Shown in pieces: positions 1 to 64,000 of a DNA stretch of 64,000 nt. Position 1 is the first letter of the stretch, and each line of letters opens with the position of its first letter. Made by a program: the position numbers and the translations under genes. Source of the DNA: Myxococcota bacterium (GTDB lineage: Bacteria; Myxococcota_A; Polyangia; Nannocystales; Nannocystaceae); assembly GCA_039028615.1 (NCBI GenBank), contig JBCCHT010000027.1, forward strand, positions 128,001 to 192,000, given 5' to 3'. The notes below the pieces were generated by a model. The model was given only the letters and a program-made list of their open reading frames with translations, was not told where the DNA came from and searched no databases.

Positions 1-891
1 GTGCAGGCGGTTCTCGGCCTCGTCGAACACGACCGAGCGCGGCCCGTCCATGACCTCGGCGGTGACCTCGTCACCCCGGTGGGCGGGCAGGCAGTGCATG
101 AAGATCGCGTCCTTCTTGCCCGTGGCCGCCATCAGCTCCTCGGTGATGGTGTAGCCGTCGAGGGTCTTCATCAGCGCCTTGGCTTCCTCTTCCTCGCCCA
201 TGCTGACCCAGGTGTCGGTGTAGAGGATGTCGGCGCCCTTGACCGCCTCGCGCACGTCGGTGATGACGGCGCAGCGGGTGCCGGCCGACGCCGCATCGGC
301 GCGCGCCCGGTCCAGCACGGTCTTGTTGGGGCGCAGCGACTCGGGGCACGAGACCACCACGTCCATGCCGGAGCGCGGCCCACAGAGCATCAGCGAGTGC
401 GCGACGTTGTTGCCGGCGCCGATGTAGACGATCTTCTTGCCCTGGGTCGTGCCGAGGTGCTCGCGAATGGTGAGCAGATCGGCCAGCGCCTGGCAGGGGT
501 GATACAGGTCGGTCAGCGCGTTCACGACGGGGATCGAGCCGTGCTCGGCCAGGCCGTCGACTTGGTCCTGACCGAAGGTGCGGATGACGATTGCGTGCAG
601 GAATCGCGAGAGCACCTTGGCGGTGTCGGCCACCGTCTCGCCGCGTCCCATCTGCATGCCCGTGCCGCCCGAGGTGCTCAGCACGACCGGCTGGGCACCG
701 AGCTGGTGCAGGCCGACCTCGAACGAGATGCGCGTGCGCGTGGACTGCTTGGCGAAGATCATCGCCACGGACTTGCCCGCGAGCGCCGTGCTGTACTCGG
801 CCGGTTTGGCCTTGACCGCAGCCGCGAGGTCGACGACTCGGCTGGTCTCGGCGGGGGAAAGATCCAACAGGCTACGCAGGTGTCTCGTCAT
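1..891 (-). CDS. argF: Ornithine carbamoyltransferase (3' end outside window)
   Basis: Manual translation from ATG at 891: MTRHLRSLLDLSPAE...IFAKQSTRTRISFEVG...HPCQ...FDEAENRLH. These are OTCase motifs. Absent from the ORF track because the stop lies outside the window. Confidence 0.93.
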   Translation of the reverse strand, partial: MTRHLRSLLDLSPAETSRVVDLAAAVKAKPAEYSTALAGKSVAMIFAKQSTRTRISFEVGLHQLGAQPVVLSTSGGTGMQMGRGETVADTAKVLSRFLHAIVIRTFGQDQVDGLAEHGSIPVVNALTDLYHPCQALADLLTIREHLGTTQGKKIVYIGAGNNVAHSLMLCGPRSGMDVVVSCPESLRPNKTVLDRARADAASAGTRCAVITDVREAVKGADILYTDTWVSMGEEEEAKALMKTLDGYTITEELMAATGKKDAIFMHCLPAHRGDEVTAEVMDGPRSVVFDEAENRLH

Positions 892-1025
892 CGCGGACAA
901 CGATATGCCGAATTGGCGGACGAGTGCCGTGCTGGAATTGTGTCGGTAAACACACGTCTGTTCGGCGCTCGTTTCGACGCCGAACCACGGTGAAAACGAG
1001 CCCGCGACAGCGCGGGCACCTGGGC

Positions 1026-1910
1026 CTACACCGGCGTCTCGACGCCCGTTTCCACCGGGGCCGGGGCAGGCACGGGCCCGGGGCGAGGCGCCTGCGGAAG
1101 CGGGGCCACCGGGTCGGATTTCGGCTCGACCGGTCGGTCGTCTCCGGGTGCCGTTTTGGAGCCCGGCAGCGGCGGTGCATCGGCGACCGGAGCCTCGTCC
1201 GTGGCCTCGGAAGGAGCCGCCGGAGCGTCGTTCGGCGGGCTCGAATCGGGCGACCCGGTCGTGGTCGTTTCCGCGGCCGGTTCGATCCCGGGCAGCGGCG
1301 CCGGGGCTGTCGTCGTCCCCTCGGTCGGCGCGGCATCCGGGGTCTCGGGGGCGGCCGGGAGTCGGTCGGAGAGCGGGACCGGTGGCGGGGCGGCGGGCGT
1401 CGTTCGGGGCTTGGGCGCAGCCTGCTTCACGGGCTCGGCCGGGGTCGACGGGCGAGCCGACTCGGGGGCCACGGGCTGCTCGGCGGTCACGTCCGGGGCC
1501 GGCGGCGTGGGCTCGGCCGGACGCCGGGGTGCGCTCTTCGCCGCGACCGCGGCATGGGCCACGATCCCCTCGTCGGTCGCGCGCACCGCCCCCGGGGACG
1601 GCTCGGACTCGGCCGCAGCCGGGGTCGGGTCCTGCGCCTTCGCGTCGGACTCGGTGACGTCGGGCGCCTTGCTGGCCGCGGTCGGAGCGGGCGGCTCCGC
1701 GTCGCTGCTCGCTCGCACCGCCATGATCCCGCCCGACACGAGCAGCGAGCTGGTGACGATCGCCGCCACCAACAACCCGGGGCCACGCGTGGGTTCTTCG
1801 GAGGAGACCTGGGGGCGCTCGGACGCGAGGTCCAGCTCGTAGCCCAGCTCGGGCGCCTCGGACTCGAGCCGTCGCTCGTGCTCATGAAGGGATTCGGGCA
1901 GATCGGTCAC
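1026..1910 (-). CDS. Pro/Ala-rich membrane-anchored hypothetical protein
   Basis: Part of ORF 1026..2300; one TM segment followed by a low-complexity tail; GTG start uncertain. Confidence 0.55.
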   Translation of the reverse strand: MTDLPESLHEHERRLESEAPELGYELDLASERPQVSSEEPTRGPGLLVAAIVTSSLLVSGGIMAVRASSDAEPPAPTAASKAPDVTESDAKAQDPTPAAAESEPSPGAVRATDEGIVAHAAVAAKSAPRRPAEPTPPAPDVTAEQPVAPESARPSTPAEPVKQAAPKPRTTPAAPPPVPLSDRLPAAPETPDAAPTEGTTTAPAPLPGIEPAAETTTTGSPDSSPPNDAPAAPSEATDEAPVADAPPLPGSKTAPGDDRPVEPKSDPVAPLPQAPRPGPVPAPAPVETGVETPV

Positions 1911-2139
1911 GGGCGTTGCGCTCCTCGAGGCGAGACCGACGAAACGCGCGACCGCGGCTGCAATGTTCCCGGGAGCAAAACCAAGGGCAGACGACGCACG
2001 AAGGCCGGTTTTTCTGGTGTAGCCAATCACTCGCCGATCCCAAAGAAACTGGGATCTCGCCGCTGAACATTCGCCTGCGACCGCTCGCACGATCGCCCGG
2101 TGGCGCACTCGGCTCGGGTGCTTCATTCCAGGAGTCGGC

Positions 2140-3282
2140 ATGCACCCCCGCGTTCGAATCGTATTGCTCGCCGCATTCGCTGCGCTGTCGGTCGCGGTCC
2201 TGCCCTCGGCCTGGCACGCCCGCGATGCCGACCGCCTGTGGTCCGACGACGCGCAGCTGCAGGGCGCCCTGGCCCGGGGCATCGACCACAGGCGCCACAC
2301 CGAGCTTTCCCCCCAGGACTTCCTGACCGGTCACGCCCGCTTCGATGGCGAGTGGCTCTTCGGCACGTACATGATGGCCGGGCTCGGCTACGCGCAGACC
2401 ATGCCGGCCACGTCGCCCGAGCGAACGGAGCAGCTGGCGGCGATCGAGGACTGCATCGAGCACGTACTCTCGCCCGCCGCTCGCGGCTTCGACCGTGCCG
2501 CCTGGGGTTCGGACCCCATCGACGATTTGGGTTCCGACCGGGGTCACGCCGCCTATCTCGGCTACCTGAATCTCCTGCTGTCGGTGCATCGCCACCTCGA
2601 CCCCGACTCGCGTTACGCCGAGCTCAACGACCGCATCTCCGCCCACCTCGAGCAGCGCCTGGCCCAAAGCCCCATCGGCTTGGTGCAGACCTATCCCGGG
2701 GAGACCTATCCCGTCGACAACACCGCCATCTTCGGCGCACTGGCGATGCACCAGCGCGTCAGCGGAATCGACCACGGCGCCGCGCTGCGAACCGCGGCGC
2801 AGACCTTCGCTCGAACCCGGGACGAGCGCGGCCTGCTGATCCAAAAGGTCGACTCCGACAGTGGACACACCGTCGATGGTCCCCGTGGCTCGGGCACCGC
2901 CCTGGCCACCTACTTCACCTCGTTTTGGAGCGAGGAGCACTCGCGCTCGCTCTACGACGCCATGCACGAGAACCTGCGCCGCGAAGTGCTCGGCTTCGGG
3001 GCCATCCGCGAGTACCCGCCCGGCGTCGACGGCCGCGGCGACATCGACTCCGGCGCGGTGGTGTTCGGCGTGAGCGTCTCCGCCTCCGGCTTCGCGCTGG
3101 CGGGCGCCCGCATCCACCATGACCAAGAGACCTTCACCGATCTACTCGCCACAGCCACCCTCTTCGGCGCCCCCGTCGACCGCGACGGCCGTCGCAACTT
3201 CGCGCTCGGCGGGCCCCTGGGCGACGCCTTGATGTTCGCCCTGCTCACCGCTCACCCCTCCTCGCACTGGAGCGCCCGATGA
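2140..3282 (+). CDS. Exported protein, possible linalool dehydratase/isomerase-like alpha-barrel
   Basis: Signal peptide; motifs GEWLFGTY, YPGETYPVDN, REYP..GDIDSG; family recalled from memory. Confidence 0.5.
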   Translation: MHPRVRIVLLAAFAALSVAVLPSAWHARDADRLWSDDAQLQGALARGIDHRRHTELSPQDFLTGHARFDGEWLFGTYMMAGLGYAQTMPATSPERTEQLAAIEDCIEHVLSPAARGFDRAAWGSDPIDDLGSDRGHAAYLGYLNLLLSVHRHLDPDSRYAELNDRISAHLEQRLAQSPIGLVQTYPGETYPVDNTAIFGALAMHQRVSGIDHGAALRTAAQTFARTRDERGLLIQKVDSDSGHTVDGPRGSGTALATYFTSFWSEEHSRSLYDAMHENLRREVLGFGAIREYPPGVDGRGDIDSGAVVFGVSVSASGFALAGARIHHDQETFTDLLATATLFGAPVDRDGRRNFALGGPLGDALMFALLTAHPSSHWSAR

Positions 3283-3521
3283 CCCTTCGTCGCACGATGG
3301 CCCTCGCCACCGCCGGGCTGCTCGTCGCCTTCGGCCTGCACCACTGGGCGGCGGGGGCCCTCATCGATCACGGCATCGCCGGGGCCCTGCTCGCCGGGGG
3401 CGGCGGGCTCGGCTCCATCCTGCTCGCGGCGAGCTTCATGCTCCTGCGGGTCGTGGGCACGCTCGTGCTGGCGCTGCTGCCCGCCGCGATCCTGGCGATC
3501 CGCACCCGACGTGGGTCCTGA
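3279..3521 (+). CDS. Small membrane protein
   Basis: ATGA overlap with the upstream gene; hydrophobic, 80 aa. Confidence 0.65.
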   Translation: MTLRRTMALATAGLLVAFGLHHWAAGALIDHGIAGALLAGGGGLGSILLAASFMLLRVVGTLVLALLPAAILAIRTRRGS

Positions 3522-3527
3522 GCGCGA

Positions 3528-5132
3528 TCAGGGCACCCACTCGTAGGCGCCGATGTCCGGCGCTCCGCTGCGAGGCTCCCCCCGCTGGTCGGTCTGCGGC
3601 GCCCCTTCGGCCACCCCTGCGTCGATCGCCGGGCTCCCCTCGAGTAGGGGCAGCACTGGGGTCGGGCCGCCGTGGTCGTCGAACTCACCGAGCATCGGGT
3701 CCTGCCGGATCACGCTCTCGGCCACGGATGCGTCCGAGTTTTCGTCGATGACCAGGTCGGGATCGAGGAACTGCATGTTGCCGCCGCCGTCCTGCAGCGG
3801 CCGGTTGGTGTGGAAGTTGGCCCAGCCGCCCTCGCGGTTCGAGGTGTTGTCGACGAACAGCGAGTTCCGCAGCGAGACGGTCGCCGTCTGCGACGCCTGG
3901 ATGCCGCCGCCGTGGAAGCGCGCGTAGTTGTCGGCGAAAGTGTTGTGCACCACGCTCACCGGCCCCTGCGCGGCCGTGAACGCCCCGCCCATGCCCATGT
4001 CGCCCCGCACCCGATTGTTGAACCAGGTGACGTTCTCGAGCACGAGCGAGCCGCCGCCCGTCCAGTACCACATGCCTCCGCCCTGCAGGTACGTCTCGTT
4101 GTCGAAGAAGGCGGTGTTGGTGACCGAGGCCCGGTTCTCCGCCGGGTTGGCCGGGACGGCGTGGGCACTGTCGTCCATCAAGAAGACCGCGCCCCCCTGC
4201 CCTTCTTCGTTGCTGGTGCTGACGTTGCCCTCGAATAGCGACTGGTCGATGGTGACCGCGGTGCCCGTCTGATGGTGGGTGACCAGGTAGATCGCGCCAC
4301 CACCGTTACGGGCGACGTTGCCCTCGAAGCGCGTGCCACAGATGTTGAGGTAGGCCGTCTGCTGGTTCTGCGAGACGGCATCCAGCGAGATGGCGCCGCC
4401 GTGCCCCTCGAGCGCCCCGCCCCCGCCGGGGCCGTTGGTCTCGTTGTTCACGAACACCGAGTCGACGATCGAGAAGCTCGTGCCCAAGCCACCGATGGCG
4501 CCGCCGTTGCTGCCGACGTTGCGCACGAAGGTCGAGCCCGAGATCGTGACGTCGGGCATGTTGAAGCCATACAGGGCGCCGCCCCGGATGTCCCCCGGGC
4601 CCGTGGCCTTGGTGAGGTTGTCCTCGAAGTCCACGTCGATGACCGTCAGCGAGCCCTGCCCGGGCTGACCGTCGGCGGTGAAGCCATTGGCCATGATCGC
4701 GGCGCCCGAGCGGCGGCTGAAGTGCTCGTCGTCGGAGACCTGGTTGTTGCCGTTGCGCAGCGTGACGTCCTGGATGGTCACGTCGACCGGTCCCGTGACG
4801 AACAGGTGCGTCCGACCGCCGCCGTCGATGATGTTGCCGTCACCATCGATCACCGCGGGCACGTCGACGGCAAACGGCGCGGTGGCTTCGATGTCCTCGG
4901 TGAGCAAGATGGAGCCGCCCGCCAGCAGTGCCTCACGCAACTCGTCTTCGTTGCTCACCAACGTGACGTCGTCACCGAGATCGACCTGCGGGGTGCTCTC
5001 GCAGCTCGCCGCCAGCGGATCGAGGTCGCCGGGATCGACCGTGGCCCCGTCGTCGCCGCCTTCGCTGCCGTTGCAGCCGATCGAAAGCGGCAGCACCACG
5101 ACCGCGATGCCCATCAAGCCTGCGCGTCTCAT
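3528..5132 (-). CDS. Beta-helix (GGAI/Pmp-type repeat) lipoprotein with choice-of-anchor Q-like C-terminus
   Basis: Repeated GGAI/FxxN; C-terminal DQRGEPRSGAPDIGAYE; lipobox-like SIGC. Confidence 0.8.
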   Translation of the reverse strand: MRRAGLMGIAVVVLPLSIGCNGSEGGDDGATVDPGDLDPLAASCESTPQVDLGDDVTLVSNEDELREALLAGGSILLTEDIEATAPFAVDVPAVIDGDGNIIDGGGRTHLFVTGPVDVTIQDVTLRNGNNQVSDDEHFSRRSGAAIMANGFTADGQPGQGSLTVIDVDFEDNLTKATGPGDIRGGALYGFNMPDVTISGSTFVRNVGSNGGAIGGLGTSFSIVDSVFVNNETNGPGGGGALEGHGGAISLDAVSQNQQTAYLNICGTRFEGNVARNGGGAIYLVTHHQTGTAVTIDQSLFEGNVSTSNEEGQGGAVFLMDDSAHAVPANPAENRASVTNTAFFDNETYLQGGGMWYWTGGGSLVLENVTWFNNRVRGDMGMGGAFTAAQGPVSVVHNTFADNYARFHGGGIQASQTATVSLRNSLFVDNTSNREGGWANFHTNRPLQDGGGNMQFLDPDLVIDENSDASVAESVIRQDPMLGEFDDHGGPTPVLPLLEGSPAIDAGVAEGAPQTDQRGEPRSGAPDIGAYEWVP

Positions 5133-5182
5133 CGGCCCCAGCCTACCAAGCGAGCCCGCCCCGTGCGCGTCGCGAGACGGGT

Positions 5183-5764
5183 ATGGTTCCGCCCGTGCCC
5201 CGGCCCTCCCCGCAATTGCTCCAACGGTGGATGTGGGTGTGGCTCGTCGCCGCCGGCTGCGGTGACGACTCCGCTCCCCCGTCATCGTCGGGCAGCGAGT
5301 CGTCGACCGGGATCGTAGGCGAGCCCACCACGACTACGAGCACGACCGGCGGCACTGGCTCCGCGGACTCGACCTCGGGCTCGGGCGCGACTTCGTCGTC
5401 GGGGTCTTCGAGCACCGGGCTGTCGGACTCGAGCTCGAGCTCGAGCGACTCGAGCGGATCCGAGTCCGGCTCCAGCAGCGACAGCGGCACCATGCCCGTC
5501 ATGCCCTGCCCCGACGGATGCGCGGTGGAGTTCGCCTGCGGCGACGAGTGGCGTTCCACCGAGGCCTGCGTCGCCGACTGCGAGGCCAACCTCATCGAGG
5601 CCGAGCGCTTCAACATCGCCTGTCGGGCCGCGTGGGAGGACCTCCACGCCTGCCTCGGCACCCTGAGCTGCGAACAGTTCGAGCAGTGGCTCAACCCGAC
5701 CGGCATCCCCTATCCCTGTCTGTCCGAAGACGAAGTGCTCACCTTCGAGTGCGCCGGGCAGTAA
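5183..5764 (+). CDS. Ser/Thr-rich linker, Cys-rich lipoprotein
   Basis: AAGC lipobox, Ser/Thr linker, Cys-rich C-terminal domain. Confidence 0.65.
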   Translation: MVPPVPRPSPQLLQRWMWVWLVAAGCGDDSAPPSSSGSESSTGIVGEPTTTTSTTGGTGSADSTSGSGATSSSGSSSTGLSDSSSSSSDSSGSESGSSSDSGTMPVMPCPDGCAVEFACGDEWRSTEACVADCEANLIEAERFNIACRAAWEDLHACLGTLSCEQFEQWLNPTGIPYPCLSEDEVLTFECAGQ

Positions 5765-5771
5765 CGCGACG

Positions 5772-6701
5772 ATGGACGAGAGCCTCGGACAACTCGCAGG
5801 GCTGGGCACCGCCGCCTGCTGGGCGATGACCTCGCTGTTCTTCGCCGATGCGAGCACGCGCGTGGGCTCGCTGGTGGTCAACTTCGTGCGGCTCGTGCTC
5901 GCCCTGGCCATGCTGAGCCTGGTCACCAGCATCACCCGCGGCATGCCCTGGCCCACCGACGCCACCGGACACGCGTGGCTGTGGCTCAGCGTCTCCGGGC
6001 TGTTCGGCTTCACCCTCGGTGACCTGTGTCTGCTGCGGGCCCTGGTGGTCATCGGGCCGCGACTCGGGTCGCTGCTCATGTCCTTCGCCCCTCCCTTCAC
6101 CGCGCTCATCGGCTGGGCGATCCTCGGGGAGACCCTGCGCCTCGATCAGCTCCTGGGCATGACGCTGACCGTCGGCGGCGTGGGCTGGGCGCTGGCCGAT
6201 CGGCGGCGCGACGACGATGGCGATGGCGAGAAGAAGGACGAGTCCGCCCAAGCGCCGCTGGACCGCGGAGCGATGGTGCGCGGCGTGTTGCTCGGCATCG
6301 GAGCCGGGCTCGGGCAAGCCGCGGGCTTGGTGCTGTCCAAGTACGGCATGGGTGACTACGACGCGATGGCGGCCACCCAGATCCGCGTGGTCGCGGGCGG
6401 CCTCGGCTTCGCCGCGATCTTCACCGCGACGCGGTGGTGGCCGCGGGTTCGCTCGGCCTTGAGCAACCGTCGGGCCATGCGATCCACGACCATCGGTGCC
6501 GTCTTCGGCCCCTTCCTGGGCGTGTGGCTGTCGCTATTCGCGGTGCAGCACACCAACGCGGGCGTCGCCGCGAGCCTCATGGCCACGTCGCCGATCATCA
6601 TCATTCCCATGGTGGTACTCGTGCGGCGCGAAAAAGTGGGCTGGGGCGGCATCCTGGGCACGGTGCTGGCGGTGGCCGGAGTGGTCCTACTCGTGCGCTG
6701 A
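5772..6701 (+). CDS. DMT/EamA family transporter
   Basis: About 10 TM helices in two EamA-like halves. Confidence 0.88.
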   Translation: MDESLGQLAGLGTAACWAMTSLFFADASTRVGSLVVNFVRLVLALAMLSLVTSITRGMPWPTDATGHAWLWLSVSGLFGFTLGDLCLLRALVVIGPRLGSLLMSFAPPFTALIGWAILGETLRLDQLLGMTLTVGGVGWALADRRRDDDGDGEKKDESAQAPLDRGAMVRGVLLGIGAGLGQAAGLVLSKYGMGDYDAMAATQIRVVAGGLGFAAIFTATRWWPRVRSALSNRRAMRSTTIGAVFGPFLGVWLSLFAVQHTNAGVAASLMATSPIIIIPMVVLVRREKVGWGGILGTVLAVAGVVLLVR

Positions 6702-6902
6702 ACGCCTCTCAGAGCACTTTCGCGTCGCTTGCGCGGCCTCGTTCGAGACGGACGCAAAAAAGTATCTCGGACCTAGATCGTCGGGTGGATCGGGCCGTTG
6801 AGTACCGCATCCAACGACGACCGAGCCCGGGTCTCCCGCCTGTCGAGGCGGCGCTCACCCGACCGGCTGGCGGTCGTCGAATGCACCGAAGAGACCACCG
6901 CC

Positions 6903-8798
6903 ATGCGTCACTCCACGATCATCGCCCTGCTCCCCACCGCTTTGTGCCTGAGCCTTTCGATCGGCTGCGACTCCCCCGTGAACGCGCCCGAGGCTGAGGC
7001 CGAGTCGAAGGTCACGCCCCCCACCGCCTCCACCCCCGAGTCGGGAGCTGCGTCCGCGGCCGATGGCACGGCCGCCGTGAAGCCGATGCCGACCACGGTG
7101 TCCACTCCCATGCAGGAGGTGGCCGAGGAGGAAGCCGACGATCGCGAAGCGCCGGCCGAGGACATGATCGCGGCGGCCGAGCCCGAGCCGAAGAAGGAAA
7201 TGGCCCCCGTGCCCCAGGCCGCAGCCAAGCCCGGCGGGCCACCCAAGAGCATGCCCAGCCGTTCGCGGGGCATGAAAAAGAAGCGCCCCTCCGTCGCCAA
7301 CAAGGGCTCCATGGGCCCGATGGGTGGCATGGGCGCCTGGGCTCCTCCTCCCCCGCCCGCCCCGGAGATCTCGGCCGAGGCCTACGACCACATCGCCGAG
7401 AACGAGTTCACCGCCGTCTCCGACGACCCGCGCTCCACCTTCTCCATCGACGTCGACACCGCGTCGTATAGCAACATGCGGCGCTTCCTCAACGACGGCA
7501 CCATGCCCCCCGCCGACGCGGTCCGCATCGAGGAGCTGGTCAACTACTTCAGCTACGACTACCGCAGCCCGGCCGGCGGTGACCCCTTCTCGCTCACGGC
7601 CGAGACCGGCGCCTGCCCCTGGAACGAGACCCACCGCCTCGTGCACGTGGGCATCCAGGGCAAGATCATCGACCAGAGCGACGTGCCCGCCCGCAACCTG
7701 GTGTTCCTGTTCGACGTGTCGGGCTCGATGAACAGCGCCGACAAGCTGCCCCTGCTCAAGCGCGCCTTCTCGCTGCTCGCCGACAACCTCCGCCCCCAGG
7801 ACAAGGTCTCCATCGCCGTCTACGCCGGGGCTTCCGGGGTCGTGCTCGAGCCCACCTCCGACAAGGCCGAGATCCTCTCCGCCCTGTCGCGGCTCGAAGC
7901 GGGCGGCTCGACCAACGGCGGCGCGGGCATCCACGCCGCGTACTCGCTGGCCAGCAAGGCCTTCATCCAGGACGGCATCAACCGCGTCATCCTGGCCACC
8001 GACGGCGACTTCAACGTCGGCACCACCTCCGAGGGCGAGCTGGTGCGGCTCATCGAGAAGAAACGCCAGTCCGGCGTGTTCCTGTCGGTGCTCGGCTTCG
8101 GTAGCGGCAACCTCAAGGACTCCACCATGGAGAAGCTGGCCGACAAGGGCAACGGCAACTACGCCTACATCGACTCCATCAACGAGGCCCGCAAGGTGCT
8201 CGTCGAAGAGGCCGGCGCCACCCTGGTCACCATCGCCAAGGACGTGAAGATCCAGGTCGAGTTCAATCCCGCCGAGGTCTCGAGCTACCGTCTCGTCGGC
8301 TACGAGAACCGCAAGCTCGCCCATGCCGACTTCAACGACGACACCAAGGACGCGGGTGAGATCGGGGCCGGCCACAGCGTGACCGCCATCTACGAGGTCG
8401 TGCCCGCCGGTCGCGGCGCCTCGCCCAAGGTCGACGAGCTCAAGTACCAGGACGAAGGCACACTCTCCACGGCCGCAGGCAGCGGCGAGCTGATGACGGT
8501 CAAGGTCCGCTACAAGAAGCCCTCGGGCAACAAGAGCAAGCTGCTGTCCTTCCCCGTCACCGACTCGGACACGCGCGTGGCCGACACCAGCCGTGACTTC
8601 CGGTTCTCGGCCGCCGTCGCCGGCTTCGGCATGCTGCTCCGCGACTCCGAGCACAAGGGCGACGCCACCTTCGACATGGTGCGCGAGCTGGCCAGCGACG
8701 CCCTGGGCACCGACCCCCACGGCCGCCGCGCCGAGTTCGTCGGACTCATCGACAAGGCCAAGTCACTGTCCTCGGGCGGCAAGGTCGCGAAACGCTAA
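6903..8798 (+). CDS. vWA domain lipoprotein (YfbK-like)
   Basis: STFSIDVDTASY, DVSGSM MIDAS, TDGDFNVG, DFNDDTKDAGEIG. Confidence 0.9.
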   Translation: MRHSTIIALLPTALCLSLSIGCDSPVNAPEAEAESKVTPPTASTPESGAASAADGTAAVKPMPTTVSTPMQEVAEEEADDREAPAEDMIAAAEPEPKKEMAPVPQAAAKPGGPPKSMPSRSRGMKKKRPSVANKGSMGPMGGMGAWAPPPPPAPEISAEAYDHIAENEFTAVSDDPRSTFSIDVDTASYSNMRRFLNDGTMPPADAVRIEELVNYFSYDYRSPAGGDPFSLTAETGACPWNETHRLVHVGIQGKIIDQSDVPARNLVFLFDVSGSMNSADKLPLLKRAFSLLADNLRPQDKVSIAVYAGASGVVLEPTSDKAEILSALSRLEAGGSTNGGAGIHAAYSLASKAFIQDGINRVILATDGDFNVGTTSEGELVRLIEKKRQSGVFLSVLGFGSGNLKDSTMEKLADKGNGNYAYIDSINEARKVLVEEAGATLVTIAKDVKIQVEFNPAEVSSYRLVGYENRKLAHADFNDDTKDAGEIGAGHSVTAIYEVVPAGRGASPKVDELKYQDEGTLSTAAGSGELMTVKVRYKKPSGNKSKLLSFPVTDSDTRVADTSRDFRFSAAVAGFGMLLRDSEHKGDATFDMVRELASDALGTDPHGRRAEFVGLIDKAKSLSSGGKVAKR

Positions 8799-8829
8799 CG
8801 TCCGCCCCTCCTCCAACCCCGTCCCCCTC

Positions 8830-8874
8830 GCACCCGCATGGCTCTGCCCCGAGCCTTGCGGGTGCTTTTCGTTT
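8830..8874 (+). terminator. Rho-independent terminator
   Basis: GCACCCGCAtGGCTC / GAGCCtTGCGGGTGC hairpin followed by TTTTCGTTT, downstream of the vWA gene. Confidence 0.8.
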
Positions 8875-8980
8875 CGAGACGCGGTCGTGAAATCGCTCGA
8901 TAGCGTCATTCGGTTCCACTATGGGTCGGTCGTCGTTTGCTCATGGATCGCAACCGACGGCGTCCCTACCATCCCGCGCC

Positions 8981-9610
8981 ATGGCGATCCGACTAGGCGA
9001 TACCGCTCCCGATTTCACGGCCGAGACCACCGAAGGCACGCTCAGCTTCCACGAATATCTCGGTGATTCGTGGGGCATCTTGTTTTCGCATCCCAAGGAC
9101 TTCACCCCCGTGTGCACCACCGAGCTGGGCCAGGTCGCCAAGCTCAAGGCCGAGTTCGAGAAGCGCAACGTCAAGGTCATGGGCCTGAGCGTCGACCCCG
9201 TGTCCGACCACAACAAGTGGGCCGCCGACATCGAGGAGACGCAGGGCACCGCCCTCAACTACCCGCTCATCGGTGACCCCGATCGTGCCGTCGCCACCGC
9301 CTACGACATGATCCACCCCAACGCCGACAACACGCTCACCGTGCGCTCGGTGTTCATCATCGGCCCCGACAAGAAGGTGAAGCTGACCATCACCTACCCG
9401 GCCAGCACCGGTCGCAACTTCGACGAGATCCTCCGGGTCGTCGACTCGCTGCAGCTCACCGCCAACCACAGCGTGGCGACCCCGGTGAACTGGAAGCACG
9501 GCGAGGACGTCATCATCGCGCCGAGCGTCTCCAACGAGCAGGCGGCCGAGCGCTTCCCCGGCTACCAAACGATCAAGCCGTACCTGCGCGTGACGAAGCA
9601 GCCGGAATAA
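8981..9610 (+). CDS. 1-Cys peroxiredoxin (Prx6 family)
   Basis: HPKDFTPVCTTE; YPASTGRNFDEILR. Confidence 0.95.
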   Translation: MAIRLGDTAPDFTAETTEGTLSFHEYLGDSWGILFSHPKDFTPVCTTELGQVAKLKAEFEKRNVKVMGLSVDPVSDHNKWAADIEETQGTALNYPLIGDPDRAVATAYDMIHPNADNTLTVRSVFIIGPDKKVKLTITYPASTGRNFDEILRVVDSLQLTANHSVATPVNWKHGEDVIIAPSVSNEQAAERFPGYQTIKPYLRVTKQPE

Positions 9611-9770
9611 CCACACCCGGGCCAATCGGGGTCGGGTCGCGCGACGACCCGGCCCGCGGCCTCCAACCCCCAGCCCATTCGCGACTAATCTCTCGTCGCC
9701 CGACCGCTTTTGTCGCAGTCGCTGGCAGCGACCCCACGATCGCGGTAGTACCATTGTCCAAGCGCTCGTC

Positions 9771-10007
9771 ATGAGGAGCACCGCGGAAGTCGTAAAAATT
9801 CGTGAAGCGTTCGCGTGGATCGAAAACCAACGTGATTCGACCGATGCGCCGATGATGGCGCTGCGTTCGGTAACCCGCGACGGCAAGCCGGTCCTGCTCG
9901 ACGCGGCCGAGACTCGCCTGCTCGCGCAGCGCCTCGACAAGCTCGCCGACGTGCTCGAGAGCCTCTCCGAAGAGCAAAAAGGTCGCGTCCCGCCCGGCGA
10001 GGGCTGA
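9771..10007 (+). CDS. Small hypothetical protein
   Basis: 78 aa ORF with plausible codon usage in an intergenic gap. Confidence 0.5.
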   Translation: MRSTAEVVKIREAFAWIENQRDSTDAPMMALRSVTRDGKPVLLDAAETRLLAQRLDKLADVLESLSEEQKGRVPPGEG

Positions 10008-10109
10008 GCGCTCACGGCCCCGGCGGCCAGCCGAGACAGCGGTCTTTGCGCCAGGGACGACGGCAAGCTCGTGACACCCGAGCGGGCCGCGGCTACAGTC
10101 CCCGACGCC

Positions 10110-11432
<1,323 letters not shown>

Positions 11433-11439
11433 CGAGACC

Positions 11440-11844
11440 GTGCTGCGCTGCGATGCCCAGTCCCCCACCGGACCCGGGCAGCGCACGCGCCCACGCAGCG
11501 ACGAGACCGACGACGGCACAGGGCCCGATGCCCTGTGCTGTTCCAATTGTGGCGCCGTCGTCACTCGCGAGCGCGCGCGCATCGAGATCGCGGGCGACCA
11601 CGCCCACACCTTCGTGAACCCGGCCGGGCTCGTTTTCGAGATCGGGTGTTTCCGATCGGCGCCAGGGTGCGAGGGGGTGGGAGCGAGAGAAGCGTTCTTC
11701 TCGTGGTTCCCGGGGTACGCGTGGCGGATCGAGCTGTGCCGAGGCTGCGGGAGCCACTTGGGGTGGAGCTACGGCGACCGCCCCGACTTCTACGGGCTCG
11801 TGCTCACCCGGCTCGTCGCCGGTGATGGCGACCACGGCGACTAA
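11440..11844 (+). CDS. Cereblon-like (CULT domain) protein
   Basis: CxxC, HTFVNPAG, FSWFPGYAW, CxxCxxHLGW: Zn site plus tri-Trp pocket. Confidence 0.88.
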   Translation: MLRCDAQSPTGPGQRTRPRSDETDDGTGPDALCCSNCGAVVTRERARIEIAGDHAHTFVNPAGLVFEIGCFRSAPGCEGVGAREAFFSWFPGYAWRIELCRGCGSHLGWSYGDRPDFYGLVLTRLVAGDGDHGD

Positions 11845-11940
11845 CGTTTCGGTCGGGATCCTCACGGCTTTCGGCGCGCCCGTAGGCTCGTCCCGGGTTC
11901 GGTCGGGAGTATCGTTGTGGGCCCGTTTACGGCCGAATCC

Positions 11941-13098
11941 ATGCGTGCATCCACCGCCCAGCCCGCCACGCGGCGACGTCTCGATCGCATCGTCGGCGTC
12001 TACGAAGGGGCCCGCCCCGGCAAGACGGTCATCGCGATCGGGGGCATGCACGGCAACGAACCGGCGGGCATCGAGGCCATTCGTTCCGTCTTGGGACAAC
12101 TGCGGGAACGCGGCACCGACGTGGCGGGCAAGCTGGTGGGCGTCGCCGGAAACCTGCAGGCCCTGCAAGCCGACCAGCGCTTTTTGACGCGCGACCTCAA
12201 CCGCGGCTGGACCGTCCGCGACTGCGAGCGCCTGGCCACACCGAGCGCCGCCGACACCCCCGAAGACCTCGAGCAACGCCAGCTGCTCGAAGTGTTCGGG
12301 CCGCTCGAGGCCGAGTCCGACGAGCCTCTGGTCTTCGTCGACCTGCACAGCACCTCGGGACCGGCCGCGCCCTTTTCGATCATCCCCGACGTCGAGCGCA
12401 ACCGTCGGCTCGCCTTGTCGCTGCCCATTCCCACCGTGCTCGGTCTCGAGGAGATCCTCGAAGGGGCGATGTTCGGCTACCTCTGCGACCGCGGCCACAT
12501 GGGCCTGGCCGTCGAGGGCGGACAGCACCGCGATCCCGAGACCGCCGCCCGACTCGAAGCCGTCGTGTGGTTGACCATGCTCGCCGCGGGCACCATCACC
12601 GCCCACGACGTGCCCGACCTACGGGGCCAACGAAAGTGTCTGCGGGATGCCACCGCCGGACTCCCCACCGCCGTCCGGGTGCGACACCGCCACGGCCTCG
12701 ACGACGAGCAGTCGTTCGAGATGGTGCCCGGCTTCGACAACTTCTCCCCCGTGCGTCGCGGCGAGCGACTCGCCCAAGACGAAGACGGACCCGTGCACGC
12801 CGACTTCGACGGGCTGGTCATGCTTCCCCGCTACCAGGGCCAGGGCAACGACGGGTTCTTCCTCGCCAGCCGAGTCACGCGACGCTGGCTGACGCTGTCG
12901 GCCGCGGCTCGCCGCGGGAAGATGGAGCGCTGGCTCGCGCTGTGGCCCGGCCTCGCGCGCGTGCCGTCCGAGCCCAACCGGCTCCGGTATCGAGGCACCG
13001 AGCCGCCGCCGCTCATGCTCCAGACCCTGCGCCTGCTCGGCTTCCACGGCATGAGGGCCAAGGCCGCCGGCCTCGAGTTCTTCCGCCGTCGTCCCTGA
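11941..13098 (+). CDS. Succinylglutamate desuccinylase/aspartoacylase (M14-like) family protein
   Basis: HGNE, DLNR, DLHS, EGGQH motifs. Confidence 0.85.
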   Translation: MRASTAQPATRRRLDRIVGVYEGARPGKTVIAIGGMHGNEPAGIEAIRSVLGQLRERGTDVAGKLVGVAGNLQALQADQRFLTRDLNRGWTVRDCERLATPSAADTPEDLEQRQLLEVFGPLEAESDEPLVFVDLHSTSGPAAPFSIIPDVERNRRLALSLPIPTVLGLEEILEGAMFGYLCDRGHMGLAVEGGQHRDPETAARLEAVVWLTMLAAGTITAHDVPDLRGQRKCLRDATAGLPTAVRVRHRHGLDDEQSFEMVPGFDNFSPVRRGERLAQDEDGPVHADFDGLVMLPRYQGQGNDGFFLASRVTRRWLTLSAAARRGKMERWLALWPGLARVPSEPNRLRYRGTEPPPLMLQTLRLLGFHGMRAKAAGLEFFRRRP

Positions 13099-13161
13099 AA
13101 TTCCCCGACGTCCTCCTGGACAACTCAATCCGGCCTGCTACGTTTGTCGGCTCGTGCGGTC

Positions 13162-13593
13162 ATGGCCGATCAACTTCCCATCGCCGACGGGGTGTGCATC
13201 CCCGCGTCGGACCTCGAGTGGTCGGCCGCGCGTGCGGGTGGCCCCGGTGGGCAGAACGTAAACAAGGTCGCCACCAAGGTCGATCTTCGCTTCGATCTGC
13301 CCGGCACCCGGGCGCTCAGCGAAGCGGTCAAGGCCCGCCTGCGCGGTCTCGTTGCCAATCGGCTCGATGCCACCGGTCGCGTGGTCATCACCAGCCAGGC
13401 CGGTCGCTCGCAGGCCGACAACCTCGAGGATGCGCGTCGCAAGCTCGCCGCGCTCATCGAGCGCGCGCTGCATCCACCCAAGCGTCGTCGGGCCACCAAG
13501 CCCACCGCCGGGTCCAAGCGGCGGCGGCTCGAAGCCAAGCGTCAGCGTAGCGACACCAAGAACGGGCGCGCCCGCGTCCGAAATCACGACTGA
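13162..13593 (+). CDS. arfB: Alternative ribosome rescue factor B
   Basis: GPGGQNVNKV; SQxxN; basic tail RRATKPT...RRRLEAKR. Confidence 0.93.
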   Translation: MADQLPIADGVCIPASDLEWSAARAGGPGGQNVNKVATKVDLRFDLPGTRALSEAVKARLRGLVANRLDATGRVVITSQAGRSQADNLEDARRKLAALIERALHPPKRRRATKPTAGSKRRRLEAKRQRSDTKNGRARVRNHD

Positions 13594-13654
13594 GGTCGGC
13601 GGGGGCTGGTGACCCCGAGGTCGCTCGGCGACCGTTGCTAGGCTGGACCCCGCG

Positions 13655-16585
13655 ATGGGGGACCCGACCCAGCGGCGCCATGCGACCCGACCGCTCGAGG
13701 ATCCCCGAGCGAACGCCAGCGCCTCCGGGTCCCGGGCGATTCCCAGCCGGGTCGGTCGCTTCGTCGTGCTCGAAGCCGCGGGCGAAGGCGGCATGGGGCA
13801 GGTCCTCGCCGCGTACGATCCCGTGCTCGATAGGCGGGTCGCTCTCAAGCGTGTGCTCGCGCGGCAGGCCACCGCCGTCGCCCGAGCGCGCCTGCACCGA
13901 GAGGCGCGCGCGATGGCCCAGCTGTCGCATCCCGGGGTCGTCGCGGTCCACGACGTACTCGAGGTCGATGGTGATCTGTACGTGGCGATGGACTACGTCG
14001 AAGGGCGAACCCTGCGGGCGTGGCTCGCTCAGCGCCCGCGCCCCTGGTCCGAGCTGTTGCCCCTACTCGTCGCCGCCGGTCGGGGCCTCGCCGCCGCCCA
14101 CGACCAAGGCTTGGTGCATCGCGACTTCAAGCCGGACAACGTGCTCGTCGACGAGCAGCAGCGGGTTCGGGTCACCGACTTCGGGCTCGCCACCACCGTC
14201 GCCGACGAGCACGACGAGACACCGCGCGGTCCATCACCCGCCGAGGCCCTGGGCTCGATCACGCGTACGGGCGCGCTGCTCGGCACGCCTCGCTACATGG
14301 CCCCCGAGCTTCTGCGGGGCGAGCCGGCCGATCCCCGCTCCGATCAATTCGCGTTCTGCGTGACGCTGTACGAAGCGCTGTATGCCTGCGATCCCTTCGA
14401 TGGCGAAGCAACGGCCAGCGACCGTCCCACGCCCGCCCCTCGGGCCGGGGCCGCTCCCGAGTGGCTGGCCTCGGCCGTCCTGCGGGGGCTCGCGCTGGAG
14501 CCTCGGGATCGCTGGCCATCGATGGCCGACCTGCTCGCCGAGCTCGAGCGACCCCGTACCCGAGGACGACGCTTCATCGCCGCCTCGGCGCTGGTCGGCG
14601 CCACGTTGACCGGATGGTGGGCCCTGAGCGACCGCGAGTCCTGCGAAGGCGCCGAGCAAGCCCTGTCCCAGCACTGGAACGATCAACGACGCGCCACCCT
14701 TCGCGACGCCATGCTCGACACCGAGTTGCCGCTGGCATCCGAGTCCTGGTCGAGGGTGGAACGAGAACTCGACGACTGGGCACAGCGATGGCGAGCGGGC
14801 TACACCGCGGCCTGCGAATCCCATCGGCGATCCGAACAATCAGATGGCCTCTTCGATCGCCGGGTCGCCTGCCTGCACCAGCAGCGCTGGGCCCTGGCCG
14901 CCGCCACCCGCGTGCTCGAGGCCCCGGATGCCCGCGTCGTGCAGCGAGCGGCCCGAGCCGGAGGCGAGCTTCCTCCGCCCGAAGCGTGCGCGCGCGTCGA
15001 AGTGCTGCTGTCGGGCGCGGCCGTGCCCGAAGATCCCGAAGTCGCCCGAGCGACCCACGCCCTGCGCGAGCGCTTCATCGAGGCCCGCACGCGGGCGGAC
15101 TTTCGCGGACACCACGACGAAGCGGTCGCCGCCTACGACGAGCTGATCGCCGCGCTCGATACAGAAGCCCTGCAGGCGACCTCGCTGCACGCCGAGCTGC
15201 TGCATGCCCGGGGCAACGCCCGCTCGGGCACCAACGCGGTCGAAGCCGCCAAGGCCGATCTACTGGCGGCCTACACCGCCGCCGAGCGGGTCGACGACGA
15301 GGTCCTCAAGGCCCGAGCCGCCTCCACTCTGGTCGACTTGGTGGCGCGCCGTGGCCTCGCCCTCCCCGACGTCGAAGCCTGGGCGCAGCTCGCCGAGGTC
15401 ATCGTGCAGCGAGCCGAGCCCGAGGGGCGGACCCACGGCACCGTGATGTCCGTCCTCGCCAAGCTGCGGCTGCACCAAGGTCGCTACGACGACGCCATCG
15501 CCCTGGCTCGTCGCGCCCACACCCTGCTCGCGGCCAGCTACGGTCGCGAGCACGCGCGCGTCGTGGTGCCGCTGACCACCGAAGCCACCGCGCAGGCGGG
15601 CCTCGGCGACCTCGATCGCGCCCTGGCCCTGCACCGACGCGCCGCAGAGCAGCTCGCGGTCGCCCTCGGCCCTTCTCACCCCGAAGTCGCTGCCGCCGAG
15701 TTCAACCTCGGTAGCTTGGAGCTCGAGACCGGCCACCCCGAAGCCGCCATCGCCCGCTTCGAGCGAGCCCTGAGTCGATGGCGTGAGGTCTTGGGCGAAG
15801 ACCACACTCGCGTCGCGGGGGCGCTGTTCGGGCTCGGCTCCGTCTACGACGCCCAAGGCCGGCTCGACGACGCCAAGCGCCACTACGAGCAGGCCAGGGC
15901 CATCTGGGAGGCTCAGCCCGCGATCGAAAAGGGCAACCTCTCCGTCGTCTACAACAACCTCGCATCGCTCGAGGCTCGGCACGGTCGCTTCGAGCAGGCC
16001 TTGCCGCTATTCGAACGTTCGGCTGCCCTCGAGCAGGAGTTCCGTGGGCGCGAGCATCCGGCCTACGCCGAAGCACTCGGCTCCTTGGCGGCCATCCACC
16101 TCGACCTCGGACACCTGCCGCAAGCGGAGGCCCATGCCCGCGAGGCGATCGCGTTGCTGCGCAAGACGGTGGGCTCCGATCACCCGCGGCTCGTGTCCAT
16201 GCTCGCCAACCTCGCTCAGGCCCAGTCTGCACGTGGGGCGCACGTCGAGGCCCAGGCCAACGTCGAAGAGGCCATGGCTCTGGCCGAAGACGAGCCACGA
16301 CACCTCGATCTGTGGGGGCGCCTCGCCTCTTTGCGGCTGGACCAAGGAGACCCAGCCGGGGCCCGCGAGGCCCTCACTCAGCTCCAACAGCGCCTGCGTA
16401 GCGCCGACGTCGAGCTGCCCGCGGCCGAGCAGGCTCGCGTGCTCTTCGTGCAGGCTCGGCTCGCCGAAGATCCCAAGGCCGGCCGCGCCCTGGCCCAGCA
16501 AGCCCTCGATCGGCTGAGCGCCGACGACTCGGCCCCCACCGCCGCCCAAGACGAAATCCGAGCCTGGATGGCGGAGACCTTCTGA
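13655..16585 (+). CDS. Ser/Thr protein kinase with TM and TPR repeats
   Basis: GEGGMG, VALK, HRDFKPDN, DFG, GTPRYMAPE; C-terminal TPRs. Confidence 0.93.
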   Translation: MGDPTQRRHATRPLEDPRANASASGSRAIPSRVGRFVVLEAAGEGGMGQVLAAYDPVLDRRVALKRVLARQATAVARARLHREARAMAQLSHPGVVAVHDVLEVDGDLYVAMDYVEGRTLRAWLAQRPRPWSELLPLLVAAGRGLAAAHDQGLVHRDFKPDNVLVDEQQRVRVTDFGLATTVADEHDETPRGPSPAEALGSITRTGALLGTPRYMAPELLRGEPADPRSDQFAFCVTLYEALYACDPFDGEATASDRPTPAPRAGAAPEWLASAVLRGLALEPRDRWPSMADLLAELERPRTRGRRFIAASALVGATLTGWWALSDRESCEGAEQALSQHWNDQRRATLRDAMLDTELPLASESWSRVERELDDWAQRWRAGYTAACESHRRSEQSDGLFDRRVACLHQQRWALAAATRVLEAPDARVVQRAARAGGELPPPEACARVEVLLSGAAVPEDPEVARATHALRERFIEARTRADFRGHHDEAVAAYDELIAALDTEALQATSLHAELLHARGNARSGTNAVEAAKADLLAAYTAAERVDDEVLKARAASTLVDLVARRGLALPDVEAWAQLAEVIVQRAEPEGRTHGTVMSVLAKLRLHQGRYDDAIALARRAHTLLAASYGREHARVVVPLTTEATAQAGLGDLDRALALHRRAAEQLAVALGPSHPEVAAAEFNLGSLELETGHPEAAIARFERALSRWREVLGEDHTRVAGALFGLGSVYDAQGRLDDAKRHYEQARAIWEAQPAIEKGNLSVVYNNLASLEARHGRFEQALPLFERSAALEQEFRGREHPAYAEALGSLAAIHLDLGHLPQAEAHAREAIALLRKTVGSDHPRLVSMLANLAQAQSARGAHVEAQANVEEAMALAEDEPRHLDLWGRLASLRLDQGDPAGAREALTQLQQRLRSADVELPAAEQARVLFVQARLAEDPKAGRALAQQALDRLSADDSAPTAAQDEIRAWMAETF

Positions 16586-16589
16586 TAGC

Positions 16590-17960
16590 GTGCCTTCGAC
16601 GATGGGCTCTCGATCCTCCGCTCCGCCGCCCGCCACCCGCCAGCTCGGTGAGCACGAACAGCTCCACCAGCGCTTGGGGCGAGGCCTCGTGCGGGTGCTC
16701 AGCGGGCCCGATCGCGGTGCCGAGGCCGAGTTCCGCGGTCGCCGGCTCACCGGAGGCCGAGCTTCCGTCAACGATCTGCGCCTTCGCGACGATGCGGTCA
16801 GCGGCGCGCACTTCGAGTTGGTACTGGGCGATCGCGGCGTCTGCCTGCGCGACCTCGGCAGCACCAACGGCACCTTCGTCGGCAACGCGCGACTCGGCGA
16901 GGCCTGGATCGAAGCCGGCGGCATCTTTCGTGTGGGCACCACCGAGATTCAGCTGGTCGCGGCCGAGCCCATCGACGTCGCGCTCTCCCCGGACGACCGC
17001 TTCGAAGACCTGCTCGGTCGCAGCCCGATCATGCGCGAGCTGTTCGCCCTGCTGTCGCGGATCGCCCCCACCCCCATGGACGTGTTGATCGGCGGCGAGA
17101 CCGGGACCGGCAAGGAGCTCGTCGCCCGTGCCCTGCATGCGCGCTCCGAACGAAGCGAAGGCCCGTGGGTCGTGCTCGACTGCGCCTCGCTGCCCCGCGA
17201 GCTGGCCGAAGCCGCAATCTTGGGGCATCGGCGCGGCAGCTTCACCGGAGCCATCGAGGACCGCGCCGGGTGCTTCGAGCGGGCCGACGGCGGCACCGTC
17301 TTTCTCGACGAAGTCGGCGAGCTGTCGCTCGAACTCCAGCCCAAGCTCCTGCGCGTGCTCGAGCAACGCCAGGTCCTCCGCATCGGGCACGACCAGCCCC
17401 GCTCGGTGGACGTGCGGGTCATCGCCGCCACCCACCGCGACCTACGGAAGATGGTCGCCGACGGGGAGTTCCGCGAAGACCTCTATTTCCGGCTCGCCGA
17501 CGTCACCGTGGAGCTGCCCCCGCTGCGCAACCGCGGGGACGATCCCGTGATGCTCGCCGAGCGCTTCATCGCCGAGCTCGCGGGTGACCGCGAGCTTCCG
17601 CTGTCGAGCGGGGCCAAGGCCGCCCTGCGCAGCGAAGCCTGGCCCGGCAACGTACGCGAGCTTCGCCGAGCCATCCGCCGTGCCGTGTTCCTCGCTCCCG
17701 GTCCGCAGATCGAGCGCAGCGACCTCTCGCCTGGCTTGCACGGCCCGCACGCCCAAGATCGAGGAGGCGCCGCCGACGAGCTGTTCGCCCTGCCCTTCCG
17801 CGAGGCCCGACAGGACTTCGAGCTGCGCTACTTCCGAGCGCTGCTCGCCCAGACCGACGGCAACCTCAGCGAAGCCGCCCGCCGCAGCGGATACTCGCGA
17901 CAAGGCCTGCGGGAGCTGTTGCGACGCCTGGGGCTGTACGAAGACCACGAAGACGCATGA
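16590..17960 (+). CDS. FHA-domain sigma54-dependent transcriptional activator
   Basis: FHA (SxxH, DLGSTNGT), GETGTGKE, GSFTGA, FLDE, WPGNVREL, Fis-type HTH. Confidence 0.93.
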   Translation: MPSTMGSRSSAPPPATRQLGEHEQLHQRLGRGLVRVLSGPDRGAEAEFRGRRLTGGRASVNDLRLRDDAVSGAHFELVLGDRGVCLRDLGSTNGTFVGNARLGEAWIEAGGIFRVGTTEIQLVAAEPIDVALSPDDRFEDLLGRSPIMRELFALLSRIAPTPMDVLIGGETGTGKELVARALHARSERSEGPWVVLDCASLPRELAEAAILGHRRGSFTGAIEDRAGCFERADGGTVFLDEVGELSLELQPKLLRVLEQRQVLRIGHDQPRSVDVRVIAATHRDLRKMVADGEFREDLYFRLADVTVELPPLRNRGDDPVMLAERFIAELAGDRELPLSSGAKAALRSEAWPGNVRELRRAIRRAVFLAPGPQIERSDLSPGLHGPHAQDRGGAADELFALPFREARQDFELRYFRALLAQTDGNLSEAARRSGYSRQGLRELLRRLGLYEDHEDA

Positions 17961-18011
17961 GCCGCGGCCCGGGCGAGTGAGCCCGAGCCGCGACCGGATA
18001 CCCGCCGCCGC

Positions 18012-19271
18012 TCAGCAGCTGACGTTGTCGAAGTACGAGCTCTGGTTGTCCGGGTTGGTGACCACGTTGCACAGCACGTTGTAGCTGGCGGGCCGAATGC
18101 GATGGAAGAAGTGGTTGCCGCCCAGCGCTCCGCGAATCACTCCGAGCACCGTGCGCTCGCCCGTCGCCGCGTTCCATTTGTACAGCGGGCCGCCGCTCTG
18201 CCCGCCGCTACCGTCATGACACGACAGCAACGCGTCCGTGAAGCACTGCTGGACCGGCGCGTTCTCGGTGAACGCATAGCCGCCGCACTTGTCCCCGTCC
18301 TCGGGCCACGCATCCGCACAGTCGTTGTTCGGGCCCGGATAGCCACGAACGTTGACGTTGTCCCCCACGATGTCCGTGCAGGACTCGGTGGCGAACGAAG
18401 CCGGCGTAGGATCCCACTGCACCGGGCCCGTCGCATCGGGGGCCAGATCGCCGATGACCAGCAGTGCATAGTCGAAGCGCGCCGTCGTGGGCCCCGAACC
18501 GCTCCCGCCGTCCCACGGCACCGGCTTGATGTAGCGGATGATCTGCCGCGCGCCGAAGGGCGTGTCGTCGGAGTCCAGGATCGTGTCGTCCCCCGAGAAG
18601 GTCTTGCCGCGCACCGCCGGCATCACCACCTGGGGCAAGTTCGTCGACCAGTTCCCGTTGCCGTCGGTGACACAGTGCGCCGCCGTCAGGAACACCCGCG
18701 GAGAGATCATCGACGCCGAGCAAATGCCCCCGGTGGACGTTGCCGTGTTCGCCAAGCGCACCGTCACTTCCTGCTCGGACGCGCTGGTCACGATCGTACG
18801 GTCATCGGGCGTGCCCACCGATTGGCGAAAGCCCTGCTCCTTTGCCTCGCGGTCCGTATCCACCCCCAAGTCGAAGCCCGGGCGCGGCTCGCCCTCGATG
18901 TGACTACGTCGGCTCTCGTAGTGAACCGTGGTCCCCACGCGTTGGCGGAAGGTCCGACCGTCACGGGTCAGCACGTCCATGCGATCGTCCTCGGGTTCGG
19001 CCTCGGCCGTGAGCCGGAGCCCTCGCGTCGCCTCATGCCGCCACGCCGCGCTCTCGTCGTCGATGCGACCGGTGTATTCGAAGCGCTCCGGCGACGGCGT
19101 GTACTCCAGCGACTCGGCAATCGCCGCCTCGCGATCCGACTCGACCTGGTTTGGATCCAGAGCGTGAACCTCCTCCGCAACGTCGGAATGATCGCAGCCG
19201 GTCATCGTCGTGCATGCGACGAGAGCGAGTGAAGTGAGCGAGAAAAAAAGGGGGGCTTGGGGGGTCTTCAT
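18012..19271 (-). CDS. Secreted trypsin-like (V8-type) serine protease
   Basis: LTAAHC, DYALL, GQSGGP triad motifs; N-terminal signal. Confidence 0.85.
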   Translation of the reverse strand: MKTPQAPLFFSLTSLALVACTTMTGCDHSDVAEEVHALDPNQVESDREAAIAESLEYTPSPERFEYTGRIDDESAAWRHEATRGLRLTAEAEPEDDRMDVLTRDGRTFRQRVGTTVHYESRRSHIEGEPRPGFDLGVDTDREAKEQGFRQSVGTPDDRTIVTSASEQEVTVRLANTATSTGGICSASMISPRVFLTAAHCVTDGNGNWSTNLPQVVMPAVRGKTFSGDDTILDSDDTPFGARQIIRYIKPVPWDGGSGSGPTTARFDYALLVIGDLAPDATGPVQWDPTPASFATESCTDIVGDNVNVRGYPGPNNDCADAWPEDGDKCGGYAFTENAPVQQCFTDALLSCHDGSGGQSGGPLYKWNAATGERTVLGVIRGALGGNHFFHRIRPASYNVLCNVVTNPDNQSSYFDNVSC

Positions 19272-19536
19272 CGATTCGGTGTCTTCCGTGGTCAGTGGCA
19301 GGACTGGTGTCGTCGTGCCTCGAAGCCCCCATTGAGCAAACCTCAGTCCGGCCTTCCGCACTCATGATTTCAAACACTTGGCCGCTGGGCTGCCGCTCCC
19401 CTGCCAAGGCGACACGGACCAGCCCTGGTCCGTCCACTGTCCACCATCCGGCCACATCGACCTGCGACTACTGCCACCGAGGGATGGTTCCGTCGGTTTT
19501 TTTCGCCCGTGCAGCCGCCCCTATATCGTCCGCGAC

Positions 19537-20385
19537 ATGAGACGTGGATCTTGCCTCCTTGTCCCCGTCGTTGGTGCAACGGCGATGTTGGCCTTCACCG
19601 GGACCGCCTTTGGCGCCGAAGACGACCCCGCCACCCCGACGGAACGAGTCGCGGAGCCCGAGACCACCGTGTCCACCCAAGAGGGCACCAAGGTCGCCGG
19701 CACTCAAGTCGAAGGCGAAGCCAGCGTCTCGACCGACGGCGGATTCGCAGCCTCGGGTTCCGGCTCCGGCATGCAGGGCACCTTCGGTGTCGGTGCCATT
19801 CGGACCCTCAGCGGTCTCACCGGCGTCAACTTCCGCTACTTCATGCTCGAGAAGCTCGCCGTCGGCGTCAACGTCGGCGTCGGCACCTTCACCTTCAGCG
19901 AGAACGACCCCGCCTCCACCGACATGTGCCCGGGCGCGGACTGTACGTTCGAGAACACCCGCACCGTCGCCACCCTCGGCATGGGCTTCGAAGGACTCTA
20001 CTTCCTTCACCAGGGCAACCCCGCCGGTCAGCTCCCCTTCCGAGCCGACTTCGCCATCGGCGGCCGCTTCACCTACTTCCAGGTCGTCAACTCCGCCGAC
20101 GTCCCCGACAACCTCGACGACAACACCGAGTTCGACATCGAAATCCCCGCCGTCGTCCAACTCCGCTTCGGCGACCACTTCGTCCTGTCCCCCGAGTTCG
20201 GCGTGAACTTCATCATCGTCCCCGGCAACCGTGAAGAGGGCGATGTGAACCCGGGTACCTTCAAGCCGGACACCACGCTGGCGCCGGGTGATCCGAACGG
20301 ACCGTTGTCTGGACCTGGGTTTGGGTTTCAGATCACGAACGGGGTCGGGATCTTTGGTGGTGCGAGCATGCACTACTACTTCTAG
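19537..20385 (+). CDS. Putative outer-membrane beta-barrel protein
   Basis: Signal peptide, amphipathic strands, C-terminal HYYF. Confidence 0.65.
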   Translation: MRRGSCLLVPVVGATAMLAFTGTAFGAEDDPATPTERVAEPETTVSTQEGTKVAGTQVEGEASVSTDGGFAASGSGSGMQGTFGVGAIRTLSGLTGVNFRYFMLEKLAVGVNVGVGTFTFSENDPASTDMCPGADCTFENTRTVATLGMGFEGLYFLHQGNPAGQLPFRADFAIGGRFTYFQVVNSADVPDNLDDNTEFDIEIPAVVQLRFGDHFVLSPEFGVNFIIVPGNREEGDVNPGTFKPDTTLAPGDPNGPLSGPGFGFQITNGVGIFGGASMHYYF

Positions 20386-20650
20386 CGGCGCGTAGCGCTG
20401 CTAGAACTCGAGATCGCTGGAACTCGGCCACGCTTGCGTGGCCGTTTCCACGAGGTCTCCAAGTATGCGCTCACGCGAGACCCAATCGCTCGCCGCGGCG
20501 CCCTCTTGCAGCTCAACAGAGTCGCGAGGCCGGGAGCAGTAGCGCCATCAAACGCCGGACCGGCCGTCCCCGCCCCCTCTACGTCCTCTGGCCAACCGAA
20601 CTCCAGCTGCGGTGACGGACGCGCTCGGCGTCCGTGAGCACTCCTTTACG

Positions 20651-21859
20651 TCAGCGCCCCTGCGATGCAACCGGAACACTCGCATCGATCGTCGGCACGA
20701 TCTGCGTCATCACAGCCTCCGTGGCTGAGCGGGCGGGCGGCTCGAGGTTCCACGCTTGTAGCATCATCACGACGTCGAGTTCGGGAAGTACGATGGGGAA
20801 CTGGCCACCATAGCCGTTGCCGGCGAATAGGTACGGTTCGTCGGGCCTGTGTCCATCGATCCACCACTGGTAGCCGTACCCCGGACTGGTCGCGACTTCA
20901 GGGTCGATCCTGGGCACGACCGGGGACGTCGACCGCTCGACCCAGTGTTTGGACACGAGCTGTCGACCCTCCCACTGACCTCCCTGCAACATGAGCTGGG
21001 CGATGCGGGCCATGTCGAGGGGGCGAAGATAGAGGCCACCTTCGGTGTCCACTTCGCCCTTCGGGGTCCGTTTCCAGTAGAACTCGGTGATCCCCAGCGG
21101 GGCGAAGAGGCGAGCTTGCGCGAACTCGTCGGCGGGTTGTCCTGTCGCCTCGCGGACGATCTTGCCCAACAGAACGCTGGCGCCGGAGTTGTAGTCGAAG
21201 CGTTCACCGGGCGCTTCACGCATCGGGCGATCGACGACGAAGGAGATCCAGTCGTCACTGAGCTCGAGCTGAGTGCACGTGTTGTCCGGATCGCTGTACG
21301 GTAGAGACTCGTTCCAGTCGATGCCCGAGCGCATCGTGAGCAGGTCCTCGAGGGTCATGGCCGCGCGACGTGGATCGGTGGCGTCGGGATCGTAGTCGCC
21401 GAACCACGACATGGCGGGGGTGCTGACACCATCGGGGATCGATCCGTCGTCGATCGCCATGCCCACGAGAATGGAAGTCACCGACTTGGTCACCGACTGT
21501 TGGGTGTGAAGATCGCCAGCGCGATAGTACGGGTGCCAGCCTGGATCTTCGTAGTCGTACTGATGGTCGGCAGTGGCTTCGCGGGGCCCCTGCGGCGCCC
21601 CGACATCGAGCCGCTCGTCAACGAGGAGTCGCCCGTGCCGCATCAGGATGAAGTGGTCGAATCGTCCGAACGCACCCGCGCGCGCATCGTCGAGAAACCG
21701 TGTGACGGCGTTCGGATCGATCCCGGCGTCTCGCAAGGCGGTGGCTCGGTCCGCGCGCCTGGTTTCGGCCGGAGGGTCCGGGTCGTTGGGCGGGCCCGAG
21801 TGCCGACAGCCGGCAGCCGAGAACGCGAGGATGAGGAGGAGGGGGGACGTGCGGATCAT
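20651..21859 (-). CDS. Serine hydrolase (beta-lactamase class C-like)
   Basis: SVTK, LLTMRSG, YNS, YGYQWW motifs; lipobox. Confidence 0.88.
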   Translation of the reverse strand: MIRTSPLLLILAFSAAGCRHSGPPNDPDPPAETRRADRATALRDAGIDPNAVTRFLDDARAGAFGRFDHFILMRHGRLLVDERLDVGAPQGPREATADHQYDYEDPGWHPYYRAGDLHTQQSVTKSVTSILVGMAIDDGSIPDGVSTPAMSWFGDYDPDATDPRRAAMTLEDLLTMRSGIDWNESLPYSDPDNTCTQLELSDDWISFVVDRPMREAPGERFDYNSGASVLLGKIVREATGQPADEFAQARLFAPLGITEFYWKRTPKGEVDTEGGLYLRPLDMARIAQLMLQGGQWEGRQLVSKHWVERSTSPVVPRIDPEVATSPGYGYQWWIDGHRPDEPYLFAGNGYGGQFPIVLPELDVVMMLQAWNLEPPARSATEAVMTQIVPTIDASVPVASQGR

Positions 21860-22288
21860 CGTGGCGTGCGCGAGCGTGGCGGTCGTCGGGCGGTCGGCGG
21901 TGGGCTGCAAAATGGGGCCGCTGAGCGCCAGGTCCTTCCCGCGGACAGGCCGGTGCAATCGCCGCTCGTGAGCGCCCCCGGCTCCTTATATACGCCGCGC
22001 GTTCCAGGTCATAGACGACCCGCTCCGTGCCCACGATGCAGCGGTGGCCCGCGAACTCTTGGATGACTCGGCCGCGTGCGCCTCGCATGGCGAGCGACGA
22101 GCAGCCCGGCGGAGATTTTCGACCCGACGCGAAAATATTTCGATCCGAGCGGGCGCGTCGACCGACTTTGCAGATGCCGAGCCTCGGGCTGCCGTTGGCG
22201 CTTCATCGAGGGGGTGCGGGTTGCGGCCGGACCGGTTCTCCAGGCGAGACGCTCCGCTCATCCGCACGCGAACAAACAAGAACGAACC

Positions 22289-22888
22289 ATGCACCACCGC
22301 AGCTACATCCTTCGTGACCCCGTCGACACCGACGAGGTGTTCCTCGAGCTTGGCAAGCTCGTTCACGAGGTGAACCGAGTGACGCGCAAGGGCTTCTCCT
22401 ATTCTCACCCAGAAACACGCGGACCGATGCAGCTGTGGTACTGGCCCGATCACTTCGAGCAGCAGAGCGTGATCTCGCTGGTCCTCGACTCGATGACCCA
22501 GACCACCTACCTGCAAGTCGATGCCGTGAGTGCTTCCGAGGGCGAGCAGATCGTGGCCGAGCTCGGCAAGGGGCTCGACTTCCTGTCCCCAGACGAGGTT
22601 CGAGAAGAGGTGAGCGGGAACAATCCCCCGACGGGAGCGGGGCTGTCTCGCTTGGGGATGGTGACGAACCCAGAGGACTACGACGCTCGGACTAAGGACA
22701 TACTCGCGTCAGCGCTCGAGCACGACGATCCACAGGTCCGCAACGGGGCCTGCGCGGCAATTTTTCTGCTCAAGTGGCCGCAGTTCGTGCCCGCACTCGA
22801 GGACGCGCTCGCCAAGGAAACGGTCGTCCAGATCCGTCGCGTTCTCGATGCAACATTGCAGCTGTGCAATGGAACGCTGCGAATCTAG
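22289..22888 (+). CDS. HEAT-repeat hypothetical protein
   Basis: C-terminal LEHDDPQVRNGA...LEDALAKE HEAT-like repeats. Confidence 0.6.
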   Translation: MHHRSYILRDPVDTDEVFLELGKLVHEVNRVTRKGFSYSHPETRGPMQLWYWPDHFEQQSVISLVLDSMTQTTYLQVDAVSASEGEQIVAELGKGLDFLSPDEVREEVSGNNPPTGAGLSRLGMVTNPEDYDARTKDILASALEHDDPQVRNGACAAIFLLKWPQFVPALEDALAKETVVQIRRVLDATLQLCNGTLRI

Positions 22889-23173
22889 CCCACGGGCGGA
22901 AAACCCGGGAAACTCGATCAACGCCGACGAGGTCGGCCGACTCCTCGATCTCGATGGCCACGGCGTAGTCTCCGGCGAGGAGCCAGCAGAACCCGTGCCG
23001 CAGGATATCTGGACCACAGGCAGTACGCCCCGTGAGACGACGCCTTCGCTGCGCCCGCCGGTCCTGAAACCGATGATGCGAGGGCGTGAACGGCCGCAGA
23101 TGCAATCGAATTGCGAAAAATGCAGCCGCGGGCTGGCGAACGCCCCCCGGCAAGCGCGATAGTTCGAGTGCCC

Positions 23174-26100
23174 ATGCGCCGGTTCATACATCTGCTGACC
23201 TGGTCGTTCTTTCTCTTGGTTGCCTGTGCGGCCACGAAACCCAATCGCAAGGGCCCGCAAGGTATCCAGGCGAAGGGGCCGATGTCCCCCGAGACCTTCG
23301 CGGGGCTGGCGTTGCGGAGCATCGGCCCGGCGTTCATGTCCGGTCGCATCGCGGACGTCGCCTTCGACCCGGACGACCCCAACGTCTGGTACGTGGGAGT
23401 CGGCTCGGGCGGAGTGTGGAAGACCGACAATGCGGGCACGACCTGGAGCCCGATCTTCGACGGCCAGGGGTCATACTCCATCGGCTGCATCACGATCGAT
23501 CCGTCGAACCCCCACGTGGTGTGGGTGGGCACGGGGGAGAACGTGGGCGGTCGACACGTTGCGTACGGTGACGGGGTGTACCGGTCCGGGGACGGCGGCA
23601 AGTCGTGGGACAACGTCGGCCTCGCTCGCAGCGAGCACATCTCCAAGATCATCGTGCACCCCGAGGACCCGAACACCGTGTGGGTCGCCGCGCAGGGGCC
23701 CCTGTGGTCGTCGGGCGGAGAGCGAGGCCTGTACAAGACGACCGATGGAGGAAAGATCTGGACGCAGGTGCTCAGCGCGGGACCATGGACCGGCGTGACG
23801 GACCTGGTCATCGACCCACGAGATCCGGACGTGCTGTATGCGGCAACGTGGCAACGTCACCGGACCGTTGCGGCCTACGTGGGCGGCGGACCCGAGTCCG
23901 GCATTCACAAGTCCGAAGACGGGGGCAAGACGTGGACTCGCCTGGTGCGAGGCCTGCCTGGCGACCCGAAGCGAAAGATCGAGCCGGATCCGGCGCGCAA
24001 GGACCAGCTGCGACCCCCCGCAAAGCCCATCGATGACGGCAACATGGGCAAGATCGGCCTGGCGATCTCACCGCAGAATCCCGACGTGCTCTACGCGGCG
24101 ATCGAGCTCGACCGGCGGACGGGGAGCGTGTTCAGGTCGACCGATCGGGGTGCATCCTGGGAGAAGCGCTCGGATACGGTCGCGGGCGGCACCGGGCCTC
24201 ACTACTACCAGGAGCTCTACGCGTCGCCCCACGCCGAGGGCCGCATCTACCTGGCCGATGTGCGCATGCGAGTCTCGGACGACGGCGGCAAGACGTTTCG
24301 CATCATGTCCGAGGAGTTCAAACACTCCGACAATCACGCGATGGTCTTCCGTGCCGACGATCCCGACTACATGATGGTCGGCACCGACGGTGGCCTGTAT
24401 GAGAGCTTCGACCTGGCCAAGAACTGGCGGTTCGTCGACAACCTCCCCATCACGCAGATTTACAAGGTGGCGCTCGACGATGCCGCGCCGTTTTACAACG
24501 TCTACGGCGGTACCCAGGACAACAACACGCAAGGTGGCCCCTCTCGTACGGACAGCGCCCACGGGATTCGCAACGCGGACTGGCGAGTGGTGCTGGGCGG
24601 CGATGGACACCAGCCCGCGACGGAGCCGGGCAACCCCGACATCATGTACGCCGAGTCGCAGCAGGGGCACCTGTACCGCGTGGACACGACGACGGGTGAG
24701 CGCGTATTCATCCAGCCCCAGGGCGCGCCGGGTGACCCCGCGGACCGCTTCAACTGGGACTCTCCCATTCTCGTCAGCCCCCACGAGTCCTCCCGCTTGT
24801 TCTTTGCATCCCAGCGCGTGTGGATGTCGGAGAACCGGGGCGACTCGTGGACGCCGGTCTCGGGCGACCTGACGAGGAACGAAGAGCGGCTGATGACGCC
24901 GCATATGGGCCGCAAGTGGAGCTACGACGCCCCCTGGGACCTGTATGCGATGTCCCAGTACAACACGATCACCTCGCTGGCCCAGTCTCCTCTCGAGTCC
25001 GGTCTGCTCTACGCGGGTACCGACGACGGTCTCATTCAAATCTCCGAAAACGGTGGAAAGAGCTGGCGAGAGATCGATGTCAGCTCGCTGCCGGGTGTCC
25101 CCGAGAGGGCCTTCGTCAACGACATCAAGGCCGATCTGTTCGACGCCGACACCGTGTACGTCGCGCTCGACAACCACAAAAGCGGTGACTTCAGGCCCTA
25201 TCTGGCGGTCAGTCGCGATCGCGGAAAGAGCTGGCGCTCGATCGTGGGTAACCTACCGGATCGCCACCTGGTGTGGCGAGTCGTGCAGGACCACGTCCGC
25301 AAGGACCTGTTGTTCGCGGGGACCGAGTTCGGGGTGTTCTTCACCGTGGATGGAGGCCGCACGTGGATCGAGCTCACGGGGGGGACGCCCACCATCTCGT
25401 TCCGGGATCTCGCCATTCAGCGGCGCGAGAGCGACTTGGTCGGCGCGACGTTCGGCCGTGGATTTTGGATCCTCGACGACTACTCCCCGCTTCGCCAGGT
25501 CGACGCCAAAGCACTGAGCAAGCCCGCGCTGCTGTTCTCTCCGCGGCGAGCGCTGTGGTACATCGAGCGGCAGAACATGGCTTCGCGGCGCGAGAAGAAG
25601 GCGTCGCAGGGTAACGGGTACTACGCGGCCGACAACCCGCCGTTCGGGGCCGCGCTCACGTACTACCTGGCGCAGGATCTGACGACCCGTAACCGCACTC
25701 GACGCACGAAGGAAATGGAACGTGCGGCGCAGGGCAAGGACACGCCGTTCGCGGGATGGGACGCGATCGATGGCGAGAAACGCGAGCGAGAGCCCGCCAT
25801 CATCCTGACCGTGCGTGACGCGAAGGGCGAGGTCGTGCGGCGCCTCTACGGTCCCACGACCGCTGGCATCCATCGCGTGACCTGGGATCTTCGTCTACCC
25901 GCCGAGGCCGCACTCGGGCTGAAGCCCTCCTACGCGTACGCGAAGCCGGAGAAGCCCGAGGGGTTCCTGGTCGGTCCAGGGCACTACACCGTGACCCTCT
26001 CGCAGCGACACGACGGCAAGACGGTGGAGCTCGCAGGCCCCGTCGACCTGGAGGTGGTGCCGATGCGCAAGGGCGGAGCGCTTCCGGGAGCCGATCCGAA

Positions 26101-26587
26101 GGTGGTCGCCGCGTTCTGGAAGCGCGTCGCGATGCTCTCGCGCAGCATGTCGGCAGCCTCCCAATCCATGAAGGACACCCACGAGCGCCTGCAGAAGCTC
26201 GAGCAGGCGCTCGATCGCTCGCTCGCCGAGTCGGGCCAGTTCGACGACGAACTCGACGCGCTGCGCACGACCCTCGAGGACCTTCGCGAGACCCTCTACG
26301 GCAGCCCGACGAAGGGAGAGCTACGCAAGCCGGAGCCTCCGACCGTCAGCAGCCGCCTGAGCTTCGCGGCGGAGGGCACCCGCGGCTCCACCTACGGACC
26401 GACCCCCGCCCACGAAGAAAACCTGCGGCTCGCCGAGCAGGGGTTCGAAGACGTACGCAAGCGGCTGAACCGGCTCACCCAGGAGCAGCTGCCTGCGTTC
26501 GAGAAGCGCCTGCAAGACGCCGGTGCCCCGTGGTCGAGCGGCCAGCCGATCCCCAGCCCCGGGCAGGTGCAGGGAACCCGTCGGTGA
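23174..26587 (+). CDS. BNR/Asp-box (VPS10/sortilin-like) beta-propeller glycosyl hydrolase
   Basis: Many SxDxGxTW Asp boxes; IGPAFMSGRIAD N-terminus; coiled-coil C-terminus. Confidence 0.88.
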   Translation: MRRFIHLLTWSFFLLVACAATKPNRKGPQGIQAKGPMSPETFAGLALRSIGPAFMSGRIADVAFDPDDPNVWYVGVGSGGVWKTDNAGTTWSPIFDGQGSYSIGCITIDPSNPHVVWVGTGENVGGRHVAYGDGVYRSGDGGKSWDNVGLARSEHISKIIVHPEDPNTVWVAAQGPLWSSGGERGLYKTTDGGKIWTQVLSAGPWTGVTDLVIDPRDPDVLYAATWQRHRTVAAYVGGGPESGIHKSEDGGKTWTRLVRGLPGDPKRKIEPDPARKDQLRPPAKPIDDGNMGKIGLAISPQNPDVLYAAIELDRRTGSVFRSTDRGASWEKRSDTVAGGTGPHYYQELYASPHAEGRIYLADVRMRVSDDGGKTFRIMSEEFKHSDNHAMVFRADDPDYMMVGTDGGLYESFDLAKNWRFVDNLPITQIYKVALDDAAPFYNVYGGTQDNNTQGGPSRTDSAHGIRNADWRVVLGGDGHQPATEPGNPDIMYAESQQGHLYRVDTTTGERVFIQPQGAPGDPADRFNWDSPILVSPHESSRLFFASQRVWMSENRGDSWTPVSGDLTRNEERLMTPHMGRKWSYDAPWDLYAMSQYNTITSLAQSPLESGLLYAGTDDGLIQISENGGKSWREIDVSSLPGVPERAFVNDIKADLFDADTVYVALDNHKSGDFRPYLAVSRDRGKSWRSIVGNLPDRHLVWRVVQDHVRKDLLFAGTEFGVFFTVDGGRTWIELTGGTPTISFRDLAIQRRESDLVGATFGRGFWILDDYSPLRQVDAKALSKPALLFSPRRALWYIERQNMASRREKKASQGNGYYAADNPPFGAALTYYLAQDLTTRNRTRRTKEMERAAQGKDTPFAGWDAIDGEKREREPAIILTVRDAKGEVVRRLYGPTTAGIHRVTWDLRLPAEAALGLKPSYAYAKPEKPEGFLVGPGHYTVTLSQRHDGKTVELAGPVDLEVVPMRKGGALPGADPKVVAAFWKRVAMLSRSMSAASQSMKDTHERLQKLEQALDRSLAESGQFDDELDALRTTLEDLRETLYGSPTKGELRKPEPPTVSSRLSFAAEGTRGSTYGPTPAHEENLRLAEQGFEDVRKRLNRLTQEQLPAFEKRLQDAGAPWSSGQPIPSPGQVQGTRR

Positions 26588-26773
26588 CGACGACTTGAGC
26601 CCGCGGGGCGGCCGGGGGCGGCTCACTGCCTGACGCGCCAGGCGGTGACGCCCCCCGGGCACGATCGCAGCGCCGACGGACTTGCCTCGCCGAGGATGTA
26701 GCGACGGACGTTCGACCGCAGGCGCGGGCATCGGGAGGGCAGCGACGGTGAGTCTCTCCGTGGCGGCCGCTCG

Positions 26774-27580
26774 TCAGCCCACGGGGGGAAAGCACGGGAA
26801 CTTGATCACCCCGTCGACCTCGCCCCAGTTGAGGCTGACGGGCAACGACCGCATTCCGAGCGGGGCCAGGATGCGATTGACGCTGTCGATGTCGGCGGGG
26901 GTGAGATAGCCGCCGCCCGGCGTCGCGTATTCGGAGCTCACCACCAAGCCTCCACCCGCGTCGGTGAACTCGAGCACGGTCTGCAGCTCGGCGTTGCTCG
27001 GCTGCTCGCCTCCGTCGAGGTAGGCCGACTCCTCGAAGTAGATGACCACGTCGTAGTCGTCGGCGAGGAGCGCGGGGGCGCCGACGTAGCGGGCCGGGAG
27101 GTGGATGGAGGCGGGGAACACGTGGTCGCCGAGCTCGATCTCGTCGGCCCAGCCGAAGGCGAGCAGCCGGGGCTCGGGCTCGTACCCACCCGCCAGCCAC
27201 GGAAGCAGGGGGCACTCGGTTACTTCTTGCAGAGGCAGCGAGCTGTCGGCGGCGGCGATGAAGCGGCCCCGGCCGAACGTGCCCATCGCATACACGACGC
27301 TTCCCTCGAGCTCCGCGGTGGCGAACACCTGCTCGCCCGTGACTTCGAGCTGCCCCGACTGCATGGAGTCGATTTGCACCGAGCAATCGACACACTCCCC
27401 CGGGCCCGCAGGGCCCACGTCGAGCACTGGCATGGAACCCGAACTCGAGGGGTCGTCCTCGCCGGTACTCTGCGACGGGGTCGCGGGGCCCGTGCTGGCG
27501 GCAGGGGGCAGCATGGGCTCGGAAGCGACCGTGCAGGCGACACTCGCGAGTAGCAGTGAACCGACGACGAGCCGCACCAT
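26774..27580 (-). CDS. Hypothetical lipoprotein
   Basis: Lipobox SVAC; 268 aa. Confidence 0.6.
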   Translation of the reverse strand: MVRLVVGSLLLASVACTVASEPMLPPAASTGPATPSQSTGEDDPSSSGSMPVLDVGPAGPGECVDCSVQIDSMQSGQLEVTGEQVFATAELEGSVVYAMGTFGRGRFIAAADSSLPLQEVTECPLLPWLAGGYEPEPRLLAFGWADEIELGDHVFPASIHLPARYVGAPALLADDYDVVIYFEESAYLDGGEQPSNAELQTVLEFTDAGGGLVVSSEYATPGGGYLTPADIDSVNRILAPLGMRSLPVSLNWGEVDGVIKFPCFPPVG

Positions 27581-27752
27581 CCCATTTCCTTGGTGTCGGG
27601 ACCGCTGCGGAAGGTTTCGCCGCCGATGCGACCAAGATGGTCACCCACTGCACCGAAAAATGGTTGATGATCGGAGTCGATCGAGTTGGCGGTCCGAACT
27701 ATGCGACGATGGCCATCGTACTGAAGTCACCACTTCACCCTCGTACGTCGAC

Positions 27753-30700
27753 ATGAACGACGACCTCAGCAACCAGAGCACGTTGGCGGGAGACCTCTCC
27801 ACCGAAGTCCCCGCCACGGAGCATTCCAAGGGGCACCGCGTCGAGGTCGAGAGCCCGGCGCAACTCGTCGGTCGACGCTACGGTCGCTACGTGGTGCTCA
27901 GCGTGCTCGGTCACGGTGGGATGGGCATCGTCCTCGAGGGCTATGACGAAGAGCTGGACCGTCGGGTCGCGCTCAAGCTCCTGCACGACCATCTGGGCAG
28001 GCGGCACCGGGACCGCCTGCGACGGGAAGCCCAGGCGATGGCGAAGCTCTCGCACCCCAACGTCGTGCAGGTCTACGAGGTCGGGGACGCCGACGGCCAG
28101 ACGTTCGTAGCAATGGAGCTGTTGCGGGGCCCGACGGTACGGTCGTGGATGGAACAGGAGCCACGGCCGGGCTGGCGAGCGAGTGTCGAAGTGTTCGTGC
28201 AGCTGGGAGCGGGCTTGGCCGCCGCGCACGAGCGAGACTTGGTGCATCGAGACTTCAAGCCGGACAACGCGATGCTCGACGAGGACGGGCGGGCTCGGGT
28301 GCTCGACTTCGGGCTGGTGCGGCAGTGGGGGGACGAGGATTTCGAGTCTTCGACCGCCGCGGACTCCAACGGCTCGGACTCGATGTCCGCTCGAGAAGGC
28401 TCGCTGACCAAGACGGGAGCGCTGCTGGGGACGCCCGCGTACATGTCCCCCGAGCAAATGAGCGGAGCCGCGGTCGATGCTCGAAGCGACCAGTTCAACT
28501 TCTGCGTGGCGCTATACGAGGCGGTGTACGGCGAGCGGCCCTACGAGGGGGACTCGGTGGCGCAATTGATCACGTCGATGGAGCGCGAGTCGTTGCGCGG
28601 GGCGCCCCCCAAGAGCAGCGTGCCCGCGCGGCTGCGCCGGGTGTTGAGCCGCGGGCTGGCCTACGATCCGGCGCAGCGCTGGCCATCGATGGAAGCCCTG
28701 CTCGCTGAGCTGCGGGTGCAGATTGCCCCACGAGGTCGGGCCCGTACCACGCTCGCGGTGGGAGTGCTGGCGCTCGGCCTGGGAGGAAGCTGGGCGTTTG
28801 CGGAATATGTGCAGGTCAAGGACCGGTGCACGGGCGCGGAGGCGAAGCTGGACGGGGTCTGGGACGATGAACGCCGGGCCACGGTGAAGACCGCGATCCT
28901 GAATACCGCGCTGCCCTATGCACCGGACACCGTGGAGCGAGTGGAGGCGCGGCTGGATGCCGTTGCCGCGGCGTGGGTGGACAAGCACACCGAGGTCTGC
29001 GAGGCGACCGCAGTGCGGCAGGAGCAATCGGCTCAGACGCTGGAGCTGCGGATGGGGTGCCTGCAACAGCAGGCCTCTGAAGTCCGCGCCGCGGTCGACG
29101 TGCTCGCCAATGCAGACGCCACCGTGGTGCCCAACGCGATCACCCTGGCGTCCGGGTTGCCCGATGCCAGCCGATGCGACGACGTCGAGGCGCTGCGGGC
29201 TACGGTTGCGCCGCCCGAGCCCGCGAAGCAGGCCGAGGTGGAGGCGCTGCGCGGGCGCCTACAAGAGCTACGCGCGGAGCAGGACGCGGGACGCTACGCG
29301 GTCGCATTGAAGCAGATCGAGCCGGTGGTGGCCGCAGCCACAGACCTGGACTATGCGCCGCTGGTGGCCGAGGTCATGCAGCGACGGGGATCGCTGCAGC
29401 GAAGCAACGGTCACCACGACGCCGCGGAGAAGGACCTGCGCAAGGCCTACGCACTCGCGATCGAGCATCAACACGACGCCGCCGCCCTCGACGCGGTCGC
29501 GGAGCTGACCTTCGTCGTCGGCAGTACGATGGCCCGGTTCTCCGAGGGCCGGGTTTGGGGCGAGACGGCGATGGCCCACGCCCGACGGAGTCGGGACGAC
29601 GAGGAGCTCGCATCCGCCTTCCACACGATGGGCGCCGTGCTCTACACCGAGGGCGACTATGAGGGCTCCATGCGCCACAACGAACGCGCAGTGGAACTCG
29701 TGGAGCGGGCACGGGGCCCCGAGCATTTCGAGGCCGCGCCCTTCGTCAGCAGCATCGGCAACGCGCTCACTGCGATCGGAAAGCACGAGGAAGCCACGCA
29801 GCAGTACGAGCGAGCGCTTCGCATTCTCGAGCAGGCACTGGGTCCAGATCATCCCACCGTCGCCGGAACTCTGAGCAACCTGGGGGTGGCGCTGCGCCGT
29901 CTCGGCGAACTCGACCGGGCCAAGGCGGTGACCGAACGCGCACTGAAAATCCGCGAGGATTCCCTCGGATCCGATCATGCTCTCACGGCCGGTACGTTGG
30001 CCAATTTGTGCGTGCTGCTCAATTTGCGGAATGACAACGAGCAAGCGCGGACCTGCCACGAGCGCGCGCTCCGGGCCACCGAGAACGCCCTGGGACCCAC
30101 GCACCCCGACGTCGCCCATTCCGCGACCAACCTGGCCATCACGCTGCAGCGGCTCGGTAAGGCCGAGCAAGCCGAGCCGCTGTTCGAGCGAGCATTGCGG
30201 GTCAAGGAGGAGGCACTGGGTCGCGAGCATCCCGATGTCGCCCTCGCCCTGGGCAACCTGGGCATGGTGCACTGGGGCCGCGGGGAGTATGCGAGTGCTC
30301 GGCCGCTATACGAACGAGCGCTGGCGATTCTCGAAGCAGAGCGGGGACCCGAACATCCGCAGGTTGCATCGACCGTGTCCACGCTCGGGGAGGTCTACCA
30401 ACGGCAAGGGGACGATGTGCGGGCACGGCAAATGCACGAGCGCGCGCTGGCGATCATGGAGAAGGCGCTCGGACCGGACGATCCGAAGCTGGCCAAATAC
30501 ATGCACAGCCTCGGGATGGTGCTGCTCGATCTGGGCGAGCGGGACGAGGCCAGGGCGTATTGGGAACGGGCGGTCGGGCTATCGCCGGAGCCGGAGAAAG
30601 ACCCCGTGGACCTGGCGTATCCGCTGGTGGAGCTGGCGAAGCTCGCGGTCGCCGACGGGCAGATGTCACAGGCGCGTGGGTACGCCGAGCGGGCAGTGGC

Positions 30701-30920
30701 GATTCGGGAGAAACACGAGGCGGACGCGATGCCGTTGGCGATCGCCCGGTTCACGCTGGCGCGAGCCCTGTGGGTAACCCCGGGGGAACGAGTGCGGGCG
30801 CGAGCGCTGGCGCGAGAGGCTCGGGAAGTGCTCGAGCCAAGCGAAGAGCATGACGAGCAGGTGCAGGAGATCGAGCGTTGGCTGCAGCGCCACGGCTCGC
30901 CGGCCAGAGCCCGAGGCTGA
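27753..30920 (+). CDS. Ser/Thr protein kinase with TM and TPR repeats
   Basis: GHGGMG, HRDFKPDN, DFG, GTPAYMSPE; kinesin-light-chain-like TPRs. Confidence 0.93.
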   Translation: MNDDLSNQSTLAGDLSTEVPATEHSKGHRVEVESPAQLVGRRYGRYVVLSVLGHGGMGIVLEGYDEELDRRVALKLLHDHLGRRHRDRLRREAQAMAKLSHPNVVQVYEVGDADGQTFVAMELLRGPTVRSWMEQEPRPGWRASVEVFVQLGAGLAAAHERDLVHRDFKPDNAMLDEDGRARVLDFGLVRQWGDEDFESSTAADSNGSDSMSAREGSLTKTGALLGTPAYMSPEQMSGAAVDARSDQFNFCVALYEAVYGERPYEGDSVAQLITSMERESLRGAPPKSSVPARLRRVLSRGLAYDPAQRWPSMEALLAELRVQIAPRGRARTTLAVGVLALGLGGSWAFAEYVQVKDRCTGAEAKLDGVWDDERRATVKTAILNTALPYAPDTVERVEARLDAVAAAWVDKHTEVCEATAVRQEQSAQTLELRMGCLQQQASEVRAAVDVLANADATVVPNAITLASGLPDASRCDDVEALRATVAPPEPAKQAEVEALRGRLQELRAEQDAGRYAVALKQIEPVVAAATDLDYAPLVAEVMQRRGSLQRSNGHHDAAEKDLRKAYALAIEHQHDAAALDAVAELTFVVGSTMARFSEGRVWGETAMAHARRSRDDEELASAFHTMGAVLYTEGDYEGSMRHNERAVELVERARGPEHFEAAPFVSSIGNALTAIGKHEEATQQYERALRILEQALGPDHPTVAGTLSNLGVALRRLGELDRAKAVTERALKIREDSLGSDHALTAGTLANLCVLLNLRNDNEQARTCHERALRATENALGPTHPDVAHSATNLAITLQRLGKAEQAEPLFERALRVKEEALGREHPDVALALGNLGMVHWGRGEYASARPLYERALAILEAERGPEHPQVASTVSTLGEVYQRQGDDVRARQMHERALAIMEKALGPDDPKLAKYMHSLGMVLLDLGERDEARAYWERAVGLSPEPEKDPVDLAYPLVELAKLAVADGQMSQARGYAERAVAIREKHEADAMPLAIARFTLARALWVTPGERVRARALAREAREVLEPSEEHDEQVQEIERWLQRHGSPARARG

Positions 30921-31050
30921 CACTCGAGGTCAACGGCACAGTCGCTCTCGAACGCTGCGGGGGCACGGCGGTGAACTTGGTCCGCCACACGAGCGCCTCG
31001 AAGCACGACCCAGTGCGACCGGAGCTCGAATTTATTTGTCACCGACTTGC

Positions 31051-31079
31051 TTGACGAGGCCCCGCTCGTGCCCTAAAGA
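31051..31079 (+). promoter_or_regulatory. Putative sigma70 promoter of tRNA locus 1
   Basis: TTGACG-N17-TAAAGA with AT-rich upstream sequence. Confidence 0.5.
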
Positions 31080-31087
31080 CAAAGAAC

Positions 31088-31251
31088 CGCGTCACTTCGA
31101 CGCGTGCATTCGTCATGAACCGCTCCGCGCAGACTCATCGCCACCATCATGTGGTGATCGTGCATTCGATGCACGATATCTGCCCGTGTTGAGCGGTTCC
31201 CGGCGTTTGTACCCAACTTGATGGACTTCGCCGGGCCTCTCGGCACGGGCG
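31088..31251 (+). promoter_or_regulatory. Structured leader with alternative helices (attenuator-like)
   Basis: 31117-25 pairs with 31191-99, versus 31181-93 with 31239-51 plus 31199-205 with 31229-35. Confidence 0.6.
31115..31192 (+). CDS. Putative His-rich leader peptide MNRSAQTHRHHHVVIVHSMHDICPC
   Basis: Manual translation: 6 His and 1 Asp in 25 aa, upstream of tRNA-Asp/His; shares its stop-context motif with 44469..44564. Confidence 0.6.
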   Translation: MNRSAQTHRHHHVVIVHSMHDICPC

Positions 31252-31313
31252 ACCCCTCACCCATTCGTTGGCCATGTCGACCGAGCCCCATTTGGCTCGA
31301 AGACGGGGCCCAC

Positions 31314-31385
31314 GGGGTCGTGGCGCAGTGGTAGCGCACCCGGTTGTCAGCCGGAAGGTCGCGGGTTCGAATCCCGTCGGCCCCG
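31314..31385 (+). tRNA. tRNA-Asp(GUC), atypical
   Basis: Cloverleaf GGGGTCG/CGGCCCC, loop TT-GTC-AG, TTCGAAT, G73; C27-A43 mismatch; followed by CCG. Confidence 0.88.
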
Positions 31386-31447
31386 CCGAGTCGTTGTCTG
31401 TCGACTCTCACCATCTTCTTACTCAACCACTCAACGACAAACACATC

Positions 31448-31519
31448 ATGAACAACATCGAGCAATCCAACGGCGAGGACGACTCGACCCATCATCCGAT
31501 GGCGGGTGTAGCTCAGTAG
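31448..31519 (+). other. Spacer mini-ORF MNNIEQSNGEDDSTHHPMAGVAQ running into tRNA-His
   Basis: Starts in the ACATCATGAACA motif shared with spacers of the minus-strand array. Confidence 0.35.
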
Positions 31520-31577
31520 GTAGAGTGCCGGAATGTGACTCCGGTGGGCGCCGGTTCGAGCCCGGCCACTCGCCCCA
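31501..31577 (+). tRNA. tRNA-His(GUG)
   Basis: Cloverleaf with G-1:C73, loop AT-GTG-AC, encoded CCA. Confidence 0.92.
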
Positions 31578-31618
31578 CAAATTCCTCCCCATGCGGTCTC
31601 ATCGGCTGGCCACCTCGG

Positions 31619-32251
31619 CTAGATCCGAGGACCGCGAGACTTCGACCGGTCGTAGATGACCTCGGTCACCGCGTAGGTCGGCGTGTACTCCAGCACGTTC
31701 ACCACCGGGTTCTTCGCGCCCGAGAGGCCGTACACGGTCCTCAATCCCCGCAGCAATACATCGAGGTACAGGCGTTCGTAGAGGTTCTCGGGGTAGGTGA
31801 TCCGTCCGAGATTCCCGTTTTGGTTGCGCTCCAAGTGCTCGCGCTCGGTGCCGCGACGGAGCGCCCTCCAACGCTTCGATGCACCCCTGGACAGCCTACC
31901 GGGCGAAAGCACGGCAAAGATGACCCGATACAGCGGTCCTGAGAGCGTCGCGCGTAGGTTGCGTTCGCCCCAGTCGAGATAGTCCTCATCGCTCCCGAAG
32001 AACGCCTCCCGCAGCGTGCCGTTCAGCGCGATCATATGAGCCTCCGGCACCCACCCCGAAGGCAGCGGCAACGGATCGAACATGGCCTGCACCGGCTCCG
32101 GCAGCCGACTCAGGTCGAAGCCTTCGGGCGGGTTCTCGAGCACCCCGCGAACAAACGAGCCTTTGACCACCGCCTCGGGGTAGGAATCGAGGCCGTCGGG
32201 CAGCGTGCTCAGCCACTCGTCCGTCCGCGGAAAACCCTCGAACTGCCCCAC
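31619..32251 (-). CDS. Myxobacterial hypothetical protein (possibly DUF2378-like)
   Basis: LPDGLDSYPEAVVKGS; family recalled from memory; start uncertain. Confidence 0.5.
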   Translation of the reverse strand: MGQFEGFPRTDEWLSTLPDGLDSYPEAVVKGSFVRGVLENPPEGFDLSRLPEPVQAMFDPLPLPSGWVPEAHMIALNGTLREAFFGSDEDYLDWGERNLRATLSGPLYRVIFAVLSPGRLSRGASKRWRALRRGTEREHLERNQNGNLGRITYPENLYERLYLDVLLRGLRTVYGLSGAKNPVVNVLEYTPTYAVTEVIYDRSKSRGPRI

Positions 32252-32429
32252 CCGATCACGATACCGCGACGGCGACTTTTCCCTGTGGCCCGGGCCGGGC
32301 CATGGACCGCGGGTTTTCCCCGCGTTCATCGGCGGTTCTACTACAGCACTCGCGCCCAGCCATGGTTGGCAGTGATCTCGGGTTCGCAGATCATGCGAGA
32401 CCAGTCCGCGAGCAACACGGCACTGCCGA

Positions 32430-33380
32430 TCAGTCGGCGCGAAGCGTGCACGTGTCGAACCCCGCGCTCAGGATCTCGGCGTCGAGATCGAGCCCCAGAA
32501 TCACGAGCCGGCTCGTCCGATCGGCATCGGCCCAGGGCAGCCCCAGCGTGACCTCGATCGCCTCGCCGACCCCCTGGAGGATCACGCGTTCATCGACGCC
32601 ATGCACGGCGAGAATCCCCTTGATTCTCGCGATCTTCGTCTGAATCGCGCCCAGCGTGGTCTCCACCCAGTGCCCGAAGCGGTCCTCGTCCAGCTCCCCG
32701 TCGTGGACCAGGGACACGGCCTTGATCCCACGGTGTTGGCCTCGGGCTTCTTTCGGCACGACTCGAAGCACCCCGGCCCGCGCCGCGAGCAGTTCCTCGA
32801 GTGAGCCTGCGTTCGGATCGTCCAAGCGTCCTCTCCGCGCTCGCGCGAACACGGCTCCGGGGGCATAGGGGGTCAGCTCCTCCGCCCGCGCGGTCACATC
32901 TGATTCCGTGCACTCGTCCACATGCGACATCACGACGACATCCGCGAACCCGAGCTGCTCGATCGTCAGGTCGTACCGTAGCGCGCGGTGGGCCCGCGCC
33001 ACGTCGATGACTGTGACCACCCCGTCGAGTCGAAGCCGGTCCCGCGCCGTGCCCCAGGTGAGCGCTCGGATGACACCAGCGGGCGAGGCCGCCCCCGAGG
33101 TCTCGACCACGATCCGTGACGGCCGGGGCGTGGCGTGAGCGAAGCCGGTCAACGCGGCATCGAGCGCGGCCTGGGTCGTGCAGCACACGCAGCCCCCGGT
33201 GATCTCGAGGATCTGCGATGCACGCGAGGCCAACAGGGCCCCATCGATCCCGACCTCGCCCTGCTCGTTGACGATCACCGCCGTATCGGAAGGCAGAGCC
33301 AATAGCCAACGGTCGAGCAGCGTGGACTTGCCCGCTCCAAGAAAGCCCGTGACGACGGTGACGGGGATCGGCGAGTCCAC
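32430..33380 (-). CDS. COG0523/CobW-family GTPase metallochaperone
   Basis: GFLGAGKST, NEQG, GCVCC, ETSG, RIKG C-terminal domain. Confidence 0.9.
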   Translation of the reverse strand: MDSPIPVTVVTGFLGAGKSTLLDRWLLALPSDTAVIVNEQGEVGIDGALLASRASQILEITGGCVCCTTQAALDAALTGFAHATPRPSRIVVETSGAASPAGVIRALTWGTARDRLRLDGVVTVIDVARAHRALRYDLTIEQLGFADVVVMSHVDECTESDVTARAEELTPYAPGAVFARARRGRLDDPNAGSLEELLAARAGVLRVVPKEARGQHRGIKAVSLVHDGELDEDRFGHWVETTLGAIQTKIARIKGILAVHGVDERVILQGVGEAIEVTLGLPWADADRTSRLVILGLDLDAEILSAGFDTCTLRAD

Positions 33381-33582
33381 CTGGCCAGTTTAGCAAGCCA
33401 CGGTCGATGCTCGTAGGCGAAGGGAGCGCTGCGTCGTCCCGACGTCTCTGGCCGCTGCGGAGCCCTCTCGGGCACACGCGCCGCGATGGCCGGGCTCGGG
33501 CGTTCCACGTTGTCTAGATCGGGCAACACTGTGACGCCATTGGCCACTGCCGCCGTCGGGGTTCTCGCCGCACGCTCGGAGC

Positions 33583-34545
33583 ATGCACTCGAGACCGAGA
33601 TTGTGCTCCCTCTTCGCGTCGTTTCTGGTGATGGCGACGGCGTGCGGCGAGTTCGGATCGATCGACAACCCCGACATGGACGAACTCGACGCGACCGCAC
33701 TCGCCCAGGTCCGGCTCGGGCACGCGCTATTCTTCGACCCCGGACTCTCTGGGACGGGGGACGTGTCGTGTGCGTCATGCCATGACCCGGCCGCCTTCGG
33801 TGTGGATGGGCTCGCGCGATCCGAGGGAACCGGAGGCGCGACCGTGAGCCGCAACGCACCGTCGACGTTCAACGCGGCGCTCAAGGACCTCCAGTTCTGG
33901 GACGGCCGCGCACAGAGCCTGGAAGAGCAAGTCGTGGGGCCCCTGTTCGCTCCGAACGAAATGGGCCAAACCGAGGAAGGACTGCTCGAGCACGTGCGTG
34001 AAACCTGGGCGGACGCGTTCGCGGCGGCGTTTCCCGCCGAAGATGGGCCCACGCTCGAGCAGGTCACCCGCGCCATCGCGGCCTACGAGCGGATGCTCCC
34101 GCGTCGGTCTGCGTTCGACCGCTTCGTCGACGGCGAGCGCGAGGCCCTGTCGGCGCAGGCGCGTCGCGGCTACAGAATCTTCCGCCGTAACTGCTCCAAC
34201 TGCCACGATGGCCCTGCGCTCGGACACGGACTGCAGAAGCTCGGGGACAAAGTACCCTGGCCCGACGACCGACGGACGGACCTCGGGAGGCTCGAGGTCA
34301 CGGGGAACCCCGACGACGCAATGGTGTTCGCCGTCCCCTCGCTCCGCAACGTGGCCGAGACCGGTCCGTGGTTTCACGATGGCAGCGTCGAGACGCTCGA
34401 AGAAGCGGTCCGGCTGATGGCGCGCCACCAGGTGGACCGACGCTTCACGGAGGCGCAGGAGGGCGCGGTCGTGGCCTTCCTTCGCTCGCTGACCGCCGAG
34501 GACGTGCAGCCCTGGGCGTTCGAGGACTGGGAGGGCGGACTATAG
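33583..34545 (+). CDS. Di-heme cytochrome c peroxidase (CCP/MauG family)
   Basis: CASCH and CSNCH; RNAPST, QFWDGRA, PSLRNVAETGPWFHDG. Confidence 0.92.
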   Translation: MHSRPRLCSLFASFLVMATACGEFGSIDNPDMDELDATALAQVRLGHALFFDPGLSGTGDVSCASCHDPAAFGVDGLARSEGTGGATVSRNAPSTFNAALKDLQFWDGRAQSLEEQVVGPLFAPNEMGQTEEGLLEHVRETWADAFAAAFPAEDGPTLEQVTRAIAAYERMLPRRSAFDRFVDGEREALSAQARRGYRIFRRNCSNCHDGPALGHGLQKLGDKVPWPDDRRTDLGRLEVTGNPDDAMVFAVPSLRNVAETGPWFHDGSVETLEEAVRLMARHQVDRRFTEAQEGAVVAFLRSLTAEDVQPWAFEDWEGGL

Positions 34546-35568
34546 GTCTCGACGAAACACGGCGGGCGTGGTGCCGAACCAGCGTCGAAACGCCCGATGA
34601 AACGAGGCCTGGTCCCGATAGCCGAGCAAGAACGCGACCTCCGCCTGCGACACCTTCGGATCGGAAAGCAGCGTGCGGGCGCGTTCCTGCCGGACCGCGG
34701 AGAGGAGCCCGCCGAACGTCTCACTCTCTTCTTTGAGGCGCCGGGCCAGCGACCGTGACCCGAGCCCGAGGTCGCGGGCGATTGCATCGGCGGTCGGCGT
34801 TCCATCCGACAGCCGCCGCTCGATCATCGCGCGGACCTTGTCCACCCAGCCGAGTTCGCTGACGTCCGGGGCAGCCTGCTCGAGGATGCCGCGAAAGTAG
34901 GCGGACAGCTCCAGGTCGTGGGAAGGCAGGGGCCGCACAGCGAGTGCGGCCGGAATGACGAGCGCCGCCTTGGCATGCCCCGCTTCGATGGGGGCCCCGG
35001 CGAACGCTTCCCACGAGCGTCGCTGTGCCTCTGGGATCTCCGCCCGGCGCGAGCGCAGCCGTTGAACCGGGACGTCCGGGCCGACCAGCGTCCGAATTAG
35101 CTGAACGGCAACGAGGAGCGTGTAGTCGGACAACAGCTGCGAGCCGGGCGTAGCCGGACCGAAACGCGTCTCCTCGATGAAGACGGCCTCGCCCTCGAGC
35201 CGAGCGTCGTATCGCGCGGTCCGATTGGTGAGTTCCTGGTAGCGACCATGCCGGGCCATCGCTTCGCCCAAGAACGCGGACGTTTTACACGCCAGCCCTA
35301 CGACGCCCAGGCTCGTGGCGGTGTGTCGCTGCACGGCATCGAGCACGAACTCCGGGAAGCCTGGCCGTGTGGCCATCCACGTCATGTGCTCATACGTCGA
35401 CGCGCCCGAGACCGTGGCGCCATCCCGCGCGATGAGTTCCGCCGTCCAACCGAGCCGGGCTTCGAGCTCCGACTCGGTTACCCCGGCCTCGAGCGACGCC
35501 TCGAAGGCGGGGCGCACGTTGCAGACGTCGATGTCCAGCTCGGCCAACGGGTGGTCAGAGTCGGGCAT
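34540..35568 (-). CDS. AraC family transcriptional regulator
   Basis: C-terminal RSLARRL...VAFLLGY..ASFHRAFRRWFG.TP. Confidence 0.9.
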   Translation of the reverse strand: MPDSDHPLAELDIDVCNVRPAFEASLEAGVTESELEARLGWTAELIARDGATVSGASTYEHMTWMATRPGFPEFVLDAVQRHTATSLGVVGLACKTSAFLGEAMARHGRYQELTNRTARYDARLEGEAVFIEETRFGPATPGSQLLSDYTLLVAVQLIRTLVGPDVPVQRLRSRRAEIPEAQRRSWEAFAGAPIEAGHAKAALVIPAALAVRPLPSHDLELSAYFRGILEQAAPDVSELGWVDKVRAMIERRLSDGTPTADAIARDLGLGSRSLARRLKEESETFGGLLSAVRQERARTLLSDPKVSQAEVAFLLGYRDQASFHRAFRRWFGTTPAVFRRDL

Positions 35569-35752
35569 GCGCGCGCCCGAGGTCAAGCCGCTGCGTCTGC
35601 GACGGCGGTTCCAGCACTGCGTGCGGCTCTCCTCGTTCCGAGCCCAGACGAGCTCGACCGATCGCACCGAGCGCCAAGGCTCGATCCTGCACACTGCCGA
35701 AGCATTGTCGCCGTGTGTCGGAAATTTGAGGGTGTTACGGTCGAACCTGCTC

Positions 35753-36577
35753 ATGAAGGCTTCGACCACCCGCCCATGTGTTCTCGTTTGGATGCTCTCG
35801 ATGGGCCTCGCGGGATGCGACGCGCCCCCCGAGCCCGACCACCAGCAGTTTCGAGTGGGGGAAGAGACGAACGAGGATGATGGAGGGGAAGACGGAGGCA
35901 ACGAAGGAGCCGTGAACAACGCTCCTCCATCGGGCTGGGGCACGTACGTCCCCTGTCCGAGCGGAGACCCACTCGCGACACCGATGTTCATCCCGATGAC
36001 GCCGATGCCTTCATTGAGCGGCAGCGTCCTGGACAGCGAAGGGGCACCAGACGCCTTCATTGCGGGCTGCATCCAGGAGTTCAATGGCGGCGCGTGCGGA
36101 GACTTCCGAAAGTCCACGCCCGACGAATGTATCGACGACACGATGCTGCGGGAGTTCGATGGCGGCAACGGAGCGTGCTCGCTGAACCTGTACGCCAAGT
36201 CGTACGACTGCGATGCGTTGTGCAAGGCCCTGGGTGCGCTCGGTGGTGAGTGCCGACAAGACCAGCCGGTCGTGTGCAAACCGGACGGGACAACCGTCGA
36301 CTCGGCCTATTGCGCTTGCAACGGTCTCATTGCCGGCAGCGGCACGGACGACGGCGGTACCGGGGGCGACGATGCTACGACCGGCATGGCGACCATGGGC
36401 GGCACGGGAACGGGCTCCATCGAGTGCGACTACGAGCCCGAAACGGGCACTTGGGGCGGCTTCACGTCCTCGGGCACCACGGGCGGCACCACGTCGACAG
36501 GCACGACAGGCGGCACTACGTCATCGGGCACCAGTTCATCGGGCACCACAGGCGGCACTTCTTCATCGGGTTCCTGA
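35753..36577 (+). CDS. Cys-rich lipoprotein with Gly/Thr/Ser tail
   Basis: LAGC lipobox; divergent from the AraC gene. Confidence 0.6.
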   Translation: MKASTTRPCVLVWMLSMGLAGCDAPPEPDHQQFRVGEETNEDDGGEDGGNEGAVNNAPPSGWGTYVPCPSGDPLATPMFIPMTPMPSLSGSVLDSEGAPDAFIAGCIQEFNGGACGDFRKSTPDECIDDTMLREFDGGNGACSLNLYAKSYDCDALCKALGALGGECRQDQPVVCKPDGTTVDSAYCACNGLIAGSGTDDGGTGGDDATTGMATMGGTGTGSIECDYEPETGTWGGFTSSGTTGGTTSTGTTGGTTSSGTSSSGTTGGTSSSGS

Positions 36578-36583
36578 GCCCCG

Positions 36584-37201
36584 CTACGTTTTCCTCGAAG
36601 CTCTACGATCGCCCACGAGTGGTGAGGACCGGTCGATTTTCACCACCCTCGATGCTCGGGTGCCGATCCGGATCTTCACTGCGTCGACCTGGGACCGGTC
36701 CGCGACGAGCCCGAGACTATGGAAGCCAATCGCCGTGAGCCCAATGCCGGCGACCTTGATTTGGACGCGCACCTGCACTGTCCGCCCTGTGAGCGTCGGT
36801 GGCTTGCGGCGCACCCGATCGGAGATTGAAGCGGTGGTCCACAAGACGACGACCAGTGACTCTCGGCGGAAATCGACCCCGACGCTCTCGAACCAGGACT
36901 GCCACGCGTCCTGGTCATTCACTTTGTACCGCTCGCTGATTTCGCCGATGCGCTCGTGAAATCGCTTCCAGCTGCGGGGGGTGGTGAACACCGCGGGGGA
37001 GATGAGCACGTCCGACGTCAGGCCCGACTCCGGGGGCTGCGGCGTCGATCGGAAGGCAGGGCCTCCGGGGGCGGTCGGGCCTTCACCGACTCGGCACGCG
37101 GACACGACGGCCGTGCTCGCGATCCCCAGCGCGAAATGTCGCCGGGGTAGAGCCTCACGAGGTTTGTTGGAGAACAGGCTCATGTCGGTATGCCAAGCCA
37201 T
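36584..37201 (-). CDS. Hypothetical Tat-type lipoprotein
   Basis: PRRHFALG...VSAC twin-arginine signal plus lipobox. Confidence 0.5.
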   Translation of the reverse strand: MAWHTDMSLFSNKPREALPRRHFALGIASTAVVSACRVGEGPTAPGGPAFRSTPQPPESGLTSDVLISPAVFTTPRSWKRFHERIGEISERYKVNDQDAWQSWFESVGVDFRRESLVVVLWTTASISDRVRRKPPTLTGRTVQVRVQIKVAGIGLTAIGFHSLGLVADRSQVDAVKIRIGTRASRVVKIDRSSPLVGDRRASRKT

Positions 37202-37253
37202 GCTGCAGAAGCGACGCTGTCTGGGGACGATGGGCGCGCGGCGTGACTGCGCT

Positions 37254-37556
37254 TCAGCTCAGGTGCCCCTCGATGGAGGCGAGCACCTGCTGTCGTTCAC
37301 TCTCGGAAAGCCGCTCGTTCCACCACTCCGCGAACGCCTTGGGCACCCCCTCGGGTAATCCCTCGTCGAGTAGCGTACGCGCGGGGACCTCGTAGCTCGC
37401 TCCGAAGTTTCCGAAGCTCGAGCGTGCGTTGAGCTGGATGACACCGACGCCGAACGACACCGTCCCGTCTGGCCGAATCCAGACCGTGAGATCTTCGAGG
37501 ACCTGTTCCGAGACCTGCACCTTCTTTTCGAACAGCCGGATCTGATCGGGGGGCAC
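37254..37556 (-). CDS. Hypothetical protein (100 aa)
   Basis: Globular-looking composition. Confidence 0.45.
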   Translation of the reverse strand: MPPDQIRLFEKKVQVSEQVLEDLTVWIRPDGTVSFGVGVIQLNARSSFGNFGASYEVPARTLLDEGLPEGVPKAFAEWWNERLSESERQQVLASIEGHLS

Positions 37557-37660
37557 ACCTTCAACCTAGCACGCCCGAAGACGCGGACCCTTGGAAACGA
37601 TGAACACAAAGAGCGTAGTATCCCGGCTCCGCCCCGCTCACCATTTCTCTAGGACAACAC

Positions 37661-38482
37661 GTGCGCCCACTCGAAGAACTGCCTCATCGCTTCTGGCCCA
37701 AAGACCGACTCCCCGAGGGCGTCAAACCGCGGAGCAAGTTCAGCAACCAGAAGATCGCCAAGCTCAAGAGCGCGTACGGTAAAGCGGTGAGCCCGGTGCT
37801 GCGGGCCGAGGGTTTTCGCTGTGTGGGCACCAAAGGCAGCCGCCAGCAGGACTGGCTATGGCAAGGCACTTGGCTGCTCGGTGGCAAGTACGGAGGCAAG
37901 GCGTGGATCTTGATGTGTGCGCATCCCCCGGGCTTCCCCGCGCGCAACGAGTACGAGGTGCGCGCGCCTTTCGAGGTGCCCCAGTGCCTGTTCAAGCGCA
38001 CCGTTCGCTTCTTCGACGGCCCGTCGGGCGACGAGTTCGATCTGGGCACTGCCGCGGAGACACCGGAGACGGTGGCGATCATGGCCGAGGCGGTTGCCGC
38101 CGATGGGTTGGCGTACCTGAGTCGCCTGGAGAATGCCCGGGAGCGCTTGCTGTCGGTCACGGCGGAGACCTACGACACCCTGATGCCCGAGACCCACACC
38201 GAGCTCGGCCTTTCGGTCACCGACAGCGCCTTCGAGGATTCCGAACGCGCGCGGCTCGAGCTTTGCCTGTTCCTGCTGAGGATCCATCGAGAGGCGGGCA
38301 CCGACGCCGTACGAGGGCTAGCCGACGCCGGACTGGCCGCGTTCGACCAACAACCCGAGCTGCGAGGCACCAAGCACTACCTCACGCGGATCCTGCTGGA
38401 GCGACTTCCCAGCGGCGGCCCGCTGCATGCCACCGACGAAGAAAAGCAAGCGGCCGAGGCAGCGTGGAGGGCCGACCAATAG
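37661..38482 (+). CDS. Hypothetical protein
   Basis: 273 aa ORF, AGGA upstream, typical codon usage. Confidence 0.6.
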   Translation: MRPLEELPHRFWPKDRLPEGVKPRSKFSNQKIAKLKSAYGKAVSPVLRAEGFRCVGTKGSRQQDWLWQGTWLLGGKYGGKAWILMCAHPPGFPARNEYEVRAPFEVPQCLFKRTVRFFDGPSGDEFDLGTAAETPETVAIMAEAVAADGLAYLSRLENARERLLSVTAETYDTLMPETHTELGLSVTDSAFEDSERARLELCLFLLRIHREAGTDAVRGLADAGLAAFDQQPELRGTKHYLTRILLERLPSGGPLHATDEEKQAAEAAWRADQ

Positions 38483-38713
38483 CCGAGAAAGGCCGGCCGC
38501 GGCCGCTCGCTCAGGCGCACCGTCACCCAACCGGCCTCGTCGGCATAGACGGCCCCAGCCAAGACCGCTCCGAGTCCGCCGCCGAGTTGCCCCACCGAGA
38601 GAGGTGCCTGCACACGACACGATGATCAGTGGTTTGCGGCCGAGACGTTCGCTGAGCCGACCCGCTCGAGGACCGAAGGACACGCTCGCGATCCCACCGA
38701 TCACGAACACCAT
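38483..38713 (-). pseudogene. MFS transporter relic
   Basis: FVIGGIASVSFGPRAGRLSERLGRKPLII (MFS motif A) followed, in another frame, by GQLGGGLGAVLAGAVY. Confidence 0.55.
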
Positions 38714-38735
38714 CGCTCGATTCCGGTTCAGGCCC

Positions 38736-39611
38736 TCACCGAAGTGACACGCCCAACGACACCGCGACGAAGTGCAGCCAGTTTCGGTTGAAGCCGTCGG
38801 AGAGCGGGTCGGGATCACTCGAGGTTCCGCGAGCTCCACCCGCGAGGTAGCGAACGTTGAGGAACGTATCGACGCCGCGCTTCCAGGCCAACCCAGCCCG
38901 AAGCGAAGTGTCGAGGATTGCTCCCTCGACGTCGGAGCGACCGCCATTCAGGTACCGAATCGGAGCGTAGAAGCCGGTCGCTTCGGCGCCCATCCAGAAG
39001 TTGCGATGGACGAACCCACGGCCACGAAAGGCCAGCAGGGGCACGGGCCCGACATCTCGGACGCTGCGAAACGCACTGCCGTCTTGCGCTGCGTACTCGA
39101 GGTTGGCGTTGCGGATCTGAAGCGCGACTCCAACCGCGACCTCCCGGTCATCCTCGAGAAAGTCGTACAGATAGGTCCCGCGCCAAAACGGAAAACCGTA
39201 GCGAAAGTCGAGCGCGGTACCGGCGGGGAACACCACGTCCTCGACCCGCAGGTCGCGGTCCGTCACCGCTCGGGTCTGGAGGTCGAGCGGCTGATAGAGC
39301 AGCGCAATCGTGTGTCGACGTTTGCGTCCGATGTCGAGATCCGCGGAGAAACGCGCGAAGGGGAACAGAGTGTCTTGCCCCAGATCGCGCCGGAGGTCGA
39401 CATAGGTGCCTTCGCGTCCCAGCTGTAGGCGATGAGACGCGACGGCCAAGAACCCGAGCTCTGCCTGCAGACGGACGGCGACGGGCCGTTCCGGATCGTT
39501 GATGACCGAGTCCTTCGCCTCAGGGCTACCTGCGTGGGCGTAGGTGGGACACAGCAGGGACCACGAGGTCACCGCGAGCAGGAGGACGAGGAATCGAATC
39601 GAGGAAGACAT
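38736..39611 (-). CDS. Putative outer-membrane beta-barrel protein
   Basis: Signal peptide AHA; amphipathic strands; C-terminal VSLGVSLR. Confidence 0.65.
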   Translation of the reverse strand: MSSSIRFLVLLLAVTSWSLLCPTYAHAGSPEAKDSVINDPERPVAVRLQAELGFLAVASHRLQLGREGTYVDLRRDLGQDTLFPFARFSADLDIGRKRRHTIALLYQPLDLQTRAVTDRDLRVEDVVFPAGTALDFRYGFPFWRGTYLYDFLEDDREVAVGVALQIRNANLEYAAQDGSAFRSVRDVGPVPLLAFRGRGFVHRNFWMGAEATGFYAPIRYLNGGRSDVEGAILDTSLRAGLAWKRGVDTFLNVRYLAGGARGTSSDPDPLSDGFNRNWLHFVAVSLGVSLR

Positions 39612-40137
39612 GATGGTGGGTCGACTGTGTGGGGGTCGATCACAACGTTGACCAAAACCCCCGAGGTGCAACGACCTGGCCTTCCATGCTCCTCGTACGC
39701 GACGCTACGGTCATTGCGCGCCCCCGACTTCGCGCAGGCAAGCCCAACACCGCGCCGTCTCGGCCCTGCGTGGAAACAGCGAGTCGGTGGTTGCCAGCGA
39801 ACGCGAAGCACCAGCCGTGTCGTCGTTCCCTTTATTGGGAAGTGACCCATCGCTCTCGCTCCGAATGACTGCGTCTCCGTGAAGCGAACGGAGCGCGAAT
39901 TGGACACCATACGCCGCTCAGCGGCCCGTAGCGGCCAGTTGTTTGACAGCGGAGAACCCTCCGTCAAACCAAGGGAGGACTCGAGATCCTCGGGTTCGTC
40001 CGGGACGCGGCTCGCACGGCGATGGGTTGCTGCGACGCCGAGTGGACTGGCGATCGCGGGACCTTCGACCCGTTTCGTGCGTGCGTCTCGTCGTCTGCCC
40101 AGGCATCGAGGCCCCAGGTCTCGAGAAGGATGCGTTC

Positions 40138-40314
40138 ATGCAAAAGGTAAAGTTCTACACGGGCCTTTCGGCCTTCGTCTCTCTCGTTTTCTCCGTGACG
40201 TTGTGGTTCTCGGGGCACAAGGACCAGGGGGTCTTCGTGGGCTTGTGGGTGCCCTCCATTCTCTCCCTGGGTGCCTTCATTCTCTCTGGATGGAATCACT
40301 ACGATGGAAAGTGA
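40138..40314 (+). CDS. Small two-TM membrane protein (58 aa)
   Basis: SD-like GAAGGA; GVFVGLWVPSIL. Confidence 0.65.
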   Translation: MQKVKFYTGLSAFVSLVFSVTLWFSGHKDQGVFVGLWVPSILSLGAFILSGWNHYDGK

Positions 40315-40414
40315 TCTCTTCATCTTTGGCGTGGGAGTCTCCGTACTCTCCCCCGTGCTCTTGTCCGTGGGCATGCTGTTGTGGGTCGGAGGGCGCCCCA
40401 CGAGACGCCGTTGA
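40304..40414 (+). CDS. Small single-TM protein (36 aa)
   Basis: Manual translation MESDLFIFGVGVSVLSPVLLSVGMLLWVGGRPTRRR; overlaps the upstream stop. Confidence 0.45.
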   Translation: MESDLFIFGVGVSVLSPVLLSVGMLLWVGGRPTRRR

Positions 40415-40535
40415 CCTTCGCGGCCGACGAGCAACGGGTGGGGCGTGGGCTCCGGTATGCCCGGCCCCATTCGGCCGTTCACGTCCAGAGAGTCGAAAAC
40501 CCCGCCCTCACCCGCTGCATCCCCTCCGCTTCGCC

Positions 40536-41510
40536 TCACGCCCCCGCTGCACACAGCGACGCGTAGCGCACCTCGTCGCCGCGCCGGGCGACCTGACCGG
40601 CCAGCTCGGGACTGGCGACCGTGGTCAGGACGATGCGAGCACGCCAACGACCGAGCTGGTCGTCGACCGCCCCCTGGCTGAGGACCAGTCCGGCGAGACG
40701 CCGCACGACCGCCTCCACGTCGGCGCGCTCGCGCGACGTCGCTTCGGCGAGCGCTGCCTCTAGGCCCTCGAGGCGGTCGTCGATCACCCGTAGCGGCCGA
40801 GCGACGGACGCACGCTCACCGAGCGCCCGTGCGACCTCGATCGCGAGCGAGCCGTAGCAGACCCGCACCAGGGGCTCCCACACGTGACGCCAGAAGGCCT
40901 GGTTGGGCGCCAGCTCGACCCCCACCACCCGACCACCGATGAGGATGATCGCGCCACGCTGATCGGGGACCAACTCGAACTCGGCGACGAACTCGTCGAG
41001 TTGCTTGGCGAAGTGACGGAGGAAGTACTCGAGGTGTCCACCGCCGCCCCCCGTGGACGCGCCCAGCCGGGTGTTGAAGCGCGTGATGTCGGGCCACAGC
41101 TTGTCGTAGCCCGTCTCGTTGCGCATCGCGAGCGCACGGCCACGCAGGGCAGCGGGGAGCACCACCATCGGATGCTTGTCTCGCCCGATGTAGCCCCCCT
41201 GCGACTGCTGAATGCAACGCGCAGTGTCGATCTTGACCGACTGCCCCGCCCGCATCAGCTTGCCGCTGCCGATCGCGTGATCCTGCGCCGCTTGCCGGAC
41301 CACCCACCCCGCGCCCGGAGGCACGATGGTGGGACGGTCGTCGTCGTTGCGCAGATCGACGGTACCGTAGTGACTCGTGCCGACCTCGACGTGGGGCGGG
41401 GCGAACGTCTCGTCGTCCTCGCCGAGCAGAGGGATCACCTCCATCACGCCGACGCTCTGACGTCGACCCGTTCGGGTTCCACGCAGGATGTCTTCAACGG
41501 TGAGTCTCAT
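40536..41510 (-). CDS. ARPP/DUF6569-like domain protein (324 aa)
   Basis: Starts MRLTVEDIL with an ATGA overlap to the upstream gene; QDHA, CIQQSQGG, FELVPDQRGAIILIGG; family recalled from memory. Confidence 0.55.
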   Translation of the reverse strand: MRLTVEDILRGTRTGRRQSVGVMEVIPLLGEDDETFAPPHVEVGTSHYGTVDLRNDDDRPTIVPPGAGWVVRQAAQDHAIGSGKLMRAGQSVKIDTARCIQQSQGGYIGRDKHPMVVLPAALRGRALAMRNETGYDKLWPDITRFNTRLGASTGGGGGHLEYFLRHFAKQLDEFVAEFELVPDQRGAIILIGGRVVGVELAPNQAFWRHVWEPLVRVCYGSLAIEVARALGERASVARPLRVIDDRLEGLEAALAEATSRERADVEAVVRRLAGLVLSQGAVDDQLGRWRARIVLTTVASPELAGQVARRGDEVRYASLCAAGA

Positions 41511-43123
41511 CTCAGCACCTCTCGATCTGCCCTCGGGGGCAGCGACGTCATGCGCAGTAGCGCATCGATCACACGCTTCGGCTCGTGGTCGAGCATGGCT
41601 CGCAGCAGCGAGATTCCGGACGCGTCCGGCTTGGTCATGGGTAGGGTGGGCACCAGTCCCGGCGCCAGCTCTCGCACCCCCGAGGTCTCTGCCGCGACCA
41701 CGGGATTGATATGGACGATCGGAGCCCGAATGCCGATCCGCTTCAGGTGCGCGCACACGTCCGCGAACCTCCCGGCGGGAGCGTTCTCGTAGCCGTCGGA
41801 GATCACGTAGATCACGTCGGGCCGCAGTCGGAGCATCTGCAGCAAAGCGCTGGCGAGGTTGGTCTCGCCCTGCGGACGAACGAGCCGGCCGAGGTCGGGA
41901 TTCGCCACACCGCCCACGTAGCGCACATGCCCGTGACCGGCCGTGTGCAGCAGCATGTCTCGAGTCGCCAGGGCGGTGGCCATGGGCCGCAGCTTCTGAG
42001 TCGTCGAGCCGAACATGGACGCCGAGCCGTCGACGATGACCCCCACCGACTCGTAGTGGAACGGGAACTGAAGCGCGGCCTTGCGAGCCTTGTCGTCCAG
42101 CGCTCGCTCGATCGGCGAGGTCATGCCCATTTCGAATGCGTAGATGTAGAGCTTCACTGCCTCCAGTCGTGTCGGGTCCATCTCGACGTCGACACCAGCG
42201 TCCTTGGCCTGACGCTGCACGGCCATGCGTTGGCCGGCCGACATGCTTCCCTTGCTCAGCTCGAGGAGCTGAGCCTTGCCCACCTTCGAGTGGTAGGTCG
42301 CGGCGATGCCTTGTAGCACCTCGAGCGGCAGCCCCTGGCCCGCGGCCAGGTCGGTCTTTGCGGCTTGCGCCTTGTAGAAGACCGGGATGGACCATGCCGT
42401 ACGCTCCGCGCCCAGGATGTAGGCCACGCACTCGCGCAGCCACGCGACGGGAGCCCTGGGCGCCCATCGGTCGACCTCCTCACGCAGGATCTTGTGTTCC
42501 TTGTCGCCGATGCGCGCCGGCTCCTTGCCGAGGATCGAGCGCAGGATGCCCGTCTTCCGCACGCCCCACGCGTGGGTCAGCGCCGTGCTGAGCTTGTCGC
42601 GGTACTTGACCGCCCACCAGTCCAGCGAGCGTGCCCGCAGGAGCGTCCGTAGTACGAGCTTCCGTGCCCGGTTGGTGTTGACCCGACCGGAGCCCAGCGA
42701 CTCGTCCTTACCGCGCAGCGAGACCAGCAGCCGCAGCATTCGCGTGGCCGGTAGCTCGTGCAGCAGGTCGTCGACCAGAGCGAGTTCCTGCCCGGCGCTC
42801 ACGATGGAGCCCGTGCCCATGCGCGGTCGCATGAGCAGGCTACGTACGCCGAGCTGACGCGTCCGGTCCGTCACTCCGGGCAGAGTGAGGAACGCGGCGT
42901 ACAGGCCACGATCCAGCGCGAGCATGTCCCCGTGGGACCTCTGCTCCGCCGCCCGGACCTCGCCCTCGTCGTTGTAGTGCGTCGCCCGGCCCAGCCCGGT
43001 TGCCGCGTGGTCGAGGAACGAGCGTACGACGTCGCGCACTCGCTCATCGGCCACCCCAACGGGCGTCGCCCACGTGGGCGTCACGGCCTTGCGACTCAGC
43101 TCCGTGGTCTGCATCGTATCCAT
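41507..43123 (-). CDS. Ro60/TROVE-like helical protein with C-terminal vWA domain (538 aa)
   Basis: Basic helical N-terminal region; MIDAS DGSAS...T...ISDGYEN; GGAG SD; Ro60-like size and architecture. The vWA is solid; TROVE is inferred. Confidence 0.6.
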   Translation of the reverse strand: MDTMQTTELSRKAVTPTWATPVGVADERVRDVVRSFLDHAATGLGRATHYNDEGEVRAAEQRSHGDMLALDRGLYAAFLTLPGVTDRTRQLGVRSLLMRPRMGTGSIVSAGQELALVDDLLHELPATRMLRLLVSLRGKDESLGSGRVNTNRARKLVLRTLLRARSLDWWAVKYRDKLSTALTHAWGVRKTGILRSILGKEPARIGDKEHKILREEVDRWAPRAPVAWLRECVAYILGAERTAWSIPVFYKAQAAKTDLAAGQGLPLEVLQGIAATYHSKVGKAQLLELSKGSMSAGQRMAVQRQAKDAGVDVEMDPTRLEAVKLYIYAFEMGMTSPIERALDDKARKAALQFPFHYESVGVIVDGSASMFGSTTQKLRPMATALATRDMLLHTAGHGHVRYVGGVANPDLGRLVRPQGETNLASALLQMLRLRPDVIYVISDGYENAPAGRFADVCAHLKRIGIRAPIVHINPVVAAETSGVRELAPGLVPTLPMTKPDASGISLLRAMLDHEPKRVIDALLRMTSLPPRADREVLR

Positions 43124-43146
43124 CGTCTCGGTCTCCGTCGTCAGGG

Positions 43147-43301
43147 GATCGTTCGCAAAAAGCAGCCCGGGCCAAGGTCGGGGCCAACTATGGGTTCCAG
43201 AACAGGAATCGAACCTGCCCTCTTCGTTTCCAACGAAGTGCGCTCCAAATGCGCCATCTGTAATGGCTCCAGAGTCCCCGAGCTACTCTTTGCGATCGAT
43301 C
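43147..43301 (-). ncRNA. tRNA-like cloverleaf (anticodon GGA, 43191-43263) enclosed in a 25-bp helix; candidate Y-RNA-like RNA
   Basis: Arms 43277-43301 and 43147-43171 pair with 3 G-U and 1 mismatch, and the G-U pairs work only on the minus strand. Inner D, anticodon and T arms plus CCA. Confidence 0.7.
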
Positions 43302-43311
43302 GTAGTTGTCG

Positions 43312-43341
43312 TGGAGACCCGAATTCAGCCTCGGGTCTCCA
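43312..43341. other. Perfect 11-bp spacer hairpin
   Basis: TGGAGACCCGA-N8-TCGGGTCTCCA. Confidence 0.7.
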
Positions 43342-43359
43342 GCAATTTTCATCGTTCTA

Positions 43360-43436
43360 TGGTGGGCGCGGCAGGATTTGCACCTGCGACCTCTCGGTTA
43401 TCAGCCGAGTGCTCCAACTCCCTGAGCTACGCGCCC
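43360..43436 (-). tRNA. tRNA-Ile(GAU), atypical T loop
   Basis: GGGCGCG/CGCGCCC, loop CT-GAT-AA, T loop TGCAAAT, A73, CCA. Confidence 0.88.
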
Positions 43437-43486
43437 AGGGTAATCATCGCGGGCTCGTCGAGCGAGCCCATACCGTACATGTCCAT
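43427..43486 (-). other. Spacer mini-ORF MDMYGMGSLDEPAMITLGA ending inside tRNA-Ile
   Basis: GAGG SD plus ACATCATGGACA start motif. Confidence 0.35.
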
Positions 43487-43505
43487 GATGTCCTCAATCT
43501 GTCTT

Positions 43506-43580
43506 TGGTACCGGGTGAGGGAGTCGAACCCCCAACCATCAGTGTGTAAAACTGCTGCTCTACCGTTGAGCCAACCCGGC
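43506..43580 (-). tRNA. tRNA-Val(UAC)
   Basis: GCCGGGT/ACCCGGT, loop TT-TAC-AC, A73, CCA; G27-A43 mismatch. Confidence 0.88.
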
Positions 43581-43632
43581 GTGGGTCCAGCGGGTCGCAA
43601 TCCGGCGACCCTGCGTGGGACTCACGACGGTA

Positions 43633-43707
43633 TGGAGGGCGGTGCGGGATTCGAACCCGCGATCTCCTGGGTTGCAGCCAGGCGCCTTGCCACTCGACCA
43701 ACCGCCC
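43633..43707 (-). tRNA. tRNA-Cys(GCA)
   Basis: GGGCGGT/ACCGCCC, loop CT-GCA-AC, U73, CCA. Confidence 0.92.
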
Positions 43708-43713
43708 TTGCGG

Positions 43714-43781
43714 CAGGTCGCCGGGGGATCGAACCCCGTCTCGTGGAGTTGGAGTCCACGGTCTCCTCCAGGAAGCGACCC
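43714..43781 (-). tRNA. tRNA-Trp(CCA)-like with reduced D arm (68 nt)
   Basis: GGGTCGC/GCGACCT, 6-bp anticodon stem, loop CT-CCA-AC, intact T arm, G73. Confidence 0.7.
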
Positions 43782-43862
43782 ATACGAACCGAAGTACGTA
43801 CAACATCGCCAGGAGCGACCGAGGATGTGAAGTGGTTGGATCATCGTCCTCGTCCTTTTCGG

Positions 43863-43935
43863 TGGACCGGGTGGGAGTCGAACCCACGACCTTCTGCGTG
43901 CAAGGCAGTTGCTCTCCCAGCTGAGCTACCGGCCC
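43863..43935 (-). tRNA. tRNA-Ala(UGC)
   Basis: G3:U70 identity pair, loop CT-TGC-AC, A73; A27-A43 mismatch. Confidence 0.92.
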
Positions 43936-43967
43936 ATGGGGGTCGCATGCCCTCCTGACCGGAGGGC

Positions 43968-44003
43968 CTACCTCGCGGCAGCGTCCTTTCGTGAAATGTT
44001 CAT
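43968..44003 (-). other. Spacer mini-ORF MNISRKDAAAR upstream of tRNA-Ala
   Basis: ACATCATGAACA start motif; followed by a GCCCTCC/GGAGGGC hairpin. Confidence 0.35.
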
Positions 44004-44065
44004 GATGTCACCCGTAAAAATTGGACAGTGGGTCAAGTTTGAAGAGATGAATTGGATCCCCTTGT

Positions 44066-44137
44066 CGGGGATCGTTGGTTTCGAGCCAACGAATGGAGGC
44101 GTTTTCAGTGCCCTCTGTAGTCTCTTCGTAGTTCCCG
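44066..44137 (-). pseudogene. Degenerate tRNA-Phe(GAA)-like element
   Basis: Loop CT-GAA-AA and T arm GTTGG-CTCGAAA-CCAAC retained; acceptor mismatches, no D stem. Confidence 0.55.
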
Positions 44138-44145
44138 TCGTCCGG

Positions 44146-44275
44146 TGGCGAGGGCTGGAGTCGAACCAGCAAACTTCCGTTTTCGAGACAGACGCCTTTA
44201 CCTGAAACCCCTCAGTAGCCCCCGGATCGCATCCGGGCCAGGTGTCGAGGGGTTGAACCATTTGGCTACCTCGCC
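44146..44275 (-). ncRNA. tRNA-like RNA (anticodon CGA) with a 57-nt hairpin inserted in the D loop
   Basis: Perfect GGCGAGG/CCTCGCC acceptor, GCC/GGC D stem, intact T arm; removing 44201-44257 leaves a 73-nt cloverleaf. Confidence 0.8.
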
Positions 44276-44400
44276 GTATGTGATGTGCAGTTGATCGGGT
44301 CGTGAGAAGTGAAGTTCGTGAAGCCAACGATGGCCACACGGGCGTACGAAGCCCTCTCGGCGTAGGGCCGAGTCAGCGTGGCTCCGCGTGGAGCCAAAGC

Positions 44401-44597
44401 GTCGCGGGGGCTATGCCCTCGAGCGTCCCGATGCTCGTCGTATGAATGGATTCACACCGGGAGAACGCTCAACACGCGACAATCTCGCCCGCAAGGCGGA
44501 CGAGCGACCACAAGGCGGCGGCCTGGGCCGACGCTGGGGTCGAGATGTTCGTGAAACGTTCCATGGCGTGAACTCGTCGATCGCCCTTTGCAGGGCG
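44401..44597 (-). promoter_or_regulatory. Structured leader with alternative helices, same architecture as 31088-31251
   Basis: Start-region GAACGTTT pairs with GAGCGTTC, versus TTGAGCG/CGCTCGA, TCCCGGTG/CATCGGGA and GTCGCG/CGCGAC. Confidence 0.6.
44469..44564 (-). CDS. Putative leader peptide MERFTNISTPASAQAAALWSLVRLAGEIVAC
   Basis: Manual translation; ends I-x-x-C-TGA like leader 1; contains every amino acid represented in the downstream array. Confidence 0.55.
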   Translation of the reverse strand: MERFTNISTPASAQAAALWSLVRLAGEIVAC

Positions 44598-44604
44598 TTT
44601 GAGA

Positions 44605-44632
44605 GATGTACACGAGATTTTTGAGTCGTCAA
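44605..44632 (-). promoter_or_regulatory. Putative sigma70 promoter of the tRNA array
   Basis: TTGACG-N16-TACATC with an upstream A9 tract (44646-54). Confidence 0.5.
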
Positions 44633-44755
44633 AGACATTTGTGCATTTTTTTTTCGCCGCGCACGAGGTGCGACTATCCAAAACTCGAAGAGGCCACTCG
44701 AAATCGTGAGTTCCGCCTGAGCTTCGCCGCCCTACGATGGAGAGGTGGTGATGCC

Positions 44756-45568
44756 ATGGGCGACGATGCAACCAACCGCTGGCTCTTTGCCGGCGATTCA
44801 ACGCAGGCGCAATACTCCATGCGCCTTCGCCTTCAGGCGTTCCTGAGAGAACACCTGTCCCGGCACGGCTACGAGCGAGCGCCGGGCGATCGAGTGGCCG
44901 ATCGCAGCTTCGTGCTGGGACCTCCCGCGCGCTGGATTTGGATCGGCGACAGCTTCGACTCGCTCGATGGCGAGTACTGTCGGAACAGCCCGTCCGCATT
45001 GACCCATCAGCTCGACCTTCGACGCGCACTCGAGGCGCTCGGCCCCGATGCGGTGCATCCGGGGACGACCCCTCGCGCGAGCGGACCGGGAGAGCTCGCG
45101 CCCTTGCTCTCGCACCTGGGCCCGGTGGCCAAGGTGGAGATCTCGGACAGCTCGATCGTTCACATCGAGTTGTTCGAGCGCGGCCGCGAGATCGATCGCT
45201 TCGCCAACGGCGTGAACCCCTTCTACTGCTTCCCGGACGCGAAAAGGGCGGCGCCCTGGCGTGGGCATCCCGAGCGTTGGGAGCCTCTGCTCCGCCCCGG
45301 GCGAACCGTCGACGAACTTCGGGCCGCATGGACGCAGGCCATCGGACGCTGGCCGGAGGGCAGGTCGGCGAGTTGCGACACCATCACGGCAGCCTGCATC
45401 GAGCTGCTGGGGTTCAGCGAGCTCGTCGATCGGGGCTATACCTGGAATCCCGAGGGCCTCGACTACCGATACACGGCGTACCTGGATCCGGCGACACGTC
45501 ATGCATGCTTCGAGCTGCACTTCCGTTGGCCGGGCAGCCCCGGCCGCGGCCGCTGGGACCGCGAGTGA
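44756..45568 (+). CDS. Hypothetical protein
   Basis: GAGGTG SD; 270 aa. Confidence 0.55.
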   Translation: MGDDATNRWLFAGDSTQAQYSMRLRLQAFLREHLSRHGYERAPGDRVADRSFVLGPPARWIWIGDSFDSLDGEYCRNSPSALTHQLDLRRALEALGPDAVHPGTTPRASGPGELAPLLSHLGPVAKVEISDSSIVHIELFERGREIDRFANGVNPFYCFPDAKRAAPWRGHPERWEPLLRPGRTVDELRAAWTQAIGRWPEGRSASCDTITAACIELLGFSELVDRGYTWNPEGLDYRYTAYLDPATRHACFELHFRWPGSPGRGRWDRE

Positions 45569-45660
45569 CGGTGGGAACGCAGCGGCGGGACTCGGGCACA
45601 CCTGCGGCGGATCAGCGGTGCTGGCTTACGCCGGTCATCGGTGGTGTAGTCCTGGTCGCG

Positions 45661-46281
45661 GTGAGACACGAACGCCTCGACCCGACCGATGACACCTCCG
45701 CCACCGAGGTGTCCGACGTGCTCGCTCGCGCGTTCCAGAACGACGAGTTCTTCGTGCGTGCGTACGGGAACCCAAGCAACCGTACGCGAGCGCTTCGCGT
45801 GCTCTTCCGCGGGCTCGTCAGGCTGCACCTACCGCTGAACGCCTGCTTCGCAGCGTACGACGGAGATCAGATCGTGGGCGCCAGCTTCTGGGCACCGTGC
45901 TCGTTTCACGCGGGATTCCTCGACAGCATCCGAGCGGGCATGGGCGGGCTGTTCCGGTATCCGATCTCACTGCTCCGCCTCATGCGCTGCGACGACCTTT
46001 ACATCGGCGAGATGCAGCGCCGCGCGACGCCTGAGGCCCACTACCTCAACAGCATCGGCGTGCTCCCTGAACACCAGGGACGCGGCATCGGCAGTGCAAT
46101 GCTGCGACACCAGCTCGAGGCCCTCGTCGATCCCACGGGCCTCGATGCGTGGCTGTGGACCAACAACGACCTCAACGAGCGACTCTATGGTCGCTTCGGC
46201 TTCGAGGTCGTGCACCGGGAGTCAATCCCCCCTCCTCGACCATTCACGGCCCGGCTGATGCACCGCGCTTTGGCGCGTTGA
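45661..46281 (+). CDS. GNAT family N-acetyltransferase
   Basis: YLNSIGVLPEHQGRGIGSAML; NERLYGRFGF. Confidence 0.88.
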   Translation: MRHERLDPTDDTSATEVSDVLARAFQNDEFFVRAYGNPSNRTRALRVLFRGLVRLHLPLNACFAAYDGDQIVGASFWAPCSFHAGFLDSIRAGMGGLFRYPISLLRLMRCDDLYIGEMQRRATPEAHYLNSIGVLPEHQGRGIGSAMLRHQLEALVDPTGLDAWLWTNNDLNERLYGRFGFEVVHRESIPPPRPFTARLMHRALAR

Positions 46282-46309
46282 TCCCGAGGACCGACGGCGG
46301 ATCTCGCCC

Positions 46310-49300
46310 TCAGTCTAGGCGAGCAGGATCGGGCAGGAACTTCACCCCCATCATCACCTGGTCGCTCCGAGGGTCGGCCAAGAGCCCCGCCCACTCCGCG
46401 AAGTACTGTCGCACGGGGCTTTGCAGAGTCAGCGCCTGTTCGATGAAGGTGGCCACGGTTTGGAGCGCGCCCTCATCGTCGAGGTTGCGCCCCGCGGCGA
46501 TCAAGGCCTCCGAGGCTTCACGCACCCGGTCACCGCTGGCCGTCAGCGGCTCGATCCAGGGCCGAGTCTTGCCCTCGGGATTCGCGGACAGCGACGGTGT
46601 CCCCACGGTGAGCAGCTCCTGCCAGGTGTTCGCGCCCTCGGTCACGAATACCGAAGAATGGCGCTGGAACTGGGTCATCGCGTTGGTTCGACCGATGTGC
46701 ACGAGCTCGACGGCCACATTCTCATCGGCGGCCGCATCGTCGTTGCGTGCGATGACCGTTCCGTCGGTGGTCTCGGCCGCGACGGTGTCATGGACTCCGC
46801 GCATCTCGTCGCCGAGCAACGCGACGACGAGTGGTTGGGCGAGCTGAAGCCGTCCGGCCACGCGCACCATCACTCGCAGGAGCCCGGCGTAGTCGATCTG
46901 GGAGACGGATCCCCCGAAATACGCGGAGACGAGCGCAATTTCGGTATTCCGAGCCCGAGTGAGCACTGATCGCGGCACCGGATCCTGGGCAGCGATGGCC
47001 GCAGCGTCCTGATCCTCGGGGGGCAACGCCAGGCGGTAGACGGCCGTGCCGCCCGCGTCGCGTACTCTATCTTCCACGTCTACCGGATCGATGACGGTGT
47101 CTTGCCGAACCTGCATGACGTGCCCCGAGCGCCACAAGAAGGGCTGGAAGATCATGGCGGCGGGATGTTGCTCCGCGGTCATTCTTCGCAACACGGGCAA
47201 CCAGTGACGGTCGAAGAAGGCCTCGGCGAAGTCCTCTCGAGCCATCTCTTCGTGGTCGGCAGCGATCAAGTCCATGGCACCGAACGCAGTCAATGTGCGG
47301 TCGACCGGAGGCTGGATGGCCAGCAGTTGGTCGTATTGAGCCAGGACCGCGCTGACATCTTGCCGCAGGACCCTGTCCCGCCAGGCTTCCTGGTTGTTCT
47401 GCAGTCGCGGATGATTGCCCGACCACTTGTGCCGTGCGCCCCATTCCGCAGCGGCGCCGCCGAATCCGGCCGGTCTTGGTTCCTCGAAGGGCTGCGGTTG
47501 TGCCCCGGGCCAGCAGTGCTGAGTCCAGAACTCCTGGATGTTCTCACCGAAGACCCGCTGTTCGGCCCCCGAGAGCCCGAGGTCGAGCTCACCCACCGGT
47601 CGACAGCGAACCTGTAGCTGGTGACGCCCGGCGGCGCCCGCTGGATACTGACCGTTCCATTCGTCGTGGTAGAGCGCGTACGAACGCACCGGGTCGTTCA
47701 GGTCTTCCTGCACCCCGAACTTCCGCGCGTAGATCCGAGTCTTCCGTTTGTTGTAGGTCAGGACGACCTCACCACCGAACCCGATCCTCGCCAATCCGTC
47801 GAGCAGCTTGATCACTGCGGCTTGGTGACCGCTGCCGGGACCACCGAGATCGACGACGCTGATGCGATCGTACTCGTCCAGGGGCTGCGTCACGCGGAAT
47901 TCCACGACATCTGCGGCGTCTTCGAAGTCGACGATGTCGACCAACAGCTCGTGCCGCTGCTCGCCGGTCGTGGCCTGTCCCTCGATCCAGTAGCTGATCC
48001 CTTCGTCGTCCTCGATCGCGTCGGCCGGCAGATTGATCGGGAGATCGACGGGAGCTTCACCCTCTACGTGATTCTGAAGCGGTGTCTCATTCCCGTTCAC
48101 GTCGAAGGTCTCTGGAAACACCCGCACGGCCCCGGGACCATCGGTGCGAAGGCGAAGCGAGCACGGGGCATCGGGGGGATCCTTGACCAGCTGGACTCGC
48201 GCTCGATCCCACCACCAGGTGTCTTCGTTTTGCTGGTACAGCCGGCGCCCCGGGTCGCGTTTTTCGTCCTCGGGCAGCTGCTGCGCGGGATCGGAGGGGC
48301 CGGGCGTGCCCCCGTACACACACAGGGTGACGTCGGCCACCGTGAGCCGGAGTTCGTCCGCTTCATCGAGGTGTCCTACGAGACCCACGAAGAAACTGTT
48401 GTCGCGCGGCGCATCGCTGACGACCTTCCCTTCGAGCCAATAGCTCGGCACGACCTCATCGGGGCCCAGGTCGACGAGGAGCTCGGAGCCCAGGGGCTCT
48501 CCCCCCTTCTTCTCCTCGAAGATTTCGATGCCGTCTCCCACGGTGGTCAACCGGAGCTGCCCCGGCAACTCCGCGGGCAGGCAACGAGGCGTGACCTGCA
48601 GGCGAGCACGGGTCTTGTCGTCGTTTTGCCGAAGCACCACGCCGCCGGCCCCATGCATGACCTCGGGCGACAACGTCAGGCCCGCGGCCGTCTTCGCGAC
48701 CAGCTCCACCTTGGCCACCGTGAGGCTGCCGACCGCGTCCCCGGACACGCGATGAGTCGCCGATTCGAGCGTCCACTGCAGCTTCACTCCCTCGAGCTCG
48801 CTGGCGTCGACCGCTTCGATCTCGAGGTCGAGTCCCCCCGCCGGTACGGACTCCATGGTCACCGCGCCACCGTTCAAGGTCAGCGCTGCACCGGAGCGAA
48901 CCAGTCGAATTCGATCGGTGCCCTGGGTCACTCGCAGCGTGCCCGTGCATCCCTCGGGCGAGGTCGGCTCCGCACCGAGAGTCAGTTTCACCCGAGGGCC
49001 CCCGACGACCGCAACCGGCTCGGCGAGCTGCATCCGGGCCGCGACGACCGGCGCCAGCGCGAAACGGACGAAGGTGATCTCCCCCGTCTGGACGGTTGCC
49101 GGGCTCCGAGCGGCGTGCGGGAGCTCGAACGCGTTCCGGCGCGGCTGCGGGACCGACACCACTTCGACCTCGTAGACTCCGTCGTCCAGCGGATCGACGC
49201 TCACCAGGCCTACGGCATCCGTGCGCTTTGTTTGTCCCGCAACTCGGACCTCGACGTCGCCGACCCCCGTGCCATCGCCCGTGACCTCGACCCAGATCGC

Positions 49301-49396
49301 GCCCCGGTGAGAGGGGCAACCTTGGACCGTGCCTCCGACCCCCGCCTCGGATCGGTGTTGGTGACTGACCTCGACTCCACAGCTCCGACACAGCAT
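46310..49396 (-). CDS. Large effector-like protein: beta-sandwich stalk plus C-terminal GT-B-like domain
   Basis: N-terminal GGTVQGCP and carboxypeptidase-regulatory-like strand; C-terminal DLGGPGSGHQ and VFVTEGANTWQELLTVGTPSL. Confidence 0.55.
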   Translation of the reverse strand: MLCRSCGVEVSHQHRSEAGVGGTVQGCPSHRGAIWVEVTGDGTGVGDVEVRVAGQTKRTDAVGLVSVDPLDDGVYEVEVVSVPQPRRNAFELPHAARSPATVQTGEITFVRFALAPVVAARMQLAEPVAVVGGPRVKLTLGAEPTSPEGCTGTLRVTQGTDRIRLVRSGAALTLNGGAVTMESVPAGGLDLEIEAVDASELEGVKLQWTLESATHRVSGDAVGSLTVAKVELVAKTAAGLTLSPEVMHGAGGVVLRQNDDKTRARLQVTPRCLPAELPGQLRLTTVGDGIEIFEEKKGGEPLGSELLVDLGPDEVVPSYWLEGKVVSDAPRDNSFFVGLVGHLDEADELRLTVADVTLCVYGGTPGPSDPAQQLPEDEKRDPGRRLYQQNEDTWWWDRARVQLVKDPPDAPCSLRLRTDGPGAVRVFPETFDVNGNETPLQNHVEGEAPVDLPINLPADAIEDDEGISYWIEGQATTGEQRHELLVDIVDFEDAADVVEFRVTQPLDEYDRISVVDLGGPGSGHQAAVIKLLDGLARIGFGGEVVLTYNKRKTRIYARKFGVQEDLNDPVRSYALYHDEWNGQYPAGAAGRHQLQVRCRPVGELDLGLSGAEQRVFGENIQEFWTQHCWPGAQPQPFEEPRPAGFGGAAAEWGARHKWSGNHPRLQNNQEAWRDRVLRQDVSAVLAQYDQLLAIQPPVDRTLTAFGAMDLIAADHEEMAREDFAEAFFDRHWLPVLRRMTAEQHPAAMIFQPFLWRSGHVMQVRQDTVIDPVDVEDRVRDAGGTAVYRLALPPEDQDAAAIAAQDPVPRSVLTRARNTEIALVSAYFGGSVSQIDYAGLLRVMVRVAGRLQLAQPLVVALLGDEMRGVHDTVAAETTDGTVIARNDDAAADENVAVELVHIGRTNAMTQFQRHSSVFVTEGANTWQELLTVGTPSLSANPEGKTRPWIEPLTASGDRVREASEALIAAGRNLDDEGALQTVATFIEQALTLQSPVRQYFAEWAGLLADPRSDQVMMGVKFLPDPARLD

Positions 49397-49413
49397 GCTT
49401 GGCTCAACTCCGA

Positions 49414-49791
49414 TCACGCGCCGACCACAAACTCCACCACCGCTCGGCCTGCCGTACGCACCCGCAGCCGCTCCGCGAGCAGCTGCACCTTGAGGGTGCC
49501 GGGCAGTCGACGGTGCTCGAGCACCGAGCACGCCCACGCCCGCTCGGGGCTCCGTTCGAATCGGTCTCCGAACTCGAGCAAGAGCTCGGCCAAAGTCACG
49601 AGGCTCTCCTCTCCTTGGATGCCGTGGTCGACCCCCGCTTCGATGGCCTCGACCACATGCCGTCGAAGTCCATGCTCGCCGTCCCCCGCCGAACGACGCG
49701 GGTAACGCTCAGCCAAGTGCGTCTCGACGCGGTCGACATATCCCTCGAACTCGCCGAGAGCCAGCAGTTGTGCGCGACGAATCGTCAGCAT
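49414..49791 (-). CDS. Small helical protein (possible effector adaptor)
   Basis: MLTIRRAQL...; GAGGTG SD; directly upstream of the large effector-like gene. Confidence 0.55.
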   Translation of the reverse strand: MLTIRRAQLLALGEFEGYVDRVETHLAERYPRRSAGDGEHGLRRHVVEAIEAGVDHGIQGEESLVTLAELLLEFGDRFERSPERAWACSVLEHRRLPGTLKVQLLAERLRVRTAGRAVVEFVVGA

Positions 49792-50364
49792 CGGAACACC
49801 TCGCCCCCGACAGTCCGGCGAGCGCCGATTTCAATTGCGTCGAAAATGACCGAGCTGACGCTTTGTTCGAGAAGCGTCGAATTCGAGCACGTGTGGTCGC
49901 TCCTGACGGCGATCGAGAACGGGCGCACTACGGCGGAGCGCGTGCGGAGGGCGATGCCGGACCAAGAGGTCACCATCGCGCGCAATCCGCACGCCCCCTC
50001 ACTTCGGTGGTGGCGGAGCGGGATGGCATACCCAGCCCTTGGGAGCGCTCTCGTTCGGCGCCTCGTTGGCACCAACCACGAGCCGCATGATGCTGCATGA
50101 CGCGAGCAGCAGGACAGAGCAGGCAACGATGCGGACGCGGGCTCCTGCGACCCACAGCCTGGGAGGACTGGTCATGTGCGCCGATCTGTCGGTGGTCATG
50201 GCGTGGGCTCCCGGTAGAGACCGAGTCATGACGGTCAGTGACCGCCCAGGCGCAAACCGTCAGAGGATTCGGTTCCCAACACCGGCGTCGTACGCACCTT
50301 CCGACCCCGCAGCTCCACGAACCGGAGGCCTCCTCTTCTCCGATCGAGCGCGTACGGGTCCCGA

Positions 50365-51066
50365 TTGCGTTCACATCCGGGGTCGCTCGCACGTCAGTAC
50401 CAGGACGTGAAGCTCCCCGTACTGATCCATCGGGCCGTGGCGAGCGAGAGCCGAGCGTGGCGCGAGCTACAGGCGTCGCGGGTGGTGCGAACCCACCATC
50501 GACTGACGACGGCGACCTCTACCGAGTCGAAGCTGGATCGTGAGAAGCGAACCCTGACCGTCGACTTCCGAGACGGAGCCGGCCGGAGAAGGACCAACCT
50601 GTTCGAGATCCTGGTGAACGCGTACCTGGTGGTCAATGGCCTCCGCCCCGCGTTTCTCATTCAGTGGATCGACTACCAAGACTCCGACCGCGCGGAGGTA
50701 CGGCGTCGAATCTTCGAGGTCCTCGACGGTTTTCCAGACAACACGTTCGTGTTCAAGGACATCGACCAGGGCACCTTGGTCCTGGATGGCCGAGCGATCG
50801 AGACACTGTCCAAGCTGGTCTCGGTCTACGAAAAGACGAGCGACGACAAGGTCCTCGGCACGATCCTGGGGTATCCGTGCGCAGGCGAGCTCAATGACAC
50901 GACGGGCACGAGGCTGTTCCGGCACATCGTGACCAATGACGGGGGCGATGTGATGTCGAACATCTGCTCGAGTCGAGACTCGGCCGGCCGCTTCGACGAG
51001 TTCGCGAATACCGTGGTTCGATTCGCGCGCGACACACTGGGTGTCACGGTCCGTCTACAAGCCTGA
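50365..51066 (+). CDS. Hypothetical protein (start uncertain)
   Basis: GLRPAFL, LGTILGYPC; globular composition in the 3' two thirds. Confidence 0.5.
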   Translation: MRSHPGSLARQYQDVKLPVLIHRAVASESRAWRELQASRVVRTHHRLTTATSTESKLDREKRTLTVDFRDGAGRRRTNLFEILVNAYLVVNGLRPAFLIQWIDYQDSDRAEVRRRIFEVLDGFPDNTFVFKDIDQGTLVLDGRAIETLSKLVSVYEKTSDDKVLGTILGYPCAGELNDTTGTRLFRHIVTNDGGDVMSNICSSRDSAGRFDEFANTVVRFARDTLGVTVRLQA

Positions 51067-51816
51067 GCCCGGGTCGCCCCCAAACTCGCGGCGGCCGACC
51101 ACAATTGGCACGCGGCGCCCCTCGACGTGCAGCAGCGGATGGTCGCTCTTCGGCGTCCGCAGCTGTAGCTCACCGTCGAGGACCTTCAGCGCACCCCGCT
51201 CCACGTACGCACGCAGCTCGAAGTCTCGATCTCCTTCAGCGGGACGCCAACCGCCGCCATCCAGGTCCTGGTACTCCAAGGCACCACGCGCCCAAGGAGC
51301 GAAGCGATCGCGGGGCGGGGGCCGACGAGGCGCAAAGTAACCGATGGGATACGCGGTACAGCCGTTGTCCATCCGTAGCTCGCGTACGACGGCGACGACC
51401 CCCGGCAGCGCCATCAGGCGTGGCACGACGAACGGGACCTCGGGGCCAGGATGCACGTCCAAGCGCCCGGCCCGATGGGCGTGGCCATGGTGATGCACCG
51501 CTCCCAGCACCCCCATGAAGTGCGGACAGCGACCGGGCTCCTTGGGTGCCACGAAATCGGGGTGCCACCACGGGCCGAAGAAGTCCGCGGCATCGAAGCG
51601 CTGTAGCGCAGGCTTGTCGCACAACGGGCAGCGGGACAGCGCGACGGTGGGTAGCGCTTCGGCGTAGCGCAGTTCGAGCGCGACCAGCTCGCGAAACGAC
51701 CGAACACAGTGATGCTCGAAGGAGCCGTCCGTGGGCGTGGCGGCATTCATCCACCGCGAGTACGCCTGCGCCGATGCGGTGTACTCCGCGACCCACTGCT
51801 CGCGGTCGAGCTTCAT
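51055..51816 (-). CDS. Hypothetical CxxC protein (possible immunity)
   Basis: MKLDREQW start overlaps the upstream stop (ATGA); RCPLC, PEVPFVVPRL. Confidence 0.6.
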   Translation of the reverse strand: MKLDREQWVAEYTASAQAYSRWMNAATPTDGSFEHHCVRSFRELVALELRYAEALPTVALSRCPLCDKPALQRFDAADFFGPWWHPDFVAPKEPGRCPHFMGVLGAVHHHGHAHRAGRLDVHPGPEVPFVVPRLMALPGVVAVVRELRMDNGCTAYPIGYFAPRRPPPRDRFAPWARGALEYQDLDGGGWRPAEGDRDFELRAYVERGALKVLDGELQLRTPKSDHPLLHVEGRRVPIVVGRREFGGDPGSGL

Positions 51817-53033
51817 CGTCGTGCCCCCAAGCCAGGATACAGCGCGTCCCAGTCGATGCCGCGCGCGAGGTAGAGCTCGCGCCACTCGTTCACCGTGTCG
51901 ACGATCGTCCACTGCCCGGCCTGCCATACGCAGATCGGCAGCAGCACGTCGGGAACGATGGCCTCGCGCACCTCGGCCAGCCCCGCATCCAAGGCAGGAT
52001 GCGTGAAGACGTTCGCCCCCAGCCGAGCGTTGAGCGAACCCGTGAGGCCACCGTGCCGGAGCGGCTTCCAACGTTCGGCTTCGCCACGCCCCTTCGCTAT
52101 GTAGTGACCGAGCAGCGTGTAGCTGTCGTGGATGTACTCGTCCGCCAGACCGCGCAGCATGAACCCCGAGGACTCCGGCTCCACTCGGATTCCGTCGCGC
52201 AGCAGAGCTTGCACATAGCGCTGGTAGGTCCACCCGCGACCGCCCAGCCACGAGTTCAAGCGCGGGTCGTCTGGCGGAGCGCACAAGAAGCCCTCGCTCG
52301 GTCCCGCGGGAGCTCTGGGCGCGAACAGGAAGGGTGGCAAGGCATGGGCGCCGCGGGTCGGGAAGGCCTGGCAAGCGCCGAGCACCAGCGTCGGCAATCC
52401 GTCGGTGCGACCGAGCGCTTGCAGGAACGCGTACCCATCACGCAGCGTTCGCGGAGCCCAAGGGGCCACGAAGCCGCCGGGCGAATCGAAGGTCACGCGG
52501 CGGATCGTGGACCCGAGAAAATTGGCCCCGCGAAGATCGGCCTGCGTGAAGCCGACGCTATCCAGCTGCGACTCGCGGAAGTCGGCGTCGACCACCGAGC
52601 TGTCGTGGAACGATGCGTTGCTCAGCCGAGCCCCTCGAAAATCGGCACCGTGGGCTCGGAGCGACATGAAGTCGCTTCGGGTGCCGAACTCGACGCCGCG
52701 AAACGATGTCTGGGCGGCGACGGCTTCCTGCCACGAGGTCTCGCTGAGGTCGGCGCGGTCGAACGACGCGAACGATACGTCGCAGCGAAAGAAACTCGTT
52801 CCAGCGAGCCGCGCATCGGTGCCGTCGACGCCTCGAAGGTCGACCAGCGGCCCGCCTTCCTCGCCGGAGACCAGGCCGGCAGCGAACGGAAAGTCCCGCT
52901 GGAGCGCGACCAGCTCGTGGACCTCGGCATCCGCCCGGCTGACGCCGAGGTCTCGCAGGCGCTCCCAATGTCGCGTCCCGGCCTCGGTGCGCCACCGCTC
53001 GCGGAGCTGCTCGACTGTAGGTTCAGTGGTCAT
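51813..53033 (-). CDS. Pentapeptide-repeat protein with C-terminal domain (possible immunity)
   Basis: ADLSE/ADFRG/ADLRG repeats; overlaps the toxin stop. Confidence 0.75.
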   Translation of the reverse strand: MTTEPTVEQLRERWRTEAGTRHWERLRDLGVSRADAEVHELVALQRDFPFAAGLVSGEEGGPLVDLRGVDGTDARLAGTSFFRCDVSFASFDRADLSETSWQEAVAAQTSFRGVEFGTRSDFMSLRAHGADFRGARLSNASFHDSSVVDADFRESQLDSVGFTQADLRGANFLGSTIRRVTFDSPGGFVAPWAPRTLRDGYAFLQALGRTDGLPTLVLGACQAFPTRGAHALPPFLFAPRAPAGPSEGFLCAPPDDPRLNSWLGGRGWTYQRYVQALLRDGIRVEPESSGFMLRGLADEYIHDSYTLLGHYIAKGRGEAERWKPLRHGGLTGSLNARLGANVFTHPALDAGLAEVREAIVPDVLLPICVWQAGQWTIVDTVNEWRELYLARGIDWDALYPGLGARR

Positions 53034-55092
53034 ACGGATAGATCTGGATCCGTCGTCCACGACGACCGATGCGGAACACGGCCACGATCTGCTCGGGAAA
53101 CACCCGAGCCAGGATCGCGAACTCCGTCTCCCCGGTGGTGTCGATCCCAGCGAAGGGCCGCGAGGGGTCGGCCGAGGGCACGCGCCCTTCGAGCTCGCGG
53201 GCGACATCCCAGCCGTCGACGTTTCGGAGTTCGAAGACGAAGCCGCCCTCGTCGGCCAACCCTGCGGCCAGTCGGAAATCGCGGGTGGTCCCGCGAAACG
53301 CCGAGTCCGTGGCGCCACCCACCCGACCAGCGCCGAGCTGGTGCGCGAGCAGATCCATGTTGGACCCCCGCTCGGGCAAGCCGTTTTCGATCCAAGCTCG
53401 TATGGTCGCCTCGTCGACATCGGTCCCGTGAAAGACGTTGGAGCCGAGACGCGTGGGTGCGATCTCGGTCCCGTCGGGCAGCGTGGCCATGCGAACTTCG
53501 GGCGCGGCTCCGGCGGGCGGGCGGGTATGCACGGTGGTCCTGCGGCCTCCGTCGTCGGTGTGGCCCTCGCTGCCCGGCACTCGGTCGAGCTCGACCTCGG
53601 CGTCCTCGTCCGCGAGCTCCGAGCGACGTGTCTCGATGTCGCGCGCATCACCTTCGTTCGGCACATGGTTGGGCGGTCCGTCCAAGTCCCTCAGGTCTCG
53701 CCGAGAGCCCCGAAAGCTGAAGATCGCGAGCCCCCCGGCGGCCGCCTGATTCGCGAAGAGGCGAATCATCCGAAGCATACGGTCCTGGGGCGTGGCTCGA
53801 GGGTCTTCGAGAATCCGCTGATACTCCTCGTAGGTCTCGTACGCCAGCAGCAGGCCCTCGGAGACCGAGGTCGCACTCTCGGCCATCACCACGTACCGCA
53901 AGCGCGCGACGTCGGGCGTCCGCCCCGGAGCACTCACCATGGCGCGTCGCATCCATCGCGCTCCCGCCAGACCGAGTAGGTTGCCCAACACGCCCACGAG
54001 ATCGATCGAGTCGGTGGTGCTCCAGTTCCGCCCCTCCGTGACCCACCGCTGGTCGATGCTGATCACGCCCGCAAGCGAGCTGCTGCTCGTGGACACTACG
54101 AGCGCGCGTGCTGCCCACACCGCACGCCCGGCCAGGCCGAGCCCGAGCGAGACGGGCAAGAGCACCAGGCTCGCCCACGACAACCACCGGATCAGCGTGT
54201 CGGCATCGGTCTCGCCGTCGGTTCGGAAGCGGGTCTGGATCAACGGGGTCAGCTCCGTATCCGGGACTTCGACCGAGATGAAGCCTTCGGCGTAGCGATT
54301 CCCCCGGTTCCAGCTCTGGATCGCTTCTCGAATGGCCGTGTGGTCGTCGTTGGCCTCCCCGTCGTGGAAGGAGTTGCCGACATTGCCGTCCCGCGACGAG
54401 TAGTCCACGAGGCGCCAGCGACGTCGATTCCCCCGCCTCCCCATCGGCGAAAGAAACACGTGGAGGGCCTTTTCCTGCTGGGTCTCGGTGTTGAGATACC
54501 GCGCCTGGATCGGGATCCGTTCGAAATCATCCGTCGGCTCGAACAGCTCCTCCATCCGCTCTTCCTGGCGCCGGAGCCAACGCATCGTCCGCTCGTGTGC
54601 TTCTCTAACGGTGCGGCCTACCCCTCCCTCTTCAGCGATCTTCTCGAGCAGACCGATGTGGTTCCTGAGAGATTGCAGCTCGTCGGCGGGCTCCACCAAC
54701 CCCTGCTCACGCATACGCCGGCCCATGGCATGCAGCGCGGGAACCAGCCCTACGGTCTGGAACGTGGTCGCCCAGTGGGCGCCGGGAGGCTCATTGTCCG
54801 TACGAGTGATCTTGCATGTGATCCGATGCCGGATGCTCGGCGGCGTCTCATCGGAGTCGGGGTCCTCGGCGTCCTCCCACGTGATCTCGAGACGGTTCCC
54901 CGCATACTCTCGCCGCCGCAGCGTGCTTTCCGAGAACGGAGTGATGATGAACCACTCGCGTCGGTATCCATCGGGCGAGTTCCGCGGAATCACCTGGGGC
55001 GGGTTCGTCAACGAATAGACGACCTTGGCCCCCGGGGTGACGAGCTCCTGGTTCGGCCGACGCAATAGCCGGGGTTCCCACGGAAAGGTCAT
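53023..55092 (-). CDS. Polymorphic toxin-like protein with TM hairpin and C-terminal ADP-ribosyltransferase-like domain
   Basis: Hydrophobic middle; tip VFHGTD...SAFRGTT...GGFVFEL...GETEFAI. Confidence 0.55.
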   Translation of the reverse strand: MTFPWEPRLLRRPNQELVTPGAKVVYSLTNPPQVIPRNSPDGYRREWFIITPFSESTLRRREYAGNRLEITWEDAEDPDSDETPPSIRHRITCKITRTDNEPPGAHWATTFQTVGLVPALHAMGRRMREQGLVEPADELQSLRNHIGLLEKIAEEGGVGRTVREAHERTMRWLRRQEERMEELFEPTDDFERIPIQARYLNTETQQEKALHVFLSPMGRRGNRRRWRLVDYSSRDGNVGNSFHDGEANDDHTAIREAIQSWNRGNRYAEGFISVEVPDTELTPLIQTRFRTDGETDADTLIRWLSWASLVLLPVSLGLGLAGRAVWAARALVVSTSSSSLAGVISIDQRWVTEGRNWSTTDSIDLVGVLGNLLGLAGARWMRRAMVSAPGRTPDVARLRYVVMAESATSVSEGLLLAYETYEEYQRILEDPRATPQDRMLRMIRLFANQAAAGGLAIFSFRGSRRDLRDLDGPPNHVPNEGDARDIETRRSELADEDAEVELDRVPGSEGHTDDGGRRTTVHTRPPAGAAPEVRMATLPDGTEIAPTRLGSNVFHGTDVDEATIRAWIENGLPERGSNMDLLAHQLGAGRVGGATDSAFRGTTRDFRLAAGLADEGGFVFELRNVDGWDVARELEGRVPSADPSRPFAGIDTTGETEFAILARVFPEQIVAVFRIGRRGRRIQIYPYDH

Positions 55093-56483
55093 GCCGCCCC
55101 TCCGCCCCGCTCGAGCCCCGCCTCGGCCAGCAGATGGCGAACGAGCCCGAGTTCTTCATCGTCGGCCACGGTGAGCCGAATGTCCTCCACCAGCCCCTCC
55201 CCGGAAAAGTCGTTGTAGTCGCGATCGTACGCTCCCTGCACCGCCTGCACGAGCTCGGGGCGCATGGAGAGCAGGTCGATGATGCTGCCCCGCTGCTCCT
55301 GCCCGAAGTCGTAGCGCAGCTGAGCCGCGACCCCTTTGATGAAGATGTCGTCGCGATCGGGGTAGCGCACCAAGTACCAGCCGGGTGGAGGGTCCATCAC
55401 GTAGCCGACCCCGCGGGGCCCCAGCATGCCGCGCTGGGTGGACCCGTTCTCGAAATCGATCTCGAAGGCGGTGCCCCCGATGGGCAGCCCATCTTCCGTG
55501 ATGAGCGAGACGTACAGCGGCTTCGCTGGTTGTACGGGCCACACATGCTCACGACCGGTAGACAGCCCGTGGAGCGCGAGGTCCCGCGGGATCCACAACA
55601 CGCCCGGATCGGCGCGGTCGGTCAGGGCCGGCGCCCCATCGTCATCGAGGTCGACGCATCCGACCTCTTCCCGTAGCCGCTCCTGCACGATGTCCTCGTC
55701 GGTCGTCCCCCAGTTGAACTCCGCCAGGCGCTCCGCGGTGAGCCCGTGGGACTCCGCGATACCGTCGAGCGTCTCCCCCGTGCGGACGCGATGCGGAACG
55801 ACCGAGATCAATGCCGGAGCGTCGCCGCCGGGCTTCTCGTCGTCGAGTGCTTCGTCGGGCGGCGGCCCGGAGGTCCGAACCAGCGCCGACGCCATGGTCA
55901 CGCCCTCGTGTGCGCCCCTGACCGCACACGAGCCGCCCCGGATGCCATCGATGCGCACCTTGCCGTCCGCATCCGTCTGTACGCTCTGCACCCGTCCGTC
56001 CGAGAGCGTCAGCTCGAGGGAGACTCCGGCCACGCCCACGCCCGTTCGTCGGTGCACCACCTGCAACGCAAAGAATGTGGTCTGCTGCTCCGCGGGCTCC
56101 TCCACGGGCTCGGTCTGCGCGACCTTCAGCGTGGGCGGCCTCGACTGGTCCTCGAAGACGAGGAAGGGCGGCATGTGGTCGGAAAACGCATCCTGCCCGA
56201 GATAGCGACGCCACTGCCCTGGGGTCGCCCATGGCGATCGAAGGTGGCATGCGCTGGTCGGCGGGTGGCCGTCGTTGAGCACGAACTGCTCGAGCCGCTC
56301 GCGGAACCGCCAATCTCGCTGGTAGGCGAGTTCGACCTGCCACGCCGCTTGCAGCCCCGAAAGCCGCTTCCATGCCTCGGGAAGGGCCTGTCCCGACGAG
56401 CGCCCCTGGAGGTCGGCGTTCCTGACGATGACGAAATCGGAAGGGCTGGAGCGGAAGCGCAGAGTCTCCAGGCGAAGCGACAT
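55089..56483 (-). CDS. LysM-domain protein with carboxypeptidase-regulatory-like domains
   Basis: HRVRTGETLDGIAESHGL..LAEFNW; QTDADGKVRIDGI; ATGA overlap with the toxin gene. Confidence 0.75.
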   Translation of the reverse strand: MSLRLETLRFRSSPSDFVIVRNADLQGRSSGQALPEAWKRLSGLQAAWQVELAYQRDWRFRERLEQFVLNDGHPPTSACHLRSPWATPGQWRRYLGQDAFSDHMPPFLVFEDQSRPPTLKVAQTEPVEEPAEQQTTFFALQVVHRRTGVGVAGVSLELTLSDGRVQSVQTDADGKVRIDGIRGGSCAVRGAHEGVTMASALVRTSGPPPDEALDDEKPGGDAPALISVVPHRVRTGETLDGIAESHGLTAERLAEFNWGTTDEDIVQERLREEVGCVDLDDDGAPALTDRADPGVLWIPRDLALHGLSTGREHVWPVQPAKPLYVSLITEDGLPIGGTAFEIDFENGSTQRGMLGPRGVGYVMDPPPGWYLVRYPDRDDIFIKGVAAQLRYDFGQEQRGSIIDLLSMRPELVQAVQGAYDRDYNDFSGEGLVEDIRLTVADDEELGLVRHLLAEAGLERGGGAA

Positions 56484-56591
56484 CGGCGTTGATCCAATAC
56501 CATACCGATCGATGCAAAGCCGTCGAGGCGAACCGGACCCCCCCACGACGCTCGTTTGACATCCGGCCTCCCGCCGGTCAGGTTTTCGGCC

Positions 56592-57002
56592 GTGTCCGAG
56601 AAATCCATCCTGGCCGAGCTGGAGGCCCGCGCACAGACAGACCCGCACGCGTGCTACCAGCTGGCAGAGGCCCTGCTCACCGGTGACCACTGGGGCGTGA
56701 CGATCACCAAAGACGAGCCGCGCGCAGCCCACTGGTACGGCAAAGCAGCTGAAGCGGGGCACCGAGACGCCCTGTACGAGCTCGGCTTCATGCACCTGCT
56801 GGGCGAGGGCATTCCCCACAACCCGGCCCGTGGCGTCGAGCTGATGATCGCCGCCGCCGAGCACGACTACGATGTACCCATGCGTGTGCTGGCCGACAGC
56901 TTCCGCACGGGCCAGTTCGGGGTGACCCCCGACGAAGCGCTGGCCAAGAAGTGGGCGGACCGGCTGGAGGCCCACCGCCGCGCGAACCCATCCGGCGACT
57001 GA
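56592..57002 (+). CDS. Sel1-repeat protein
   Basis: AAHWYGKAAEAGHRDALYELG..GEG. Confidence 0.85.
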   Translation: MSEKSILAELEARAQTDPHACYQLAEALLTGDHWGVTITKDEPRAAHWYGKAAEAGHRDALYELGFMHLLGEGIPHNPARGVELMIAAAEHDYDVPMRVLADSFRTGQFGVTPDEALAKKWADRLEAHRRANPSGD

Positions 57003-57105
57003 CGGTACGAGCGCGGCCGAGCCGTTGCGGCCTCGTCCGGGACTCCAAATGCTCTATGGGGTGACGAGGCCAGAAGGGGTTGCGGGCCCAAGCGACGCGA
57101 TGGCG

Positions 57106-57744
57106 CTACGCCTCTTCGTCGACCTCTTCGATGGTCATCCGATATTCGATCATCATTTGCCCCCCGTCGTAGCTGGGGAACCGGTAGTCGTACATGGCCT
57201 GACGAGCGCAGGCGACCACGCTCGGATGATCGAGCCCGGGCGAGGGCTGCACCGAGACGGCCGCGACCCGCCCGTTGGGGCTGAGCTCGAAGTCGAAGTC
57301 GAGATCGCCACCACCGCTGAGTCGAGACCCGTCTTCGTAGCAGGCGGCCAGATCGACACATGCGAAGATCTGCCCCTGCACTCCCATGAGGTGTTGGTGC
57401 AGGTCGACGTCTTGGAGGCGCTGGTTGCCCCGGTTCATGTTGGAGGCTCGGTTGCGGCCGGCGTTGAACTCGGGGATGGTGCTGTCGACCAGGGTCTCGA
57501 CGGCGGGGACCTCGTGCGGGAGATAGGGACAGCCCTCGGGCAGCTCGGTGTAGCTCGCGGCCGCCTCGCTGTGCTGGCGAATGGTGGAGGACTCGAACAG
57601 CTCGTTACAGTCCTCGGCCGGATTGCAGCCGGGATCGACCCAGGCGGACGACGGCTCTACCGTCGCCTCTTGCTGCCGATTGCAGCCGATCAGCGTACCG
57701 CCCACGGTCGCGACGACCATCAACATCGTTGTCACGCGCGTCAT
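57106..57744 (-). CDS. Lipoprotein with AgmX/PglI/TonB-C-like domain
   Basis: LIGC lipobox; FELSPNGRV...VVAC...RFP. Confidence 0.6.
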   Translation of the reverse strand: MTRVTTMLMVVATVGGTLIGCNRQQEATVEPSSAWVDPGCNPAEDCNELFESSTIRQHSEAAASYTELPEGCPYLPHEVPAVETLVDSTIPEFNAGRNRASNMNRGNQRLQDVDLHQHLMGVQGQIFACVDLAACYEDGSRLSGGGDLDFDFELSPNGRVAAVSVQPSPGLDHPSVVACARQAMYDYRFPSYDGGQMMIEYRMTIEEVDEEA

Positions 57745-57893
57745 CGAAGCCAAAACCACCACAACCATGGCGCGAGTCGAGGGCCCGGTCGAGCTTTTGA
57801 CACAGCAAGCGATCATTCTCGTAGGAGGCTGTGGGATGCCTCCTCCTCACGATCTGAACTCTTCGTAGGAACGCTGACGACCTCGGCGCGGCC

Positions 57894-58271
57894 TCAGCGG
57901 AACAACCATTCCCGGGCCGCGTCTTCGCTCGTGAAGATCTTGGTCTCCACGGGCGGGCGGTTGAGCTTGACGAAGAGATTGCCCGCGATCGCCGTCACCG
58001 TGCTGCCCTGCAGGAGCGCCACTCGGGTGGACAGATGCGCCGCGTCTTCTCCAGCGTACAGCGCCCTCGCCTCCGCGCTGATCGACGCGGGCTCGCGAAT
58101 GTCGACCATGAGCGGATAGCGTCCGCCCTGATTGACGGTGGCAATATTCTCCAGGCTCACGCGTGCCGCGGCGGCATCGACGGTCGCGTAGCGCTTGATC
58201 TTCTGGACGGTCAGTCCGCCTTCTCGCCACGTCTCGAAGCACTCGGATTCCACCCGCTCCCCCGAACTCAT
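57894..58271 (-). CDS. STAS/SpoIIAA-like small protein
   Basis: PLMVDIR...EAR...KIFTSEDAAREWL. Confidence 0.7.
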   Translation of the reverse strand: MSSGERVESECFETWREGGLTVQKIKRYATVDAAAARVSLENIATVNQGGRYPLMVDIREPASISAEARALYAGEDAAHLSTRVALLQGSTVTAIAGNLFVKLNRPPVETKIFTSEDAAREWLFR

Positions 58272-58385
58272 GGCCCATAGGATACCAATCACGATGGTGT
58301 TGGGATCATCGGGTGCCGCTCGTCGCGAAGGAGGCCCAGTGCGATATCGACCCCAAAGCTCTACTTGTCGGAGTCGATGCCACAC

Positions 58386-59117
58386 TCATCGAACGAGTGT
58401 ATCGATCTGCGTTTGACTCAACACCGTCGGCAATTGGGGCGGGCTCGGCACTTCGCCGTGTTCGTGCTCGACGACGATCGACGCGAGCCATCCCGTCGGC
58501 GCGGGCAGGTCCCACAAACAAAGCCTGCGCCTTTCGGGCAACCCGGGTCGCAATACGATCCCATCGAGTGGGGCTTCGACCCCAATCGGGACGTCAATCG
58601 TCGCCAGACTTCGAGACAGCCCCGTGCCCAACGCTTTGATGACCGCTTCCTTGCGCACCCACAATCGATAGAAGGCATACGCCTGCTCAGCGGCCGAAAG
58701 TCGAGAGAACTCGATTTGTTCCGCACTCGAGGTCACGGTGCGGATCAACCCGGGAGTGACTCGAGCCGGACGTACGACGTCGATATCGACGCCCAAGCGA
58801 CGCCGAGCACCGATCGCGAGCAGTCCCCACCCGCCCGCGTGACTGAGGTTGAACTCCACGGGATCGTCGCTCAGCCGAGGCTTGCCCTGAGGTCCCGTGT
58901 GCCATTGCAGCGAAGCGGGAGGTCGTCCGAGGTGCTGCCCCAACACACACCGTAAGACCGCGTGCGCGACGATGTATTGGACTCGCAGGTACGGGAACAC
59001 GAAGCGATCCGCCCGCGCCCGCTCTTCGGGGTCGAGGCATCGCGAGAGCCGAGCGATCACCTCCGGGCTCGCCCACTGCCGGAACAGCCACAGCTGCGGA
59101 CCCGTCATGACCCCCAT
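58386..59117 (-). CDS. Sfp-type 4'-phosphopantetheinyl transferase
   Basis: GKP, FNLSHAG, GVDID, WVRKEAVIKALGTGL. Confidence 0.93.
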   Translation of the reverse strand: MGVMTGPQLWLFRQWASPEVIARLSRCLDPEERARADRFVFPYLRVQYIVAHAVLRCVLGQHLGRPPASLQWHTGPQGKPRLSDDPVEFNLSHAGGWGLLAIGARRRLGVDIDVVRPARVTPGLIRTVTSSAEQIEFSRLSAAEQAYAFYRLWVRKEAVIKALGTGLSRSLATIDVPIGVEAPLDGIVLRPGLPERRRLCLWDLPAPTGWLASIVVEHEHGEVPSPPQLPTVLSQTQIDTLVR

Positions 59118-59123
59118 GGGGTA

Positions 59124-60284
59124 TCACGAGGTCCGGCGAAACCCCATCAGCAGCAGCGTCAGGGCCATCCAGGCGAGAGGCCGAGGCGCGCCGTCGATCT
59201 GGCAGCCGACGGCCGCGGCCGGCTCCGACGGCGAACCGGTCGGCACGGTGCTCGGTTCGTCTTCGTCGTCATCTTCCCGGGACTCGGTGCACCCACGGCC
59301 GCCTCGCTCCACCGTCACGTCGGGCGCAGGGTTCGACCCGACGCCACACAGATCCGACGAGACCCGGTGCCCTCCCTCGGGCGACGCACAGCCGGCCAGG
59401 AACACGACCGGCTCCGGCGAGTAGGCGACGAAGCTACGGCCCTGGGGATCTCGCGCCTCCGCCCGCAAGAACACCGCCTGGTATTCCAGCGACGACGGGG
59501 GCACGAACACCACCTCGAACTCGGATTGGTCGACCCCCTCGGCGAAGACCTCCCACGCGTCGTCTCCCCTCGCGTCGAGCTCGGCCGCCGTCACCCACGA
59601 CAGCGACCACGCGGTACCGGCCATGCCCGCCATACACCCGCTGACCGTGATGCCTTCGTCGAGCCCCGCCACCACCTCCGTCAGCGGCCAGGAGATGGAC
59701 ACCGCCGGGCCGGCCGAGGCGTCGTCGCCATCGATGACACGGACGACACCATCCCGCGAAGTCCACGAGTTCTCGGCGGGCTCGTAGGTATGGCCCCAGA
59801 CGACATAGCTTCCCGCCGAGACCTCCCGCGTGTCCCAGACCTCTCCCGCTGCGGTGGCTTCACACGAGATCGGCATGCGAGCGTCGACGGGCGTGATGGC
59901 GTGCGCACAGCCGGCCCACGCCTCGCTGTGCTCGAGGATCTCGGACGACGGCGGGCGCTCCAGCGTGGGGTCGGCCTCGGTCGCCGCCTCGACATCGGCG
60001 GCTGCGACCCACGACGGCAGCTCCTCCAGGGGCCCCGGCGATCGGCACAAGGCAAAGAACTGAAACGTCCGGCTGTCGGCGGGCTCGTCGGGGCCGGGGG
60101 CTCCGCTCTCGAAGGGAATGCCGACGTCGAAGCTCCATTCGGGGTCGCGCGACCGGTCGATCGTCTCGATGCAGCTCGCCCCGAGAAACGACGGAGGGAC
60201 CCTCGCTCGCCCCGTATTGGCGGCGAGGGCCGGCCGCGGCGCCAGGACCACAGACGCCGCGACCAGGCCCCACCACGGGGACAT
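59124..60284 (-). CDS. Exported protein with MYXO-CTERM-like sorting signal
   Basis: Signal peptide ALA; C-terminal GCQI-TM-RR. Confidence 0.65.
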   Translation of the reverse strand: MSPWWGLVAASVVLAPRPALAANTGRARVPPSFLGASCIETIDRSRDPEWSFDVGIPFESGAPGPDEPADSRTFQFFALCRSPGPLEELPSWVAAADVEAATEADPTLERPPSSEILEHSEAWAGCAHAITPVDARMPISCEATAAGEVWDTREVSAGSYVVWGHTYEPAENSWTSRDGVVRVIDGDDASAGPAVSISWPLTEVVAGLDEGITVSGCMAGMAGTAWSLSWVTAAELDARGDDAWEVFAEGVDQSEFEVVFVPPSSLEYQAVFLRAEARDPQGRSFVAYSPEPVVFLAGCASPEGGHRVSSDLCGVGSNPAPDVTVERGGRGCTESREDDDEDEPSTVPTGSPSEPAAAVGCQIDGAPRPLAWMALTLLLMGFRRTS

Positions 60285-60294
60285 CGAGCCCGCA

Positions 60295-61731
60295 TTAGAA
60301 GATGATTCCACAGTTCCGATTGCTCAGTTGATCGATGGGATACGCGAGCACGAAATTGAAACACATCTCGTCATTCGTGCCTTCGCCGAACAGCACCGTC
60401 TCTTCGCCGGGGTTGTCGAAGACACATGTGCTCCTCAGCGTATCTCCCGGGTTCACCGTGATCGGAGCATCGTGCAGGTACATGCCCTGGCTCTCGTAGT
60501 CGAACACGGGGATGTCGGTCACCACTTCGGTGCCGGCGGCAAAGCGCTCGAGCACGGTCCGAAAACCACGCCCCAGCTTGTGCATGTGGGGGCTGCTCGC
60601 GATCAGGTGCATCGGGCCCGGCCACGAGAGGGTGGAGAGGAACCCGCAGGTACCCTTTTCCTCGTGCCCGACCGCTCCGGGCGGAATGGCGAGGCTGGTC
60701 GTGCCCAGGGTGAGGACGCCGGCCGTCTTCGGTCGTGGGTTGGGCGTACTGCAGAAGGCAACGCCGCTGGAGTCGAAGGCATCGGAGTAGTTCGCCGAGT
60801 TGTTGTAGTGAATCTGCAGCAGGTACCAATCGTTCGGCGTGCCCAGCTCCAGGCCCACGTCGGGCGGCAGGATCACGTTCTCGCCCCCCGGGGCCCAGCC
60901 CGCCACGAACTCGGTGGAGATCTGCAGGCCGACGTCGCAGGGGATGACCGAGCCGTCTTGATAATTGCCCGAGTCGGCCCGGTAGAGGATCCAGTGGTGC
61001 ACCACGCGTTGGTCGTCGATGATCGGCGCCCAGGCGGTGGCTTGCTCGCCCGCGGCGAAGGGCGAGCGGAACACGAAGCACTGGTACAGGTTGTCCGCCC
61101 CCTGCTGCGGCACGGCGTAGGGCTGCTGCAACGAGCCATGCGCGTGTGCGGTCATCTGCTGGGTGACCTCGCAGGGGAGGTGCTCGGGGCCCACGTCGAC
61201 ATCGCTGCCGTCGGGGGGAGGCTCGTCCCCGCAGCGTTGTTCCGAGCGCTCGGCCCCTTGGTCGATCCACTCGAGGATCACCGCGGCATCCTCGTCGGTG
61301 ATGTCACCGTCGGGCGGCATCATGCCGACCTCGGCCGTCATGCGCTCGGCCATCAGCTCGTAGACGGGGCGCGTCGGGTCGCTGCCCGCCGGGACCTTGA
61401 GCTCGTCGTAGCGCGTGAGCGGCATCGGGGCGCCGAAGGCCGGCGCGGCGCCATGACACTCGCCGCAGCCGCGCGCCAGCGCATCGCGAACGTCACACGG
61501 CAAGCCGTGGTCGGCCGTGTCCCCGGCCGAATCGGCGCCTCCGGGCTCGTCGGGATCCGGCTCGTCCTCGTCGCCATCGTCCCCCACGGAGCCGCCTTCG
61601 TCTCCGCCCGCGCCCCCGCCCCACGGTCCGCAGCCTCCGAAGGCGGTGCAGCGAGGATCGTCGGGCTCGGCCGCGAGGCAGCCGCCCATCAATCCCGCAA
61701 ACGTCAGTATCAGCAGTCCCCTCAGCCGCAT
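60295..61731 (-). CDS. Type II copper monooxygenase (PHM/DBH-like) lipoprotein with N-terminal cytochrome c domain
   Basis: CGECH; VVHHWILY, PHMH, DEMC. Confidence 0.85.
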   Translation of the reverse strand: MRLRGLLILTFAGLMGGCLAAEPDDPRCTAFGGCGPWGGGAGGDEGGSVGDDGDEDEPDPDEPGGADSAGDTADHGLPCDVRDALARGCGECHGAAPAFGAPMPLTRYDELKVPAGSDPTRPVYELMAERMTAEVGMMPPDGDITDEDAAVILEWIDQGAERSEQRCGDEPPPDGSDVDVGPEHLPCEVTQQMTAHAHGSLQQPYAVPQQGADNLYQCFVFRSPFAAGEQATAWAPIIDDQRVVHHWILYRADSGNYQDGSVIPCDVGLQISTEFVAGWAPGGENVILPPDVGLELGTPNDWYLLQIHYNNSANYSDAFDSSGVAFCSTPNPRPKTAGVLTLGTTSLAIPPGAVGHEEKGTCGFLSTLSWPGPMHLIASSPHMHKLGRGFRTVLERFAAGTEVVTDIPVFDYESQGMYLHDAPITVNPGDTLRSTCVFDNPGEETVLFGEGTNDEMCFNFVLAYPIDQLSNRNCGIIF

Positions 61732-61871
61732 GCCGAAGGACACTGCAATCGACGTGCCTGGGCCACAGCGGCCGGTTCACCGCGAGTTCGGCCGCACAGG
61801 CCGAATGCGGCGAGCAAGTTGCCCAGGTGCTCCCCCGGGCAATTGGGCAACTTGCCCGCGCAACGCAGCGC

Positions 61872-62672
61872 TCAGCGTCCGTTGAAACGGGGGGCCCGCT
61901 TACCCAAGATCGCGTCCACGGCCTCTTTGTGGTCCTCGGTGTTCTGCACCATGCCCTGGAAGCTCGCGGCCAGCTCGAGCGCCGTGTCGATGTCGAGATC
62001 CCAGCTGCGATAGGCGGCGCGCTTGGTCAGCTGCACCGCCAGCGGAGCATTGGCCGCGATCATCCGGGCGCGGGACTTGGCCTCGTCGAGCACGGCCTCG
62101 CGCTCGACCGCCGCGTGCACCAGCCCCATGGACAGCGCCTCGTCGGCCAGCACGATACGACCGGTCAGCACCATCTCGAGCGCGCGGGAGAACCCGATGG
62201 TGCGCGCCAGGAAGTAGGCCCCGCCGTCACCCGGCACCAAGCCGACCTTGACGAAGGTCGAGCCGAGCTTGGCCTCCTTGGCGGCCACCCGAACGTCGCA
62301 CATGCAGGCCAGGTCGAGCCCGGCTCCGATCGCGGCGCCATTGATCGCGGCGACGATCGGCTTGTCGCAGGCGGCCAGCCGCCGCGGCACCCGCTGGATC
62401 CCCTCGATGTACTGCCGACGCAGCGCGACCGGGCCGCCTTCGAACATGCCGCTGCCGTCGCGCATGCGCTTGAGGTCGCCGCCCGCGTGAAACGAGCGCC
62501 CCGCTCCAGTGAGCACGATGCATCGCACCTCGGCGTCGGCCTCCGCCGCATCGAACGCGCGCACCAGGCTCTCGACCATCGCCTCGCTATAGGCGTTGCG
62601 TGCGTCGGGCCGGTCCAGAGTGATGATGGCGAGCTGGTCGTCGCGTTCGTAGCGGAGGTCCTGGAACTCCAT
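61872..62672 (-). CDS. Enoyl-CoA hydratase/isomerase family protein
   Basis: FHAGGDL, AAINGAAIGAG, CDVRVA, GLVPGDGG. Confidence 0.92.
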   Translation of the reverse strand: MEFQDLRYERDDQLAIITLDRPDARNAYSEAMVESLVRAFDAAEADAEVRCIVLTGAGRSFHAGGDLKRMRDGSGMFEGGPVALRRQYIEGIQRVPRRLAACDKPIVAAINGAAIGAGLDLACMCDVRVAAKEAKLGSTFVKVGLVPGDGGAYFLARTIGFSRALEMVLTGRIVLADEALSMGLVHAAVEREAVLDEAKSRARMIAANAPLAVQLTKRAAYRSWDLDIDTALELAASFQGMVQNTEDHKEAVDAILGKRAPRFNGR

Positions 62673-62749
62673 GGCGCGTGCAATACCACGGGTTCGCCCG
62701 TCGGGGCATCGCGGTGGCCAAGCCCACCTGCCCGTGGTCCAATGCCGAC

Positions 62750-64000
<1,251 letters not shown>

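Follow-up and report, generated by a model that had tools for sequence, protein, structure and literature searches.

Control by leader peptides that respond to several amino acids at once is known from the multivalent attenuators of the thr, ilvGMEDA, his and trp operons, and Rho-dependent control through a leader is known from tnaC and mgtL. With regard to tRNA genes, T-boxes are found ahead of those of clostridia, and the spare trn operon of Anabaena is reportedly under the DNA-binding repressor TrcR. This operon is induced by impaired translation or translational stress, as described in the main text of PMC8421152, where the regulation of single tRNA species in bacteria is called largely unknown and the strings 'leader' and 'attenuat' have 0 occurrences. 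The available part of PMC2965389 makes no mention of tRNA genes, and no account of leader-peptide control of tRNA genes was found in the open-access literature.

The locus described here lies in a window of 64,000 nt, i.e. the whole stretch of DNA that was analysed, and its features are collected in Table 1. A short ORF stands between a promoter-like site and a block of tRNA genes, which were called by ARAGORN on the same strand in the order Ser(CGA), Ala(TGC), Trp(CCA), Cys(GCA), Val(TAC), Ile(GAT) and Ser(GGA), with five of the seven calls passing the Rfam cut-off. A strict sigma-70 consensus scan returned 0 sites at the promoter-like site. A short strong hairpin was also seen on the minus strand between tRNA-Ile and the final tRNA-like element (43290-43345), and an ORF for a GNAT acetyltransferase (45691-46281, plus strand) lies on the other side of the leader promoter.

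Table 1. Position of the leader, the spare tRNA block and neighbouring or paralogous features in the window.
Feature	Position	Strand	Remarks
Paralogous leader, 25 codons, His x6	31115..31192	+	same stop-codon hairpin
tRNA-Asp, behind His x6 leader	31314-31387	+	
tRNA-His, behind His x6 leader	31502-31577	+	
ARPP-1 domain ORF	40536..41507	-	PF20208, E 2e-27; start approximate
Ro60/TROVE-like ring protein with vWA domain, 538 aa	41507..43123	-	67 nt behind array
tRNA-like element, GGA in loop	43191..43263	-	short variable loop, mismatched acceptor stem
tRNA-Ile(GAT)	43360..43436	-	ARAGORN
Mini-ORF, 19 codons	43427..43486	-	4 Met, 1 Ile; stop inside 5' end of tRNA-Ile
tRNA-Val(TAC)	43506..43580	-	ARAGORN
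tRNA-Cys(GCA)	43633..43707	-	ARAGORN
tRNA-Trp(CCA)	43712..43781	-	divergent D arm; under Rfam cut-off
Mini-ORF, Shine-Dalgarno-like site	43782..43844	-	1 Trp and 2 Cys codons, then enters tRNA-Trp
tRNA-Ala(TGC), spare copy	43861..43935	-	ARAGORN
Mini-ORF, 11 codons	43968..44003	-	3 Ala near end; stop 32 nt 5' of tRNA-Ala
tRNA-like element, CGA in anticodon loop	44144..44275	-	short variable loop, about 57 nt D-loop insert
Long hairpin, last codon + stop within 5' arm	44401..44480	-	core 44472-44419; no U-tract after; RNA folding
Leader ORF, 31 codons + TGA	44469..44564	-	Ala/Val/Ile-rich, one Trp; M-x-R start, Cys-TGA end
Promoter-like site	44605..44632	-	-35 at 44632-44627 (TTGAC at 44632), 16 nt, -10-like 44610-44605

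In the original prediction, the leader was taken to mirror every specificity of its array. The ORF 44564-44469 is real and does contain, as counted there, three Ser codons (all TCG), one Phe, seven Ala, one Trp, one Cys, two Val and two Ile, that is 17 of 31, and it is free of His and Asp codons. Several of the supposed matches had to be given up, however. There is no tRNA-Phe among the ARAGORN calls of the array, and the Phe codon falls in an N-terminus common to the leader family. Both 'Ser' calls are odd tRNA-like elements with a short variable loop (0.39-0.42 identity to other Ser calls), the CGA one not being a normal tRNA-Ser, and the use of TCG in all three Ser codons, read as cognate to the CGA element, is unremarkable given its share of Ser codons in long ORFs (39%), in GC-matched short ORFs (48%) and in the other leaders of the family (50/114). 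The terminal Cys also ends leaders of arrays without tRNA-Cys, as a family motif, and is best read as an RNA constraint because the last codon and the stop sit in the 5' arm of a conserved hairpin. The single Trp and single Cys codons would confer weak sensitivity.

TCG and Ala, both named in the caution that accompanied the prediction, are common. When 5,831 ATG ORFs of the same genome, matched for GC and 28-34 codons long, served as controls, the claimed residue set (17/31) gave p = 0.080 for its fraction and p = 0.0099 for fraction plus presence of all residues, whereas the fraction of Ala/Trp/Cys/Val/Ile gave p = 0.014 and that of Ala/Trp/Val/Ile, with the first five and the last residue dropped, p = 0.0026. 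The leader is thus better than such ORFs, but only modestly on the claimed set and on Ala/Trp/Cys/Val/Ile, and its codon match taken singly is modest.

When the 60 tRNA units of the genome were screened for a promoter-like motif followed by a short ATG ORF ending 5' of a tRNA, nine were picked, eight of which are heads of spare arrays at scattered chromosomal sites (Pro2; Thr-Phe-Asn-Lys2; Asp-His, also in the window; the 44564-44469 array; Ser4-Tyr; Met-Phe; Arg-Leu; Cys-Gln). The ninth, ahead of a housekeeping Gly tRNA, is a probable false pick and was retained in the assignment test. Together the eight arrays cover 18 amino acids, and no leader-headed spare unit for Gly or Glu was found in this genome. 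For each of the 27 array tRNAs, the anticodon recurs in at least one of 59 other calls, some of which may be false, and identity to the best isoacceptor is only 39-75%. This redundancy to a housekeeping set is that of the L-arrays (Anabaena trn type), although an L-array is one long array for most amino acids and the array studied here, with five tRNAs and two tRNA-like elements, is one of eight separate units. The trn operon itself, in the main text of PMC8421152, resembles the present case in having a divergent supernumerary set beside the housekeeping set and an association with genes of RNA-repair type, but it is a single long repressor-controlled operon, in contrast to eight small amino-acid-specific units with leaders.

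The nine leaders, with their first five and last residues removed, were then scored against the nine arrays in all 362,880 possible assignments, giving an exact p = 5.5e-6 for the match of each to its own array. Six of the nine leaders scored best on their own array. The leader 44564-44469 scored 0.21 on its own array and 0 or less on the others, and three other leaders scored 0.13-0.34 on the 44564-44469 array, whose residues are common. A genome-wide pattern search (promoter plus M-x-R...Cys-stop ORF) produced four matches, all ahead of spare arrays.

The same rule, applied to 193 tRNA units, picked 68 unique leader/array pairs, four probable false picks being retained; the motifs or the model that led to most of the pairs were themselves derived from the first pairs, and about one third of the arrays are cut by locus ends. 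The excess cognate fraction in these pairs was 0.188, compared to 0.008 ± 0.013 after shuffling, and 0 of 20,000 shuffles reached it. Residue fractions in leaders of arrays with and without the respective tRNA were 0.112 and 0.021 for Met, 0.119 and 0.017 for His, 0.074 and 0.005 for Lys, 0.175 and 0.067 for Val, 0.067 and 0.026 for Ile, and 0.044 and 0.009 for Trp (n = 3); Ala enrichment across arrays was not significant (0.181 and 0.121, p = 0.07). None of 20,000 shuffles reached the match when only homologous Cys-ending leaders were used (n = 45), one leader per cluster gave a median z of 11.3 (43 clusters) or 9.4 (31 clusters), and shuffles confined within clusters of related leaders gave p = 0.00025 (n = 35). 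Asp-Cys arrays are preceded by Asp/Cys leaders; in several members, a long leader ahead of a single Asp or Thr tRNA matches poorly. The expectation that the composition of homologues should follow array content was therefore clearly borne out, within this genome as well as over the 68 pairs.

Where C- and U-ending codons compete, the U-ending form was found 109:46 in cognate codons vs. 76:123 in non-cognate ones (p = 2e-9), in a genome with 8-22% U-ending forms. This bias implies that selection acts on the codons, as is expected by theory for regulatory codons (PMC1183508, in the part available). The interiors of the leader peptides are not conserved, only their ends. As judged from these comparisons, leader codons are evidently under selection to fit the amino acids of their own block, in U-ending forms. 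An agreement between the order of cognate codons and that of the tRNAs was considered and rejected, as the mean rho of 0.30 (19/26 positive) became -0.19 (8/20) without Thr. What stands of the predicted multi-amino-acid sensor is a ribosome sensor tied to its array, by comparative evidence, without the Ser/TCG, Phe and Cys details, and we consider it very probable that the leaders are codon-matched sensors. The sequence itself would then name the input of each tRNA block (the amino acid, the codons and the hairpin concerned), and from its leader one could tell what signal an odd tRNA array answers to.

Conserved in 25 leaders are a -35 TTGAC and a TA-led -10 (the -35 and TA columns at 90% or more), the start, and at the end TGY TGA GC with a GG-G core behind it. 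The hairpins formed by this end fold with a median z of -3.2 in the family, 22 of 25 being below -1.5, and the window copy has z = -1.44. Long-range pairing of the stop region was seen in 39 of 45 leaders, where 20.3 would be expected. The 5' arm is near-invariant, partly fixed by the search pattern, and the pairing evidence thus comes without covariation; RNAalifold on a MAFFT alignment gave no consensus structure. With the 5' arm and stop region masked, no consistent alternative fold was shared among members, and a small inner hairpin is possible in the 3' arm in several of them.

From these features we infer a leader switch with the following translation, stalling, sign and output. The ORF 44564-44469 would be a cis-acting ribosome sensor heading the spare tRNA block. 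If charged tRNA for Ala, Val, Ile or Trp ran short, the ribosome would stall in the leader and the hairpin would stay shut, whereas a ribosome arriving at the leader stop would open it. The state of the hairpin would set the fate of the precursor RNA, either through RNase III or E, which would cleave or degrade it, or through access of RNase P. The mini-ORFs would be a second check, tRNA by tRNA: a ribosome reading the cognate codons freely would enter the tRNA and block its folding, and one stalled on the mini-ORF would halt just before the cloverleaf and so spare the tRNA. In this way, the cell would probably restrict synthesis of a spare tRNA to times when its ribosomes lack that tRNA. We favour by a small degree this whole scheme, in which stalling keeps the hairpin shut and the precursor survives to be matured, with the mini-ORFs repeating the test for each tRNA; its output step is the least sure. 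Once a sensor is granted, there is a good likelihood that stalling raises array output.

The spacers were analysed for such mini-ORFs. In a relative locus, L097, similar ones are found ahead of tRNA-Ala and of tRNA-Trp/Cys. Spacer ATG ORFs had an excess of codons for the amino acid carried by the tRNA group that follows (0.067 vs. 0.005, 0 of 20,000 shuffles, n = 94 after removal of four probable false picks), and this enrichment was detected in this genome alone with p = 0.012 (n = 15). Cognate codons made up 99/439 at positions -3 to -11 before the tRNA vs. 27/312 at -12 to -20. As a raw count with no chance expectation to set against it, 80 of the 94 ORFs enter the tRNA. Pairing against the acceptor upstream of the tRNA gave no clear signal (5/63 first and 10/107 internal tRNAs vs. 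5/52 housekeeping ones). Masking the stop changed the acceptor-stem score from 0.24 to 0.17, with a drop in 6/59 and a rise in 4/59, as calculated by a program that often misses the cloverleaf.

With classical attenuators the unit has in common a short, presumably translated ORF between promoter and genes and an enrichment in cognate codons; an intrinsic U-tract terminator before the genes was not found. The profile of the Rho RNA-binding domain found Rho in 0 of 73 genomes of the taxonomic family, and not in this genome, while the same model finds it in three of four other genomes of the class, used as a control; the domain was likewise not found in G100, a genome discussed below. A Rho-dependent leader model was rejected on this result, and the C-rich, rut-like skew of the spacers is weak. 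RNase E/G and RNase III are present in this genome, in which an RNase J family model (one genome, one model) had no match, so that shielding from RNase J was also rejected; no Rfam T-box match was obtained for a T-box riboswitch. The leader unit is not a classical attenuator, given that the search for a U-tract terminator found none and that 73/73 family genomes are without Rho. For the same two reasons, a post-transcriptional fate of the precursor is the most likely output, with about an even chance of being right if a sensor is granted.

Rather unlikely, in our view, is the same sensor with premature termination at the U-poor hairpin as its output, assisted by a factor other than Rho, for which NusA and NusG are candidates. 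Speaking for it are the promoter-leader-hairpin-genes layout, which is that of attenuators, the small inner hairpin that can form in the 3' arm of several members when the 5' arm is masked, and the U-poor hairpins in which several spare arrays also end. Nevertheless, U-rich tails after the best hairpin are frequent at housekeeping tRNA-unit ends (14/42 on a strict count, more if U in the stem is allowed) and rare in leaders (5/52), T5 runs occur in only 3/64 leader spacers, and no terminator-like site was found on the minus strand of the window. Termination would also leave the mini-ORFs inside the array unexplained. In cells that have neither of the usual outputs, there must be an unknown route of termination or else a maturation of tRNA under translational control.

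Our preferred scheme of stalling and precursor maturation is similar in its working to the multivalent leader-peptide attenuators, with their multi-amino-acid leaders (PMC1183508, in the part available). In amino-acid operons the targets are enzymes, whereas tRNA genes are the target in the window; furthermore, the window family is devoid of a U-tract terminator and of a clear antiterminator/terminator pair, and adds a second tier of mini-ORFs inside the unit. Leader-peptide control, so far a matter of enzymes, would thereby come to include the supply of tRNA, on a cellular chromosome. The scheme is like tnaC and mgtL in that a ribosome at or near the stop controls a structure and there is no intrinsic terminator, but differs from them in that Rho was not found here in 73/73 family genomes.

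The sign of the response might also be the reverse, the ribosome at the stop opening an inhibitory hairpin so that spare tRNAs are made in plenty (growth on prey) and withheld in starvation. The sole conserved structure is the one that the ribosome breaks at the stop, and extra tRNA during amino-acid starvation lowers charging, both of which speak for this reading; a backup under stress, by contrast, fits with the link to a Ro60-like gene and with the large tRNA array of G100, which is accompanied by genes of RNA-repair type. The induction of the Anabaena spare arrays by impaired translation, described in the main text of PMC8421152, also opposes a reversed sign, which we regard as improbable.

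Units related to the preferred stalling sensor are present in genomes of the same genus and the same family. A model built from 25 leaders matched 31 of the 73 family genomes at E<1e-4, a patchy distribution, with tRNAs downstream in 29 of the 31 (8/17 genera; one of the misses is at a contig end). Beyond the family, 151 class and 151 phylum genomes yielded weak matches only, all without tRNAs (none at 24 loci from the class search and none at 5 from the phylum search). When metagenomes were scanned for the two ends of the leader, at least 120 loci came up; of 122 matches examined, 22 were in-frame short ORFs, and tRNAs lay within 700 nt in 17 of these 22 vs. 0 of 100 out-of-frame matches, 40 loci having flanks of only 300 nt. 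In L097, a homologous leader heads a Thr-Asp-Ala-Trp-Cys-Val-Ile-Met-Met-His-Phe array, of which the window array looks like a trimmed version; the window leader has few Thr codons and the window array no tRNA-Thr.

In IMG/VR, two of four matches are in-frame leaders ahead of Thr/Asp/Val/Ile/Met arrays; the two records measure 213 and 83 kb, are 40% and 16% complete, and owe their viral label to IMG/VR. One of the two carries a 10-codon Lys-rich ORF ahead of four Lys tRNAs. On the large viral record (L296, G666:183000-199500), tRNA blocks are interleaved with ORFs labelled by eye as a macro-domain protein, a metallo-beta-lactamase-fold nuclease and a release-factor homologue. The presence of this leader family on two large viral records, the low identity of the spare tRNAs to other isoacceptor calls and the patchy distribution would suit leaders that are non-regulating relics from large phages, or whose peptides act in trans. 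This is very improbable, as among related leaders of a cluster the composition changes when the array gains or loses tRNAs, peptide interiors are not conserved, synonymous codon choice is selected, and all eight units have been retained although scattered over the chromosome. That the leader is by chance a GC-rich ORF with common residues is hardly credible, despite p = 0.08 for 17/31 and the abundance of TCG and Ala, as it is contradicted by the 68-pair and within-cluster shuffles, the metagenome frames, the genome pattern search and the homologous leader of L097.

A wider extension of the preferred scheme is offered tentatively, and we hold it to be doubtful as a whole: in this Rho-less family, a near-complete second tRNA set would form eight amino-acid-specific feedback units, in which ribosomes, and not RNA polymerase, would decide on precursor maturation tRNA by tRNA through a master leader with a stop-codon hairpin and through mini-ORFs, a design that would have been exchanged with very large viruses.

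The gene behind the array encodes a 538 aa protein with no Pfam match. Its AlphaFold model has a pLDDT of 87.7 (a single-sequence model with pLDDT 37.8 was set aside), and the best 12 Foldseek matches listed were all Ro60/TROVE (best E 5.6e-8, TM 0.48); according to this model, the predicted fold of the protein is that of Ro60. This family of Ro60-fold proteins without Pfam match has 386 homologues and is paired with ARPP-1; those named from Haliangium and Minicystis point to Myxococcota, and the myxobacterial family concerned is probably of Nannocystaceae type; a distant paralogue lies elsewhere in the genome (G000:C25:142793-143548, L045). No Ro60-like gene was found among the downstream ORFs listed for the other seven arrays. 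In G100, a 54% homologue follows an array of 30-plus tRNAs with a similar CGA element bearing a D-loop insert, and no leader was found for that array. The odd CGA element therefore probably came with the Ro60-like module, and in the two distant genomes it is possibly an undescribed Ro-associated RNA. The G100 array (L078 and L032, G100:C15) shows more than 30 tRNA calls between the end of a TROVE-like ORF, an HNH-like ORF (labels by eye) and the Ro60-like/ARPP-1 pair; its CGA-loop element lies at about 1085-1201 of L032, close to the Ro60-like gene, and combines a short variable loop with a long insert in the D loop.

YrlA Y RNAs are likewise tRNA-like RNAs beside a Ro60-like gene on the same strand (PMC4201824, in the part available), although here the likeness is at the fold level only. 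Their hallmarks, the GNCGAAN0-1G motif and a permuted T/acceptor/D order (PMC4201824, same part), are absent from the window elements, which have the normal D-anticodon-T order and no Rfam Y RNA match, and a YrlA identity of the two odd elements was rejected for these reasons.

Other unusual arrays were seen in the loci collected. Long tandem Arg/Gly/Ala/Trp/Cys and Leu/Tyr arrays in DNA of lower GC (L271/L029, G006:C39, and L217 1-764) had no leader picked by the rule of promoter plus short ORF. Behind Met-rich leaders, ten and at least seven tRNAs with a CAT anticodon were detected in L265 (G310:C45) and L270 (G311:C68), respectively. The first tRNA of L048, L223 and L266 was called Thr(AGT), an anticodon that is rare in bacteria, and L015 has an Ile(AAT) call as well.
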